A stretch of DNA of 64,000 nucleotides from contig CAZWNZ010000001.1 of the NCBI GenBank assembly GCA_964635715.1, positions 344,274 through 408,273 on the forward strand. Reading direction: 5' to 3'. The translations under genes were made by a program, and so were the position numbers. Positions 1 to 64,000 of the stretch are shown here, piece by piece (position 1 is the first letter of the stretch; every line of letters starts with the position of its first letter). A model generated the notes under the pieces. It had not been told where the DNA came from. It saw only the letters and a program-made list of their open reading frames with translations, and did no database searches. The stretch comes from an uncultured Gammaproteobacteria bacterium (GTDB lineage: Bacteria > Patescibacteriota > Microgenomatia > UBA8517).

Positions 1-451
1 TTGTAAAGGTGATTGTCAAATTTCCTGATTGAGAGGCAACTACATAGCCATTAGAATCCACGTTGGCCACTAATGGTGTGGAGATGTTAAAATTTTGGTC
101 GCTTACGGTGCTAGCTACTGTATAGGCGGTGTCTTCAATACAACCGTCGAGTGTGCCGTTAGTAAAACAAACACTATCTCCGGGAAAAAGATGATGAGTA
201 GTGTTATCCGAATTTCCTGAACTGTCTATCGTTACAGTTGATGTTCCGGCAATTCCCGAATTTGCACCGGCACGGTAGGAAAGTCGGGGGTTGGATAATG
301 TGGCAGAGGCATTTATGAGAGATGCAGCCTGGGTGTTGTCGGGGAATATGGATTTAACGGTAAAAATCGAGAGGGCCAGTGAAAAAGACAGACACAAAAA
401 AAACACACTAAACACTACCAAATATTTTTTGGTCGTCGATTCTTTTTTCAT
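1..451 (-). CDS. Secreted hypothetical protein (partial, C-terminus beyond window start)
   Basis: ATG at 451..449 on minus strand; open frame runs to position 1 without stop (~150 aa: MKKESTTKKYLVVFSVFFLCLSFSLALS...). Hydrophobic N-terminal signal-like segment and a Ser/Thr/Asn/Gly-rich body. The six-frame track omits it because there is no stop in the window. Confidence 0.5.
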   Translation of the reverse strand, partial: MKKESTTKKYLVVFSVFFLCLSFSLALSIFTVKSIFPDNTQAASLINASATLSNPRLSYRAGANSGIAGTSTVTIDSSGNSDNTTHHLFPGDSVCFTNGTLDGCIEDTAYTVASTVSDQNFNISTPLVANVDSNGYVVASQSGNLTITFT

Positions 452-511
452 TTGGTTTTTACCAAACACTCTAGGACGCTTCAACCATTATTGGATTTCG
501 AAAATATATTG

Positions 512-1507
512 TCAAGGGGATTCCTTTCCTTGTTTTGGGTTCTTTTTAATAATTTTGTAAGTAAAAATGATTAAAAAGACAGCTATGGCAATGGAAAACG
601 GAAAAGCCACTGTGGTAATTGTTTTTTCCTGGTAAGTATCCTGGTTGTCGGTTTTAATTTTTAGGGTTGATTTGTAGATTCCGAGTAGTACTTTGTGTGT
701 TGATTGACAGGAAATCACTTCCTCACCGTTAATACAGGAGATTTTTCTGATTGAATTTGAAATGACATTAAATGGGGCAATGTTAAGCGTTTCGGAGGAT
801 CCAATTATAGGTTTTATAGAAATTTGTCCTTCAGGGTTAAAGACGTAAAAACCGTAGTTGCCAATCCGAATGTTGAAATTTAACTCTCCTAAAGAATCAA
901 TTATCTTGGGGGCAGAAAACTCAACAATATTCAGATTTTTTTGCGGGTTGCCATCTTTGGACAAAGAAATCAACATGTTTGCCCCAATGCGGGCTTCATT
1001 GGTTGGACCAATGGGTGCGATTCCTCCGGGAATGTCGTTGCCAATTTCATATAGTAATGTAAAGTAGTAATCTTTTTCGGTAGCCGTTTCCGGCGGAGAA
1101 ATCTGAATATCTACGTTTTTTGTTTGTCCACTCCCTAAATAAAATTCCTGCCCAAAATTTTTAACAGGGGAAGAAATTTTAAACCATGAAGCATAAGGTG
1201 AAGTTTCCGCTACGATATTGTTTTCGTCTAGGATAATGTTTCCATCTTCACCCTGGGCCTTAAAGGGGATAATATAAATTTTTGCCATACCATCCTCTCC
1301 GTCGTTGCTGATAGTAAAAGTTTGAGTAACTTCTTTGCCCGGAATTATCATTATTTCAGTTATCGGGGGAGAGATGGAAAGACCTAGAGTTTGAGCAAGG
1401 CAGGATCTTGCCGGAATTCCAAATAAATACAAATAAGTACCAATAAATACCAATAATCCAATTGTCAAACATTTGGTAATTTGGAATTGGTATTTATTTG
1501 TGCACAT
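512..1507 (-). CDS. Secreted/surface hypothetical protein with N-terminal signal-like segment and C-terminal TM anchor
   Basis: 331-aa ORF. N-terminus is hydrophobic followed by AQ (LTIGLLVFIGTYLYLFGIPARSCLAQ). C-terminus AFPFSIAIAVFLIIFTYKIIKK is TM plus basic tail. The start is uncertain because the first ~25 codons overlap an AT-rich palindromic repeat element; an internal TTG start is possible. Confidence 0.55.
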   Translation of the reverse strand: MCTNKYQFQITKCLTIGLLVFIGTYLYLFGIPARSCLAQTLGLSISPPITEIMIIPGKEVTQTFTISNDGEDGMAKIYIIPFKAQGEDGNIILDENNIVAETSPYASWFKISSPVKNFGQEFYLGSGQTKNVDIQISPPETATEKDYYFTLLYEIGNDIPGGIAPIGPTNEARIGANMLISLSKDGNPQKNLNIVEFSAPKIIDSLGELNFNIRIGNYGFYVFNPEGQISIKPIIGSSETLNIAPFNVISNSIRKISCINGEEVISCQSTHKVLLGIYKSTLKIKTDNQDTYQEKTITTVAFPFSIAIAVFLIIFTYKIIKKNPKQGKESP

Positions 1508-1517
1508 TGGTATTTAT

Positions 1518-2285
1518 TTAAAAGCTTGGTATTGCCGTAAACAATATTACATTTTGATATTGTCCGGCTTCCTGAATTCCCGAAATATTAACTTTATATG
1601 TTATCGTGGCAGTACTCTCACGGGTAACATTAACATTACTCATCACCACTTGATCAACTTGACTTTGTGATGCATTAGCGAAATGTCGGAAATATGTTGC
1701 GTCAATAAAATCACTCGGTACATCGTCGCCTGATATGTTGTATCCGAACCCGTAGACATTGCTAAGCGACCAAATTCCGGCAGTTGATTCTGTACAGTCG
1801 GAACTGTCGCAGACAACGTCCGGAATAGTATCTCCTGCATTACTTTTTAAATAATCGAGTTCTCTGGCTGTTACTTTATATCCACCCGCGCCTCCAGCGG
1901 AAACAGTCATGGTACTCGTCAGAGTTTCAGGGGTATCGGGCAAAAGGGTACCAAAGTTAATTAAAAAATTACTCATGGAAAATGTAAAGGGAATGATTGA
2001 GTGGATGTATTGGAAACCTGAACGGACAAGATAACCTGTTGATGTGTACAAACCCGCTCCTGTTTGTCCTATGGTGGTATCAAGTTTGTATCCACTGGAG
2101 GAGGGGATGCCAGCTCCACTATTAAAATTTGGCATTTGGATTATATAATTCGGCGATATAATTTTCGATTGAGCGTGAACTGGGGAATAACCAAATAGGC
2201 AAATAGGCAAATAGGCAAATAGAAACAGTAAAACTGATAGGCAAATTAATGTCTTAATTACAGAACGATAAGATATTTTCTCCAT
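1518..2285 (-). CDS. Secreted hypothetical protein
   Basis: 255-aa ORF with an N-terminal hydrophobic signal-like region ending in VHAQ; Gly/Ser/Thr-rich. The signal-coding region contains an 8-nt tandem repeat. Confidence 0.55.
   Translation of the reverse strand: MEKISYRSVIKTLICLSVLLFLFAYLPICLFGYSPVHAQSKIISPNYIIQMPNFNSGAGIPSSSGYKLDTTIGQTGAGLYTSTGYLVRSGFQYIHSIIPFTFSMSNFLINFGTLLPDTPETLTSTMTVSAGGAGGYKVTARELDYLKSNAGDTIPDVVCDSSDCTESTAGIWSLSNVYGFGYNISGDDVPSDFIDATYFRHFANASQSQVDQVVMSNVNVTRESTATITYKVNISGIQEAGQYQNVILFTAIPSF
2193..2222. repeat. Tandem 8-nt repeat (AAATAGGC x3 plus partial) inside 5' coding region of secreted-protein gene
   Basis: Read directly: cc|aaataggc|aaataggc|aaataggc|aaatag. 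The unit length is not a multiple of 3. Confidence 0.8.
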
Positions 2286-2330
2286 TTGAAATTTATTTGC
2301 AAAATTTGCAGATTTGTAGATTTGTTTATT

Positions 2331-3056
2331 TTAATGACCCACTTCCTTTTTCATTTTCATTCCGCTTAAAAATAATTCATAGATTTGCTCGTAAAGATTT
2401 TTGATTTCGTTCTTTCTACTCTTTTCCAGATTGGAATCCTGTAGAAGCTCGGCAAGATATTTTTGCATTTTGACCAGTTTCTCTCTGAAATCTCCCTCTG
2501 TCCAGTTTCTAACTTCTTCTTCCTGAAATTTTATTTCTTCGACAAAATCCTGGCTGATATTTTTCAGGACGCTTATTTTTTGTTCATTTTTAAGTATTTC
2601 GAGATATTGACGTCCGAACATAACGGAAATAGGAGCTATTGCCAGAAGCGAGGCTATTTGTAGGATTTCAATCCAAAAATCAACCTTGGGAGTAAGTAAA
2701 AACAATATTCCAAAAACAAGTGCCGCAACGATCGATGTTGTCGGACCCGAAAGTAAGGATATACCAAAAAGTAAGAAATATGTCAGAAAAAACACTGGAG
2801 AGCTAAAACCTCCTGTTGAGAACAATAGAAAAGATACGGCGAAAGAAAAAATAGATATATCAATCAGGATTCTAAAAGACGAATTAAGAATCTTCTTGCG
2901 AAATAAAAACGAAGCTGCTATATAGATGGCAACCAAAATGCCGGAGATTTGCAGAGAATACTCTGCGATAGAAGTATTTGCGATAAAATAGGCAAGACCA
3001 AGCGCAACGGCTATTAGCACACTATGGATAAGAGCCTTTTTTGATGAATTGGGCAT
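2331..3056 (-). CDS. Integral membrane protein (multi-TM) with C-terminal coiled-coil region, unknown function
   Basis: 241 aa; about 5 hydrophobic helices in the first 150 aa, then a charged EEIKFQEEEVRNWTE...LEKSRKNEIKNLYEQIYELF tail. Confidence 0.5.
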   Translation of the reverse strand: MPNSSKKALIHSVLIAVALGLAYFIANTSIAEYSLQISGILVAIYIAASFLFRKKILNSSFRILIDISIFSFAVSFLLFSTGGFSSPVFFLTYFLLFGISLLSGPTTSIVAALVFGILFLLTPKVDFWIEILQIASLLAIAPISVMFGRQYLEILKNEQKISVLKNISQDFVEEIKFQEEEVRNWTEGDFREKLVKMQKYLAELLQDSNLEKSRKNEIKNLYEQIYELFLSGMKMKKEVGH

Positions 3057-3116
3057 ATAAGCGTTAGTAAAATATTACGTCAAAGTGATAGAATTGACAA
3101 ATGGATTAAGTAAATT

Positions 3117-5447
3117 ATGAATAAATACGACCATACAAAAATTGAAAAAAAGTGGCAGGAAAAGTGGGAAGCAAGTCAGATCTATTTTCCTGACCTGAAA
3201 AATTCTTCAAAAGAGAAATTCTACAATTTGTGGATGTTTCCTTATCCTTCAGCAGAAGGACTCCATGCCGGACACGCTTTTGCGTCGACAGGAAGTGATG
3301 TGTACGGACGCTTTATGAGAATGAATGGAAAAGATGTTTTTCAACCAATAGGTTATGACTCTTTTGGAATCCACTCCGAAAACTATGCAATTAAAATAGG
3401 GGAGGATCCTCACGAGGTTGTAAAAAGAACAACAAAGCATTATGAAGAGCAAATGAGGGCTTTGGGTCATGGATATGACTGGACTCATACAGTGACCACT
3501 TCTGATGTAGATTATTATAGATGGACACAGTGGTTGTTCCTAAAAATGTGGGAAAAAGGACTTGCTTACAAAAAGAAAGCCGAAGTAAATTTTTGTCCAA
3601 GTTGTAAAACAGTTTTGGCTGATGAACAGGTGGTGACTCCAACCCAGGCCGGTAAAGAACCTAAAAATGCAAAAGGTGAGACTATCGCCGAGGAACCGGA
3701 GATGAAAGTCTGCGAACGATGTGGCACCCTAATTGAAAAAAAGGATTTGGAACAATGGTTTTTCAAGATTACCGAGTACGCAGATAGACTTTTGGAGGGC
3801 TTGGAGAAAATTGACTGGAGTCCGCGCGTTAAACTAGCCCAGAAAAACTGGATAGGCAAGAGCACGGGTATGCTTATCAAATTTAAAGTTGATGGGGAAG
3901 ATCGGGAAATTGAGGTTTTTACAACCAGACCGGACACTCTGAATGCTGTTACTTTCATAGCGCTTGCAGATGAGAAGCTCTACAACATGGAATCCTCAGA
4001 GAAACTTGGTGAAGATACCGGTAAATTTGCTATTGATCCATTAACCGGCAAAAAAATTCCTATTTGGAAAACAAACTATGTGGCTCCGGGGTATGGAACG
4101 GGGGCAATTATGGGAGTACCTGCACACGATGAACGTGATATGGATTTTGCTAAAAAATATCATATTGATATAGTTGAGAAAGATCCTGATGACGGGCTCT
4201 GGCAAAAAATTGAAAAAGAAGGTTGGGGAAAGTCCCACACAAATTATCATCTTAGAGATTGGTTAGTAAGCAGACAGAGGTACTGGGGAGCTCCAATTCC
4301 CATGATTGATTGCCCAAAGTGTGGTTGGGTGCCCGTACCCGAAGAAGATTTACCTTTAACACTCCCGCAAATTTCCGATTTCCAGCCTGAAGGTACAGGC
4401 AGAGGCCCGTTAGCTGGTCATGAGGAGTTTTGGAAAGTGAAGTGCCCAAAATGCGGAGGAGAAGCACGCCGCGAAACGGACGTGATGGATACTTTCGTTG
4501 ATTCCAGTTGGTATTTCTTGGCATACCCGAATGTTGGCACAAAAGAGTGGACTAGCCCTTCGACGGGCTCAGGGCAGGTATTTTTTGATAGGAAGATAAT
4601 GGATACCTGGCTGCCCGTGGATCTCTACTTTGGCGGAGCGGAGCATTCTGTACTACACCTTATGTACTCCAGATTTATAACGAAAGTATTATATGATCTT
4701 GGACTCTTGGCTTCTGATGAGCCTTTTCCTAAGTTTTTTGCTCACGGTCTCATGATTAAAGATGGAGCTAAGATGAGTAAATCCCGGGGAAATGTGGTCA
4801 ACCCGGATGAATATGTGGCCAAATTCGGAGCTGACACTTTAAGACTCTATGTGATGTTTCTAGGGCCGATGGATGCCTACCCGGACTTCAGAGATGCGGG
4901 GATTGAGGGTATGCAAAAATTTATAAATAGACTTTGGAAAATATTTAACAATCCCACGGTTGCAGTGAGCGACACGGCTATAAAGTCAAAGCTTCATCAG
5001 ACTATAAAGAAGGTTACCGATGATATGGCTAGCTTCAAATACAATACCGCCATTGCCTCAATTATGGAACTGACCAATGCTATTGAAAAAGGTAGCGCTA
5101 AGACCTCCAAAGACGTCTTAGAGGCCCTTTGTCTTTTAATAGCACCGTTTGCACCACATCTGGCAGAAGAAGTCTGGGTGGAAACACTTGGTAACAAATT
5201 CAGCGTTCATAAAGCCGATTGGCCTCACTATGATAATAGTAAGATAGGGAATGATATAGTAAATTTTGTTGTTCAAATCAACGGAAAAGTGAGATCTATA
5301 ATTGTAATGGATGTTGAAACTGCACAAAACGAAGAAAAAATTAGGACTTTAACAGAGAAAGATGAAAATGTTAAAAAATGGTTGAAGAATCAAAAAATTA
5401 AAAAGGCAATTTTTATTCCCGGAAAACTTATTAATTTTGTTGTCTGA
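3117..5447 (+). CDS. leuS: Leucyl-tRNA synthetase
   Basis: 776 aa. HAGH (HIGH-class) motif near the N-terminus (PYPSAEGLHAGHAFA). KMSKS motif (GAKMSKSRGNVV). Zinc-knuckle CPSC/CERCG insertions typical of bacterial LeuRS. Confidence 0.95.
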   Translation: MNKYDHTKIEKKWQEKWEASQIYFPDLKNSSKEKFYNLWMFPYPSAEGLHAGHAFASTGSDVYGRFMRMNGKDVFQPIGYDSFGIHSENYAIKIGEDPHEVVKRTTKHYEEQMRALGHGYDWTHTVTTSDVDYYRWTQWLFLKMWEKGLAYKKKAEVNFCPSCKTVLADEQVVTPTQAGKEPKNAKGETIAEEPEMKVCERCGTLIEKKDLEQWFFKITEYADRLLEGLEKIDWSPRVKLAQKNWIGKSTGMLIKFKVDGEDREIEVFTTRPDTLNAVTFIALADEKLYNMESSEKLGEDTGKFAIDPLTGKKIPIWKTNYVAPGYGTGAIMGVPAHDERDMDFAKKYHIDIVEKDPDDGLWQKIEKEGWGKSHTNYHLRDWLVSRQRYWGAPIPMIDCPKCGWVPVPEEDLPLTLPQISDFQPEGTGRGPLAGHEEFWKVKCPKCGGEARRETDVMDTFVDSSWYFLAYPNVGTKEWTSPSTGSGQVFFDRKIMDTWLPVDLYFGGAEHSVLHLMYSRFITKVLYDLGLLASDEPFPKFFAHGLMIKDGAKMSKSRGNVVNPDEYVAKFGADTLRLYVMFLGPMDAYPDFRDAGIEGMQKFINRLWKIFNNPTVAVSDTAIKSKLHQTIKKVTDDMASFKYNTAIASIMELTNAIEKGSAKTSKDVLEALCLLIAPFAPHLAEEVWVETLGNKFSVHKADWPHYDNSKIGNDIVNFVVQINGKVRSIIVMDVETAQNEEKIRTLTEKDENVKKWLKNQKIKKAIFIPGKLINFVV

Positions 5448-5461
5448 ACATTTTTTGAAAA

Positions 5462-6100
5462 ATGGAAGACCTGCCCCGAAATTTTAATTTTGATGAATGG
5501 CTCCAAAAAAATCGTTATCATCTTTTGATAATTTTGGTCGGACTTATTTTAGTTGCCGGCGGTTTTTTATATTTTAAAAAGTCATTAAATTTATCATCGA
5601 CAAAAGTAGAAATTTTGCAAAGTTTCGGCGAGGAAAATAATATCGAGATAACCGCAGAAATTACCGGAGCGATAATTAACCCGGGGGTTTATAAATTAAC
5701 CAGCGATAGTCGGGTAGAGGATTTATTGATTGCGGGAGGTGGTTTTTCTGCAATTGCCGATAGGTCTTGGACGGATAAATATTTAAACAGGGCGGCGAAA
5801 TTGACTGACGGACAAAAAGTTTACATACCGTCGGTTGATGAGCACTCGGAAACATCGAGTGCTAAAAATAGTGGAGTATATCAAAGTGAATCATCTACAT
5901 TTTCATCCGATAGTAACACCTCAATAAATATTAACACTGCAGGCCTTTCAGAACTGGATTCATTGGCTGGAATTGGCCCTGTTTACGCCCAAAAGATCAT
6001 TGATCACCGTCCGTACTCAAAAACAGAAGAGTTGGTTACAAGTGGGGCAATCACCCAAACATTATACGAAAAGATTAAAAATAGTGTAACAGTATATTAA
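5462..6100 (+). CDS. comEA: Competence protein ComEA (SLBB domain + helix-hairpin-helix DNA-binding)
   Basis: N-terminal TM helix, SLBB-like segment (ITGAIINPGVYKLTSDSRVEDLL) and a C-terminal HhH pair (NINTAGLSELDSLAGIGPVYAQKIIDHRP). Confidence 0.85.
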   Translation: MEDLPRNFNFDEWLQKNRYHLLIILVGLILVAGGFLYFKKSLNLSSTKVEILQSFGEENNIEITAEITGAIINPGVYKLTSDSRVEDLLIAGGGFSAIADRSWTDKYLNRAAKLTDGQKVYIPSVDEHSETSSAKNSGVYQSESSTFSSDSNTSININTAGLSELDSLAGIGPVYAQKIIDHRPYSKTEELVTSGAITQTLYEKIKNSVTVY

Positions 6101-6202
6101 TTACCAATTTCTAATTTCTAATGACGAATAAATGTCTATTTTAAAATTGATAAATTCAAAATTTGGATTTGATTAGTAATTTGACATTAGTAATTAGTCA
6201 TT

Positions 6203-7261
6203 ATGAAACACGTTATTTGGGTACTCCTTGTTTTACTAATTGTTTTTCGTTACTTTTCATCAAAACCGGTTTACAAAAATGGAGATGCTATTCGTCTGAC
6301 GGCAACAGTTTTTTCCGACCCTGTCAACTACGGTGATTATCAATCATTTTCCGCGGCGGGAATTAAGATTTATTTACCGGCTTATCCGGAAGTTTATTAT
6401 GGTGATAAGGTTGTTATTGAGGGAATAGTTGATGGTGGGGAAATTAATAATGGAAAATTAATTTCTGTAAATTCTTTAGCCGGTTTTGGGTCGGGTTTCA
6501 GGAAAAAATTAATCGATTTTTATCTAAATTCTTTGCCGCAACCAATGTCCGGTCTTGTGGCAGGTGTAATTTTGGGAAGCAAAGGGACGCTAACTCCGGA
6601 GTTTTGGAAAAGTGTTAAAAATACCGGAGTTGCTCATGTGGTAGTTGCATCCGGAACAAATGTAACTTTTGTTGCATTTTTTATTTTTGCCGTTGCCTCA
6701 CTTTATTTTTCGAGAAAAAAATCGATACCAATTGTTATATTAAGTATTATTATGTACCTGTTTTTTTCAGGGTTTCAGGCGCCTTTAATCAGGGCCGCTG
6801 TAATGGCAGTATTTACTTTTTGGGCTCAAGAATCCGGCAGACTGGTTAACGCCTGGAGAGTACTTTTTCTCACTGCGGCCCTAATGCTTGTTGTAGAACC
6901 CTTATGGATAACAGATATTGGTTTTATTCTGTCGTTTGTTTCTACGGCTTCGATAATGGTTTTTGCCAAAAAAATAAACAATTTTTTCAAATTTGTCCCA
7001 AATTTGCTAAAAGAATCATTTTCTACTTCTTTGGCGGCTCAAATTGGTGTGGCGCCTATTCTTTTTGTTACTTTTGGACAGTTTAATATCCTTTCACCCT
7101 TGATTAATGCTTTGGTTCTCTGGACAATTCCCTATATTATGATTTTGGGTAGCCTTGGGGGGATGATTGGGTTAGTACTTCCGGAATTGGGTAAGGCAGT
7201 ACTATATATAAGTTATCCTTTGGAGTGGTGGTTTGCCGCCGTTGTGAAATTTTTCAATTAA
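6203..7261 (+). CDS. comEC: ComEC/Rec2 membrane channel portion (DUF4131 + competence domain)
   Basis: 352 aa, polytopic membrane protein, immediately downstream of comEA; architecture matches the N-terminal two-thirds of ComEC. Confidence 0.75.
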   Translation: MKHVIWVLLVLLIVFRYFSSKPVYKNGDAIRLTATVFSDPVNYGDYQSFSAAGIKIYLPAYPEVYYGDKVVIEGIVDGGEINNGKLISVNSLAGFGSGFRKKLIDFYLNSLPQPMSGLVAGVILGSKGTLTPEFWKSVKNTGVAHVVVASGTNVTFVAFFIFAVASLYFSRKKSIPIVILSIIMYLFFSGFQAPLIRAAVMAVFTFWAQESGRLVNAWRVLFLTAALMLVVEPLWITDIGFILSFVSTASIMVFAKKINNFFKFVPNLLKESFSTSLAAQIGVAPILFVTFGQFNILSPLINALVLWTIPYIMILGSLGGMIGLVLPELGKAVLYISYPLEWWFAAVVKFFN

Positions 7262-7281
7262 CAATTTACAATAAATTTTGT

Positions 7282-8169
7282 ATGCAACTTCGAACATGGA
7301 GACAAATATATCTTCTTTTATTATTAATCTTTATATGTGTATTGCTGGCGATTTTTCAATTTCCTGATCAGAATTTGCACATAGTGGCTTGTGATGTGGG
7401 CCAAGGGGATGCCATTCTTATCACCTATGGTACAACTCAGATTTTAACTGATGGCGGACCGGATAATTCAGTTTTGACTTGTCTGGGGCATTACATGCCG
7501 TTTTGGGATCACGAAATTGAGCTGGTTATCTCAACACATCCGGATGCAGATCACGCAACAGGGCTTATTGATGTGCTGCAGGCATATGAAGTTGATAAGG
7601 TTCTGATAAATCCGATTGATTCTGGCACTCCTGTCTATCAAGCGCTAGTTTCAGAGGTGGGGGGTAGGGGTGTGAGTGTCATTAATCCCACTTCAGGCAT
7701 GGAACTAGGCTTAGGTTTGATATATTTAGACATACTCAGCCCGACACAAGAAATGTATACTTTTTTACCTGTTGAGATTGAGGGAAGTAATCTTGCAAAA
7801 TACAAAGTTTCGGAGGAAACCAATCTCTATTCAATAGTCTACAAACTTAGCTTCAAAAACTTCTCGGGGTTGTTCCCGGGAGATATACAGTCCGAAACAT
7901 CAGATAAGCTGGCAGCCGAATCAGTACTGAGAGATGTTGAATATATCAAAATACCTCATCATGGAAGTGTGAATGGTTTGACCGAGAATCTCCTCAAAAC
8001 GCTTGTGCCCAAAATTGCGTTTATTAGTGTGGGGGAAAATTCCTGGGGTCACCCTAGAATGGAGATTCTAGAGATGCTGATAAAATATAACGTCAAGACA
8101 TTGAGAACCGATCAAATGGGGGATGTGGAATTGGTTACAGATGGAGAAAAGTATTGGATTTCCAGGTAA
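7282..8169 (+). CDS. comEC: ComEC C-terminal metallo-beta-lactamase domain protein (separate ORF)
   Basis: MBL-fold motif HPDADHATGL, CDVGQGDAILI, and a terminal HHGS segment. Likely start is the internal Met MQLRTW at 7282 (track ORF begins 7225 in a different frame from the upstream ORF). One TM helix then the MBL domain. Confidence 0.75.
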   Translation: MQLRTWRQIYLLLLLIFICVLLAIFQFPDQNLHIVACDVGQGDAILITYGTTQILTDGGPDNSVLTCLGHYMPFWDHEIELVISTHPDADHATGLIDVLQAYEVDKVLINPIDSGTPVYQALVSEVGGRGVSVINPTSGMELGLGLIYLDILSPTQEMYTFLPVEIEGSNLAKYKVSEETNLYSIVYKLSFKNFSGLFPGDIQSETSDKLAAESVLRDVEYIKIPHHGSVNGLTENLLKTLVPKIAFISVGENSWGHPRMEILEMLIKYNVKTLRTDQMGDVELVTDGEKYWISR

Positions 8170-8170
8170 T

Positions 8171-8431
8171 TTATTTAGGAGATATCGGAATCACAACCAT
8201 AAGTTCTGTTTGTATTGGTCTAGCTAGCTTATGTTGTTTTGTCTCACTTTTGTAAATATCACTCCAGCCTCCGTTTTTTCCTAAAAAAATTTCATGCACA
8301 ATTTCTAGCTTTTTATTTATCCGAATAACAGTTTTTCCAACCGGGCCGGGTAAAGTTCCTTCCCTGACCCTGTCATCAATCTGTTGTGTGGCCTCGTCCC
8401 TTAATTGTTCGGCTTTTTCTCTCTCATTCAT
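8171..8431 (-). CDS. Hypothetical small protein
   Basis: 86-aa ORF filling the gap between comEC and argS; no recognisable motif. Confidence 0.3.
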   Translation of the reverse strand: MNEREKAEQLRDEATQQIDDRVREGTLPGPVGKTVIRINKKLEIVHEIFLGKNGGWSDIYKSETKQHKLARPIQTELMVVIPISPK

Positions 8432-8497
8432 AACAATCGATTCTAATCTTTGGTTATTTATTTAACAAGTGGTAGGAAATGCTGTTACAATAAGTTT

Positions 8498-10204
8498 ATG
8501 CGGGAAGAAATACTAAAAGCTCTCAAAAAAGCCTCCGACAATCAAAACGTAAAGTTAGAACTCTCTGAAAACGAAGCTTTTGGGGATTATAGCTCGAATA
8601 TCGCGTTACAAGATAAAAGGCAAGAGGTAAAAGATAAAAGTTCAAGAGAGTTGGCAGAGAATTTAGTCAAGAAGCTAAAAGCGGATAAAAATTTGTCAGA
8701 AATTTGTGACAAAGTAGATATTGCCGGCCCGGGTTTCATTAATTTTTGGTTAAAAAAAGATGTATTAGTTGATACATTGAAACAGATTGATACATCAAAA
8801 TCTAATTTTGGAAAATCAGATATTGGAAGAGGAAAAACTGTCATAATTGATTATTCATCTCCAAATATTGCCAAACCTTTTGGGATAGGACACCTCCGCT
8901 CGACCATTGTTGGCCAAGCTCTTTACAATCTTTACCTGGCTTTGGGTTATGAGGTTGTCGGAGATAATCATCTGGGAGATTGGGGGACACAGTTTGGAAA
9001 ATTGATTTACATGATCAAAAAAGAAAATATCGATAATTTTGATATAGAGAAATTGGAAAAGCTTTATGTTGAATTTCACCGTTTAGCTTCGGATCCAAAA
9101 AATGCTGATCAAATGGAAAGCTCAGCTCGAGAATGGTTCAAAAAACTTGAAGACGGAGATTCTGAGGCTAGAAAAATTTGGCAAAAGTGTGTGGATGTTT
9201 CTTTGGCTGAATTTGAAAGAGTTTACAAAATCCTGGGAGTAAAAATAGATTTTGCTTTTGGAGAATCCTATTACGAAAGCGAAATGAAGCAGATGTTGGG
9301 TGATTCTTCAATTCAAAAGCACCTAGAAGAAGGCGATGATGGGGCAAAAATTATCAATTTAGCCGGTATTAAAACCCCTTTAATGTTTATCAAAAGTGAT
9401 GGAGCTACAACTTATGCAACCAGGGATCTGGCAGCTATCAAATTCAGAATGAGGAAATGGGATCCGGCAATTATTATCTACGAAGTCGGAGCCGAGCAAA
9501 CCCTTCATTTCCAACAGGTTTTTGCAGCAGCCAGGCTTTTAGGCTTGGTTGATGACTCGACCGAACTTGTTCATACAGCTCACGGATTGTATTTGGCTCC
9601 TGACGGGAAGAAATTTTCAACCCGTAAAGGTAAGACAATAAAATTGGAAGATGTGTTAAATGAAGCCATTAATAGAGCTGAGGAACTTGGCAAAAAACCA
9701 AATGGGTCAGACTACGCTAAAGCTACAGCGGCCATTGTTGGGATCGGAGCAATAAAGTATTTTGACCTGATGCACTCAGTTAAGAGCGATGTTGTTTTTG
9801 ATTGGGACAAGATGATGAATTTGGAAGACAACTCCGGCCCATATCTTCAGTACACTGTTGCCCGTTGTAACTCAGTTCTGGCTAAGTCTGAAAATTGGAA
9901 AATTGATGATTCATTGGGAATTGAAAATTGGGAATTGAAAATTGAGGAAGAGTCTGTTCTTCGTTCTCTTATACATTTTCCGGAAATAATTGAGGAAGCA
10001 GCGGATAACTTTGCACCAAACCTGCTTTGCAACTACTTACATGATTTGGCAGGGAAGTATAATCATTTCTATAATTCGTGCCCAATTCTAAATAATTCTG
10101 ATCAAAAAGTGACCAATTTCAGACTTACTTTGACTAATGGAGTAGCGCAAGTTCTCAAAAACGGCCTTGGTATCTTGGGTATAGAGACTCCGGAAAGAAT
10201 GTAG
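8498..10204 (+). CDS. argS: Arginyl-tRNA synthetase
   Basis: Class I signature region SSPNIAKPFGIGHLRS, ArgRS-type catalytic core and a C-terminal DALR-like anticodon-binding region. Start placed at MREEILK (8498); the track ORF begins at 8450. Confidence 0.92.
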   Translation: MREEILKALKKASDNQNVKLELSENEAFGDYSSNIALQDKRQEVKDKSSRELAENLVKKLKADKNLSEICDKVDIAGPGFINFWLKKDVLVDTLKQIDTSKSNFGKSDIGRGKTVIIDYSSPNIAKPFGIGHLRSTIVGQALYNLYLALGYEVVGDNHLGDWGTQFGKLIYMIKKENIDNFDIEKLEKLYVEFHRLASDPKNADQMESSAREWFKKLEDGDSEARKIWQKCVDVSLAEFERVYKILGVKIDFAFGESYYESEMKQMLGDSSIQKHLEEGDDGAKIINLAGIKTPLMFIKSDGATTYATRDLAAIKFRMRKWDPAIIIYEVGAEQTLHFQQVFAAARLLGLVDDSTELVHTAHGLYLAPDGKKFSTRKGKTIKLEDVLNEAINRAEELGKKPNGSDYAKATAAIVGIGAIKYFDLMHSVKSDVVFDWDKMMNLEDNSGPYLQYTVARCNSVLAKSENWKIDDSLGIENWELKIEEESVLRSLIHFPEIIEEAADNFAPNLLCNYLHDLAGKYNHFYNSCPILNNSDQKVTNFRLTLTNGVAQVLKNGLGILGIETPERM

Positions 10205-10217
10205 TATATTAACCAAT

Positions 10218-11492
10218 ATGGATTACAAACTTCATAAACTTTCCTCAGGTCTTAAAGTCTTGGTTGTACCTATGCCTTCATTGGAATCGGTTACAATTAC
10301 TATTTGGGTAAAAACAGGTTCACGAAATGAGGATCCGAAAGTTGGAGGCATTAGTCACTTTTTAGAACACATGGTTTTTAAAGGGAGTACTAAGCGTCCA
10401 TCAGCTCAGGATATTTCTGCCGCAGTTGACGCAATCGGGGGAGAATTTAATGCTGCGACGAGTAAAGATTGGACAAACTTCTATATTAAAGCGGGTAAAA
10501 GTAAAGCTGAAATTGCGATTGATGTTTTAAGTGACATGGTTTTAAATCCGCTTCTCAAAGATGAAGAAATTGAAAGAGAAAAAGGCACAATTATTCAAGA
10601 AATTGCCATGTATGAGGACATGCCCATGGCAAAAATAGGGGAAGTTTTCGAAGAAGTTGCATTTAATGGTAATCCTCTGGCTTGGGATACTGCAGGGACA
10701 CCCAAATCGGTTCAGTCTATCAAAAGAAATGATTTTGTAAGTTATCGCAAAATTCATTATTGCCCGGAAAATATGCTTCTAACAATTTCCGGAGGAATAA
10801 CTGAAACAAAAGCTCTAGATTTGGCTAAAAAGTATTTTTCAGAATTCCCATCGACAAAATCCACTTTTAAAGGTTTAACCTTTAAAAGTAATCAGAAAGA
10901 GCCTCAGATATTGGTCAAAAATAAGAAAAGTGAACAAGCCCATTTTGTCCTTGGTTTTATGGGAGATCCAAGAAGTTACAAGGGTCGTTTTGCACAATCT
11001 GTCCTTGCCTCGGTTCTTGGTGGCGGAATGAGTTCTAGAATGTTTACTGAGGTTAGGGAAAGGCGCGGCCTTGCCTATGCAGTGAGGACAAGTATCGAAC
11101 GTTACCAAGATACCGGTTACATCGGCACATATGTAGGAACTGATCCCAAAAAAGCAGAGAAGGCGATGAGTGTTGTACTTGAACAATATCGCGGTATAGC
11201 AAACAAAAAACTTCCCATATCCAAAAAAGAATTGGAAAAAGCCAAAGGATTTATCAAAGGACAGCTTGCTCTTTCTCTAGAGGATACTAGTGCTGTAAAT
11301 TCGTTTTTTGGCGAAAGACAGCTTTTTTTGGGAGAAACAATGACGCCTGAAGAAGTTTTCAGAAAAATTGATGCTGTAACACTTGATGATATCTATTTTG
11401 AGGCCAAAAGACTTTTTGTTGCTAAGAATTTGAATTTGGCTATAATTGGTCCTTTTAAAGACAAAAAAGAGTTTGTAAAATTACTGCAATAG
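10218..11492 (+). CDS. M16 family zinc metallopeptidase (insulinase/pitrilysin-like)
   Basis: Inverted zinc-binding motif HFLEHMVFKGS (HxxEH) plus a downstream Glu; length and two-domain layout typical of M16B. Confidence 0.88.
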   Translation: MDYKLHKLSSGLKVLVVPMPSLESVTITIWVKTGSRNEDPKVGGISHFLEHMVFKGSTKRPSAQDISAAVDAIGGEFNAATSKDWTNFYIKAGKSKAEIAIDVLSDMVLNPLLKDEEIEREKGTIIQEIAMYEDMPMAKIGEVFEEVAFNGNPLAWDTAGTPKSVQSIKRNDFVSYRKIHYCPENMLLTISGGITETKALDLAKKYFSEFPSTKSTFKGLTFKSNQKEPQILVKNKKSEQAHFVLGFMGDPRSYKGRFAQSVLASVLGGGMSSRMFTEVRERRGLAYAVRTSIERYQDTGYIGTYVGTDPKKAEKAMSVVLEQYRGIANKKLPISKKELEKAKGFIKGQLALSLEDTSAVNSFFGERQLFLGETMTPEEVFRKIDAVTLDDIYFEAKRLFVAKNLNLAIIGPFKDKKEFVKLLQ

Positions 11493-11493
11493 T

Positions 11494-12048
11494 ATGGAAA
11501 TAGGACTAATAGACGAAATTTCAGGCAGAATGCTGATAGAGGGTAGAGGCACTCCAATTGAAGGTGGAGTTTTTCGAAGAGCTAACAATCCTGGAATAGT
11601 AGCTGATGGTTCAAAATTGGAACATATAGATTGGTATAAAAAAGATTTGCCTCTTGTTTTGGATACCCAAAAAAATCTTCTTGGAATTGCTGTAGCTATC
11701 GCGAAAGAAAGAATGCCTATCAACGAAACGCTTTATCAAAGATTGCTTAATGATCCTAATAAGGGAGATAGATATTCTTTGAATGCTTTTATTTCTAAAA
11801 AAGATGAAATGGGGCGTGAGATTGGAGGAGGAAGTCCTGATACTCAGGCTTTGTTGATTGCTTTATTAATTGAAAAAAGACTCAAGAAGGATGGAGACTC
11901 CAACAAAAAAGTATTTATTGCAAAAGATCCTGTTGATGGTCACGCGATAGTTCGATATGAGGGGAAAAGTGGTTCATATGCTTTTGATCCCACAAAAGGA
12001 GAACAAAAATTCATTAAACTTGAGGAGACTGGCTCTTCCAATGGATAA
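11494..12048 (+). CDS. Hypothetical protein
   Basis: 184-aa ORF, in operon position after the M16 peptidase; no recognised motif. Confidence 0.45.
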   Translation: MEIGLIDEISGRMLIEGRGTPIEGGVFRRANNPGIVADGSKLEHIDWYKKDLPLVLDTQKNLLGIAVAIAKERMPINETLYQRLLNDPNKGDRYSLNAFISKKDEMGREIGGGSPDTQALLIALLIEKRLKKDGDSNKKVFIAKDPVDGHAIVRYEGKSGSYAFDPTKGEQKFIKLEETGSSNG

Positions 12049-12104
12049 TAATAATTTGTACAATTAATCAAGCAGGTGGTATATAACATTTGCAAGTAAA
12101 CATT

Positions 12105-12566
12105 ATGGAAAGAACCGTAGTACTTGTTAAACCGGATGGATTACAAAGAGGTCTGGTGGGAGAAATAATCCACCGTTTTGAGAGAAAAGGCCTCAAACTT
12201 ATCGGAATCAAAATGATTCGTCTCACTGATGACGTGCTTGATAATTGGTATGCACACCATAAAGACAAGCCGTTTTTTGCAACACTTAAAAGTTTTATGG
12301 AATGGACGCCGGTTGTAGCTATGGTTTGGGAAGGAGTGGAAGCAATCGCGGCTGTGAGAAAAATTGTCGGTATAACAAAATCTCGTGAAGCTGAGGCAGG
12401 CTCAATTAGGGGTGATTTTGGAATGAGCGGAAGCCAAAATATAATCCATGCTTCAGATTCTCCCGAATCGTCAGAAAAAGAACTTGGTTTGATCTTTAAT
12501 GCAGATGAAATTTTTGAGTACGATAGTGCCACAGATCTTCTGATTTACTCCAAAGAAGAGATCTAA
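12105..12566 (+). CDS. ndk: Nucleoside diphosphate kinase
   Basis: MERTVVLVKPDGLQRGLVGEIIHRFERKGLKL and the active-site His context NIIHASD. ATG at 12105 is preferred over the track start at 12090. Confidence 0.92.
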   Translation: MERTVVLVKPDGLQRGLVGEIIHRFERKGLKLIGIKMIRLTDDVLDNWYAHHKDKPFFATLKSFMEWTPVVAMVWEGVEAIAAVRKIVGITKSREAEAGSIRGDFGMSGSQNIIHASDSPESSEKELGLIFNADEIFEYDSATDLLIYSKEEI

Positions 12567-12574
12567 TAAAATCG

Positions 12575-12648
12575 GGTCGGGGTGCTGGGAATTGAACCCA
12601 GTGTCTTTACGTCCCGAACGTAACGTGATACCGATTCACTACACCCCG
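12575..12648 (-). tRNA. tRNA-Pro (anticodon CGG)
   Basis: Hand-folded cloverleaf on minus strand. Acceptor CGGGGTG/CACCCCG, D-stem GTGA/TCAC, anticodon stem TTACG/CGTAA, loop TTCGGGA (G37 as expected for Pro), T-arm CTGGG-TTCAATT-CCCAG. Confidence 0.85.
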
Positions 12649-12678
12649 GTGTCAAAACTAACTTCGCTTTTGTACGAG

Positions 12679-12750
12679 TGCCCCTGGAGGGAATTGAACC
12701 TCCATCTTACCCTTAGGACGGGTCTGCTCTATCCGTTGAGCTACAGGGGC
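12679..12750 (-). tRNA. tRNA-Arg (anticodon CCT), T-arm slightly irregular
   Basis: Minus-strand cloverleaf. Acceptor GCCCCTG/CAGGGGC, D-arm GCTC-AACGGATA-GAGC, anticodon loop containing T-CCT-AA as in E. coli tRNA-Arg(CCU). T-stem has one mismatch or an 8-nt loop in my fold. Confidence 0.7.
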
Positions 12751-12794
12751 GAATTGTTAAATGAGCAACTGAAGCTAACTGACAAGCTTTGCTT

Positions 12795-12877
12795 ATCCGT
12801 TGAGCTACAGGGGCCTTGACCTAAAGCTAAACGGAGAGGGCTTTATCTCATCCGTTGAGCTACAGGGGCCTTGACCT
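12795..12877. repeat. Two tandem copies of the 5' portion (acceptor 5' strand + D-arm) of the adjacent tRNA-Arg gene
   Basis: A 28-nt identical sequence atccgttgagctacaggggccttgacct occurs at 12795..12822 and 12850..12877. The first 21 nt also form the tRNA gene's 5' part at 12731..12750. Confidence 0.8.
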
Positions 12878-12906
12878 ATAAGCGAAATTATATCATGGAA
12901 GCAGTC

Positions 12907-14109
12907 TTATTTGACTGTCAAAGTATAGAGATTTGCTGATGCTGAAGCGGCTCCAAGATTGGTTAAAACCAAAAGCTTAGTCGTATTTGAGAAGGGAAAT
13001 GCAGAAGGAGCTATGTATGAACCTGAGTAAATCACTTGTCTGTTTGTTCCGTCATAGTCCATTATTGAAATCTCTCCGGCATCGGCTAGAAGCAAATGTA
13101 GACTTGAAGACATCCATCTAAGGGCTGCAGTTTGTGAATTGTCGTTGTTATCAATCGTAACGGGTTTGTCGGTAATCAGAAAATTTCTATCTTCTTTTAT
13201 GTCATAAACATATGTATGGCCTGTCTCCAAGTCTCTTTCTTGGGCCTGAGTTGAAGCTCCCGGTAATTGTTTGATTAAATTATCTGGTAATATCGCTGAT
13301 CCACTGGCAGTATAGAGAATCATATTGTCGTTAGGAGAAAAAACGAAACTGGAAGTTTTCCTGGAAAGAATATTTGCCAACTCTTCAGGCAAATTTTTAA
13401 TAAGACTTTGATTAATACCTTCTTCTTTTGTTTTCCAATCCTCAATTATTTCATCTTCCTGAGAAGCAACATTGGTCATACTGCCTTGAGAATTAAATGA
13501 GCTGGTATCTAATAGAAATATACCTTCTGATACAGTTAATAAAATCTGATCACCATCAGGTGAAAATACATAAGATGCGTCTGTCATGTCACCATCTGCT
13601 ATTCTGGTTGGACTTGTGCTGAAACCCAGGGGAAGGCTGTAGGCATCGAGCGTCCAAAGTCCGATTTTGTCATCGTCAAGATCTTTATCGGGGAGGATAC
13701 TGTAGACAATTTTAGATCCATCCTTTGACATCACAGGGTTGACTGCTCCCATGTAAGTAACGGGAGAAAGGGAAGGAACATTTCTGAAAAGAGAAATTTC
13801 AGCCTGAGTAACAACCTCTTTTTCAATAGTTAATCTTTTATACCAGCTAAAATAGCCATCTTTTTTAACTTCAATATCATAGATCCCGGGAGCAATAGAA
13901 ATATTGGCATCGGTAGCACTTTCAAGTTCGCCATTAATGTATATAGAGGCCCCATCAGGCTCTGATTTCAGGACAAGAATTCCATTAGGTTGGAAATTAA
14001 GAGTTTTGATATCAAATTTATAGCCTTTGGCGTAATAAGCTGCAAAAAGCCCTAAAGTTCCGACTACAATTAATGTAATCGTGAAGAAAATAATCCTAAC
14101 TTTTGTCAT
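12907..14109 (-). CDS. Membrane-anchored PEGA-domain / TolB-like beta-propeller protein
   Basis: N-terminal TM helix, PEGA-like segment (LKSEPDGASIYINGEL...GIYDIEVKKDGY), then repeated SPDG/SKDG propeller (PD40-like) units. Confidence 0.65.
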   Translation of the reverse strand: MTKVRIIFFTITLIVVGTLGLFAAYYAKGYKFDIKTLNFQPNGILVLKSEPDGASIYINGELESATDANISIAPGIYDIEVKKDGYFSWYKRLTIEKEVVTQAEISLFRNVPSLSPVTYMGAVNPVMSKDGSKIVYSILPDKDLDDDKIGLWTLDAYSLPLGFSTSPTRIADGDMTDASYVFSPDGDQILLTVSEGIFLLDTSSFNSQGSMTNVASQEDEIIEDWKTKEEGINQSLIKNLPEELANILSRKTSSFVFSPNDNMILYTASGSAILPDNLIKQLPGASTQAQERDLETGHTYVYDIKEDRNFLITDKPVTIDNNDNSQTAALRWMSSSLHLLLADAGEISIMDYDGTNRQVIYSGSYIAPSAFPFSNTTKLLVLTNLGAASASANLYTLTVK

Positions 14110-14174
14110 GATGCTATTATATCAAAGAATGGTGATCTGAGTGTATTCAGTTTCTGATATAATCGACCTAATAT

Positions 14175-15182
14175 ATGCTTCGAAAAACTGTTGCTATAGA
14201 TTTGGGGACTGCCAACACACTTGTTTGGGTGGCTGGTGAGGGTTTGGTGGTTAATGAGCCCACGGTTGTGGCTATATCATCGGAAGATAGTAAAGTTGTG
14301 GCAGTCGGGGAGGATGCTAAAAAAATGCTTGGCCGCACTCCTGAAGCTTTGATCGCCAGCAGGCCAATGAGGGATGGTGTAATTGCCGATTATCAGGTTA
14401 CGGAGGCGATGCTTAAATACTTTATAACTAAAGTGGTAGGGCGGTTCCAGTTTTTCAAACCTGATGTTATGGTCTGTGTGCCCGCCGGCTGTACACAAGT
14501 GGAGCGTCGGGCAGCTCTTGATGCTACACTTTCTGCCGGAGCCTCTCATGCATATCTCATAGACGAACCTTTGGCGGCTGCAATCGGTGCTCAAATCCCC
14601 GTATCGGCACCAAGTGGTCACATGATTGTGGATATTGGAGGGGGTTCAACTGAGGCTGCTGTTATTTCTTTAGGAGGAGTTGTTACACATAAATCAGCAA
14701 GAGTGGCCGGCAATAAGATTGATGAGGCGATTCAAAGTTATCTAAAAAAGAAGCATAACTTGATAGTTGGTGATCAGACAGCTGAGGAGATTAAGCTCAA
14801 AATAGGTTCAGCCATACCTACTCCCAAGCCTGAAAAACTTGAAATTTCCGGCCGTGATCTTGTTTTTGGTCTTCCAAGAACAGTAATTTTAACTTCCACT
14901 GAAGTCACTGAGGCCATAAAACCTGTTCTAATACAAATTATCGGAGCAGTAAAAGGGGTTTTAGAGGATACACCCCCTGAATTGGCAGCTGATATTATAG
15001 ATAAGGGGATCATTATGAGTGGTGGAACTTCACTTCTTCGCGGTTTTGATAAATTAATGACTGAGGAGACAGGAGTTCCTTCTCATGTAGCAGACGAACC
15101 ACTTTTGTGTGTTGTTAGGGGAACAGGACTTGTTTTGGAAAATATAGAACTTTGGAAAAGAAGTGTAACGACAAAAGGGTAA
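14175..15182 (+). CDS. mreB: Rod shape-determining actin homolog MreB (paralog 1)
   Basis: Actin-fold phosphate-1 motif AIDLGTANTLVWV, connect region DIGGGSTE and adenosine motif; 335 aa. Confidence 0.9.
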   Translation: MLRKTVAIDLGTANTLVWVAGEGLVVNEPTVVAISSEDSKVVAVGEDAKKMLGRTPEALIASRPMRDGVIADYQVTEAMLKYFITKVVGRFQFFKPDVMVCVPAGCTQVERRAALDATLSAGASHAYLIDEPLAAAIGAQIPVSAPSGHMIVDIGGGSTEAAVISLGGVVTHKSARVAGNKIDEAIQSYLKKKHNLIVGDQTAEEIKLKIGSAIPTPKPEKLEISGRDLVFGLPRTVILTSTEVTEAIKPVLIQIIGAVKGVLEDTPPELAADIIDKGIIMSGGTSLLRGFDKLMTEETGVPSHVADEPLLCVVRGTGLVLENIELWKRSVTTKG

Positions 15183-15506
15183 AAAGTAAGTAGTAAGTAG
15201 ATAAGAAAGAAAAATATAGGATAAGATGGAAAGTAAGGAGTAAAGAATGTTATAAGTTAAGTCAATTAGAAATAATACAATTGGTAATTTATTGAAAATT
15301 GACAATTGAAAACTGATAATTTTTATACTTATAATAATTAATCATTTTAAGTATATATTTTGTTTATTGATTGAGGATACATTTTAAAATTGAATAGGAG
15401 AAATTGAGTATAAAATATCAACAAATTCAACAATTTTGGATTCTGAGAAATTGGAAGTTATATCCTAATAAAATGATTGAAAATTGCAAGTTGTTACTCG
15501 TAAATC

Positions 15507-15529
15507 CTTTCAAACTATAAGTTTGAAAG
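15507..15529. promoter_or_regulatory. Perfect 10-bp-arm palindrome CTTTCAAACT-ATA-AGTTTGAAAG in a 410-bp AT-rich intergenic region
   Basis: Read directly. Lies about 65 nt upstream of the WecB/TagA-family gene start and about 325 nt after mreB; candidate operator or stem-loop. Confidence 0.4.
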
Positions 15530-15592
15530 TCATGCGGAGAAAATGAGGCTAATATAATCAAGACGCAGAATTATAAGATGTGAGGGTATAAA

Positions 15593-16378
15593 GTGAAGAC
15601 GAAAAATATCAAAATAATGCAAGAAACACCCCTAAAATACGACAAAATCATGGAAATTAAGATTACTAGCAATTCCAAGAAGGAAGTGCTAACAGCTGTG
15701 GAAGATTTTATATCCCATAATTTAAAGTTTTCCATTGTTACACCCAACCCTGAGCTCATTTTGAGGTCTCAAACTGACAAAAAACTCAAAAAAGTCCTTA
15801 ACTCTGCCAGTCTTTCCGTCCCGGACGGTTTTGGATTAAAATTTGCGATTCCTTCTCTGGGAATCATTAAGGGTAGAGAATTATTTATAGACCTAGTCGA
15901 ATTGTCAGTCAAAAGAAATTGGAAAGTTTTTCTATTGGGAGGAATAGATGATGAGGCGGCGGTGTCTACCAAAAAACTTCAAAAGCAATATTCCAAACTT
16001 CAAATAAAGTATTTCAAAGGTCCGATGTTTGATAAAGACGCAAAACCAATGACAAAAAATGATGAAAAATTGGAAAAAGAAGCGATTGATGAAATTAACA
16101 GTTTTAAGCCTCAGCTTTTATTTGTTGCCTTCGGCAACCCTAAACAGGAAATCTGGATTAATGAACACCTCTCAGAGCTAAATATTGGTGGCGCAATGGC
16201 TGTGGGAGGTACCTTACGTTACATTGCGGGACTTTCCAAACTCCCGCCCGACTGGATGTCCAGTCTTGGTCTGGAATGGCTCTGGAGGGTTATTACCGAA
16301 CCTGTGAGGATAGGCAGGATCTTGAGAGCCGTCATTATTTTCCCCCTGAGGTGCTTTATTTTCAAAATAAAAAATTGA
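15593..16378 (+). CDS. WecB/TagA/CpsF-family glycosyltransferase
   Basis: LLFVAFGNPKQEIWI, AMAVGGTLRYIAG and the C-terminal LEWLWRVITEPVRIGRIL match the WecG/TagA family pattern. Confidence 0.78.
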   Translation: MKTKNIKIMQETPLKYDKIMEIKITSNSKKEVLTAVEDFISHNLKFSIVTPNPELILRSQTDKKLKKVLNSASLSVPDGFGLKFAIPSLGIIKGRELFIDLVELSVKRNWKVFLLGGIDDEAAVSTKKLQKQYSKLQIKYFKGPMFDKDAKPMTKNDEKLEKEAIDEINSFKPQLLFVAFGNPKQEIWINEHLSELNIGGAMAVGGTLRYIAGLSKLPPDWMSSLGLEWLWRVITEPVRIGRILRAVIIFPLRCFIFKIKN

Positions 16379-16379
16379 G

Positions 16380-16946
16380 TTATTTTGTTGAGGACCAGAT
16401 TTTGGAGAATTCATGCTTGGCACGGTATATTTTGCCTTCAACTGCACGCTCGCTGATACCTAAAATATTGCCAATTTCCTCATATGACATGTCATACCAG
16501 TATCTAAAATGCAAAAGCTTACGTTTTTCGGGGGACATACTATCTAGGCATTTGTTCACAGATTTTCTAAGGTCGGTAAGAGCCATCGCCTCATCAGGGG
16601 AAAGAGTCTTAGTATCTGCTTCAGTTAAAGCCTCGATGATTGGAACCACAATTCTTGATTTTTTGTTGATTTGATCGCGATAGTAATCAGAGATTTTATT
16701 CAAGGAAATTCTGCAAAGCCAGGTAAAATAGCTGCTTTTTTGTTCAAACGAATTCCACCCCTTCCAAGCGGCAATGAAAGTTTCTTCAACAAGTTCTTCA
16801 GCTTCGGCTTCGCCTACGCCCATTCTTTTAATGACAAATTTAGTTAATGGCAAAAGAAGTTCTTTATATATGGCCACAAACGATTTTGGGGCAGGCCTTT
16901 GCCTGCTTTGAGCCAATTTAGAGTATGGGTTTTTATCCATTTGCAA
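16380..16946 (-). CDS. ECF-type (sigma-70 family) RNA polymerase sigma factor
   Basis: Region 2 (ETFIAAWKGWNSFEQKSSYFTWLCRISLNKISDYYR) and region 4 HTH (MSYEEIGNILGISERAVEGKIYRAKHEF). Confidence 0.85.
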   Translation of the reverse strand: MQMDKNPYSKLAQSRQRPAPKSFVAIYKELLLPLTKFVIKRMGVGEAEAEELVEETFIAAWKGWNSFEQKSSYFTWLCRISLNKISDYYRDQINKKSRIVVPIIEALTEADTKTLSPDEAMALTDLRKSVNKCLDSMSPEKRKLLHFRYWYDMSYEEIGNILGISERAVEGKIYRAKHEFSKIWSSTK

Positions 16947-16961
16947 GACTAATTATATATC

Positions 16962-17222
16962 ATGAGTGCAGAAACGGTACTATATAGACATATTGTTTGT
17001 CAGAAAATTACCGGAGTTGAAAAGACTCCTGAAGTTCAGAAAACCTCTCTATTTAATTATCCTGAATGTAACGGGCATCCGCCAAGTTCTCCTTATAATT
17101 GGGTGCCGGCAGACTTTTTGGGATATCAAATTGCAAGGCTCCTTCACATAACAGATGAAGACCTAGAGAAAAAACATGAAATTTCTTTACAACATGGTGT
17201 AGAATGCAAAGCTAAGAGGTGA
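16962..17222 (+). CDS. Hypothetical small protein (divergent from ECF sigma gene)
   Basis: 86-aa ORF with Cys/His residues (CQK...CNGHPP); the position suggests a possible sigma-factor partner, but there is no motif support. Confidence 0.3.
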   Translation: MSAETVLYRHIVCQKITGVEKTPEVQKTSLFNYPECNGHPPSSPYNWVPADFLGYQIARLLHITDEDLEKKHEISLQHGVECKAKR

Positions 17223-17228
17223 ATATAT

Positions 17229-17417
17229 ATGAGTGATAATTCAAATTTGATAAATGTGGGGAATCCAGAAAACCCCGTCTTGATTTCTCGAGATTCTTTA
17301 CATCCAGACACCCCTCAGGGTAATGAAGAGTGGGAAATGATTGCAGATGGGTCTATAGATATCCCGGAACCAGCCTTAGATAATTTGATAGAAAAGGTTA
17401 AGGATGAAAATAAATGA
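17229..17417 (+). CDS. Hypothetical small acidic protein
   Basis: 62-aa ORF whose end overlaps the mvk start; acidic composition. Confidence 0.3.
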   Translation: MSDNSNLINVGNPENPVLISRDSLHPDTPQGNEEWEMIADGSIDIPEPALDNLIEKVKDENK

Positions 17418-18228
17418 TGTTCCTGCAAATAGAGTTTCGGCTCCCGCAAAGCTAATTTTATCGGGTGAACATGCCGTAGTGTATGGTTATCCAGCCATAG
17501 CTACAGCCGTGAATCTCCGTTTATGCATCAATTCTCATGGTGAGATAGTTTCTAACATTCCGATTGGTGCCGGAATGGGATCTTCGGCCGCTTTTGCGGT
17601 TGCAAAATCAGCACTCAAGATTGGCAAACTTGATCTGGAAAATATCAACAAATCCGCTTATGAAATGGAAAAAATTCAGCACAGGAATCCTAGCGGGGTG
17701 GATAACACTGTTTCAACCTACGGAGGGTTTTTGTGGTACAGGAAAGAGTCTGAAAACTTCAAGACGTTCAAAAATTTTATTCCGGACAAAACAGTACCGG
17801 AAATGTTTTTAATAAATACAGGTAAACCTTTGGAGACTACAGGTCAGATGGTTAAATTAGTGGCTGATGCACAGATTTCTAGAAAATCATATTTTGATAG
17901 GGTATTTCGGGAAATTGAAATGGTTACAAAAGAAATGCTGGGAGTTTTGGTAGGTGACAAAAATTCGGATTTTGGAGAGTTAATTTCCTCAAATGAGAGG
18001 CTTTTGGAAAAAATCGGTGTAGTGTCGCACTCTACCAGGAAATTGATAATTGAAATAGAAAAAATCGGCGGAGCAGCAAAAATTAGCGGAGCAGGCGGCA
18101 AATCCGGAGCAAGCGGAATATTAATTGTTTATCACAAAGATTCAGAAAAATTGAAAAAATTTGCAAAAACGAATAATCTGGCGCTTAGCTCGATAAAATT
18201 AGGAGAGAAAGGAGTGCGTTTTGAATAA
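17404..18228 (+). CDS. mvk: Mevalonate kinase (GHMP kinase family)
   Basis: N-terminal APAKLILSGEHAVVYG and GHMP motif PIGAGMGSSAAFAVA; C-terminal GAGGKSGASGILIV. Confidence 0.8.
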   Translation: MKINDVPANRVSAPAKLILSGEHAVVYGYPAIATAVNLRLCINSHGEIVSNIPIGAGMGSSAAFAVAKSALKIGKLDLENINKSAYEMEKIQHRNPSGVDNTVSTYGGFLWYRKESENFKTFKNFIPDKTVPEMFLINTGKPLETTGQMVKLVADAQISRKSYFDRVFREIEMVTKEMLGVLVGDKNSDFGELISSNERLLEKIGVVSHSTRKLIIEIEKIGGAAKISGAGGKSGASGILIVYHKDSEKLKKFAKTNNLALSSIKLGEKGVRFE

Positions 18229-19192
18229 AGTTACGGCAGTTTCACCGGCAAATATTGCATTTATAAAGTATTGGGGAAAGCGAAATTCTAAGCTGAACAT
18301 TCCCTATAACGATTCCATTTCCATGAATTTGGATAGTTGCTTCACTAAAACGACAACTGAGTTTGATTCCAAACTAAATGAGGATAAGGTGTTTATCAGC
18401 GGGGAAAAAGTAATTGGAGAAAAAAAGGACAGGGTGGTCGGGATTCTTAATTTAATAAGAAAAATGGCAGGAATAAAAACTTTTGCCAGGGTGGAATCAG
18501 AAAATAATTTTCCAACTGGAGCAGGAATTGCATCTTCAGCCTCAGGATTTTCTGCACTTGCCCTTTCGGGGAGTAAAGCTGCAGGTTTAAAGCTAAGCCA
18601 AAAAGATCTCTCCAGATTGGCCAGAATGGGATCCGGCTCGGCTTGCCGCAGTATTTCTGCGGGTTTTTCCTACTGGAAGAAAGGTTCAAATGATAAAACT
18701 TCGTACGCTTTTCAGATTGCACCGCCCGATTTTTGGGATTTAAGAGATATTATTGCCGTGACTTCATCCAGCAGTAAAAAAACAAGTTCCACGGAAGGAC
18801 ATGGGCTTGCAACAACAAGTCCCTACTTTGAAAAAAGGATTCAGAGAATTGGAAAAAGAACCTCCGGACTTAAAAAAGCGTTGTTAAACAAAGATTTTGA
18901 AAAATTTGGCGAGCTTTTGGAGGAAGAAGCAATTGATCTCCATATAATGGCAATGACTTCGCATCCGCCCATATTTTACTGGAATAGCGGAACATTGAGC
19001 GTAATGCAAAAGATTTTTGAACTAAGGGAAAAGGGAACAGCTTGTTACTTTACGATGGATGCAGGACCAAATGTTCATATAATATGTCGAAAAAAGGATG
19101 AATCTGTTGTCCATAATGCCGTCAAAAAGCTGCCGCTTGTTCAAAAAATAATAATCAATAAAGCGGGAAAAGGAGCTAGAATAATAAAATGA
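18221..19192 (+). CDS. mvaD: Mevalonate (di)phosphate decarboxylase family protein
   Basis: N-terminus ANIAFIKYWGKRNSKLNIPYNDSISMNLD is the hallmark of the diphosphomevalonate decarboxylase family; a GHMP-type Ser-rich ATP loop is also present. Confidence 0.85.
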   Translation: MNKVTAVSPANIAFIKYWGKRNSKLNIPYNDSISMNLDSCFTKTTTEFDSKLNEDKVFISGEKVIGEKKDRVVGILNLIRKMAGIKTFARVESENNFPTGAGIASSASGFSALALSGSKAAGLKLSQKDLSRLARMGSGSACRSISAGFSYWKKGSNDKTSYAFQIAPPDFWDLRDIIAVTSSSSKKTSSTEGHGLATTSPYFEKRIQRIGKRTSGLKKALLNKDFEKFGELLEEEAIDLHIMAMTSHPPIFYWNSGTLSVMQKIFELREKGTACYFTMDAGPNVHIICRKKDESVVHNAVKKLPLVQKIIINKAGKGARIIK

Positions 19193-19980
19193 AGGAATTA
19201 ATATTAATTAAACTTGGTGGAAGCGTCATTACAGATAAAAGCAAGGAATATTTTGTCAGGGAGGAGAATATAACACGTCTTGTAAAGGAACTGAAATCTG
19301 CACTTAAATCTACAAACTTAAAAATTATCGTAGGGCATGGAGCAGGGAGCTTCGCCCATATCCCAGCGAAAAGATATAAAACCAAAGAGGGATTAATAAA
19401 TAAAAATAGTTTGTTTGGAGCAGCAGTAACTGAAGAAGCAGCTAAAATATTGAATGCAATTGTTGTCAAAAAATTTATTAACGAAAAAATGCCAGCTTAT
19501 TCATTTTCTCCAGGAACTTTTCTAATTTCCGATGCAAAAGTATATAGTAAATCATATATTGATCCGGTCAAAAAGGCACTTGAAATTGGATTTGTGCCTA
19601 TTGTCTATGGTGATGTTGTTTTAGATAGAAAGATTGGTTTTACCATATTTTCAACAGAAAAAGTTTTGGCAGTTTTTGCAAGGGAACTTAGTAAAGAATA
19701 CAAAATAAGAATGATTTATGTGACGGATGTTGATGGGGTTTTAGACAAGTCTAATAAAGTAATTCCGACAATTACAAGAAAAAACTTTGAAAGCTTGAAA
19801 CCTACTATTACCGGCGCAAAAGGTGTGGATATTACAGGCGGGATGCTTCACAAAGTTGAGGAGGCTTTGTTTTTGGCTGAAAAGTATAAAATTAAAACGC
19901 AGATTATTAATGGCTTAAAGTCAAAAGTTCTAATGAAGACAATATTGGGAAGTAAAGTTAACGGAACGGTAATCTTTTAG
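19189..19980 (+). CDS. ipk: Isopentenyl phosphate kinase (amino-acid-kinase fold)
   Basis: LILIKLGGSVITDK and IVGHGAGSFAH motifs of the IPK / amino-acid kinase family; start overlaps the upstream gene stop (translational coupling). Confidence 0.78.
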   Translation: MKELILIKLGGSVITDKSKEYFVREENITRLVKELKSALKSTNLKIIVGHGAGSFAHIPAKRYKTKEGLINKNSLFGAAVTEEAAKILNAIVVKKFINEKMPAYSFSPGTFLISDAKVYSKSYIDPVKKALEIGFVPIVYGDVVLDRKIGFTIFSTEKVLAVFARELSKEYKIRMIYVTDVDGVLDKSNKVIPTITRKNFESLKPTITGAKGVDITGGMLHKVEEALFLAEKYKIKTQIINGLKSKVLMKTILGSKVNGTVIF

Positions 19981-20327
19981 AAACAATCCGTATCCACAGT
20001 CATTATTTTTAGCCATAATTCCTCTGTTTTTGTAATTGCCATACCGGTTCTGGCTTTAATTCTAAGAGTCTCCTTCGCTTGTTCAATTTCTTCAGGCACG
20101 GGTTTTCCCCAGACAAACTCCCAAGCTATACCGTAAAGGGCAATATCTTCGCCCTGTTTTGGTAACGGATGACCTTCAATAAATTTCTCTATAGTCAAAC
20201 AATTCTGTGAATTGTACCCTACACCTTCAGGAATCGTGATGGGAGTACCCCAAAAATCGTGCTTATTCTGAATACTTTTGATCTCTGAACCAATTAAAGA
20301 TTCTAAAACTATCTCTTTTGGTTGCAT
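19977..20327 (-). CDS. Hypothetical protein (trimmed to internal Met)
   Basis: The track ORF 19977..20549 overlaps idi at its 5' end. The C-terminal 116 aa from MQPKEIV at 20327 are non-overlapping and of ordinary composition. Function unknown. Confidence 0.35.
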   Translation of the reverse strand: MQPKEIVLESLIGSEIKSIQNKHDFWGTPITIPEGVGYNSQNCLTIEKFIEGHPLPKQGEDIALYGIAWEFVWGKPVPEEIEQAKETLRIKARTGMAITKTEELWLKIMTVDTDCF

Positions 20328-20385
20328 GGGTGATATTATATCAAAGATTAGTACAAAAAATGATACACTTTTAGCTATTCGGTAA

Positions 20386-20898
20386 ATGTCAAAATCTGTT
20401 GTATTGGTTGATAAAGAGGATAAAGTAATTGGGTTTGGAGACAAACTGGAAACCCACAAAATCCCTGTCAAACTGCACAGGGCGATATCCGTACTGATTT
20501 TTGATAAAAGCAGAAGTAAAATGCTCATGACAAAAAGGGCAAAAAACAAACCTACGTGGGGTGGTTACTGGAGTAATGCGGTTTGTACTCATCCGTATCC
20601 GAACGAGACCTATTGGGTAGCAGCCGAAAGAAGACTTTTTGAGGAACTGGGCATAAAAACATCGTTAAAAGAAATCTTCGTTTTTAATTATGAAGCCAAA
20701 ATGAAGAACAGTAATTGGGGTGAGTGCGAATTAGACCATGTCTTTGAAGGATTTTATGAAGGCCAAATTAAGCCCAATCCGGCAGAGATATCAGATTACA
20801 AATGGATTGAGATGAATAAATTGAAAGAGGATATTGAAAATAACCTGGATAGCTACACTCCTTGGTTTCGTAGAATTGTAAGTAAGCTTTCAATTTAA
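20386..20898 (+). CDS. idi: Isopentenyl-diphosphate delta-isomerase, type 1 (Nudix fold)
   Basis: LHRAISVLIFD...LMTKRAKNKPTWGGYWSNAVCTHP...AAERRLFEELGI follows the type-1 IDI pattern (HRAFS...TNTCCSHP...RRL.EELGI). Confidence 0.85.
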   Translation: MSKSVVLVDKEDKVIGFGDKLETHKIPVKLHRAISVLIFDKSRSKMLMTKRAKNKPTWGGYWSNAVCTHPYPNETYWVAAERRLFEELGIKTSLKEIFVFNYEAKMKNSNWGECELDHVFEGFYEGQIKPNPAEISDYKWIEMNKLKEDIENNLDSYTPWFRRIVSKLSI

Positions 20899-20899
20899 T

Positions 20900-21781
20900 C
20901 TAATAATTTCGTTCCAAAATGAAGTCTGTCAATTCCACAAGCTGTTTCCTCGCTGGCTCTTGTGACAGAAAAGAAAGTTTTTTATTAAAGATCTCCTTGG
21001 CAAGATCTTTTTCTTTACTGGCGATTTTCTTAGTAAAACCTACTCCCTTTTGAGTTGCCAGAGTCGCCTTACCTTCCTTCCTGTCTTGGTCAATGTCTAA
21101 TATATCATCCACCAATTGAAAGCAACGCCCCAAATGCAGTCCAAATTCTGTAATTTTGTCAATTTGGGATCTCGTTGCATTTGCAGCAATTGCTCCGAGC
21201 CTCATGGGCCCTGCGATTGAATAATAACCGCTCTTGCCGTCAGCTATGAAGAAACAGTCATTTTCATTAACTTTAGAAATCGTCCCATCTGTCCACATTT
21301 GTTCAACTCCCTGGCCAAGAATTGTTCTCATTAGGATGCTGTAAAACTCTTGTTTAATTTTTTCTGATTTAAGATCGGTGATAATCTTCCACATAATCAT
21401 GCTGAGAGTATCACCTGCGTTTATCGCCATTTCATTTCCATATATCTTGTGGAGACATGGTTTACCACGTCTTTCGTCAGAATTATCTATTATGTCATCA
21501 TGAATTAATATCCAGTCTTCGGACAGCTGCATAGCTGCAGCAACATTTAATACTTTGCTTTTTTTTATTCCTAACGCCTCAGCAATCAACAAAACAAATG
21601 TGGGTCTCATATACTTACCTTTTCTTTCGGGATATTCTTTGTTTACTTTCCAAAAGAAATCAACCTCCTTTCTGTACCCCGACGGTATTTGAAATTGTAC
21701 AGGGTAGAGAGGATCTTCCAAATATTTCTCAATAACCGGCCAAACAAGTTTCTTTGTTTCCTCAAGTGTGTTTTGTACCAT
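20900..21781 (-). CDS. Trans-isoprenyl diphosphate synthase (FPP/GGPP synthase family)
   Basis: First Asp-rich motif LIHDDIIDNSDERRGKP and second motif VDDILD. Confidence 0.88.
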   Translation of the reverse strand: MVQNTLEETKKLVWPVIEKYLEDPLYPVQFQIPSGYRKEVDFFWKVNKEYPERKGKYMRPTFVLLIAEALGIKKSKVLNVAAAMQLSEDWILIHDDIIDNSDERRGKPCLHKIYGNEMAINAGDTLSMIMWKIITDLKSEKIKQEFYSILMRTILGQGVEQMWTDGTISKVNENDCFFIADGKSGYYSIAGPMRLGAIAANATRSQIDKITEFGLHLGRCFQLVDDILDIDQDRKEGKATLATQKGVGFTKKIASKEKDLAKEIFNKKLSFLSQEPARKQLVELTDFILERNY

Positions 21782-21806
21782 TGCTTTGTATTATAATATA
21801 CTCTAC

Positions 21807-23108
21807 ATGTCAGACAAAAATATTCTTCCTCAGGGAACCACAACACCTGACCACATAGCAATTATTCTTGATGGCAACAGGCGTTGGGCTAGATCCCGAG
21901 GATTACAGCCCTGGCAAGGGCATAAAGCCGGCTATGAAGCAGTCAAGAAACTGGCACTCGCTTCAAGGGAATTTGGGGTGCACACATTTACATTGTGGGC
22001 TTTTTCTACAGAGAACTGGGAAAGGTCGCAGGAGGAGATTAATGAACTCTTTAAACTGATGAGGCACGGACTTCTTGAGTTTGAAAAAGAGTGTCATAAA
22101 TACAATACAAGGCTAATTCATTTGGGGAGAAAGGACAGGTTCCCCAAAGAACTTTCCAAAGAGATTGTCAGGATAGAGAAAGAAACAGAAAAATATAAAG
22201 ACCATATTTTAAACCTAGCGCTTGATTACGGAGGGAGAGATGAAGTGATCCGAGCCGTTAAAAAGGTTGTTATTGACAAAATTCCTGCTGAAAAAATTAA
22301 TGGAGAACTCTTTGAAAGCTACCTAGACACAAAGGGACAGCCCTATCCAAACCCCGATCTCTTTATTAGAACTAGCGGAGAGCAAAGAACAAGCGGGCTT
22401 CTGCCTTGGCAAATGACTTACACTGAGTATTATTTCGCCCCCGAACATCTTCCGGATTTTACTCCGGGAAGACTGAAAGACGCAATTTTAGATTTTTCGA
22501 GGCGTAGAAGGAGGTTTGGTGGGAACGACAAGGAAAGTCATTTTGTTTTTGATCCCAAACTTACCGCCAAACTTGAACTTTCCTGGTGGAGACTTAGTAA
22601 AATTCCGGAAGGAGTGCGACTTAGAGACTATGCTGCGGACCATTTAATCGAACAGTACGGTATTTCCAAAAAGCTGGCAAAAGAAGCCGCGAAATACTTG
22701 ATTGAAGCTATCGTAGAAGAAAATGATGAAAAATGGGATAAGTCCAAGGAAAAAATGAAAGAGTTTTACCGTTTGATCAAAAGTGAGGTAAAACTTGCTT
22801 TCGAACCAAAAATTGTGGCTTCAATGGAGGTTGATTTTAATAAAAAAATGAAGGGTAAAGACACTTTCAAGGCGGCTTCCGATGCGGAGGAGCTGGCCTG
22901 TGAGCACTTGGCCGAAGTCTATAGAATTTCCCTTTTTCAGGCTGCCAAAGCCGCCAGACTTAGAGTTTTGGCTGGAGTTGAGAAAAATCTGGCTCTTTCC
23001 GCCCGTTCGACAGGCTCAGGATCTTCGAGATTTGCCGAGGAGCATTGGAATAGGGCAGAAGATTATCTTCAAAAGTATTATGCAGCTCTTAAGGAAAGGG
23101 TTGCCTAG
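21807..23108 (+). CDS. uppS: Undecaprenyl-diphosphate synthase (cis-prenyltransferase) with ~200-aa C-terminal extension
   Basis: HIAIILDGNRRWA, WAFSTENWERS and the DYGGRDE core motifs. The canonical enzyme is ~250 aa; this ORF is 434 aa from ATG 21807. TATAAT at 21789..21794 lies just upstream. Confidence 0.85.
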   Translation: MSDKNILPQGTTTPDHIAIILDGNRRWARSRGLQPWQGHKAGYEAVKKLALASREFGVHTFTLWAFSTENWERSQEEINELFKLMRHGLLEFEKECHKYNTRLIHLGRKDRFPKELSKEIVRIEKETEKYKDHILNLALDYGGRDEVIRAVKKVVIDKIPAEKINGELFESYLDTKGQPYPNPDLFIRTSGEQRTSGLLPWQMTYTEYYFAPEHLPDFTPGRLKDAILDFSRRRRRFGGNDKESHFVFDPKLTAKLELSWWRLSKIPEGVRLRDYAADHLIEQYGISKKLAKEAAKYLIEAIVEENDEKWDKSKEKMKEFYRLIKSEVKLAFEPKIVASMEVDFNKKMKGKDTFKAASDAEELACEHLAEVYRISLFQAAKAARLRVLAGVEKNLALSARSTGSGSSRFAEEHWNRAEDYLQKYYAALKERVA

Positions 23109-23198
23109 AAATAGTGCACAGCAAACTTCGCTTTTGTCCGAAACAAGCCGGTTTGCAGCGTACTGAAGGAACGCATGGCCTGACGACTACACTATGTT

Positions 23199-23906
23199 TT
23201 ATTTGTAGTTAGCCCCGATTATAATCAAAAGATCGGCTCCCTCCGGGGCAACTTCGCCATCGGGGAGTGATGTACTATCTGCGTCAATGATTGAAGCAAT
23301 TGAGGAGGAAACACTGTTCCCGGATTCCGTTAAACTTACTACAAGAGACTTTTGGTAATCATTCCTGGTGGCATTGTTTTTTGATATGACCTCGACGCTT
23401 GACAGTTGAGACTCAAGACTCTTTTCTGCCACTTGAGTGAGTCCTGTTGTGGTGGTTCCGTTATAAAGAGCGACTTTTACTGATTCGGTTTGAGTTTCTG
23501 AGCCTTCGTCGGTGCTTACAGGGGCGACGTTAACTATCAAATCTTTTCCTGGACTGTAAAGAATGGCAATACGGGATTTTGTGTAGATTACCACCTTATC
23601 TCCATTTTCAGCGTTGGCAAAGAACGGCTGATCCTTGAGTTTTTCTACATCAAGTACGGTGGCTATCGAAGGTTCCTCGTCTGAGGGTAGAAGCATTAAT
23701 TTTTTAAGTTTATTTAACAGTTCTTCAGACTCAGCTTTATTTGCAACATCCGGGTTCGAAAGCATTATTTTTGTCTTGTTGTATTGGTTATAAAAGTAAT
23801 AGGTTCCACCAAAACCTCCTAAAATGAGAATGGCTGTGACTATTAAAATAACTATCTTTGTAGAAAACTTAAACCTCGTTTTTTTATCCTTTTTGTCTTC
23901 TTCCAT
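23199..23906 (-). CDS. Membrane-anchored protein with LytR_C-like C-terminal domain
   Basis: N-terminal TM (IVILIVTAILILGGFGG); C-terminal VKVALYNGTTTTGLTQVAEKSL...SVEVISKNNATRNDYQKSLVV resembles the LytR C-terminal domain. Confidence 0.55.
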   Translation of the reverse strand: MEEDKKDKKTRFKFSTKIVILIVTAILILGGFGGTYYFYNQYNKTKIMLSNPDVANKAESEELLNKLKKLMLLPSDEEPSIATVLDVEKLKDQPFFANAENGDKVVIYTKSRIAILYSPGKDLIVNVAPVSTDEGSETQTESVKVALYNGTTTTGLTQVAEKSLESQLSSVEVISKNNATRNDYQKSLVVSLTESGNSVSSSIASIIDADSTSLPDGEVAPEGADLLIIIGANYK

Positions 23907-23944
23907 ATATCAATTTATAAATTATTTTTTATTAAAAGTCCACA

Positions 23945-29658
<5,714 letters not shown>

Positions 29659-29667
29659 ATCATTAAT

Positions 29668-30953
29668 ATGATTCATTCCTTTGAATTTTCTAAAGAAAAA
29701 ACAAAAGATGTTGGCAAAATAAATGCCATTAATGGCATTATGGTTAAAGTTGGTGGTTTTAAATTTGGAACTATCGGCGAAGGTGTAACTTTTGAAAACA
29801 ATATTCACGGAAGGATTGTTTCGATAAGTGAAGACTTATGTGAAGTAATGGTTTTTAATAAGAGGCCGATGAATATCGGGCAAAAAGCCGCCAGGACAGG
29901 GGAGCCTATCAGTATTTCTATAGGTAACGGACTTTTAACACACGTTATTAGTCCACTTGGTTATGTGATGGATGAAAGAAGAGATGAAAGTATCAGCCCT
30001 GAGTCGCGTTTTATTGATCAAAAACCCATAGGCATTTGCGGAAGAAAAAAAATAAATAAATTTTTGACCACGGGAGTGTCTATAGTTGATTTAATGGTTC
30101 CTATAGGTGAAGGGCAGAGAGAGCTGGTGATAGGAGATAGAAAAAGTGGTAAAAGCTATTTTCTTTTGTCGACAATAGTTACACAGGCACGTTCCGGAAA
30201 AATATGCGTAATTGCCTTAATTGGTAAAGAGAAAAGTGAGATTAAAGCTACTGAAGAACTTTTGGAGAAAGAAGGAGTAATAGATAAATGTGTTTTGGTA
30301 GCTTCTGCATCGCATGATTCTGCGGGAGAGATATTTTTGACACCATACACCGCAATGTCAGTAGCTGAGTATTTTCGCGATCAAGGCAAGAATACCGTTG
30401 TTATTCTTGATGACATGACCACTCATGCAAAGTATTATCGTGAATGGGCACTTCTTTCAGGACGTTTCCCTGGCAGAGAAAGCTATCCCGGAGATATTTT
30501 TCATATACAATCACAAATCATTGAAAGAGCTGGAAATTTTCTGATTGACGGAAAAGAAGTGTCAATAACACTTTTACCGGTAGCAGAGACATTGGAATCG
30601 GATTTAACCGGATATATACAAACAAATCTTATGAGCATGACTGACGGCCACATCTTTTTTGATAGCAACTTGTTTTTTAAAGGGATAAGACCGGCTGTAA
30701 ATATTTTTCTGTCTGTTACCCGTGTTGGCAGGCAAACACAGCCTCAAAAAATGAAGGAAATTTCCTCAGAAGTTATTAAAATATTAAAAAGAAAGGAAAG
30801 TTTAGAGAGATTTTTGAAATTCGGACCGGAGGTTACAGAAGAAGTAAAGAGAATTTTGAATACGGGGGATGCTATCTGGAATTTCTTTAGTCAAAATACA
30901 TATGGTGGGGTTTCTGTTTCAGATCAAGTTAAAGAAATTGAAAAAATACTAAA

Positions 30954-30957
<4 letters not shown>
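29668..30957 (+). CDS. atpA: F1-ATPase alpha-subunit-like protein (shortened C-terminal domain)
   Basis: Walker A GDRKSGKS (canonical alpha GDRQTGKT). FPGRESYPGDIFHIQSQIIERA and TNLMSMTDGHIFFDSNLFFKGIRPAVNIFLSVTRVG match conserved alpha segments. 429 aa versus ~500. Confidence 0.85.
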
Positions 30958-33178
<2,221 letters not shown>

Positions 33179-33180
33179 TC

Positions 33181-33438
33181 TTGCTATTTGTTATGAATAC
33201 CATTCAGGCTCTTATCAGAAACAAAAACGGGATAGTTTTTGAAGGTAATGTTTTTGCCGTCTCTTCGACTAATGATGTTGGACCCTTTGATATACTTCCC
33301 GGTCATGCAAATTTTATCTGTATTATTAAAAATAAATTAATCATTCATCATTCAAAGATAAAAAAAGAAGAGATGGACGTGGATAGTGGAATTTTAAGAG
33401 TAAAAGATAACAAAATTGAAATATATTTAGGAATATAA
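33181..33438 (+). CDS. atpC: F1-ATPase epsilon-subunit-like protein, N-terminal beta-sandwich only
   Basis: VFEGNVFAVSSTNDVGPFDILPGHANFICIIK matches the epsilon N-domain (..PGSEGELGILPGHAPLLT..). 85 aa; the C-terminal helical domain is absent. Confidence 0.6.
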   Translation: MLFVMNTIQALIRNKNGIVFEGNVFAVSSTNDVGPFDILPGHANFICIIKNKLIIHHSKIKKEEMDVDSGILRVKDNKIEIYLGI

Positions 33439-33653
33439 GTTCATAATTTTCTTCTCAAAGCCCTGCATGATGGGGAAGTGGTAATTATCAAACAATCTCC
33501 GTGACGCTCAGGATCTGCGTGGCATACAATGCCCCTTGACAGACTTGTACTCCTTCGATATATTCTGCATTAGATAGATCGATGTTAGGCACACGACTAG
33601 AATAAAGTATTACGTATTACGTATAAAGTATATCAATAAAGCATAATACATAA

Positions 33654-33666
33654 TTCGTGATTCACG
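33654..33666. promoter_or_regulatory. Palindrome TCGTGA-T-TCACGA 10 nt upstream of the HTH gene start; sigma70-like TTGACA-17nt-TATATT at about 33537..33565
   Basis: Both read directly; candidate autoregulatory operator and promoter. Confidence 0.4.
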
Positions 33667-33676
33667 ATTCAATTCA

Positions 33677-33895
33677 ATGAACGACAATACAAAGAAAAAA
33701 CTTAGGCTAGAGGATCTTCCGGATTTACTCACTGTTCGCGAAGTCAGCGATTTACTTCGCGTCTCACCTTTAACCATCAAGAGATGGGGAAAGAGAGGAA
33801 AACTTCCGGCTATTCGCATTAACTCCCGCGGGGACAGGCGCTATAAGAAAGAGGCAGTTTTGTGGCTTCTAGGTATGCAAAGCAAAGAGGAATAA
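33677..33895 (+). CDS. Excisionase-family / MerR-like helix-turn-helix DNA-binding protein
   Basis: 72 aa; LTVREVSDLLRVSPLTIKRWGKRGKLPAIRI matches the HTH_17/excisionase DNA-binding motif and resembles the N-terminus of the giant surface protein. Confidence 0.7.
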   Translation: MNDNTKKKLRLEDLPDLLTVREVSDLLRVSPLTIKRWGKRGKLPAIRINSRGDRRYKKEAVLWLLGMQSKEE

Positions 33896-33917
33896 CTTCA
33901 TAAATAAATTCCAATTT

Positions 33918-34003
33918 CAAATAAATACAAATAAATACCAATATCAAATTTTCAATTAGGCATTTGGCATTGAATTATTGGTAGTATTGGTACTTATTTT
34001 TTT
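33918..34003. repeat. AT-rich palindromic element of the AATAAATACCAAT family; likely bidirectional terminator between convergent genes
   Basis: caaataaatacaaataaataccaatatc ... attattggtagtattggtacttattttttt. The arms are inverted complements and a T-run follows. Confidence 0.6.
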
Positions 34004-35762
34004 AGTCCAGCTTGATTTGTAGATTCCAGAAATGAGAATAAAGTGAGTCCTTTTTCTTGAGCAGGCTTTCGTGATTCCCAATTTCCATTATTTTTCCATG
34101 TTCCATCACCACAATTTTATCTGCTCTGGCAATGGTTGATAGTCTGTGGGCAACAATAATGGTAGTTTTACCGGCACGAGCCTTCCAGAATGCGTCCTGA
34201 ATCAACTTTTCGGATTCAGAATCAAGCTGGCTTGTTGCTTCGTCAAAAATGACAATGTCAGGATCAGATAAAATCATGCGGGCAATGGCTAATCTTTGCT
34301 TCTGACCGCCGGAAAGTTTTACTCCGCGTTCACCAACCTCAGTCTCATATTTTTTAGGCAAGCTTTGAATAAATTTATCAATATTGGCAATTTTGGCGGC
34401 ATCGCGGACTTTTGAAAATGTGGGTTCTTTCTCAGATCCACCTTTCAAGGTCCGACCTTTAAAGCCGTAACCGATGTTGTACGCAATAGTATTATTAAAC
34501 AGGATCGGTTCTTGAGGGACCATACCTATAAATCCTCTCAAATCACTTTTTGTAAAATCTTTGATATTGATGCCGTCAATACTAATTTCTCCTGAAACTA
34601 AATCGAAAAATCTCATCAAAAGCTTAACAAGAGTAGTTTTGCCGGATCCGCTTCGGCCAACGAGTGCTACAGACTGTCCTTGTTCAATTTTCAAGTCAAA
34701 ATCGCTAATCGCATTTTTTACTCTGTTTTTATATGCGAAATTAACAGTCTTAAAGTCAATTTCACCATATACATGATCAATTTTTACGGGTTTTTCAGGA
34801 TCCAAAACTTCGATATCTTCATCCAACAATCCAAAGTATTTTTCTAAATCGGCATAGTTTTTGGCGATATTTCTGGTACTCCAGACAAGGTTCCAAATTT
34901 TGGGGAAAAACATTCCAATAAAGCTTATTATCAAAACAAAATCACCAACTTTAAGATTCCCAAATACAGATAACCTGAGCATTAAAAACATGATGGCAAA
35001 AACACTTATATTGATTAAAAGTCCGATGATTATATCGATAAGCCTAAAGGAATTAGCATACCCCCAAAGAGATTCTGTCCAGGGTTTAAAAGCATTTGCT
35101 AGCCTCGTGCTTTCCCATTTTTCTTTAGCAAAAAGCTTAACCGTTTCATAGTTGATCATGTTGTCCGTGATAATTCCCGAAACATTATCTTCTTCATCGT
35201 TGAACACATTTCTTTTTTCTACATTGTTTCTTATCAAGATTTTGGTGGAAATAAAGGTCAAAATGAGGGCAACAGACATAAAAATAACCAGCCAAAGATT
35301 AATTTGGCCAAAAAAGATAAGCATAGTAATAGTAGTTACAATTACTCCGATTATGTTAAAGTGGATTGTGTGAAAAAGATCAAAGAAAGCCCCATCTCCA
35401 CGCTTAAAGGCGGAAATCATACTCCCCGTTGATTTATTTGAATGAAAACTAAAATCCAATTCCTGAACATGCTTAAAAATATCAATACGAACATCGCGGG
35501 CGGCGTCCAAAAGTACAATATCTCCAAACCACGCACTTGCAACATCTGTAACCAAAGATCCCATAACTACCGCTATATAAATTAAAAGTATATTTATCAA
35601 AGCCTGATAATTTAGTCCCGGTATTTCATTTACAAAAAGTTTTAAGAAATAGGGCATTATGCTTTGGAGAACGGCTGTTGCTACGATGCAGACAATAGTT
35701 AATCCGTAAATTAACTTTTTCTTTCCTATAAATCTGAAAAAAGTCTTTAATGTTTTGACCAT
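34002..35762 (-). CDS. ABC exporter, fused permease + ATP-binding domains (MsbA/MdlB-like)
   Basis: Six-TM N-terminal half; NBD with Walker A GRSGSGKTT, signature LSGGQKQRLAIAR and Walker B IVIFDEATS. Confidence 0.9.
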   Translation of the reverse strand: MVKTLKTFFRFIGKKKLIYGLTIVCIVATAVLQSIMPYFLKLFVNEIPGLNYQALINILLIYIAVVMGSLVTDVASAWFGDIVLLDAARDVRIDIFKHVQELDFSFHSNKSTGSMISAFKRGDGAFFDLFHTIHFNIIGVIVTTITMLIFFGQINLWLVIFMSVALILTFISTKILIRNNVEKRNVFNDEEDNVSGIITDNMINYETVKLFAKEKWESTRLANAFKPWTESLWGYANSFRLIDIIIGLLINISVFAIMFLMLRLSVFGNLKVGDFVLIISFIGMFFPKIWNLVWSTRNIAKNYADLEKYFGLLDEDIEVLDPEKPVKIDHVYGEIDFKTVNFAYKNRVKNAISDFDLKIEQGQSVALVGRSGSGKTTLVKLLMRFFDLVSGEISIDGINIKDFTKSDLRGFIGMVPQEPILFNNTIAYNIGYGFKGRTLKGGSEKEPTFSKVRDAAKIANIDKFIQSLPKKYETEVGERGVKLSGGQKQRLAIARMILSDPDIVIFDEATSQLDSESEKLIQDAFWKARAGKTTIIVAHRLSTIARADKIVVMEHGKIMEIGNHESLLKKKDSLYSHFWNLQIKLD

Positions 35763-35889
35763 ATTTTTAACCGACGCAAGAAAAACCTCTTTAGAGATGG
35801 TATCTGCGGCGAACTTTGATTATAGGCTTAGGCTCAGTCTACATTCAAGAAGCAAAAAACACCTTCTCAGGGACTTTTTAGTTGAAATT

Positions 35890-35898
35890 TGATATAAT
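35890..35898 (+). promoter_or_regulatory. Extended -10 promoter element TGATATAAT upstream of the 7TM/ATP-grasp operon
   Basis: Read directly, 27 nt upstream of ATG 35925. Confidence 0.45.
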
Positions 35899-35924
35899 AC
35901 ACTTACTTTCAAGATTATTTACCC

Positions 35925-36827
35925 ATGCGAAAATTATTTTCTTTATTGTTTGTCATGGTTTTAGGTTTGAGCTTGCTCAAACCGGTGTCTGTGGTGGCAA
36001 AAACAATTACTCCTGAGCCAGTAGCTTCCGAATCGGCTACGGCCACAATTTCCGCTTCACCAACTTCCACTCCGGTTGAAGTACCAGTGGATATTACCCA
36101 AAAAAGTACCGAGTCTCTCGGTCCGCTTGAACTAATGCTGGAAAACCAAGTATTAGGCAAGATTTGGCCATTCAATCCCATTAAATATGCCATTCGTGGA
36201 GCGGTCGGGACCGGTGTTCCGGCCAACACCATAGTATTACTACTGCTTTTGCCGATAGTTACTTTTATAATTGCCTTCTCCCGCAATGTTGTTGGAATTA
36301 GAGGTTTTGGTATTTTTCTTCCGGCTGCACTCTCGGTTGTGTTTGTGGCAACAGGTCCCGTTGTGGGAATAGGACTATTTCTGATAATTGTTGCTGTATC
36401 GACAATGGTGCGTATGGTTCTTAGGAGATTTAAAATAAAACTACAGTATTTACCAAGGATGTCGTTTATTCTTTGGGCAGTGGTTGTCGGGGTATTGGGA
36501 ATTTTGTTTTTGGCACCTGTAATCAATTTCCCTGCGTTAGCCAATGTCTCTATCTTTGCAGTTTTGGTTTTAATATTACTTGCTGAAGAATTTAACCGGG
36601 CGCAGCTTGGTAAAAGTGCCAAAACTGCAGTTAATATTACTTTTGAGACTTTAGTATTGTCACTTATTTCGTATGGATTTTTAATCCTCCAACCAATGCG
36701 CGAATTTGTACTTTTAAACCCTGAAATATCCCTTGTTTTGGTTGGTGTTTCAGACCTTATTTTAGGCAAATATACAGGACTTAGAGTAATGGAATACTAC
36801 AGATTTAGAAAACTCATACGAGCTTAA
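35925..36827 (+). CDS. Seven-TM membrane protein (7TM domain of the kind associated with ATP-grasp peptide ligases) with Ser/Thr/Pro-rich N-terminal ectodomain
   Basis: Signal-like N-terminus, S/T/P-rich ~80-aa segment, then seven hydrophobic helices with a conserved-looking EEFNRAQLGKS loop. First gene of an operon with three ATP-grasp genes. Confidence 0.6.
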   Translation: MRKLFSLLFVMVLGLSLLKPVSVVAKTITPEPVASESATATISASPTSTPVEVPVDITQKSTESLGPLELMLENQVLGKIWPFNPIKYAIRGAVGTGVPANTIVLLLLLPIVTFIIAFSRNVVGIRGFGIFLPAALSVVFVATGPVVGIGLFLIIVAVSTMVRMVLRRFKIKLQYLPRMSFILWAVVVGVLGILFLAPVINFPALANVSIFAVLVLILLAEEFNRAQLGKSAKTAVNITFETLVLSLISYGFLILQPMREFVLLNPEISLVLVGVSDLILGKYTGLRVMEYYRFRKLIRA

Positions 36828-36839
36828 ATTTAGAATTAA

Positions 36840-38156
36840 ATGAAAGTTTCATCAATTTTAGGCCTTAACGGCAGGACTCAATTATTTGCCTACAAATACA
36901 ATACTAAACGTGGCAAAAATATTGCCAATTCAAAAATTCAGACATCAAGAGTGTTGAAGAAAGAAGGTATTCCTAGCCCGAAAATTTATAAAAAGTTTAC
37001 AGATCCGAGACAAGTTGTTGAATTTGATTGGGGAAGCTTACCTGACAGGTTTGCCCTCAAACCTAGCCGTGGGATGGGTGGAGAAGGAATTATTGTTGTA
37101 AAGAAAAAAATTACAGACAAAAAGATACTCAAGTTTGCCAAAGGTTCTATTTGGATAACCACAAATAAAGAGAGAATTACGGCCGACGACCTTAAGCTTC
37201 ATATTTTGGACATTCTGGAAGGAGCTTATTCTATGGGAAATATTCCTGATGTGGCTTTTATTCAGGAATATGTAGGCAGGGCAGAGGTATTTAGGAAATG
37301 GGCATATCGTGGAACTCCTGATATTAGAATAATTGTTTTTAATAAAATTCCGGTAATGGCAATGCTCAGGCTTCCTACAAAGGAGTCGGGAGGCCGTGCC
37401 AACCTACATCAGGGTGCTATCGGAGTTGGGATAGATATTGCAACTGGAATTACTACCAAAGCCATTTGGCATGGGGATGAAATTGTATTCAAACCCGGCA
37501 CCGAAAGGAAACTTCGAGGAATAAAAATACCCAGTTGGAACACCATCTTGGAAACAGCTGTAAACACTCAAATATCCTCCGGCTTGGGATATGCCGGCAT
37601 TGATATCGTTCTTCATCCGGAAAAAGGTCCGATGGTTTTGGAAATTAATGCTCAACCTGGGCTTCAGATTCAGTTGGCTAATATGGAGGGGCTTAAAAAA
37701 CGTCTGGAGAGGATCGAGGATTTAGATGTTGCTGATGCAGAACATGGAGTTATGATAGCCAAGGCTATTTTTGCCGGAAGATTTGAAAATAGAAAAGCCG
37801 TCGAGGAGGGTATAAAAACTATTAAAAATGATGAGATTGTAAAGATAGTAATCCCAGGCAGACGTAAAATTGAAGTGGCAGCCAAGATTGACACAGGAGC
37901 TTGGAGAAGTTCCATAGATAAGACTTTTGCTGAGAAAAATGGTTTGCTAAAAGAAGATAATATTCTTTGGACAAAAGTTTTTAAAAGTTCATTGGGGTCT
38001 GAAGAGCGTCCGGTAATAAACATCAAATTTTATCTTGCAGGAAAAAAGATTGAAACGATCGCATCGGTTTCAAATAGACGCGGACTTAAAAAAGTGTTTA
38101 TAATCGGAAGACGCGATTTGCAGGGATTTCTGGTTAAAGTGGATGATCATAAATAA
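36840..38156 (+). CDS. ATP-grasp ligase (RimK-like, sugar-transfer-associated type) fused to C-terminal retropepsin-like (putative ATP-dependent zinc protease) domain
   Basis: ATP-grasp segments FALKPSRGMGGEGI, RIIVFNKIPVMAMLRLPTKESGGRANLHQGAIGVGID and GIDIVLHPEKGPMVLEINAQPGL. The C-terminal KIVIPGRRKIEVAAKIDTGAWRSSID matches the retropepsin-like domain found with RimK-type enzymes. Confidence 0.78.
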   Translation: MKVSSILGLNGRTQLFAYKYNTKRGKNIANSKIQTSRVLKKEGIPSPKIYKKFTDPRQVVEFDWGSLPDRFALKPSRGMGGEGIIVVKKKITDKKILKFAKGSIWITTNKERITADDLKLHILDILEGAYSMGNIPDVAFIQEYVGRAEVFRKWAYRGTPDIRIIVFNKIPVMAMLRLPTKESGGRANLHQGAIGVGIDIATGITTKAIWHGDEIVFKPGTERKLRGIKIPSWNTILETAVNTQISSGLGYAGIDIVLHPEKGPMVLEINAQPGLQIQLANMEGLKKRLERIEDLDVADAEHGVMIAKAIFAGRFENRKAVEEGIKTIKNDEIVKIVIPGRRKIEVAAKIDTGAWRSSIDKTFAEKNGLLKEDNILWTKVFKSSLGSEERPVINIKFYLAGKKIETIASVSNRRGLKKVFIIGRRDLQGFLVKVDDHK

Positions 38157-38163
38157 CTAAAAA

Positions 38164-39072
38164 ATGAAAAAAATATTGATTCTGGTTGGGATAAAAGGAC
38201 CAAAAAAAGAACTTTTCGTTTCAGAAATTTCTGAAAGAATCGGCAAGGATGTTGAAATTACCTTAGCAGAATTTTCTGATTTATATTTTTCCATTTCTGA
38301 AAAAAACATAGATGTTGAGATAAATGACGTTCCTATTACCGACTTTAATTTGGTTTATTTCAGACGTGCAGGTGGAGGTTTTTCGATTATGGCAGCGACG
38401 CTTGCAACATGTTTAAAAGCCAAAAATATTAAATTTATCGACTCTTCTTGGGGTGAGATTGGACCTCTCGGTAGTAAATTTACGTCATTAGTGAAACTTA
38501 GTGTTCTCGGTCTTCCTATCATTAAAAGCATTTATGTCCGTCAAAAACAAATAGAAAAATATAAAGAAAGAATAGTCACAGAATTAGGTTTTCCACTTGT
38601 TGCCAAAGAGCTTTCAATGCAAAAAGGTAAAGGAGTTTACAAGATAGAATCTATAAAAGATTTTGAAAATCTTCCGGTGAAATCTTTGAGCGGATCAGAT
38701 AACCAATTTCTTTTTCAAGAGTATAAAAATTTGGGTGATGAATACAGGGTTTTGGTACTAGGTCAGAAAGTTGGAGTTTGGGAGAAAAAAATCCTGACAG
38801 TTGAAGGAGAATTCCGACACAACGTTTCTCTGGGTGCAACGGAAGAGTTTTTACCATTAGAAAAAATTCCCGAAGAACTGGCTACAATTGCCACTGATGC
38901 TGCAAGAAAATTAAATTTGCAAATAGCAGGTGTTGATATTGCAGAAGACAAACTTACCGGTAAGTATTATTTGATTGAAGTTAACAGGGGACCTGGCTTT
39001 ACATATGATACAGAGGTTTCTCCGGAAATGGATCAGATTGCAAGATTTTTAAGGGAGGAGGCAGGTAGTTAA
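38164..39072 (+). CDS. RimK-family ATP-grasp ligase
   Basis: EYRVLVLGQKVGVWEKK...FRHNVSLGA...QIAGVDIA...YYLIEVNRGPGF parallels RimK motifs. Confidence 0.78.
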   Translation: MKKILILVGIKGPKKELFVSEISERIGKDVEITLAEFSDLYFSISEKNIDVEINDVPITDFNLVYFRRAGGGFSIMAATLATCLKAKNIKFIDSSWGEIGPLGSKFTSLVKLSVLGLPIIKSIYVRQKQIEKYKERIVTELGFPLVAKELSMQKGKGVYKIESIKDFENLPVKSLSGSDNQFLFQEYKNLGDEYRVLVLGQKVGVWEKKILTVEGEFRHNVSLGATEEFLPLEKIPEELATIATDAARKLNLQIAGVDIAEDKLTGKYYLIEVNRGPGFTYDTEVSPEMDQIARFLREEAGS

Positions 39073-40023
39073 ATGGTAAATAAAAAAATTGGAATAATGT
39101 TTTCCCGCGAATTTGAAGGCATTGCTCCGTTGGGACACATTGGTATCAAGAACCCTGTTTACGTTCGGCTTCTTGAATTGTGCAGGAATAAGGGTTGGGA
39201 AGTATATGTGTTGACAGGAAAAACTTACCAAGGTAACGGAATTTTCAATGGCGTTTGGCGTTTTGAAGATGGAAAATTTGCTCAGGTTTTAACCCCGACT
39301 AAAATTGATTTGGTTTATGATAGGTCCGGCGGAGTAAAGTTTCCTCCGGAGAAAGACAAAAGTTTGATTTGGGTAAATAGACGCGACTTTAAACTTCTCG
39401 CATGGGATAAGTTTGCTACATCAAAAGTGATTGGGGAGTATATGCCTCAGACTTATGACATAGGGAGTAAAGAAGATTTGCCGGAAATATTGAGTAAAAT
39501 AAAAACTGATTGGGTAGTTCTTAAACCGTTTAATGGTCTTAAGGGAATTGGGATTTTCATCGGATCAAAAGATAATGCATTGGAATTTGAATTTGATGGA
39601 AAATATAATCATTATGTTGCTCAGGAATTTGTTGACACAAGCGGGGGATTAACTGGAATCACGTCGGGAATGCACGACCTCAGAATTGTGGTTGTGAATG
39701 GGAATCCTGTTTGGTGTCACGTTAGAGTTCCTGTTGACGGGAGCTTTTTGGCAAATGCAGCACAGGGAGGGAATTTGACAGAAGTTGAGTATAACAATGT
39801 TCCTCAGTCTATTAAAGAAGTTGTCAAAAAAGTTTCCACCATTTTTACGTCAAATTATGACAATCCTCTATACAGTTTGGATTTTGGAGTTGATAAAGGA
39901 GGACGTCCATACATTTTTGAGATAAATGATCAGATGGGTTTCCCGAAATGGGAAATGAACAAAAGAGATAATTTTTTGAACGGTCTTGTGGAGAATTTTA
40001 GATTAAAACTTGCAGGGGAGTGA
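39073..40023 (+). CDS. ATP-grasp ligase (third paralog)
   Basis: VLKPFNGLKGIGIFIG, DLRIVVVNGNPVWCHVRVPVDGSFLANAAQGGNLTEV and YIFEINDQMGFP; start overlaps the upstream stop. Confidence 0.7.
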   Translation: MVNKKIGIMFSREFEGIAPLGHIGIKNPVYVRLLELCRNKGWEVYVLTGKTYQGNGIFNGVWRFEDGKFAQVLTPTKIDLVYDRSGGVKFPPEKDKSLIWVNRRDFKLLAWDKFATSKVIGEYMPQTYDIGSKEDLPEILSKIKTDWVVLKPFNGLKGIGIFIGSKDNALEFEFDGKYNHYVAQEFVDTSGGLTGITSGMHDLRIVVVNGNPVWCHVRVPVDGSFLANAAQGGNLTEVEYNNVPQSIKEVVKKVSTIFTSNYDNPLYSLDFGVDKGGRPYIFEINDQMGFPKWEMNKRDNFLNGLVENFRLKLAGE

Positions 40024-40035
40024 TAATATTGTTTT

Positions 40036-40632
40036 ATGACTGAAAACAAAACAGAAAGATCATTTGAAGAAAGACAAACGGAACTTATAGAAAAGTTTAA
40101 AGATATTGGTAAGATGAATCCAAAAGAGGTTGAAGATAAGGATGTACCTGGCATTGATCAGCAATTAGTAAGAGGAATTTTAGTTGAATTAGGTGCAAGT
40201 TTGGAGGTCTCAGATGAAGCGAAAAAATCTTTAAGAAAATACAAAAATAGAGGCAAGAGATTTGGTCTTAATATTGTGTGGGGAGAAGAAAAGATTGATG
40301 TGTTTGAAGAGTGGGTAATAAAAGATTTTATTCCACAATATGAGAAGAAGGTTGGAAAAGAATTGCGTACTTTGTGGGACAAAGGTACACAAACTTTTGA
40401 TGACAATAAGCATTCCGGAATGATGCAATTTTTGGGTGAACTGACGGCGTATGGTGTTGGAGAAATGTCACCTGAGGAATATAAAACAAGAACTAGAAAT
40501 AGACTGTACAAAGGATTTAAGTTTGAATACGGTGATCCTTACGAGCCCCATAAACCAACCAAAAATTCTTCTATTCCACCTGAATTTCCTCAGGCAGCCT
40601 TAAATTATCTGGCTAGCCATAAGGCCGTGTAA
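40036..40632 (+). CDS. Hypothetical protein, last gene of the ATP-grasp operon
   Basis: 198 aa, charged, no recognisable motif; co-oriented 12 nt after the third ATP-grasp gene. Confidence 0.45.
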   Translation: MTENKTERSFEERQTELIEKFKDIGKMNPKEVEDKDVPGIDQQLVRGILVELGASLEVSDEAKKSLRKYKNRGKRFGLNIVWGEEKIDVFEEWVIKDFIPQYEKKVGKELRTLWDKGTQTFDDNKHSGMMQFLGELTAYGVGEMSPEEYKTRTRNRLYKGFKFEYGDPYEPHKPTKNSSIPPEFPQAALNYLASHKAV

Positions 40633-40744
40633 TAGGATTTATACATGCTTTTTGAATAAATTTTATATCCTTCAAATCGTGTGAAAGTAGATGTTTTCAC
40701 ACTCCAAACTAAATGCGAAGATATACTCCGTAATTTTAGCGGAA

Positions 40745-40782
40745 ATTTAACCCCACAAAAAATCCCGCCTTTTTAGTGCGGG
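40745..40782. terminator. Bidirectional rho-independent terminator (hairpin ATCCCGC-9nt-GCGGGAT flanked by A-run/T-run)
   Basis: aaaaaatcccgcctttttagtgcgggatctttt; serves the + operon and rplL on the minus strand. Confidence 0.55.
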
Positions 40783-40857
40783 ATCTTTTATTATAGAGCA
40801 TTTACACAATCCCTCGAATTAATATAAATTCTCGGGACGCTCGGGTTGAATTAAGAA

Positions 40858-41265
40858 TTATTTTAATTCAACCTTTGCGCCTGCTGCTGTAAGTTTTTCA
40901 GAGGCTGCTTTTGCATCTTCTGCTTTAGCATCCTTCATAACTTCAGCCGGTACAGTGTCAGTCATCCCTTTTGCGTCCATTAAAGTTAAGTTAGGATTTA
41001 TCTCTCTTAAAGCTTTAATAACAGCAATTTTATTTGCTCCTGCATCTGTCATGACGACAGTTTTATTAGCACCACCTTCATCTGCTGCTGGTGCTTCTCC
41101 TGCTGCTGCCGGAGCTGCTGCTGCGGCTACGGGTAAGCTAGCAGAGACACCAAGCTTATCTTGTAAAGCGGTGACAAGTTCTGAAAGTTCCAAAACACTA
41201 AGTTTAGAAACTTCCTCAACCATTTTTTCGACTTTCTCTGATACTTTCTTTGTTTCTTCTGCCAT
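40858..41265 (-). CDS. rplL: 50S ribosomal protein L7/L12
   Basis: Ala-rich hinge and C-terminal domain KIAVIKALREI...GAKVELK. Confidence 0.92.
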   Translation of the reverse strand: MAEETKKVSEKVEKMVEEVSKLSVLELSELVTALQDKLGVSASLPVAAAAAPAAAGEAPAADEGGANKTVVMTDAGANKIAVIKALREINPNLTLMDAKGMTDTVPAEVMKDAKAEDAKAASEKLTAAGAKVELK

Positions 41266-41291
41266 TATATTTTCACCTCCAATTCCTCAAT

Positions 41292-41810
41292 TTATTTCTT
41301 ACTGGCTTGGTCTAAAACGTAAACCAGCTTTTGTAAATTGCCATTTAAAGTTCCAACGAGTCCATATTGCAATCCCATAAGTGTTCCAAGAACTTGTGAT
41401 AACAAACCATCACGTCCGGGGAGAGTGGCAAGCTTGGACAAAGACTCTTTATCTTGGAAAGATCCTTCTACGACTCCGACTTTAAAATTCGGAACCTCAA
41501 ATTCTTTGGAAAATTTCCCTAAAACCTGAATGGGTGCGACAGGATCATCTGTGGCAATAATAAGAGCGGTTTGGCCTGTAAGAATATCTCCATCCAAGTC
41601 CTTACTTTTAAATCCGGCTGATTCTAAAGATCGGGAAAGAAGAGTATTTTTGACAACAACCATTTTTCCACCAACTTCGGAAAGTCGGGATTTAAGTTCC
41701 TGTTGGGGTTTAACTGCAAGTCCTGCATAGTTAACCAAAACGACAGATTTTGCGTCTTTTAACTCTGCTTTTAGATTGTCTACAAAAAATACTTTTTCTG
41801 CTTTTTTCAT
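41292..41810 (-). CDS. rplJ: 50S ribosomal protein L10
   Basis: 172 aa, conserved position upstream of rplL; L10-like N-terminal KKAEKVFFVDNLKAELKDAKSVVLVNYAGL. Confidence 0.88.
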   Translation of the reverse strand: MKKAEKVFFVDNLKAELKDAKSVVLVNYAGLAVKPQQELKSRLSEVGGKMVVVKNTLLSRSLESAGFKSKDLDGDILTGQTALIIATDDPVAPIQVLGKFSKEFEVPNFKVGVVEGSFQDKESLSKLATLPGRDGLLSQVLGTLMGLQYGLVGTLNGNLQKLVYVLDQASKK

Positions 41811-41971
41811 GGTTCGATTAGTTCTAACTCAAAAAAAATCGCTCCCTGGGGAGCGACCTAGATACCAGTTTTTAACGACTAGCTTCTAATTCATTCCTCC
41901 AGCGCGGCTTGGTTTGTATGCACGCTTTCTTCGGATTCTGCTATTCTAACAAAACCTTACACAAAAATCAA

Positions 41972-42754
41972 TTAATTGATTTTGATTTTGGCAGCCGGAC
42001 TCATCGTTGATTTTAAAAATACCCTTACAATTTGCTTGTCGCCGCCAAGGACTTTTATAATCGCTTCAATATTTTCGACTATTTCTTCATCCTTTTGACT
42101 TACCTTTCCGACTACTGTATGGACAAGAGGAGCTTCTCTCTCTGTTTTTAATGTTATTGTTGATGTTGAAAAAGAATTCAATTTTTTGGGATCATTAACT
42201 AATGTTCCGTTTTTGGGATTTGGCATAAGTCCTTTGGGGCCAAGAAGTCTCGCAAAAGGAACAAGTTTAGGCATCATATCGGCAGTTGCGACAAGAACAT
42301 CAAAATCAATTTTACCAAGCTTTAATTTTTCAATTGTTTCTTCACTCGCAATTTCAACTTTTTTAACTTTTCCTGCTTGGTGGGGAAGATTAGTCTGAGC
42401 TGATATTCCGGTTTTTTTCATTACCAAATGAAGTTCCATTGTTCCATCGAATTTAGAATAGGAAGTCTTTTTAACAAGTGCTACTGCCTCTGAAATTTTG
42501 TGGTACTTTTCGTGGTCAAGACCAGCCTTGGCTTCTATATATTTCTTGCCACGTACCTTTTCGACAATTTTTTTAATTTGTTTAGAGCTTTCTTGCCCAC
42601 TTGTTGCTTCAGTAGAGGATGATGGGTCAACAGGAGCTGCTTCGACAATTTTTACTCTCTCGCCACCTTTAAGTCCACTCAAGTGAACCTTTTCTTGCTT
42701 TTTATCTTTCTTGTTTTCGTCCTCTCCGACGAATTTTGTTTTCATTTTTCCCAT
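41972..42754 (-). CDS. rplA: 50S ribosomal protein L1 with Lys-rich N-terminal extension
   Basis: GPKGLMPNPKNGTL and the overall L1 pattern, plus ~40 extra N-terminal residues. Confidence 0.88.
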   Translation of the reverse strand: MGKMKTKFVGEDENKKDKKQEKVHLSGLKGGERVKIVEAAPVDPSSSTEATSGQESSKQIKKIVEKVRGKKYIEAKAGLDHEKYHKISEAVALVKKTSYSKFDGTMELHLVMKKTGISAQTNLPHQAGKVKKVEIASEETIEKLKLGKIDFDVLVATADMMPKLVPFARLLGPKGLMPNPKNGTLVNDPKKLNSFSTSTITLKTEREAPLVHTVVGKVSQKDEEIVENIEAIIKVLGGDKQIVRVFLKSTMSPAAKIKIN

Positions 42755-42756
42755 AA

Positions 42757-43179
42757 TTACTCTGTTTTTACCCCCATACTTCTCGCTGTTCCTTCTACAA
42801 TTTTCATTGCTGCTTCAACGTCTTTGGTGTTTAAGTCAACTAGCTTATCTTCCGCAATTTTTCTGACCTGATCTTTTGTCAAAGTTCCGGCGACTTCCTT
42901 TGGCATTTTTCCACTGCCTTTTTCAATTCCCAAAGTCTTTTTGATCATGTCGGAAACGGGAGCTTTTTTGATGATAAAGTCGAAGCTTCTGTCTTCATAA
43001 ATTGTAATAACGGCCGGAACAACCTGGCCTTTCATATCAGCGGTTTTATCGTTATAAGCTTTGACAAAGTCCATAATGGAAACTCCATGCTGTCCGAGAG
43101 CTGTTCCAACAGGAGGAGCGGGGGTTGCGGTCCCTGCATGTAAATTGATTTTAACGATTGTTTTAACCTTTTTAGCCAT
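42757..43179 (-). CDS. rplK: 50S ribosomal protein L11
   Basis: MAKKVKTIVKINLHAGTATPAPPVGTALGQHGV is the L11 N-terminal signature. Confidence 0.93.
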   Translation of the reverse strand: MAKKVKTIVKINLHAGTATPAPPVGTALGQHGVSIMDFVKAYNDKTADMKGQVVPAVITIYEDRSFDFIIKKAPVSDMIKKTLGIEKGSGKMPKEVAGTLTKDQVRKIAEDKLVDLNTKDVEAAMKIVEGTARSMGVKTE

Positions 43180-43339
43180 TTTAGTAATTTAGAAATTCCA
43201 AGCGAAAGAGAGCAATTTATTGCGAAGCTTTCGACTTGGTTAGTCTCCCTCAAATTTAATCGAGGTAGAAGTATTATAGCAAGAGAGTATAATTTAATCA
43301 AATAGTTGACGGCGACAAAATTCTCGATAATATATAAAT

Positions 43340-43999
43340 ATGTCAGATGGTTCTAATCAGGAAATAACAAGAAGGGATTTTTTAAAGATATTGGGAATTG
43401 GTACAACAGCCGCAGCGACAGCAGCTGTTATTTCAGCTTGTGAAAAAGTTACCTCTGAGAACACACCTTCACATGTAGAACTTGCAACAGGGGACAAGGC
43501 ATCTTTATCCATTAGTGGTCAGGAAGGCAAGAAAGAAATTACGTTTCGATATTCTGACCAATTTCTTCCCGATAAATTGCAGACATACAAGAATGGGGAA
43601 GAGTTTGTGGCTAAACCGTTTCAAAATGGTGCAGAGACAACCAGATGGTTGGGTGAGATAACAGAACTCAAGATTTCTCATATTGAAGGTATAAATCCTG
43701 ATTTGGCTGATGTGGTAAAAGATGTTGGCATATATCCGCTGACAACTGGACCTAAAAATAACGGAACCGGTAGAAAAGGACTATCAGAATTTGCAGATCT
43801 TTATGCAATACCTGTTATTGTTTCGGGGCCAGCCACCGAGTATTACGGGATTGACAATCCTCCTTTAGAGAAAAATATTCATTACAAGGATGATATTAAA
43901 GAGTTTGGTTTGGGGCTGGCCGTTGGGGTTCTTGATAGTACCAACCAGTTTTTTATGCAAGGCTATATTTGCGACGCCAGAGCGGTGGCTTTGAGTTAA
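43340..43999 (+). CDS. Predicted Tat-signal lipoprotein, unknown function
   Basis: N-terminal twin-arginine motif TRRDFLKILGIGTTAAATAAVISAC, with a lipobox-like ISAC. Confidence 0.55.
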   Translation: MSDGSNQEITRRDFLKILGIGTTAAATAAVISACEKVTSENTPSHVELATGDKASLSISGQEGKKEITFRYSDQFLPDKLQTYKNGEEFVAKPFQNGAETTRWLGEITELKISHIEGINPDLADVVKDVGIYPLTTGPKNNGTGRKGLSEFADLYAIPVIVSGPATEYYGIDNPPLEKNIHYKDDIKEFGLGLAVGVLDSTNQFFMQGYICDARAVALS

Positions 44000-44015
44000 A
44001 ATTACCCGATTCGAT

Positions 44016-44219
44016 TTATTTTGAAGTTGGATTTTCTTCTTCCTCTTTAATCCTTCGTCCCTCAATAGCACCTTCTATATATGCTTTTTGTTTTTCGGGA
44101 TCCTCGTTGATAAGTTTTTGAATAGCCTCGACGGGTTTAGTTCCGGTTAGTTCATGAATTTTTCCGGAAGTACGAAGACTGTCGAGATTTTTTTTGTCAT
44201 TTTGTTCTTGTTCTGACAT
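44016..44219 (-). CDS. Hypothetical small charged protein
   Basis: 67-aa ORF co-oriented downstream of nusG; no motif. Confidence 0.3.
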   Translation of the reverse strand: MSEQEQNDKKNLDSLRTSGKIHELTGTKPVEAIQKLINEDPEKQKAYIEGAIEGRRIKEEEENPTSK

Positions 44220-44252
44220 TTTAGATTTTTATCACCCTTATGGATTAAAATT

Positions 44253-44876
44253 CTAGACCTTTTGTATTTGCAGGAAATCAAGCTCTACCGGAGTTTCGCG
44301 GCCGAAAATGGAAACTAAAACTTTAACCTTGCCTTTTTCATCGTCAATTTCGTGAATTGTACCGAGGAAATCAGAGAAAGGTCCATCAACAATTTTAATT
44401 GCCTCACCAACTGTAAACTTGGTTTTAAATCTGGGTGCGGGGGAGCTAATGAATTTTTCAATATTGGCAACTTCAGTTTCAGAAAGAGGGGTTGGTTTAT
44501 TTCCTGCTCCTACAAAGCCGGTAATTCCTGCTGTGGTTCTAACAGCAAGCCAGGTCGGGTCATCAAGTATCATTTTAACAAGAAGATAACCGGGGAAAAT
44601 CTTTTCTTTGATGGTAGCTTTTTTACCACTTCTTATGATAACTCTGTCTTGGGTTGGAACAAGCATTTCAAATACACGTCCATCAAGGTTCATAGTTTCA
44701 ACTCTTTGTTTGAGAGTATCCATAACACGCATCTCATGACCGGAACTGGTATGAACAACATACCATTTAGCATTAGGGTCGGTAGTTTGGGATATAGTAA
44801 TGTGACCCTGAATCTTCTTGCCTCCAGTGCCACGTTCAGCAACCACACTTTCCGGTTGATTGGTGTCTTGTTTCAT
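44253..44876 (-). CDS. nusG: Transcription termination/antitermination factor NusG (with N-terminal extension)
   Basis: NGN domain KWYVVHTSSGHE and KOW motif VGEAIKIVDGPFSDFLGTI; immediately downstream of secE. Confidence 0.9.
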   Translation of the reverse strand: MKQDTNQPESVVAERGTGGKKIQGHITISQTTDPNAKWYVVHTSSGHEMRVMDTLKQRVETMNLDGRVFEMLVPTQDRVIIRSGKKATIKEKIFPGYLLVKMILDDPTWLAVRTTAGITGFVGAGNKPTPLSETEVANIEKFISSPAPRFKTKFTVGEAIKIVDGPFSDFLGTIHEIDDEKGKVKVLVSIFGRETPVELDFLQIQKV

Positions 44877-44877
44877 A

Positions 44878-45063
44878 TTAATTGGTTAATATTTTAGTTA
44901 ATACAGACGTAAACAAATAATCAAGTCCTCCTATATAAAATCCTACTATTAACGAGACCAAAATTATAATACCCGTAAGTCTTACGACTTCGTCTTTCTT
45001 TGGCCAGGTAACTTTGGAAAGTTCACTTTTTACTTCTGAAAAGAAAGTAACAACTGATTTCAT
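44878..45063 (-). CDS. secE: Preprotein translocase subunit SecE
   Basis: 61 aa, single TM (IIILVSLIVGFYIGGLDYLF), KVTWPKKDEV motif, adjacent to nusG. Confidence 0.8.
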   Translation of the reverse strand: MKSVVTFFSEVKSELSKVTWPKKDEVVRLTGIIILVSLIVGFYIGGLDYLFTSVLTKILTN

Positions 45064-45127
45064 CTAGACGTGAATTGTATCAAATTATTTCGAGACGCAC
45101 AAGATAGATTGTGTTTGAATGTTATAA

Positions 45128-45523
45128 TTGGCCATGGAAAGAGAAAGGGAGGAAAGGCATTCCAGATTTGAGCTTGAGAAAAAACCTAGGTTCAGGATTG
45201 CTGAGGGCTCGTGGGAATCTGTTTTGGTCGGGTTAAAAGACAAATATCCCGAAGATGTCTTTGGTGTTGAGGATGCAGATTATTGGGAGAAAATTGAAGA
45301 GAAGGCAACAATGGATTTAAAAGAGGCTTGTTTCCAATATTATTTGGCAGGGGTCGGACACCTTACTTTGGCTAGAAGAGTAGTAGGTAGTAATCGAGAA
45401 ATTAAAATTAGTGTGAGTCTCGGAACTATGACTATTAAAGATAAAGATGAGATTGCAAATAGACTTTCAGACTTTCTCTATGATAGCTATCCTGAAAAAT
45501 ATAGAAAAAAGATTGAAAAATGA
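45128..45523 (+). CDS. Hypothetical protein
   Basis: 131-aa ORF upstream of rnhB, with overlapping stop/start; no motif. Confidence 0.45.
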   Translation: MAMEREREERHSRFELEKKPRFRIAEGSWESVLVGLKDKYPEDVFGVEDADYWEKIEEKATMDLKEACFQYYLAGVGHLTLARRVVGSNREIKISVSLGTMTIKDKDEIANRLSDFLYDSYPEKYRKKIEK

Positions 45524-46197
45524 CTCTTCCAGATTTCTCTTTTGAAAAGAAAGCTTACAAAAATGGATTTCGGATAATTGCAGGAGTAGATGAAGTGGGG
45601 AGAGGGTGTTTTGCCGGACCAGTAGTCGTTGCGGCTGTAGCCTTCGAACTAACTCAAATCTCAAAATTCAAGATTCAAGATTATAACTCAAATCTGAAAA
45701 TCAACGATTCTAAAAAGTTGACACAAAAACAGAGGGAGCGGGTCAATTATTGGATAAAGAAAAATGCGCTTTGTTACGGAATTGGTAAGGCGAGTGTGAG
45801 GGAAATCAATAAGTTCGGAATTAAGAAAGCTACCGAGACAGCTTTCAGGCGCGCAATTAAAAACTGCAATAAGCGCGTAAATTATCTTTTGATCGACGCT
45901 TTTTATATACCTTATGTAAGGGGTTTAAGACGCAAAAATCAAATGCCTATTGTAAAAGGCGATACAAAATCGATTTCGATAGCCGCGGCCTCGATTATTG
46001 CAAAAGTTTATCGTGACAAGCTGATGACCAGACTATATCAGTACCCGAAATATAGAAAGTATAATTGGGATAAGAATAAGGGATATGGCACAAAAATCCA
46101 CTGCAATGCAATCCAAAAATATGGTTTAACAAAACTTCACAGGGAGAAATTTGTAGAAACTTATTTTAATAAGATCTCTTCTTCTCGAGCTCAATAG
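45520..46197 (+). CDS. rnhB: Ribonuclease HII
   Basis: IAGVDEVGRGCFAGPVVVAAV active-site motif (DEVGRG). Confidence 0.9.
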   Translation: MTLPDFSFEKKAYKNGFRIIAGVDEVGRGCFAGPVVVAAVAFELTQISKFKIQDYNSNLKINDSKKLTQKQRERVNYWIKKNALCYGIGKASVREINKFGIKKATETAFRRAIKNCNKRVNYLLIDAFYIPYVRGLRRKNQMPIVKGDTKSISIAAASIIAKVYRDKLMTRLYQYPKYRKYNWDKNKGYGTKIHCNAIQKYGLTKLHREKFVETYFNKISSSRAQ

Positions 46198-46360
46198 AAT
46201 GAGCGATGCGATATTTGTCTTCTTTCCTTCTTTCGGAAGGTTTTTTATAATGCTCGCGGTCACGGTATTCTTGCATTACACCTTCTGTAATTGTTTTTTT
46301 ACGAAAGCGCGCAATGAGCTTGTCATCGCTTTCTCCTTTTTTCTTTTTAATTATAAACAT
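46166..46360 (-). CDS. rpsU: 30S ribosomal protein S21
   Basis: 64 aa, basic; ...RFRKKTITEGVMQEYRDREHYKKPSERRKEDK parallels S21 (..[25 protein letters not shown]..RKR). Confidence 0.75.
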   Translation of the reverse strand: MFIIKKKKGESDDKLIARFRKKTITEGVMQEYRDREHYKKPSERRKEDKYRIAHSIELEKKRSY

Positions 46361-46458
46361 TTATAAATTAGTCGCCTCCTTTCCAGACCAGAGACCTTTC
46401 TGGTCGGTGGTTTTCTTCCTCTAGCTTGTAATTTTAACATATGCTATTATTTCTTGTA

Positions 46459-47466
46459 ATGTCTAAAAAGATAGCATTAATTACAGGAATTACGGGCCAG
46501 GATGGCTCTTATTTGGCAGAACTTCTTCTCAAAAAAGGATATACAGTTGCCGGAACTGTTAGAAAAACCAGTAATATAAGGTATGACAATATCGGTCATA
46601 TTCAAGATGAGTTGATTTTAATTCAGGCGGATTTGGTAGACCCGATTTCTCTTAGAGAAGCAATACAAAAGATTAAGCCCGATGAGGTTTATAATTTGGC
46701 TTCTCAGTCTCACCCTGCAGAAAGTTTTCGACAACCGATTCATACGGCAGAGATTACTGCGATCGGAGCCCATAGAGTTCTTGATGCGACTCTTGATGTA
46801 GTTCCGAAAGCGAAGTTTTATCAAGCAAGCTCCTCCGAAATGTTCGGATGGGTTAGAGAAATTCCCCAGAATGAAGAAACTCCATTCAATCCCGCCAACC
46901 CTTATGCAGCGGCTAAACTATATGCTCATGCAATGACCAGGATTTATAGGAATAGCTACAATATGTTTGCCGCGAATGGAATTCTATTTAATCACGAATC
47001 TCCACGGCGCCATCTTGGGTTTGTAACACAAAAGGTAACTTATGCCGCGGCTTGCGCCAAGCTCGGAATAAAAAATTCAGAACATCTTAATGAGGAGGGC
47101 GAACCAATTGTAAAGGCAGGAAAAGTTGCTTTGGGAAATTTGCAGGCAAAACGCGATTGGGGATTTGCTGGAGATTATGTTGAGGCAATGTGGTTAATGC
47201 TTCAACAGGATACCCCGGACGATTTTGTGATCGGTACCGGTGAAACTCATACTATTCAGGAACTTTGCGAAGAAGCCTATGATTATGCCGGACTTAAGTG
47301 GAAAGACCATGTTGTAATTGATAAGAGATTTATTCGTCCAACTGAAACTGGGCCTCTTGTTGCGAATCCAACCAAAGCCAAAAAAGTGTTAGGTTGGACC
47401 CCAAAAACCTCATTTAAAGAATTAGTTCACCTCATGGTGGATGCACAAGTTGCCAGGCTTAAATAA
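46459..47466 (+). CDS. gmd: GDP-mannose 4,6-dehydratase
   Basis: Rossmann motif KIALITGITGQDGSYLAELLL, SSSEMFG (contains the catalytic Ser) and YAAAKLY (catalytic YxxxK). Confidence 0.9.
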   Translation: MSKKIALITGITGQDGSYLAELLLKKGYTVAGTVRKTSNIRYDNIGHIQDELILIQADLVDPISLREAIQKIKPDEVYNLASQSHPAESFRQPIHTAEITAIGAHRVLDATLDVVPKAKFYQASSSEMFGWVREIPQNEETPFNPANPYAAAKLYAHAMTRIYRNSYNMFAANGILFNHESPRRHLGFVTQKVTYAAACAKLGIKNSEHLNEEGEPIVKAGKVALGNLQAKRDWGFAGDYVEAMWLMLQQDTPDDFVIGTGETHTIQELCEEAYDYAGLKWKDHVVIDKRFIRPTETGPLVANPTKAKKVLGWTPKTSFKELVHLMVDAQVARLK

Positions 47467-47484
47467 ATTGGCTATGATTGGTTA

Positions 47485-48741
47485 ATGCCTCCTCTGAATC
47501 GTTTTAAATTTATTGGTGGAATTGCAAGAGATGATGTTTTTCCGAAAGTGTTAAGTCTTTCTTCAATACTTTTCTTTATCTTTATCGCAGATGCAATACT
47601 AAGCTTTTGGGTACCAAATTTCTTAGAAGATTCATTGCATGGAAGTGCTTTTGTTATGGGTTTGGTATTTAGTTTTTCTTCAATAGTTGGACTTTTAACA
47701 GATTTACTTTTCCCTTCGCTTCTTAAAAATTTTACTGTAAAAAAATTAATTCTTTTTGCGGGACTTTTAGGAGTCGGGTTTTTGGGTATCTTAATGTTGG
47801 GTACAAAATTGCCGGTTGTTTGGGTTTTTCTTTTGGCAATGGCGATGTGGGGTGTTTATTATGAATTTTTGGGATTTAGCTCGCAGCAATTTATTGCTGA
47901 TACAGTGCCTTTGAAGCTTCGTACGTCAGGGTGGGCCATTCTGGGAACTTTTAAAAACCTTGCTTATTTCCTTGGTCCAATACTTGCAGGTTGGCTTTTA
48001 TTGCAAGGTAATTACACATTGGCGATTATTGTTGGGATTTTTATTGTAATAGGAATATCGATACTTTTGTTTGTCAGCAAAAAGCATGAAAGGCCTGTAA
48101 GCTTCAATGTTACTGAGGTAAATCTTTGGAAGGAGATGGATCACTGGAAAGTACTTTTTAAAGCAGTATGGCCAATAGTTTTGATAAGTATTTTCTTGGG
48201 GTTGATAGATGCCACTTTTTGGACTTCGGGAGCGGTTTGGACAGAAACACTTGTAAAGGAAAGTTTTTGGGGTAATTTTTTGCTTCCAGTTTACCAAATG
48301 CCCGCACTTTTTATGGGTTTTGTGGTTGCAAAATGGGGGATATATAAAGGTAAGAAAAAAATGGCTTTAAAGTTTCTATTCCTTGCTTCTTTGTTTTTGA
48401 TTCTTATGGTTTTTAATATGCCGGTATCACTTTATATAATGTGCGTTTTTATGAGCAGCTTGATGCTTGGGGTTACATATCCTTTGATTGATGCTACATA
48501 TACCGACATTATTGCCAGAATGGGCAGGGAAAGAAAACACCTTGTGGGACTTAGCAATTCCACTTCCACAATAGCTTATATAATTGGCCCGATTGTTGCA
48601 GGTTTTGCGGCAGATCGAATCGGGAATAAAATGACATTTGTTTTGATAGGAGCGGTTACTTTGATTGTTGCTTTGGTTTTATATTTTGCGACTCCTAGAA
48701 AACTTAAGCTTCCGGAGAGTGAAATTCAGGCTTGGGAATAG
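47485..48741 (+). CDS. Major facilitator superfamily transporter
   Basis: 418 aa with ~12 hydrophobic helices and two 6-helix halves. Confidence 0.7.
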   Translation: MPPLNRFKFIGGIARDDVFPKVLSLSSILFFIFIADAILSFWVPNFLEDSLHGSAFVMGLVFSFSSIVGLLTDLLFPSLLKNFTVKKLILFAGLLGVGFLGILMLGTKLPVVWVFLLAMAMWGVYYEFLGFSSQQFIADTVPLKLRTSGWAILGTFKNLAYFLGPILAGWLLLQGNYTLAIIVGIFIVIGISILLFVSKKHERPVSFNVTEVNLWKEMDHWKVLFKAVWPIVLISIFLGLIDATFWTSGAVWTETLVKESFWGNFLLPVYQMPALFMGFVVAKWGIYKGKKKMALKFLFLASLFLILMVFNMPVSLYIMCVFMSSLMLGVTYPLIDATYTDIIARMGRERKHLVGLSNSTSTIAYIIGPIVAGFAADRIGNKMTFVLIGAVTLIVALVLYFATPRKLKLPESEIQAWE

Positions 48742-49168
48742 TATTTAATATTTGAGTTGTGGAGGGGGATTCAGTTTTTGTAATTTTGACAAACTTCGCG
48801 TCCACTGCTTTTGCTTGTGCACTTCTCTTTTTTGTAATTGGATCATCTTTTGTTATAGCTATTATTGATGGTTTGACCTTTTTTACGAGATCAAGATAAT
48901 CTTTGTCATTCATTTTATCTTTAAGAATGATTACTTCATCTACACACCTCAGGGTAAGTAGCATTTCTTTGCGTTGATTTTGATTATGAACAGGGCGTCC
49001 TTTGCCTTTAAGTCTTTTAAGATTCGTATCGGATTCCAAGGCGACAATTAAATAATTTCCAAGCGCCTTTGCTTTATTAAGAAATTTGATATGTCCAAAA
49101 TGGAGAACATCAAAGCACCCACCAACAAGAACTTTATTGATTTTTGAGTTTGTCATTGAATTCTGCAA
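48704..49168 (-). CDS. Cytidylyltransferase-like nucleotidyltransferase (HxGH family)
   Basis: KVLVGGCFDVLHFGHIKFLNKAKALGNYLIVAL is the (H/T)xGH nucleotidyltransferase motif, of the RfaE-domain-II / glycerol-3-phosphate cytidylyltransferase type. Confidence 0.7.
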   Translation of the reverse strand: MQNSMTNSKINKVLVGGCFDVLHFGHIKFLNKAKALGNYLIVALESDTNLKRLKGKGRPVHNQNQRKEMLLTLRCVDEVIILKDKMNDKDYLDLVKKVKPSIIAITKDDPITKKRSAQAKAVDAKFVKITKTESPSTTQILNTIPKPEFHSPEA

Positions 49169-49835
49169 TTATGTTTATAGCCTGTTTAATAGTTTCGTTA
49201 AGCTTTCCTTGCGTATTCTCAAGTGGTGTGGCAAATTGGAAAAGTATTTTTAAATACGGTTTTTCCTGCTCGTCGCGGACGATGTATTCTTTAGGATTAT
49301 AGTTTTTCTTATCGCGTCCGATACGCCTTTTCTCGATATCTTTTTTTGGTGCCGTTATAAACAAAACCAAAGTATGTTTTTGTAAGCTATCGGCATTTTC
49401 CGGAAATATTTTTTTAAAAAAGTCACCTGTTGCGATATCCGAAGCTCTCGATGGATCAATTCTCCAAATAAGTTTTTCATTGCAAAAAACTCTTTCAACC
49501 TCTTTTTTAGTTGTGGCTTTGTTGGAAGTACCAGTTTTTGTGATTGGTTCGACCAAATCTCCATTTTTTGCCATCTCTTGCATTTTTTCTGTTGTAACAA
49601 AATGATATTCACATCCGTCGGTTTCTCCCGGTCGGGGAGGGCGGTCAGTACTGGTAACTATTTTTGAAAAGCCCAAGTTTTTTATTTTCGTACTTCCCAT
49701 AACTCCGTTCATAACGTCATCTTTTCCCGCACCCGAAGCTCCTGTGATTACAATTAAGTTACCGATTTTTACATCTTTCATATCATTTTTTTGGCACATT
49801 GTTATTTTATATCTTTTAGTTTGGTGAAGAAACAC
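49134..49835 (-). CDS. Guanylate kinase-like protein (divergent)
   Basis: P-loop ITGASGAGKDD and TSTDRPPRPGETDGCEYHFV match the guanylate kinase GMP-binding segment (S.TTR.PR.GE.DG..Y.F). Confidence 0.55.
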   Translation of the reverse strand: MFLHQTKRYKITMCQKNDMKDVKIGNLIVITGASGAGKDDVMNGVMGSTKIKNLGFSKIVTSTDRPPRPGETDGCEYHFVTTEKMQEMAKNGDLVEPITKTGTSNKATTKKEVERVFCNEKLIWRIDPSRASDIATGDFFKKIFPENADSLQKHTLVLFITAPKKDIEKRRIGRDKKNYNPKEYIVRDEQEKPYLKILFQFATPLENTQGKLNETIKQAINIIAEFNDKLKNQ

Positions 49836-49865
49836 TTTACTTTTACAAACAGAAGTGCGTAAAAT

Positions 49866-50303
49866 TTGCTGATGATTTCAGAAAGACAGGAAGTGTCCGG
49901 TATAATTTTCGAAAGGAATTCCAATCGGGATTTTTTTGAGTCAGTTTCTTCTTTAGTTAAAGTTTTAAACACTGCAAATATAAATGATGTTCGTTTCCTA
50001 AATTTAACTGGAAGTATAAAATTTGTTGTTTTTGAAGAAGCGGATAAAATAGGGAATACTGTTTTTGTGTTGCCACCCGGAAAATCTCTGGATCATAGTA
50101 AAGAAGTTCCTGCACAAATTTCAAAAATGCTTGATTCAGAGGGGATTGTCAGGATAACCGATTTTATGAGCGGCGAGATTGGAAACAACAGCAGCGGATG
50201 GTCGGTAAGAAAAATTTTTGATAGGTGGGGGGAAAGTTACGGAGAATATTTTAAAGATCTTTGTTTATTTGGTTGTCCGGTAGAAACAAACATCTGTTTA
50301 TAG
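49866..50303 (+). CDS. Hypothetical protein
   Basis: 145-aa ORF; its stop abuts the tRNA-Trp gene. Confidence 0.4.
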   Translation: MLMISERQEVSGIIFERNSNRDFFESVSSLVKVLNTANINDVRFLNLTGSIKFVVFEEADKIGNTVFVLPPGKSLDHSKEVPAQISKMLDSEGIVRITDFMSGEIGNNSSGWSVRKIFDRWGESYGEYFKDLCLFGCPVETNICL

Positions 50304-50375
50304 CAGGGGCGGAGGGAATTGAACCCCCATTAACGGTTTTGGAGACCGCTGTTCTGCCGTTTAACTACGCCCCTA
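50304..50375 (-). tRNA. tRNA-Trp (anticodon CCA)
   Basis: Minus strand. AGGGGCG...CTCCAAA...TTCAATT...CGCCCCTG is near-identical in arrangement to E. coli tRNA-Trp. Confidence 0.85.
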
Positions 50376-50482
50376 AGTGCCTTCATATTATACCTTAAAT
50401 GAATTTGAATTGAAAAATAGGATGTGGTGTAGTAAACTCCACTATAGGTCGCAAATTAACATGGTTTTCTAAGGAGGGATAT

Positions 50483-50728
50483 ATGTGTGGATGGACAAAG
50501 AAGACGGATGGAACATTCGTCTTCTTAGGTTTATATCGAGAACCTGTGTGTGGTCCAAAGCCGGGTGACATAGTATTTGAGGAAAGTACTCATACAAAAA
50601 ACGTAGTACTTCCAGATGGTACTTTATCACCGACAGGTAGATTTGAGATAGTTCCTTGTATGGGGACTTTGTCTATGAGATTTCGAGTCCCCTTAAACAG
50701 AGGACGCACTGTCACGATAAAAACATAA
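50483..50728 (+). CDS. Hypothetical small Cys-containing protein
   Basis: 81-aa ORF; weak support. Confidence 0.3.
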   Translation: MCGWTKKTDGTFVFLGLYREPVCGPKPGDIVFEESTHTKNVVLPDGTLSPTGRFEIVPCMGTLSMRFRVPLNRGRTVTIKT

Positions 50729-50892
50729 AAACCGCATAATTTTTTAGTCATTGGTACGAGCACATGTGACCTGGGAGAACAAAAAAGATAATCAATCAAA
50801 AAATATAAAGCCTTAATCCTTGCAAGGATATTTTTTGAAGTAATTTATTTTGTTCTCCCGTGCTCGAAGTTTTTTGCTTTACCAAAAAAACA

Positions 50893-50940
50893 GGGCGTTC
50901 CTATACAAAATCTCTTTCATATAAAAACGCCCTTTGCGCA
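50893..50940 (-). terminator. Rho-independent terminator for gene 50951..51289
   Basis: Minus strand reads AGGGCGTT-loop-AACGCCCT followed by GTTTTTTTGG. Confidence 0.5.
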
Positions 50941-50950
50941 AATTTTACAA

Positions 50951-51289
50951 TTACAGGTTAAGATCCTTTATAAATTTATTAACTTCTTCGTTAATAAAAT
51001 TTACGATTGGATTTGGGTCCACGTTACAATTATGATCGTAATGTTCTCGGATTTGCCGGGAAATTTCTGAAGCCAGATAATACACAAAAGCGACTTTGTC
51101 AGTATTCATCCAATTCCTTTCGACGCGAAATGGATAGCCATTCCGACTAACCGACAAGTAACCGGAAATTTTCCAACAATGCTGGTGTTTACTACCGTTG
51201 AGTAAAGCAATGTACAATTCTACATTACTTTCTTTCCCCCCGCCTCTGTTGTTTGCAACTACGGCACTTGCAGCATGTTCGATTTTCAT
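50951..51289 (-). CDS. Hypothetical protein (start trimmed to MKIEH)
   Basis: The track ORF extends to 51373 through a repeat copy. An internal ATG at 51289 gives a 112-aa protein. No motif recognised. Confidence 0.4.
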   Translation of the reverse strand: MKIEHAASAVVANNRGGGKESNVELYIALLNGSKHQHCWKISGYLSVSRNGYPFRVERNWMNTDKVAFVYYLASEISRQIREHYDHNCNVDPNPIVNFINEEVNKFIKDLNL

Positions 51290-51411
51290 TGCATTTCTCC
51301 CTGTTGTGTAATGTGCGATTTCACCGTTAGGTGATGGGGGAATAGTAACACAAAAAAGATAACCAATCAACACTATAAGTTATTTTTGCAGCCAATTTAG
51401 GAAAAACGCTT

Positions 51412-51900
51412 TTGGTTTATTTAATAAAGAGTAGTAAAATACTTCGAATTATGGAAAATTTAGAATCTAAACCTTCGGCTGAAAATATACTAATTGGTGA
51501 AAAATTCCAATCAGGAAAGGAAATAGATGATTGGGAAAAGAACTGTATTTTCGAATCTGCAATAAAACACACATCGAATTTAGTCAACGAAAGAACCGAT
51601 GAAATTCTTGGATTTAGCCAAAAAAATCAGGAAACAAAACGCCATTTAAGCATAATTATTTTGGATAGAATCAATTTTTTATACCAGCCTGGGGTAGAAA
51701 TGGATTTGTTTACTGAAGTTAAGACGTCAATGTGTAAAGACTTTCTCATTAGTCCCGAAAATTTGCCGGATGAAGCATTTCATTCATTTTTGACAGGTAT
51801 TTTGGATAAATATTTTGATAAGGAGATTTCTGCTCAAGTGAGGGTGGATATGCGATACATAACAGAAATGGCCGACAAGATGTTGCCTTTGAAAAAATAA
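51412..51900 (+). CDS. Hypothetical protein
   Basis: 162-aa ORF divergent from the previous gene; no motif recognised. Confidence 0.45.
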   Translation: MVYLIKSSKILRIMENLESKPSAENILIGEKFQSGKEIDDWEKNCIFESAIKHTSNLVNERTDEILGFSQKNQETKRHLSIIILDRINFLYQPGVEMDLFTEVKTSMCKDFLISPENLPDEAFHSFLTGILDKYFDKEISAQVRVDMRYITEMADKMLPLKK

Positions 51901-51904
51901 ATAT

Positions 51905-52096
51905 TTACTTTAATTTGGAAGACTCTTTATGAAGTTGGGCTTTTTTGCAAACGTGGCAATACTTCTTCAGTTCAAGTTTTGTACCTTTTTTACCTTTTGT
52001 CTCCATGTTAACTTTGTTTCTGGTTGTAATGTAATTTTGGCTTTTACAAACAGTACAAACTAAAGCAACTGCTTCTCTTGCGCCTTTCTTTGCCAT
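51905..52096 (-). CDS. rpmG: 50S ribosomal protein L33
   Basis: 63 aa with CxxC...CxxC zinc ribbon; MAKKGAREAVALVCTVC...TKLELKKYCHVCK parallels the L33 pattern. Confidence 0.8.
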   Translation of the reverse strand: MAKKGAREAVALVCTVCKSQNYITTRNKVNMETKGKKGTKLELKKYCHVCKKAQLHKESSKLK

Positions 52097-52171
52097 GAGG
52101 ATATTTTAGCAGAAGTGAGGTGGAGAGGCAAGCTGCGGTTTGATATAATTAGCTTTGCACTTTCTTTGTTT

Positions 52172-52244
52172 GCCTGGGTAGCTCAGTGGTAGAGCACGTA
52201 CTTGGTAAGTACGGGGTCGTGAGTTCAATCCTCACCTCAGGCTC
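52172..52244 (+). tRNA. tRNA-Thr (anticodon GGT)
   Basis: Acceptor GCCTGGG/CTCAGGC, D-arm GCTC-AGTGGTA-GAGC, anticodon arm CGTAC-TTGGTAA-GTACG, T-arm GTGAG-TTCAATC-CTCAC. Confidence 0.85.
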
Positions 52245-52302
52245 AAAAATGTTTTCGCTCCGCCCTTCGGGAGAGCACTTCTTGGGGGTGTGATTTCATC
52301 AT

Positions 52303-52341
52303 AAGTACGGGGTCGTGAGTTCAATCCTCACCTCAGGCTCA
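52303..52341 (+). repeat. Exact 39-40-nt duplicate of the 3' half of tRNA-Thr(GGT)
   Basis: aagtacggggtcgtgagttcaatcctcacctcaggctca is identical to tRNA positions ~36-73 and lies 59 nt downstream of the gene. No matching 5' half is present. Confidence 0.8.
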
Positions 52342-53427
52342 AATAATTAACGAGGAATCTCCAAAAGAATAAAATTTGTATTTATCCTCAATTGCTTTTT
52401 GATAAGCTTTACCCATAAGACAGCTTTTAAAATTTTTAAAGTGTTTGTCGGTGTTGGGAAAACTCACAAATGAGGATACTAATGCAATCAATGTCGACTT
52501 GGGTAAATGGAAATTAGTTATCAATCCGTCGACAAATTTGAATTTATAACCCGGATAAATAAAAATATTGGTGGAACCGCTTAGCTTATTGGTCATTAGT
52601 TGTTGATTGCTATCAGCAAGAGACTCAAGAACGCGGGTAGAAGTTGTTCCAACGGAAATTATTCTTTTGCCATTCTTTTTTACCTGGTTTAATCTTTTGA
52701 CAACATTTTTATCAATTTCGTAAGATTCAAAATGCATTGGGTGATCTTCAATATTTTTGGTTTTGACGGGGGCAAACGTTCCCATGCCGACGTGTAGTGT
52801 CACGTATTCTATTTGAACACCTTTAGTTTTTAGTTTAGTCAAAAGTTCTTCCGTAAAGTGAAATCCTGCAGTGGGAGCCGCGACTGAGCCAACGGACTTT
52901 GCATACACTGTTTGGTATTCACGCCTTAAATCTTTTTCCGATTCGGTGGAGTGAATGTAAGGTGGAAGAGGTGTAATCCCGATTTTTTGCAATTTTTCAA
53001 TTAATACATCTTTTGTAATATCAAATCTGACAATCGAAATTTCATCGTATCTTTCAACCACCTTAAAGGAAAATCCTTTAAAGATCACAATCTGACCAAC
53101 TTTCAATCCCGGTTTAGTCAATGATTCCCAAGTAAATTTATCAATATTTTTGTGAAGCAAAATTTCAACTTTGCCCCCGCCGCTTCGGCGCCCTGAGCGA
53201 AGTTGAATGGGTTTTTTGCCAATAATTCTGGCCGGAAATACCTTTGTTTTATTGAGAACCAAAACATCGTTTGAAGTAAAGTAATTTACAATGTCGTAAA
53301 AATGCTTATTTTCAATTTTGCCGGTTTTCCGGTCAATTATCATAAGTCTTGAATGATCGCGTGGACTGGCAGGGGAGTTTGCAACAAGCTCTTTTGGAAG
53401 TGAATAATCAAACAAAGAAATATCCAT
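52339..53427 (-). CDS. queA: S-adenosylmethionine:tRNA ribosyltransferase-isomerase
   Basis: N-terminal FDYSLPKELVANSPASPRDHSRLMII and an HVGMGTF-type motif (HVGMGTFAPV). Confidence 0.88.
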   Translation of the reverse strand: MDISLFDYSLPKELVANSPASPRDHSRLMIIDRKTGKIENKHFYDIVNYFTSNDVLVLNKTKVFPARIIGKKPIQLRSGRRSGGGKVEILLHKNIDKFTWESLTKPGLKVGQIVIFKGFSFKVVERYDEISIVRFDITKDVLIEKLQKIGITPLPPYIHSTESEKDLRREYQTVYAKSVGSVAAPTAGFHFTEELLTKLKTKGVQIEYVTLHVGMGTFAPVKTKNIEDHPMHFESYEIDKNVVKRLNQVKKNGKRIISVGTTSTRVLESLADSNQQLMTNKLSGSTNIFIYPGYKFKFVDGLITNFHLPKSTLIALVSSFVSFPNTDKHFKNFKSCLMGKAYQKAIEDKYKFYSFGDSSLII

Positions 53428-53479
53428 ATGTAATGGAATTATACGCTCAGAGAAAGTATAATATAACCTTAGTAAGTTT

Positions 53480-53551
53480 GCCGATGTAGCTCAGTGGTAG
53501 AGCACCTGTTTTGTAAACAGGGGGTCGATGGTTCGAATCCATTCGTCGGCT
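53480..53551 (+). tRNA. tRNA-Thr (anticodon TGT)
   Basis: Acceptor GCCGATG/CGTCGGC, anticodon arm CCTGT-TTTGTAA-ACAGG, T-arm GATGG-TTCGAAT-CCATT. Confidence 0.85.
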
Positions 53552-53665
53552 CTCGTCGAAGTCAGACTTTTGCGTCCCGGGAAATTTTGAAAGGAGTAAC
53601 CGATAAGCGTTAGGATCCAAAACCGTAAAGTTTTGTGATACGATTAGCGCGTCGTGTTACGACGC

Positions 53666-53750
53666 GCTGAGGTGACGGAGCGGTCAATCGTACGAGACTG
53701 TAAATCTCGCGTCCGAAAGGGCTACTCAGGTTCGAATCCTGACCTCAGCA
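53666..53750 (+). tRNA. tRNA-Tyr (anticodon GTA), long variable arm
   Basis: Acceptor GCTGAGG/CCTCAGC, anticodon arm CGAGA-CTGTAAA-TCTCG (as in E. coli tRNA-Tyr), variable arm CGTCCGAAAGGGCTAC, T-arm TCAGG-TTCGAAT-CCTGA. Confidence 0.85.
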
Positions 53751-54014
53751 CAAAGTTACTCAAGTTCGAATTCCCCTAAGGGGGATCTAAGGACCTGACC
53801 TCAGCACCGCGTAAACGCAAAAAAAAGACCCCGTCTCTAAAAGCCTGGCTGCATTCCTGGATAATCCAGGTGGGTAAGCTGCCGCCCTCGGCATAAAAGC
53901 TTTGGTTGGACTCCGCTTTCCCAATGCACTTTTATTTGATCAGGAAATATAAACCAGATCTTCTATCGACAGGGTCAATTTAATAATAGCATATAGGGTC
54001 AACCAAAAAAGAAT

Positions 54015-54665
54015 TTAAATCAGAGAATATCCGGGGATAAGTATTTTAAGAAAAAAGCTTATAACAGGGCTAATTAGAATACTGGCGATAGAGCCTCCTC
54101 CAAAAATAGGGAATATTAGTAGGAAAGTAAGAATTAAGCCAAAACGCTGCATGATATCTTCAAAAACAACTGACTGTTTTTGGGGTAGTATTCCAGCAAG
54201 TACTTTTCCTCCATCCAAAAATCCGATAGGGATTAAGTTAAACACAGCGAGAGCAATATTGAAGTTTATTAGATAAAAGAACAGTACAAAAAAACCTGTA
54301 TTTGGAAACGGAACGAGTAGTATTCTCAAAAATAGAGACAGGACAGCTGCCATCAGAAGGTTCGATAGTGGCCCCGCTAAAGCGATAATTGCCATATCTT
54401 TTTTTGGGTGTCTTAGATTGTAAGGATCAATTGGTACCGGTTTTGCCCATCCAAATAGGAATGGTGAGCGCATGATAAGTAGAGTGAGAGGGAAAATAAT
54501 ACTTCCAAGAATATCAATGTGGGGAATGGGATTGAGGGTAAGTCTGCCTTTAATTCTAGCAGTAGGATCTCCAAGTCGCTCTGCAACGAGGCCGTGGGCA
54601 ATTTCGTGGATTATAATCGAAAAAGCAAAACCGATGATGCCGATAATGATAACCTGGATATCCAT
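54015..54665 (-). CDS. M50-family site-2 protease-like membrane metallopeptidase
   Basis: HEIAHGLVAERLGD (HExxH) in the first TM region; polytopic, 216 aa. Confidence 0.8.
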   Translation of the reverse strand: MDIQVIIIGIIGFAFSIIIHEIAHGLVAERLGDPTARIKGRLTLNPIPHIDILGSIIFPLTLLIMRSPFLFGWAKPVPIDPYNLRHPKKDMAIIALAGPLSNLLMAAVLSLFLRILLVPFPNTGFFVLFFYLINFNIALAVFNLIPIGFLDGGKVLAGILPQKQSVVFEDIMQRFGLILTFLLIFPIFGGGSIASILISPVISFFLKILIPGYSLI

Positions 54666-54719
54666 TGCGATAAAGAGTAGTTAATAGTATAATATCGTCT
54701 ATCTCAAAGAGCAAAACAT

Positions 54720-54977
54720 ATGGCATATATTTGCGACAATTGCGAAAAAGGAATAGTTCATGGTAGGCAGAGCAGCCACGGACGCGGTGTTGCCGGTAAA
54801 AGATGGAAAAAACGTGCCCAAAAGACTTCGAGAGTTTTTAAACCCAATCTTCAGAGGATTGCTGTTATCGTAGACGGAAAGAGTTCTCAGATGAGACTTT
54901 GTACTTCTTGCATCTCAAAATTTAGAAAATTGGGGAAAATTAAAAAACCTCAGATAACAAAAACTGCTTCTTTATAA
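54720..54977 (+). CDS. rpmB: 50S ribosomal protein L28
   Basis: CDNCEK...GRQSSHGRGVAGKRWKKRAQKTSRVFKPNLQRI matches the L28 pattern; C-terminal CTSC. Confidence 0.78.
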   Translation: MAYICDNCEKGIVHGRQSSHGRGVAGKRWKKRAQKTSRVFKPNLQRIAVIVDGKSSQMRLCTSCISKFRKLGKIKKPQITKTASL

Positions 54978-54996
54978 GATTAAGCATAGCTTGGCA

Positions 54997-55875
54997 CTAC
55001 TTCACAAATTGTGCAGTAGTGTAACCTTCTTTAAATTGTTTCCAGGAAACAGGATCTTTTCCCTCAAGTTGAACTTCATCCAAAACAAGCTTGCCTTCCT
55101 CGATATGACTTTTAAGTAATTTCAGTCTTTTTTGGGCTTGCCCTTCCGAAGCTGATAAGCGAAGGAGGGTCCAGGCGCCGGGCCAAGGCTGCATAGCGCG
55201 GATGAATCTTTCAATTTCTTCGGGGGATGTCTTGTTTATATCAATAAAACCGTCTTCCTTTTTCATCAATTTTGTAAATGTAGCAGCGGAATCATCTTGA
55301 GTTTTAAGCTTGATTTTGCCTTGAATATAGAAAGGTAACATTTCAACCAAAACTTCAGCTGATTTTTCAAAAATACGATTCCTTAAGGTGTTGGAAGTGT
55401 CAGTTGGAAGAATTTCTTCTTTAAATTGGGTAACAATTGGACCGTGGTCCATTTTTTCATCCATTTTAATTATCGAACAACCGGTAATGGCATCACCATT
55501 CATAATAGCTGCGGGAACAGGAGAAGCTCCGCGGTATTTAGGTAATAGTGAGGGGTGAATTACCAAAATTCCCTGGGAAAAAAAATTTATAACATCTTTT
55601 CTTATAATTTCACCATACGATGCTAAAATCCCCAGAGTAGCCTCGTGTGAATTTTCCAGAAGATCGTTTGCAGAATAATAAATAGGAATATTATGTTCAT
55701 GTGCCCATTTATCAATGGGAGAATAGGCCAGTATTTGTTTCCTACCGATGGGTTTGGGACTTTGTGTAACAACAGCCACAATGGGAGATTTCCCCGGGCC
55801 TGTAACAAATTTTTTATGCACAGACTTTAAAATTGGAAGTACATATTCTGGTGTACCGAAAAATACTATTTTCAT
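54997..55875 (-). CDS. fmt: Methionyl-tRNA formyltransferase
   Basis: MKIVFFGTPEYVLPIL N-terminus and formyltransferase core (HPSLLPKYRGASPV). Confidence 0.9.
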   Translation of the reverse strand: MKIVFFGTPEYVLPILKSVHKKFVTGPGKSPIVAVVTQSPKPIGRKQILAYSPIDKWAHEHNIPIYYSANDLLENSHEATLGILASYGEIIRKDVINFFSQGILVIHPSLLPKYRGASPVPAAIMNGDAITGCSIIKMDEKMDHGPIVTQFKEEILPTDTSNTLRNRIFEKSAEVLVEMLPFYIQGKIKLKTQDDSAATFTKLMKKEDGFIDINKTSPEEIERFIRAMQPWPGAWTLLRLSASEGQAQKRLKLLKSHIEEGKLVLDEVQLEGKDPVSWKQFKEGYTTAQFVK

Positions 55876-55917
55876 AATTAATTCAATCCCTCGATTCCAC
55901 TCGGGATGTCGCTTTCT

Positions 55918-56451
55918 TTAAGAAAGCTCCACCTCCTCCCATTCTTCACCCTCAATTTTATATAACGGTCTACCCTCGCTTAAAAGATGGTCTATAAAGA
56001 GAATTCCTTCAAGATGGTCGATTTCGTGCAAGACTATTTGAGCATGAAAACCTGTAAAAGTTTCGGTTAAGCTTTCTCCATTTTCATTTAGATATTTGAT
56101 TGTAACTTTCGGGGCGCGTTTCAAAGGTCCGTAATAATAGGGAAGTGAAAGGCATCCTTCCAGTATTTCTTTTTTACTTTTCTTCTTCAATTCTGACCCG
56201 CTTGTTTTTTCAATCTTGATAATTTCGGGATTAATAGCAACTCTCTCAAAACTTTTGTAACTAGCCACAAATATTCTCAAATTTTTCCCAATTTGAGGAG
56301 CCGCAAGGGCAACACCTTCGGGATCTTTTTGCACACTTAAAGTATCTTTCATGTCCCTGATGAGGTCTTTAATTTTTTTATCTATTTTTCTTACGGGTTT
56401 TGATTTACGTCGCAATATAGGATCGCTGGAAAACACAATTTTTCGAATCAT
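55918..56451 (-). CDS. def: Peptide deformylase
   Basis: Motifs GxGxAAxQ-like GVALAAPQIG, EGCLSLP and HEIDHLEG (all three PDF motifs). Confidence 0.92.
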   Translation of the reverse strand: MIRKIVFSSDPILRRKSKPVRKIDKKIKDLIRDMKDTLSVQKDPEGVALAAPQIGKNLRIFVASYKSFERVAINPEIIKIEKTSGSELKKKSKKEILEGCLSLPYYYGPLKRAPKVTIKYLNENGESLTETFTGFHAQIVLHEIDHLEGILFIDHLLSEGRPLYKIEGEEWEEVELS

Positions 56452-56476
56452 GCCTGAATTATATCAAAAAATCGGC

Positions 56477-58594
56477 CTATTTAACACTTTCAAGATACTG
56501 TTTTGCTATCGAATCATTGGGATCGAGGTTTGTTAGTATATATTCAAGTTGTGTTTTGGCCTCGTTATAGTAATCGGCGTCTATTAAAAGAATCGCATAT
56601 GCCAATCTTGCTTCCTTGTAATTTGGTTTTAATTCAACTGCTTCATTTAGTAATTGAAGAGCTGGTTTATTTTCCCCGATCCTGGAATAGATCAAACCCA
56701 GGTTGTAATGAAGTTTAGCGTCGGTTGGGGCTTGTTCGACTGCGGTTACCAATATATCTTTCGCATCGAGTAAATAATTGATATCTATTGATGAAAGCAT
56801 AACAAAAACCCCAAATTCTATTCTTTTAAGATTTACATTTGCAGGAGTAAGATTGACGGACTTTATTGAATTATCAATTGCAATTTTTGCAAATTTTGCT
56901 GCTGTAGTAGACTCTTCTGCTTCGTTGTATGCCAAAGCCAGATTTACATAGCTTTTTGAAAGCTCTGAATAATAAATACTTTGACGGGGTTGAAGTTTTA
57001 TTGCTTTATTTAGATAGTCGGTTGCAATATCTTGTCTGTTTACTTTATTATAGCTTGCACCTTTGGCGTAAAGAGTGTCCGCATACCAGTAGCGGCAGGT
57101 CAAAATAAACAAAAATAGGGCAAAAAAGGCAATTATCCAGCTAAACGTTTTTTGATTGGCAGTTAAAAATATTTTTCCTTTTGTTTGGTCATTTTCGGTT
57201 AAATAAATAACCACAGTGAGCGCAGGATACAGATAAAACAAAATCTGTACAGGTACTACGGAAAATCCGAAGAAGTTGGTAATAAGAATTGAAATATAAC
57301 CGGAGAGTAAACCGGCAATTATCAATTTCCAATTATCAATTTCCAATTTTTCTGATTTGGCATTGGTATTTATTTGATACTGGTATTTATTTGGAATAGT
57401 GATCATTAGATAAATTGAAAACCCGATTACAGCTAAATATGTCAACAGACCGACAAAACCGGCATTGGCAAGATGGTTGAGGTATTCGTTGTGAGCTTTA
57501 TTGTATATATAATCCCACTCGGAAGTTAGGTTGTGTTCAGTTGGGCGGTATAGGTAGTAAGAGTAGGCAAAAGTTTCGACACCTGTTCCAAATACAGGAT
57601 AATGCTTCCATATATCAATGGCTCCTTTCCAAACTATTTTGCGTATAGTTCCAGATTCGGTTCCTCCGGTTTCCAAAACAGTTGCTCCTGTTTGCATTTC
57701 AGCGGCAGTTTGTTTTAATTGAACCTTTTTAAACAAATCAACAATATTTGGTGTAAATTGTGTGCCAAAAATTAATGCCGCTATGGCAATAAAAATATTG
57801 ATTGTTAGGAAGTTTTTAATGGATTTCGATTTGTATTTTAAAAAAATAACTCCCCAGAAAATTATTTCTGCTGCCATAAATCCTATGAGTCCGGATCTTG
57901 ATTTGGTAAATAACAAAACAATAAAAAATAAAGTAGAAAGAATGTAGGGGACGGCTGTCTTTAAACTTAATTTTTCATTTTTGCCATCTAAAATATACGA
58001 CCACGTAACCGGAATTAAAGCTACCAGCCAAGCTGCCAGCCAATTGGGTTGTCCAAGGGTAGAGAAGACTCTGGATTGAACATCCTGCTGCCAGATATTT
58101 TTATCTATTCCCCAATGCTCCAATACACCGTAAATAGAAACCAAAGCGGCAGACAAAAAAGTAATATTAATAATTTTTTTCACTTTTACACCCTGGATAT
58201 TTGAAACGAATGCCCAGTATAAGAGTAGGTAGGAAATGGTAGACAGCAGCCCTCCATTAAATCTTGAATAATAGCCGAACAGTGATGTGTAAGGGTCTAT
58301 AGAGAAAAGAGTAGAAAGTACCTGCGACCCAAAAAAAAGCAGTAAGGGAATATCCAATATTGTGCGACGAAATATAAATTTTCTTTGCCATATCATTTTT
58401 ACGGTCCAGACGGCAACAATACAAATCACCAGAATATAAACAGTAATTATTTTGTTAAATTCGAAAAGTTCGGAGTTAAAAGGCCACAAGATTAATGGGA
58501 CCAGAAAAAACAAAATATAAAATAGAATTTCAATGGTTCTTTGGAGAGATTTCACAATAAAATTGTAACACATATAACAATAAACCCTTTGCAT
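56477..58594 (-). CDS. O-antigen ligase/Wzy-like polytopic membrane protein with C-terminal TPR repeats
   Basis: ~12 TM helices in the N-terminal 450 aa; the C-terminal ~250 aa have TPR-like periodicity (AYNEAEES...LHYNLGLIYSRIGENKPALQLLNEAVELKPNYKEA). Confidence 0.65.
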   Translation of the reverse strand: MQRVYCYMCYNFIVKSLQRTIEILFYILFFLVPLILWPFNSELFEFNKIITVYILVICIVAVWTVKMIWQRKFIFRRTILDIPLLLFFGSQVLSTLFSIDPYTSLFGYYSRFNGGLLSTISYLLLYWAFVSNIQGVKVKKIINITFLSAALVSIYGVLEHWGIDKNIWQQDVQSRVFSTLGQPNWLAAWLVALIPVTWSYILDGKNEKLSLKTAVPYILSTLFFIVLLFTKSRSGLIGFMAAEIIFWGVIFLKYKSKSIKNFLTINIFIAIAALIFGTQFTPNIVDLFKKVQLKQTAAEMQTGATVLETGGTESGTIRKIVWKGAIDIWKHYPVFGTGVETFAYSYYLYRPTEHNLTSEWDYIYNKAHNEYLNHLANAGFVGLLTYLAVIGFSIYLMITIPNKYQYQINTNAKSEKLEIDNWKLIIAGLLSGYISILITNFFGFSVVPVQILFYLYPALTVVIYLTENDQTKGKIFLTANQKTFSWIIAFFALFLFILTCRYWYADTLYAKGASYNKVNRQDIATDYLNKAIKLQPRQSIYYSELSKSYVNLALAYNEAEESTTAAKFAKIAIDNSIKSVNLTPANVNLKRIEFGVFVMLSSIDINYLLDAKDILVTAVEQAPTDAKLHYNLGLIYSRIGENKPALQLLNEAVELKPNYKEARLAYAILLIDADYYNEAKTQLEYILTNLDPNDSIAKQYLESVK
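57314..57393. repeat. Coding-embedded short repeats: 14-nt direct repeat (CCAATTATCAATTT x2) and two TGGTATTTATTTG units
   Basis: Read directly inside the gene 56477..58594; encodes an inter-helix loop containing NKYQYQI. Confidence 0.7.
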
Positions 58595-58655
58595 CTTTGC
58601 GGCAAATGAGTATACTCCTGGTACAAGGAATTTATATAATTAAGTCGGAGTTTCC

Positions 58656-59744
58656 TTGAAATCTATTATGAAAATTATTAATCCAATAGACAGATTTTTA
58701 GGATTGTTTTCTCACGACATTGGTATTGATTTGGGTACAGCTAACACGCTAGTTTATGTTAGGGGAAAAGGAATTGTAATAAGAGAACCTTCAGCAGTAG
58801 CCAGACATAAAAAAACCAAGGAAATATTAGCGATAGGAACTTCGGCAAAAAAAATGATTGGTAGAGCTCCGGCATCAATTGATGTTGTTAGACCATTGCG
58901 TGACGGTGTGATTTCGGATTTTGACGCAACAGCTTCAATGCTTTCCTACTATATTAAGAAGGTTCATGAATCAGGAAATACCTTTCCTCAAATCCCGAGA
59001 CCGAAAGTTATTATAGGTATACCGTCGGGTGTTACAGAAGTGGAAAGAAGAGCCGTTGCGGAAGCAGCTCTTGATGCCGGAGCGCGTGAAGCTAATCTAA
59101 TTGAAGAACCTATGGCGGCTGCTATAGGGGCAGGGCTTCCGATTGAAGGACCGGAAGGTAATTTTATTGTCGATATTGGTGGCGGAACGACCGAGATTGC
59201 TGTAATTTCACTGGGTGGAATTGTGCTCGGTAGGAGTGTGAGAATAGCCGGAGATGAAATGGATGAAGCAGTTATCAATTATGTACGCTTAAAATATTCG
59301 CTTTTGTTGGGCCAGCCCACGGCAGAGTCGGTTAAAATTGGGATTGGCGAAGCAGGTAGGGGTAATAATGATGTCATTAAGAATGAACAGAAATTCACCG
59401 TGGTTCGCGGAAGGGATTTAGAAACCGGCCTTCCAAAATCTATTAAACTCACCAGTGAAGAAATAAAAGAAGCTCTCAGCCCAATGCTTCAGGAAATTGT
59501 TGGCAATATTGTTGATGCACTTGAAGAAACTCCACCGGAGCTTACCAGCGACATAATGGAAAGGGGAATTGTTTTGGCAGGCGGAGGATCACTTATTTCA
59601 GGAATAGAAAAGACAATATCAGATATTACAAAAATGCCTGTTTGGGTGGCCGACGATCCTTTGACTTGTGTAGTTAGGGGTTGTGGTAAATGTCTTGAAG
59701 ACAATGGTCTTCTTAAAAAAATCAGAGTGACCAAAGGCTTCTGA
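58656..59744 (+). CDS. mreB: Rod shape-determining actin homolog MreB (paralog 2)
   Basis: IGIDLGTANTLVYV and DIGGGTTEIA; directly upstream of the PBP2 gene. Confidence 0.9.
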   Translation: MKSIMKIINPIDRFLGLFSHDIGIDLGTANTLVYVRGKGIVIREPSAVARHKKTKEILAIGTSAKKMIGRAPASIDVVRPLRDGVISDFDATASMLSYYIKKVHESGNTFPQIPRPKVIIGIPSGVTEVERRAVAEAALDAGAREANLIEEPMAAAIGAGLPIEGPEGNFIVDIGGGTTEIAVISLGGIVLGRSVRIAGDEMDEAVINYVRLKYSLLLGQPTAESVKIGIGEAGRGNNDVIKNEQKFTVVRGRDLETGLPKSIKLTSEEIKEALSPMLQEIVGNIVDALEETPPELTSDIMERGIVLAGGGSLISGIEKTISDITKMPVWVADDPLTCVVRGCGKCLEDNGLLKKIRVTKGF

Positions 59745-59781
59745 ATTGATAATTGATAAACGATAACTGATAATTGAAAGT

Positions 59782-61449
59782 ATGCATTTATTATCCTCGG
59801 ATGTTAAACAATCCTGGCTTTCCTGGTTTTTAAGGGGGGTTCTAATACTTGTTTTTTTGGTTCTTCTAGCAAAGCTTGTTGAAATGCAAATGATTAAAGG
59901 TGACTACTATCGCAAACTTTCTGAGGAAAATAGGATACGCAGGGTGACAATTCCCGCTGAGAGAGGAAAGATTTTAGCAAAAGGCGGAGAAGTACTGGCG
60001 GGAAATACTACAGTTACCAAAAGAGTGTTATTTACCAAAGAGGGAGGTTTTACTCTTTCGGAAGATCTGACGGGAGCTACCGGTGAAGAAATGGTTGTGG
60101 ATTACAAAAGATACTATCCATTGTCCGATAAATTTTCTCAAGCATTGGGATATCTGGCAAAAGTTGGTGATGAAGAAGCTGAAAAAGTAAATCCAGATTG
60201 TCCTGAGAAGGGAGTTAGGTCGGGAGAATTTCTTGTTGGCAAAACCGGATTAGAGGGTGCATACGAATGTCTCTTGTCGGGTACTCCGGGCGAAAAAATA
60301 ATTGAAGTGGATGCCTCTGGCAAAGAAGTTAGAATTTTGGGCAAAACGGATCCGATCCCTGGTCGCAATCTACAAACAACGGTAGATTACAGTTTACAGA
60401 TAAAGTTGGCGGACGAAATGAATGGCCAAAAAGGTGCTGCCATAGTGACAGGTGGAAATGGAGAAATTTTAGCCTATTATTCATACCCGACTTTTGATCC
60501 AAATATTTTTGTTAGTGAGGGAAACAGTGAAAAAATAACCGGTCTTTTTAATAATCCCGATTTGCCGTTTTTTAATCGGGTTATAGGTGGAACTTTTCAT
60601 CCCGGATCGGTTTTTAAACCCTTGGTTGCTTTAGCTGCTCTGGAAGAAGGGGTAATCGATGCGGAATTTACTTATAACGATGAGGGATATATACGGGTAA
60701 ACGAGTATATTTATAATAACTGGTATTTTACGGAATATGGAAACACGGAAGGTTCTATTAATCTTACTAGGGCGATTGCACGCTCAACTGACACCTTCTT
60801 TTATGCGATAGGTCAGATGGTTGGTCCGGAAAATATAGCCAAATGGGCTCACAGTTTTGGTGTTGATGATCGTACTGGAATAGATATTGCGGGTGAGGTT
60901 AGTGGGCTGATTCCTACTCCGGATTGGAAAAAGATGGTTAAAAACGAATCTTGGTTTTTGGGAAACACTTATCATATGTCAATTGGTCAGGGTGATGTGG
61001 CTGTGACACCAATTGAAATTAACAATTATATCTCTGCGATTGCGACTGACGGCAGATTATGTACACCACATTTTTACAAATCCGGGGATTTTCAGTGCAA
61101 AAAAATAAATGTAAAACAGCAAAATATCCAGTTGGTTACAAGAGGTATGATTGATGCCTGTTCAAGTGGTGGTACGGCCTATACTTTTTTCGATTTTGCC
61201 AATAAACACAACGGTATCGAAGTTGCTTGCAAAACAGGAACAGCGGAAGTAAGCACGGATGGAGAGCCGCATGCGTGGTTTACCTTTTTTGCTCCGGCTG
61301 AAGATCCACAAATGATTATGACTGTTTTGATAGAAAAAGGCGGTCAGGGTTCATCGGTCGCCGGTCCTGTCGCCAGAGAAGTGGCAGATTATTATTTTGC
61401 ATCTTTCGGACCGGAAAACCCTCAGAATGTTGATATGACAGGAAATTAA
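59782..61449 (+). CDS. mrdA: Penicillin-binding protein 2 (class B transpeptidase)
   Basis: N-terminal TM, dimerisation domain, and transpeptidase motifs SVFK (SxxK) and KTGTAEV (KTG). Confidence 0.88.
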   Translation: MHLLSSDVKQSWLSWFLRGVLILVFLVLLAKLVEMQMIKGDYYRKLSEENRIRRVTIPAERGKILAKGGEVLAGNTTVTKRVLFTKEGGFTLSEDLTGATGEEMVVDYKRYYPLSDKFSQALGYLAKVGDEEAEKVNPDCPEKGVRSGEFLVGKTGLEGAYECLLSGTPGEKIIEVDASGKEVRILGKTDPIPGRNLQTTVDYSLQIKLADEMNGQKGAAIVTGGNGEILAYYSYPTFDPNIFVSEGNSEKITGLFNNPDLPFFNRVIGGTFHPGSVFKPLVALAALEEGVIDAEFTYNDEGYIRVNEYIYNNWYFTEYGNTEGSINLTRAIARSTDTFFYAIGQMVGPENIAKWAHSFGVDDRTGIDIAGEVSGLIPTPDWKKMVKNESWFLGNTYHMSIGQGDVAVTPIEINNYISAIATDGRLCTPHFYKSGDFQCKKINVKQQNIQLVTRGMIDACSSGGTAYTFFDFANKHNGIEVACKTGTAEVSTDGEPHAWFTFFAPAEDPQMIMTVLIEKGGQGSSVAGPVAREVADYYFASFGPENPQNVDMTGN

Positions 61450-61468
61450 GTTTTAATATAAGAATAAG

Positions 61469-62551
61469 GTGACCGAAAAAGAATATTTAATTGCGACCGC
61501 GGCTTTTACTTATTTTGGGCCTGTTAGAATAAGGCTTCTTGTCTCTTACTTCAAGACTGCAAAAAGAGTTTGGGAAAGTTCAAGATCGGAACTTTTAAAA
61601 ATTGGACTTCCGGAAAAAAAAGTTACGGAATTTATCGATTTTAGAAAAAAATTTCAACATGAACTATATTTCAAAAGGCTTGAAAAACTTGGAATAAAAA
61701 CAACTACTTATATAGATAAAGATTTTCCTACCAATTTGAAAAACCTATCCGGTGCCCCGGTAGTTTTGTATTATAAAGGTTCTATTTCAAGTCTTAAGAG
61801 AAATTCTGTGGCTGTTGTGGGAGCAAGAAAGATGACTTCATATGGTAGAGAAGTTGCCGAAAATTTTTCCGGCACCTTAGCGAGTTTTGGCGTAACAATT
61901 ATTTCAGGGCTGGCTCATGGAGTTGACACAGTGGCTCACAAGGCTTGTTTGCTTGCCGGTGGAAATACAATTGCTGTTTTGGGTTGTGGATTGGATTATA
62001 TTTTCCCGACAGAAAATACTATTCTTGCCGGGGAAATTGTTAAAAAGGGTGGTGCCTTAATCAGTGAGTACCCTTTAGGATATCCGGCGTTGCCTCCAAA
62101 CTTTGCCGTAAGAAATAGAATCATTTCCGGACTATCTACATGTGTGTTAGTTATTGAAGGTGCTGAAAAAAGCGGAACTCTTCTAACAGCAAGTCACGCA
62201 GCTGATCAGGGGAAAACAGTTTTTGCGGTTCCTGGGCAAATTACATCACCCTTGTCTGGCGCCCCGCTGTACTTACTAAGGAATGGCGCAAAAATAGCAA
62301 CTGAGCCAAGAGACATACTTGATGAATTAGATATGGAGGTAAAGGTTGACAGGGAAAAAATGGAAAAAGTAGTTCCCGACAATCCTATGGAGGAAAAGCT
62401 TATGAAATATTTAGAAACAGAACCTTACCATCTTGACGAGCTTGTTAGAATAACAGGTAGTCAAACTTCTGAAATTTCTGCTAGACTGACTATCATGGAA
62501 ATGAAGGGCCTGGTTAGAAATTTGGGAGGAGGAAAATACAAACGAGTTTAA
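61469..62551 (+). CDS. dprA: DNA processing protein DprA (Smf)
   Basis: Rossmann-like core VAVVGARKMTSYGREVAENFSGTLASFGVTIISGLAHGVDTVAHKACL...TIAVLGCGLD; conserved dprA-topA adjacency. Confidence 0.88.
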   Translation: MTEKEYLIATAAFTYFGPVRIRLLVSYFKTAKRVWESSRSELLKIGLPEKKVTEFIDFRKKFQHELYFKRLEKLGIKTTTYIDKDFPTNLKNLSGAPVVLYYKGSISSLKRNSVAVVGARKMTSYGREVAENFSGTLASFGVTIISGLAHGVDTVAHKACLLAGGNTIAVLGCGLDYIFPTENTILAGEIVKKGGALISEYPLGYPALPPNFAVRNRIISGLSTCVLVIEGAEKSGTLLTASHAADQGKTVFAVPGQITSPLSGAPLYLLRNGAKIATEPRDILDELDMEVKVDREKMEKVVPDNPMEEKLMKYLETEPYHLDELVRITGSQTSEISARLTIMEMKGLVRNLGGGKYKRV

Positions 62552-62655
62552 TAAATACCAATGAACACCAATAAACAAATAAATACAAATGCCCAATACG
62601 TAACAAACCCCGTTTTGGGAATTGGATTATTGGTACTTATTGGTAGTATTAGTAA
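62549..62655. repeat. AT-rich palindromic element of the AATAAATACCAAT family between dprA and topA
   Basis: taataaataccaatgaacaccaataaacaaataaatacaaatg ... attggattattggtacttattggtagtattagtaatta, with an internal CCCAA...TTGGG hairpin. Confidence 0.6.
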
Positions 62656-62660
62656 TTATC

Positions 62661-64000
62661 ATGAATCTTATTATCGTTGAGTCGCCGACAAAAGCCAGAA
62701 CTCTCGGAAAATTTTTGGGGAGTAAATTTGCTGTGGAAGCAACCGCGGGGCATATTAAAGACCTGCCAAAAAGCAAGCTTGGAATTGAAGTTGAAGATCA
62801 TTTCAAACCGGATTTTGCTGATATTCCAAAAAAGAAAGACATTATTAAAAAGCTGAAATCAGAAGGTAAAAAGGCCGACAAAATTTATTTGGCAACAGAC
62901 CCCGACCGTGAAGGAGAAGCTATCGCCCAGCATGTTGCGGAAGTGTTAGGATCAAACTCAAAACTCAGAAGAATAGCTTTCCATGAGATAACAAAGGAAG
63001 CGGTGGAAGAGGCGATTGGAAACCCCAGGAGTATTGATAAAAATTTGGTTGATGCTCAAATTGCCAGAAGGGTTTTGGATAGATTGGTTGGTTACAAGCT
63101 TTCACCACTGCTTTGGAAAAAAATCAGGCGTGGTCTTTCAGCCGGGCGTGTACAGTCGGTTGCTGTGCGTCTCATTGTTGAAAAAGAAAGAGAAATAAAA
63201 GCGTTTAAAACTGAAGAATATTGGGAGATATTTTCAAAGGTAAAGACAGATAAGAAAGAGGAATTTGATGTCGAATTGGTCAAGGTGGATGGAAAAACAA
63301 TGGAGGTTAAGAATAAGGAATCTGCCGACAAGATTATTGAGAATTTAGAAAAGGCTTTATACAAAGTTACTGACATCCGGAAAAAAGAGGTTAAAAAAAG
63401 TCCGTATCCACCATTTACAACTTCAACTATGTCACAGGCAGCGGCAAGGATTTTTGGTTGGTCTTCCAAAAAAACCATGTCTATGGCCCAAAAGCTTTAT
63501 GAAGAGGGCCTTATTACTTACCACAGAACAGATTCGTTTAATTTATCTATTGCGGCTGTTGAAAATGTCAGAAAATATATCAAGAAAGAATTTGGTGAAA
63601 GTTATTTACCGGCATCCCCCAAATATTACAAAACCAGTTCGAAAGTAGCTCAGGAAGCTCATGAAGCAATTAGGCCGACTGACATAAATTCCAAATTTCA
63701 AATGACAAACGACAAATGGGGCAAAGATGAGGAAACACTCTATAAATTAATTTGGTCGAGATTTGTTGCCTGTCAAATGAACCCAAGTCTTTACGATGAA
63801 ACTGTGATTGATGTGGAGGCCGCTAAGTACTTGCTTCGGGCCGGAGGTCAGATTATGAAATTTGACGGATGGAGAAAGGTTATGCCATCAAAACTAGATC
63901 CAGAAGGTGCCGTTAAACTCCCTGACGTTTCCAAAAACGAGGAATTAAAATTAATTAAAACTTGGGGAGAACAAAAATTTACCCAAGCTCCTGCAAGATA
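62661..64000 (+). CDS. topA: DNA topoisomerase I (partial, continues beyond window end)
   Basis: Toprim N-terminus MNLIIVESPTKARTLGKFLG...ATDPDREGEAIAQHV, with a continuous frame to position 64000. Confidence 0.9.
   Translation, partial: MNLIIVESPTKARTLGKFLGSKFAVEATAGHIKDLPKSKLGIEVEDHFKPDFADIPKKKDIIKKLKSEGKKADKIYLATDPDREGEAIAQHVAEVLGSNSKLRRIAFHEITKEAVEEAIGNPRSIDKNLVDAQIARRVLDRLVGYKLSPLLWKKIRRGLSAGRVQSVAVRLIVEKEREIKAFKTEEYWEIFSKVKTDKKEEFDVELVKVDGKTMEVKNKESADKIIENLEKALYKVTDIRKKEVKKSPYPPFTTSTMSQAAARIFGWSSKKTMSMAQKLYEEGLITYHRTDSFNLSIAAVENVRKYIKKEFGESYLPASPKYYKTSSKVAQEAHEAIRPTDINSKFQMTNDKWGKDEETLYKLIWSRFVACQMNPSLYDETVIDVEAAKYLLRAGGQIMKFDGWRKVMPSKLDPEGAVKLPDVSKNEELKLIKTWGEQKFTQAPAR

Follow-up and report, generated by a model that had tools for sequence, protein, structure and literature searches.

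The window analysed, a stretch of 64,000 nucleotides, belongs to a Candidatus Woesebacteria (Microgenomates) genome of 813 kb in 4 contigs, here designated G000, which is 96.96% complete; about 3% of it lies outside the assembly, and genome-wide absences are to be read against that figure. Pfam and NCBIfam profile searches recovered, at the positions given by a first-pass annotation, all six genes of the isoprenoid cluster which it had described, in the order short kinase (sK), decarboxylase, isopentenyl phosphate kinase (IPK), type 1 isomerase (IDI-1), short-chain prenyl synthase and UppS, the prenyl synthase lying on the strand opposite to the other five. The first gene (17404..18228, plus strand) encodes a GHMP kinase of 274 aa whose best NCBIfam match is the mevalonate kinase (MVK) model TIGR00549, with 156.4 bits, just below the cut-off of 163.05; on the phosphomevalonate kinase (PMK) model TIGR01220 it reaches 42 bits only. 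Its nearest solved relatives are the rat (89 bits) and human (79 bits) MVKs, with PMK at 31 bits, and the PSGVDN and GMGSSAA motifs are common to sK and the Chloroflexi MVKs. The protein is about 40 residues shorter than canonical MVKs. Homologues of this length are abundant and conserved, and where they bear a name it is that of mevalonate kinase.

The decarboxylase (DEC_B; 18221..19192, plus strand) is a member of the MDD/PMD family with the Pfam domains MVD-like_N and MDD_C, and its gene, which starts with TTG, shares its first 8 nt with the end of sK. The IPK (19189..19980, plus strand; 199.3 bits on NF040647, whose cut-off is 120) begins with an ATG which overlaps the decarboxylase stop as ATGA, so that both junctions are operon-like; among solved structures it comes closest to archaeal IPKs (about 129 bits), and the GHGAGSFAH and KLGGS motifs are conserved. 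A spacer of 405 bp, holding a small conserved minus-strand ORF, separates it from IDI-1, the Nudix-type IPP:DMAPP isomerase (20386..20898, plus strand), which clears the cut-offs of both NF002995 (127, with a score of 146.9 bits) and TIGR02150 (105.8, with 128 bits) and has both the Cys motif AVCTHP and the Glu motif GECELDH. The trans-prenyl diphosphate synthase of the FPP/GGPP class (20900..21781, minus strand; PF00348, 156.5 bits) carries the motifs DDIID (residue 95) and DDILD (residue 225); since it remains below the cut-off of every product-specific NCBIfam model, its short chain length is a prediction. UppS, the cis-prenyltransferase (21807..23108, plus strand), matches TIGR00055 with 220 bits against 109.55 and PF01255 with 228.6 bits, over the curated cut-off. 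The ORF listed for it starts at a GTG at 21768; the ATG at 21807 agrees with the length of about 425 aa in relatives. Its C-terminal extension of about 190 aa (22557-23108) lies outside the family model and has no family match of its own, and 15 distinct loci of relatives retain it with 48-84% identity. UppS itself was found in 54 of 61 relatives, and a conserved cell-envelope locus ending in this gene agrees with the earlier proposal that the route feeds undecaprenyl and envelope synthesis.

The cluster shows translational coupling and purifying selection, and its genes are intact: they are free of internal stops, their catalytic motifs are present, and comparison with relatives at genus-level divergence gave dN values of 0.18-0.28, with dS either saturated or 1.4-1.9 (for the IPK against that of G004, dN 0.18 and dS 1.38). 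The locus is syntenic across many relatives. In many of the relatives bearing HMGR, HMGS and thiolase, these three genes lie directly upstream of sK, in the order HMGR-HMGS-thiolase; in G000 their place is occupied by a gene for a sigma factor.

The first-pass annotation had noted that the cluster holds no PMK, which is correct and extends to the whole genome: GHMP_kinases_N has two matches in G000, sK and the decarboxylase, leaving no second GHMP kinase and none of the IspE type; nothing exceeded the cut-off of the animal-type PMK family (PF04275); and tblastn with relatives' sequences gave no MVKt-type gene, MVKt being a canonical-looking MVK paralogue found alongside sK in sister genomes. 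The classical pathway through PMK and diphosphomevalonate decarboxylase therefore lacks its PMK in G000. HMGS, HMGR and thiolase were not found by Pfam family search either, and the relatives' HMGR, HMGS, AACT, MVKt and IDI-2 gave chance-level matches only (tblastn, E<=1). HMGR was found in none of 8 genomes from the genus, some of them assembled into 2 or 3 contigs. As for the MEP pathway, DXR reached 14.3 bits, below its cut-off, and IspH gave no match, these two being the enzymes searched among a set that also comprises DXS, IspD, IspF and IspG. With HMGS, HMGR and thiolase missing, the archaeal-type, IPK-dependent mevalonate route that had been claimed is reduced to its lower half; within that limit, the gene set is best read as a phosphomevalonate-decarboxylase/IPK route, a reading which comparative genomics supports.

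One line of this support is a class sample of 201 genomes, 59 of which have a decarboxylase. MVKt without IPK was found in 45 of these 59, IPK without MVKt in 11 (with the IPK adjacent to the decarboxylase in 9), neither in 3 and both in none; indeed, the two do not occur together in any of the 201. The short kinase accompanies both forms: 43 of the 45 genomes with MVKt have it, and so do 7 of the 11 with IPK. In sister genomes the syntenic position is occupied by a cassette sK-MVKt-DEC_A-IDI instead, and each cassette appears to be a substitute for the other in converting phosphomevalonate to IPP. Furthermore, seven genomes (G017, G036, G095, G114, G165, G214 and G243) combine HMGR, sK, decarboxylase and IPK without MVKt, and sK is thus the only candidate mevalonate kinase in them. 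Since MVKt and IPK are mutually exclusive, and since sK occurs with both forms and is the sole kinase in HMGR-bearing genomes of the IPK type, sK is probably, as judged from these sequence patterns, the mevalonate 5-kinase and MVKt the phosphomevalonate kinase. The naming of the first gene as mevalonate kinase is a probable one, favoured by its MVK-like sequence and its co-occurrence, although the protein is a short, divergent paralogue that stands beside a canonical-looking MVK in sister genomes.

The sequence of the decarboxylase gives mixed signals regarding its substrate, while the context signals are strong, and the enzyme is inferred to be a phosphomevalonate decarboxylase. It scores over the diphosphomevalonate equivalog cut-off (TIGR01240, 295.5 bits against 171.35) and falls short of the 475 bits required by NF040704, the model for haloarchaeal phosphomevalonate decarboxylases, on which it has 208.9. 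Among solved structures it matches 6n0x, from Anaerolinea thermophila, best (302.6 bits), a classical MDD reaching 245.9 bits; the decarboxylases of MVKt-type clusters likewise match the Anaerolinea enzyme best, so overall similarity cannot separate the two activities. Asp280, Arg143 and the Ser-rich loop are kept. The specificity residues, whose inspection had been proposed together with a phylogeny, did not come out clearly as the phosphomevalonate type: at the two positions that differ between PDB 6n0x and the variant 6n0z, the window enzyme has K (variant-like) and H (wild-type-like), a pair also frequent in the decarboxylases of MVKt-type clusters. In the careful tree the enzyme falls in a clade of 7 members with 96/97 support, all 7 of which adjoin an IPK, as compared with 0 of 31 other rows from the same radiation. 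An AU test rejected the grouping of this IPK-linked clade with the other decarboxylases of the same genus (p=0.0011), and the clade was placed, at a modest support of 88/68, as the sister group of the radiation's remaining decarboxylases.

Taken together, it is considered fairly probable that this genome, unable to make mevalonate, bears a functional module for the lower half of the mevalonate route, of the phosphomevalonate-decarboxylase/IPK type. Mevalonate salvage is preferred to de novo synthesis because the upstream genes are missing, while those of the cluster are intact, coupled and kept by purifying selection, and because IPP is required by UppS. Mevalonate would be taken up from a host or from the community and phosphorylated by sK, and the phosphomevalonate so formed would be converted by the decarboxylase to isopentenyl phosphate, from which IPK would give IPP and IDI-1, in turn, DMAPP; the short-chain synthase would then provide the allylic primer with which UppS would make undecaprenyl diphosphate for the envelope. 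Engineered mevalonate-fed lower pathways and mevalonate-auxotrophic mutants of Gram-positive cocci illustrate in principle how IPP can be obtained from external mevalonate with no more than the kinase, decarboxylase and isomerase steps, although these are laboratory systems with the classical PMK route, whereas G000 is a natural genome with the IPK type.

A complete de novo pathway of the IPK-dependent type, with its upstream genes unassembled or replaced by non-homologous enzymes, is unlikely. The four contigs and the completeness of 96.96% leave some room for it, and the full upstream set does accompany the same type of module in G017 and G036, with HMGR present in 6 of the 11 IPK-type genomes of the class sample. 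Nevertheless, HMGR, HMGS and thiolase escaped both the family search and tblastn with relatives' sequences, HMGR was absent from all 8 genomes of the genus, 2- and 3-contig assemblies among them, and the usual site of the three genes is occupied by the sigma-factor gene at a syntenic locus. The absence of the HMG-CoA genes had been taken in the first-pass annotation as grounds for regarding the cluster as non-functional; the absence was indeed found, but that corollary is contradicted by the intact, coupled and selected genes and by the need for IPP. Little probability is also given to a decaying remnant that no longer matters, with IPP, prenyl phosphates or finished undecaprenyl phosphate coming from the host, even if every stage of loss can be seen at this locus (DEC-IPK only in G004; IPK only in G002, G007, G014, G019, G023 and G026) and 123 of the 201 class genomes have neither HMGR nor IspH. 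All genes and catalytic motifs are kept in G000, the reading frames overlap at their start and stop codons in the manner of coupled operons, dN is far under dS, and the short sK homologues are abundant and conserved.

The roles of the kinases could also be the reverse, sK being the phosphomevalonate kinase and the decarboxylase a classical diphosphomevalonate one, so that the module would start from phosphomevalonate and IPK would serve an unrelated salvage of isopentenyl phosphate. The name given by TIGR01240 agrees with this, and so does the closeness of MVKt, and not sK, to the characterised archaeal (152 bits) and Chloroflexi MVKs, the latter grouping with MVKt in the kinase tree. Moreover, IPK stands on its own in 27 of the 38 IPK-bearing genomes of the class sample, in some beside IspH, and can therefore act outside the mevalonate route. 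Such an exchange would, however, leave the seven HMGR-bearing genomes without any mevalonate kinase, it would lead one to expect MVKt in both forms and sK in a single one, the opposite of what is seen, and it fits poorly with the low score of sK on the PMK model; it is thus held to be improbable.

Starting again from the salvage module, a joint reading of the radiation is offered tentatively, as plausible yet short of probable. The names of the Microgenomates kinases would be functionally swapped, with sK doing the work of a mevalonate kinase and the canonical-looking MVKt that of a phosphomevalonate kinase; the IPK-linked decarboxylase clade would mark the phosphomevalonate-decarboxylase route, which may be ancestral to the radiation and Chloroflexi; and the pathway would have eroded from the top down at one conserved locus, from the full set to sK-DEC-IPK, then DEC-IPK and finally IPK alone. 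If so, hosts having the mevalonate pathway would supply one symbiont with mevalonate, another with phosphomevalonate and another with isopentenyl phosphate, and the graded modules would constitute a natural experiment in pathway loss. The main reading, if true, would bring a second bacterial lineage to the phosphomevalonate-decarboxylase/IPK route and would provide a function for the IPK left unexplained in the 2018 survey of the radiation (PMC6107057); it also makes a clean, testable prediction as to which of two look-alike kinases performs which step. The HMG-CoA-less state points to mevalonate as an external need of an uncultured episymbiont, which could help in its cultivation and in guessing its host.

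The closest known system is the phosphomevalonate-decarboxylase ('MPD', haloarchaea-type) route of Chloroflexi and haloarchaea (Dellas 2013; VanNice 2014; both as cited in the consulted text of PMC6107057). As there, one predicted mevalonate kinase is combined with a GHMP-family decarboxylase and IPK without PMK, and the Anaerolinea enzyme 6n0x, the nearest solved relative of the window decarboxylase, is counted with this route. The Chloroflexi route has HMGS and HMGR, according to the same text (PMC6107057), whereas G000 lacks both; its kinase is of the short sK type, its isomerase of type 1, and its decarboxylase belongs to a candidate-phyla clade rather than to the Chloroflexi one, with K at the YWG(N/K) motif where the Chloroflexi enzymes have N. 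For the same lineage, Microgenomates, the sections consulted of Hoshino & Gaucher 2018 (PMC6107057) describe homologues of MVK, 'PMVK', DPMD and IDI-1 in the Candidate Phyla Radiation, together with an IPK that frequently lies in synteny with IDI-1 and is called uncharacterised in its role ('enigmatic'); mevalonate genes and an IPK of unexplained role were thus already known there in 2018. In that account early- and late-step enzymes share their distribution and the radiation is treated as having the bacterial/eukaryotic GHMP set, whereas G000 lacks the early steps, IPK takes the place of one kinase across the class sample without ever occurring beside it, and the IPK-linked decarboxylases form a clade of their own. 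A similar truncation is described, in the consulted part of PMC8975820, for the ultrasmall episymbiotic archaeon Ca. Micrarchaeum harzensis, which keeps late genes of an incomplete mevalonate pathway and lacks HMG-CoA reductase, read by its authors as dependence on the host for lipids or precursors. That organism has Thermoplasma-type (mevalonate-3-kinase) genes and its product is membrane lipid; here, a bacterium bears the sK/decarboxylase/IPK form, feeding UppS.

Two small ORFs complete the locus. The one within the IPK-IDI spacer (116 aa; 19977..20327, minus strand) has no Pfam match and shares 54% identity over 116 aa with an ORF lying between IPK and the prenyl synthase in G019; a longer reading of 190 aa runs into IDI, with N-terminal 'hits' that lie antisense to that gene. 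The other (62 aa; 17229..17417, plus strand), immediately 5' of the kinase and overlapping its start, is likewise without a Pfam match, and tblastn found counterparts with 34-44% identity directly upstream of sK in G001, G010, L037 and L020/L022.

The genes were located by an ORF listing together with family scans of the window, and those named in the first-pass annotation are present where it had placed them. The first is a GHMP kinase of 274 aa (17404-18228, + strand), here called sK, whose top match is the mevalonate kinase model TIGR00549, at 156.4 bits against a cut-off of 163.05. The MVD-like_N/MDD_C decarboxylase (18221-19192, +) reaches 295.5 bits with TIGR01240, above the cut-off, and 208.9 bits with the haloarchaeal MvaD model NF040704, whose cut-off is 475. 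Then come an isopentenyl phosphate kinase, IPK (19189-19980, +; NF040647, 199.3 bits, cut-off 120), a type-1 IDI (20386-20898, +; NF002995, 146.9 bits, cut-off 127), a short-chain polyprenyl synthase (20900-21781, - strand; PF00348, 156.5 bits) and UppS (21768/21807-23108, +; TIGR00055, 220 bits, cut-off 109.55). The sK stop and the TTG start of the decarboxylase lie in an 8-nt overlap, the decarboxylase stop and the IPK ATG share an ATGA, and all six proteins carry their catalytic motifs. A PEGA-domain gene, mreB, a WecG/TagA-family glycosyltransferase and an ECF sigma factor lie 5' of the cluster, the setting being one of cell-envelope biogenesis. A promoter and terminator scan gave counts no higher than those of shuffled controls. 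The datasets containing the window's DNA are bioreactor metagenomes from two studies, one a possible source of that DNA, with no RNA dataset among them.

The host genome comprises 813 kb in 4 contigs and is 96.96% complete, the nearest public loci being titled Candidatus Woesebacteria or Patescibacteria group. Only two GHMP-kinase N-domains were found in it, both within the cluster, so that the genome has neither a GHMP-type phosphomevalonate kinase (PMK) nor IspE; an animal-type PMK also remained below cut-off genome-wide, and the absence of a PMK, first remarked for the cluster, thus extends to the whole genome. In the family search of the genome, HMG-CoA reductase (HMGR), the HMG-CoA synthase (HMGS) N-domain, thiolase, DXR and IspH all gave nothing above cut-off. 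Since the HMGS model PF01154 is too insensitive, the relatives' HMGS matching weakly and only to ACP_syn_III_C and HMG_CoA_synt_C, the genome was searched again by tblastn with HMGR, HMGS and thiolase from three or four relatives, as well as with IDI-2 and with MVKt, a longer mevalonate kinase-like paralogue of sister genomes; only chance-level matches were obtained. HMGR was likewise found in none of the eight members of the genus, of which two are assemblies of 2-3 contigs. The mevalonate route implied in the first-pass annotation therefore lacks its upstream HMG-CoA genes, an absence which was there named as refuting it and held to make the cluster non-functional. That the cluster is dead is, nevertheless, unlikely, as its genes are intact, with no internal stops in the six, dN is far below dS, and the consumers of IPP are retained in the genome. 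In comparisons with genus-mates, dN was 0.18-0.28 while dS was 1.4-1.9 or saturated, the latter in 5 of 8 pairs. Many short sK homologues (269-285 aa) exist, 54 of 61 relatives have UppS, and there is no second route to IPP in this genome.

Loci around decarboxylase homologues were fetched and then classified by gene content. The usual cluster in Levy-, Gottesman-, Roizman- and Woesebacteria runs HMGR-HMGS-thiolase-sK-MVKt-decarboxylase-(IDI)-UppS/prenyl synthase, without IPK. Its MVKt has 324 aa, scores about 205-215 bits with TIGR00549 and has as top PDB match a solved archaeal mevalonate kinase (152 bits). In the kinase tree, sK is a family apart from MVKt (25 and 30 rows, respectively; split support 100), with the Chloroflexi mevalonate kinases on the MVKt side; the catalytic motif PSG(V/I)DN is common to sK and the Chloroflexi enzymes, that of MVKt being GSGFD(L/V)A. 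Other single GHMP matches in relatives were considered as pathway enzymes and discarded, being heptose-phosphate-kinase-like sugar kinases instead.

A fresh sample of the class (201 genomes, with a completeness of at least 85% requested) contained the decarboxylase in 59 genomes, IPK in 38, HMGR in 49, MVKt in 45, sK in 53 and IspH in 29, while MVKt and IPK never occurred together. The 59 decarboxylase genomes divide into 45 with MVKt and no IPK, 11 with IPK and no MVKt, and 3 fragmented assemblies with neither; related genomes in the sample are not independent, the IPK-type ones spanning at least 8 families. IPK adjoins the decarboxylase in 9 of these 11. Moreover, sK accompanies MVKt in 43 of 45 genomes, IPK in 7 of 11 and HMGR in 43 of 49. 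HMGR and sK without MVKt were found in five IPK-type genomes (G095, G114, G165, G214 and G243), and also, together with HMGS, in G036 and in G017 (99% complete, in one contig), and in all seven sK is the sole candidate for the mevalonate kinase. MVKt is the kinase which IPK displaces. Given this mutual exclusion, and the presence of sK with both pathway forms and alone with HMGR, the simplest reading is that sK is the mevalonate kinase, MVKt the PMK and the IPK-linked pair the alternative route. On such an assignment, sK would phosphorylate mevalonate in both forms of the pathway, MVKt and the common decarboxylase would form the classical pair, in which phosphorylation by PMK precedes decarboxylation, and the IPK-linked decarboxylase and IPK would act in the order decarboxylation, then phosphorylation. 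Such a reading supports, for the window, the route of the first-pass annotation, and corrects which protein is 'MVK'.

HMGR was absent from 15 of the 59 decarboxylase genomes and IspH from all of them; 123 of the 201 genomes had neither. Three MEP-pathway members of the class (G051, G204, G242) carry IPK adjoining or near ispH, so IPK also exists outside any mevalonate context, perhaps salvaging isopentenyl phosphate. HMGR occurs without decarboxylase or IPK in G029, G081 and G171, the first two also without a pathway kinase, and with IPK but no decarboxylase in G097, G119 and G217; these genomes could reflect assembly gaps or yet another route. In G017, which has the full IPK-type pathway, an FMN-dependent type-2-like isomerase stands beside IPK (locus L100:3450-4487), as against IDI-1 in the window.

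The decarboxylases were also compared, 87 being aligned and 57 placed in a tree, namely all 39 with an informative neighbour and every third of the 48 without, so that 30 context-free Chloroflexi-type rows were omitted. The window protein belongs to a clade of seven (G000, the window's own genome, G004, G008, G017, G018, G036 and one MAG), with support of 97 in a quick tree and 96/97 in a careful one. All seven adjoin an IPK, as against 0 of the 31 remaining rows of the radiation's clade, and a whole-genome search found IPK in 6/6 genomes with the IPK-linked decarboxylase and 0/7 with the other type. Rooted on Chloroflexi, the IPK-linked clade is sister to the radiation's other decarboxylases (88/68). 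In an AU test, a group joining the proteins of the window and of G004 to the other decarboxylases of their genus (G001, G005, G006) was rejected (p=0.0011), the group being simply the genus, although chosen after the tree was seen. A single locus within one genus is therefore occupied by either of two decarboxylase lineages.

Specificity residues were compared as well. Two positions separate PDB entry 6n0x, the Anaerolinea enzyme, from its variant 6n0z (N to K and H to M), changes which we infer to bear on specificity; K and H stand there in the window protein, as in many decarboxylases of MVKt clusters. In the Enterococcus faecalis enzyme, a Ser and an Arg are described as binding pyrophosphate (PMC7414129, accessible text), and the position of that Arg is occupied by Thr in each decarboxylase from the radiation and from Chloroflexi. 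Among the 15 clade-discriminating columns, clear convergence on the Chloroflexi state is seen in two only (positions 167 and 213). The residue check for a phosphomevalonate-type enzyme was mixed. It may be that the monophosphate is the substrate of every decarboxylase of the radiation, with MVKt acting only once decarboxylation has taken place, since the K/H pair, the Thr in place of Arg and the best match to 6n0x/6n0z are shared by both types, a decarboxylase of a full MVKt cluster reaching 313-319 bits with these entries. That would leave the reading of the window unchanged. The NCBIfam model, for its part, would label the window protein a diphosphomevalonate decarboxylase, which counts against the phosphomevalonate reading, as do the residues and the 6n0x/6n0z match common to both types. 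As regards the IPK-dependent route of the first-pass annotation, the decarboxylase/IPK form is supported by clade and co-occurrence, the upstream half is not, and the cluster is best interpreted as a decarboxylase/IPK-type module which salvages mevalonate and supplies UppS.

Across relatives, the PEGA-mreB-wecG-sigma ... UppS block is conserved and the genes between sigma and UppS vary. These are sK-decarboxylase-IPK-IDI in the window, decarboxylase-IPK in G004, IPK-IDI in G002, IPK in G007, G014, G019, G023 and G026, sK-MVKt-decarboxylase-IDI in G001 and G030, and MVKt-decarboxylase-IDI in G005 and G006; in G008 and G018, read on the UppS side of the locus, decarboxylase-IPK adjoins prenyl synthase and UppS. 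All of these genomes lack HMGR. The genus's four IPKs form one clade (99/97) in which IPK-only and decarboxylase-linked members are intermixed, a pattern consistent with repeated losses starting at the pathway's top. With sK as mevalonate kinase and MVKt as PMK, each gene set is a contiguous lower segment of the pathway, while the opposite assignment leaves a mid-pathway hole in several of them. Relatives with shorter modules would take up phosphorylated intermediates.

As far as the accessible texts go, Hoshino and Gaucher (2018; PMC6107057) reported mevalonate pathway genes throughout Microgenomates, with early and late enzymes equally distributed in the radiation, and IPK often syntenic with IDI-1, its function being termed uncharacterised. 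Likewise, the radiation appears in a 2024 survey (PMC11052028) only for the eukaryote-type pathway, and a 2026 review on bacteria with incomplete isoprenoid pathways (PMC13001223) deals with Mollicutes, Rickettsia, Listeria and Legionella, the word 'Patescibacteria' never occurring in its accessible part. The literature search, limited to main texts without supplements, found no phosphomevalonate decarboxylase or mevalonate-salvage role assigned in the radiation; besides PMC6107057 it yielded two papers with passing mentions of the radiation and analogies from other organisms. An episymbiotic archaeon, Ca. Micrarchaeum harzensis, is described in the accessible text of PMC8975820 as having a late mevalonate pathway without HMGR, and in this the window's genome is like it. 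The parts most deserving of tests are the new roles given to the two kinases and the graded truncation of the module.

Some further genes accompany these loci. Directly 5' of the mevalonate module, four relatives encode a conserved small protein rich in Cys (139-167 aa; NIWGK.GCELP...CNACC...SPCPNL...WHCS), absent from the window, at L013:7063-7500 (G006), L015:6781-7284 (G004), L014:6366-6785 (G005) and L011:4146-4613 (G030); its sole family match is a weak CxxCxxCC (E=0.05). The single family match of a 1598-aa ORF at 23945-28741 (-) is an N-terminal MerR-type HTH. Two small ORFs are conserved in position among relatives, 17229-17417 (+) just 5' of sK and 19977-20327 (-) antisense in the IPK-IDI spacer, neither having a Pfam match and both falling only into unnamed clusters of a protein atlas. 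The same holds for a C-terminal extension of UppS of about 190 aa (22557-23108), which relatives belonging to the same family retain at 48-84% identity; their UppS measures 420-470 aa, as against 230-270 aa in other class members.
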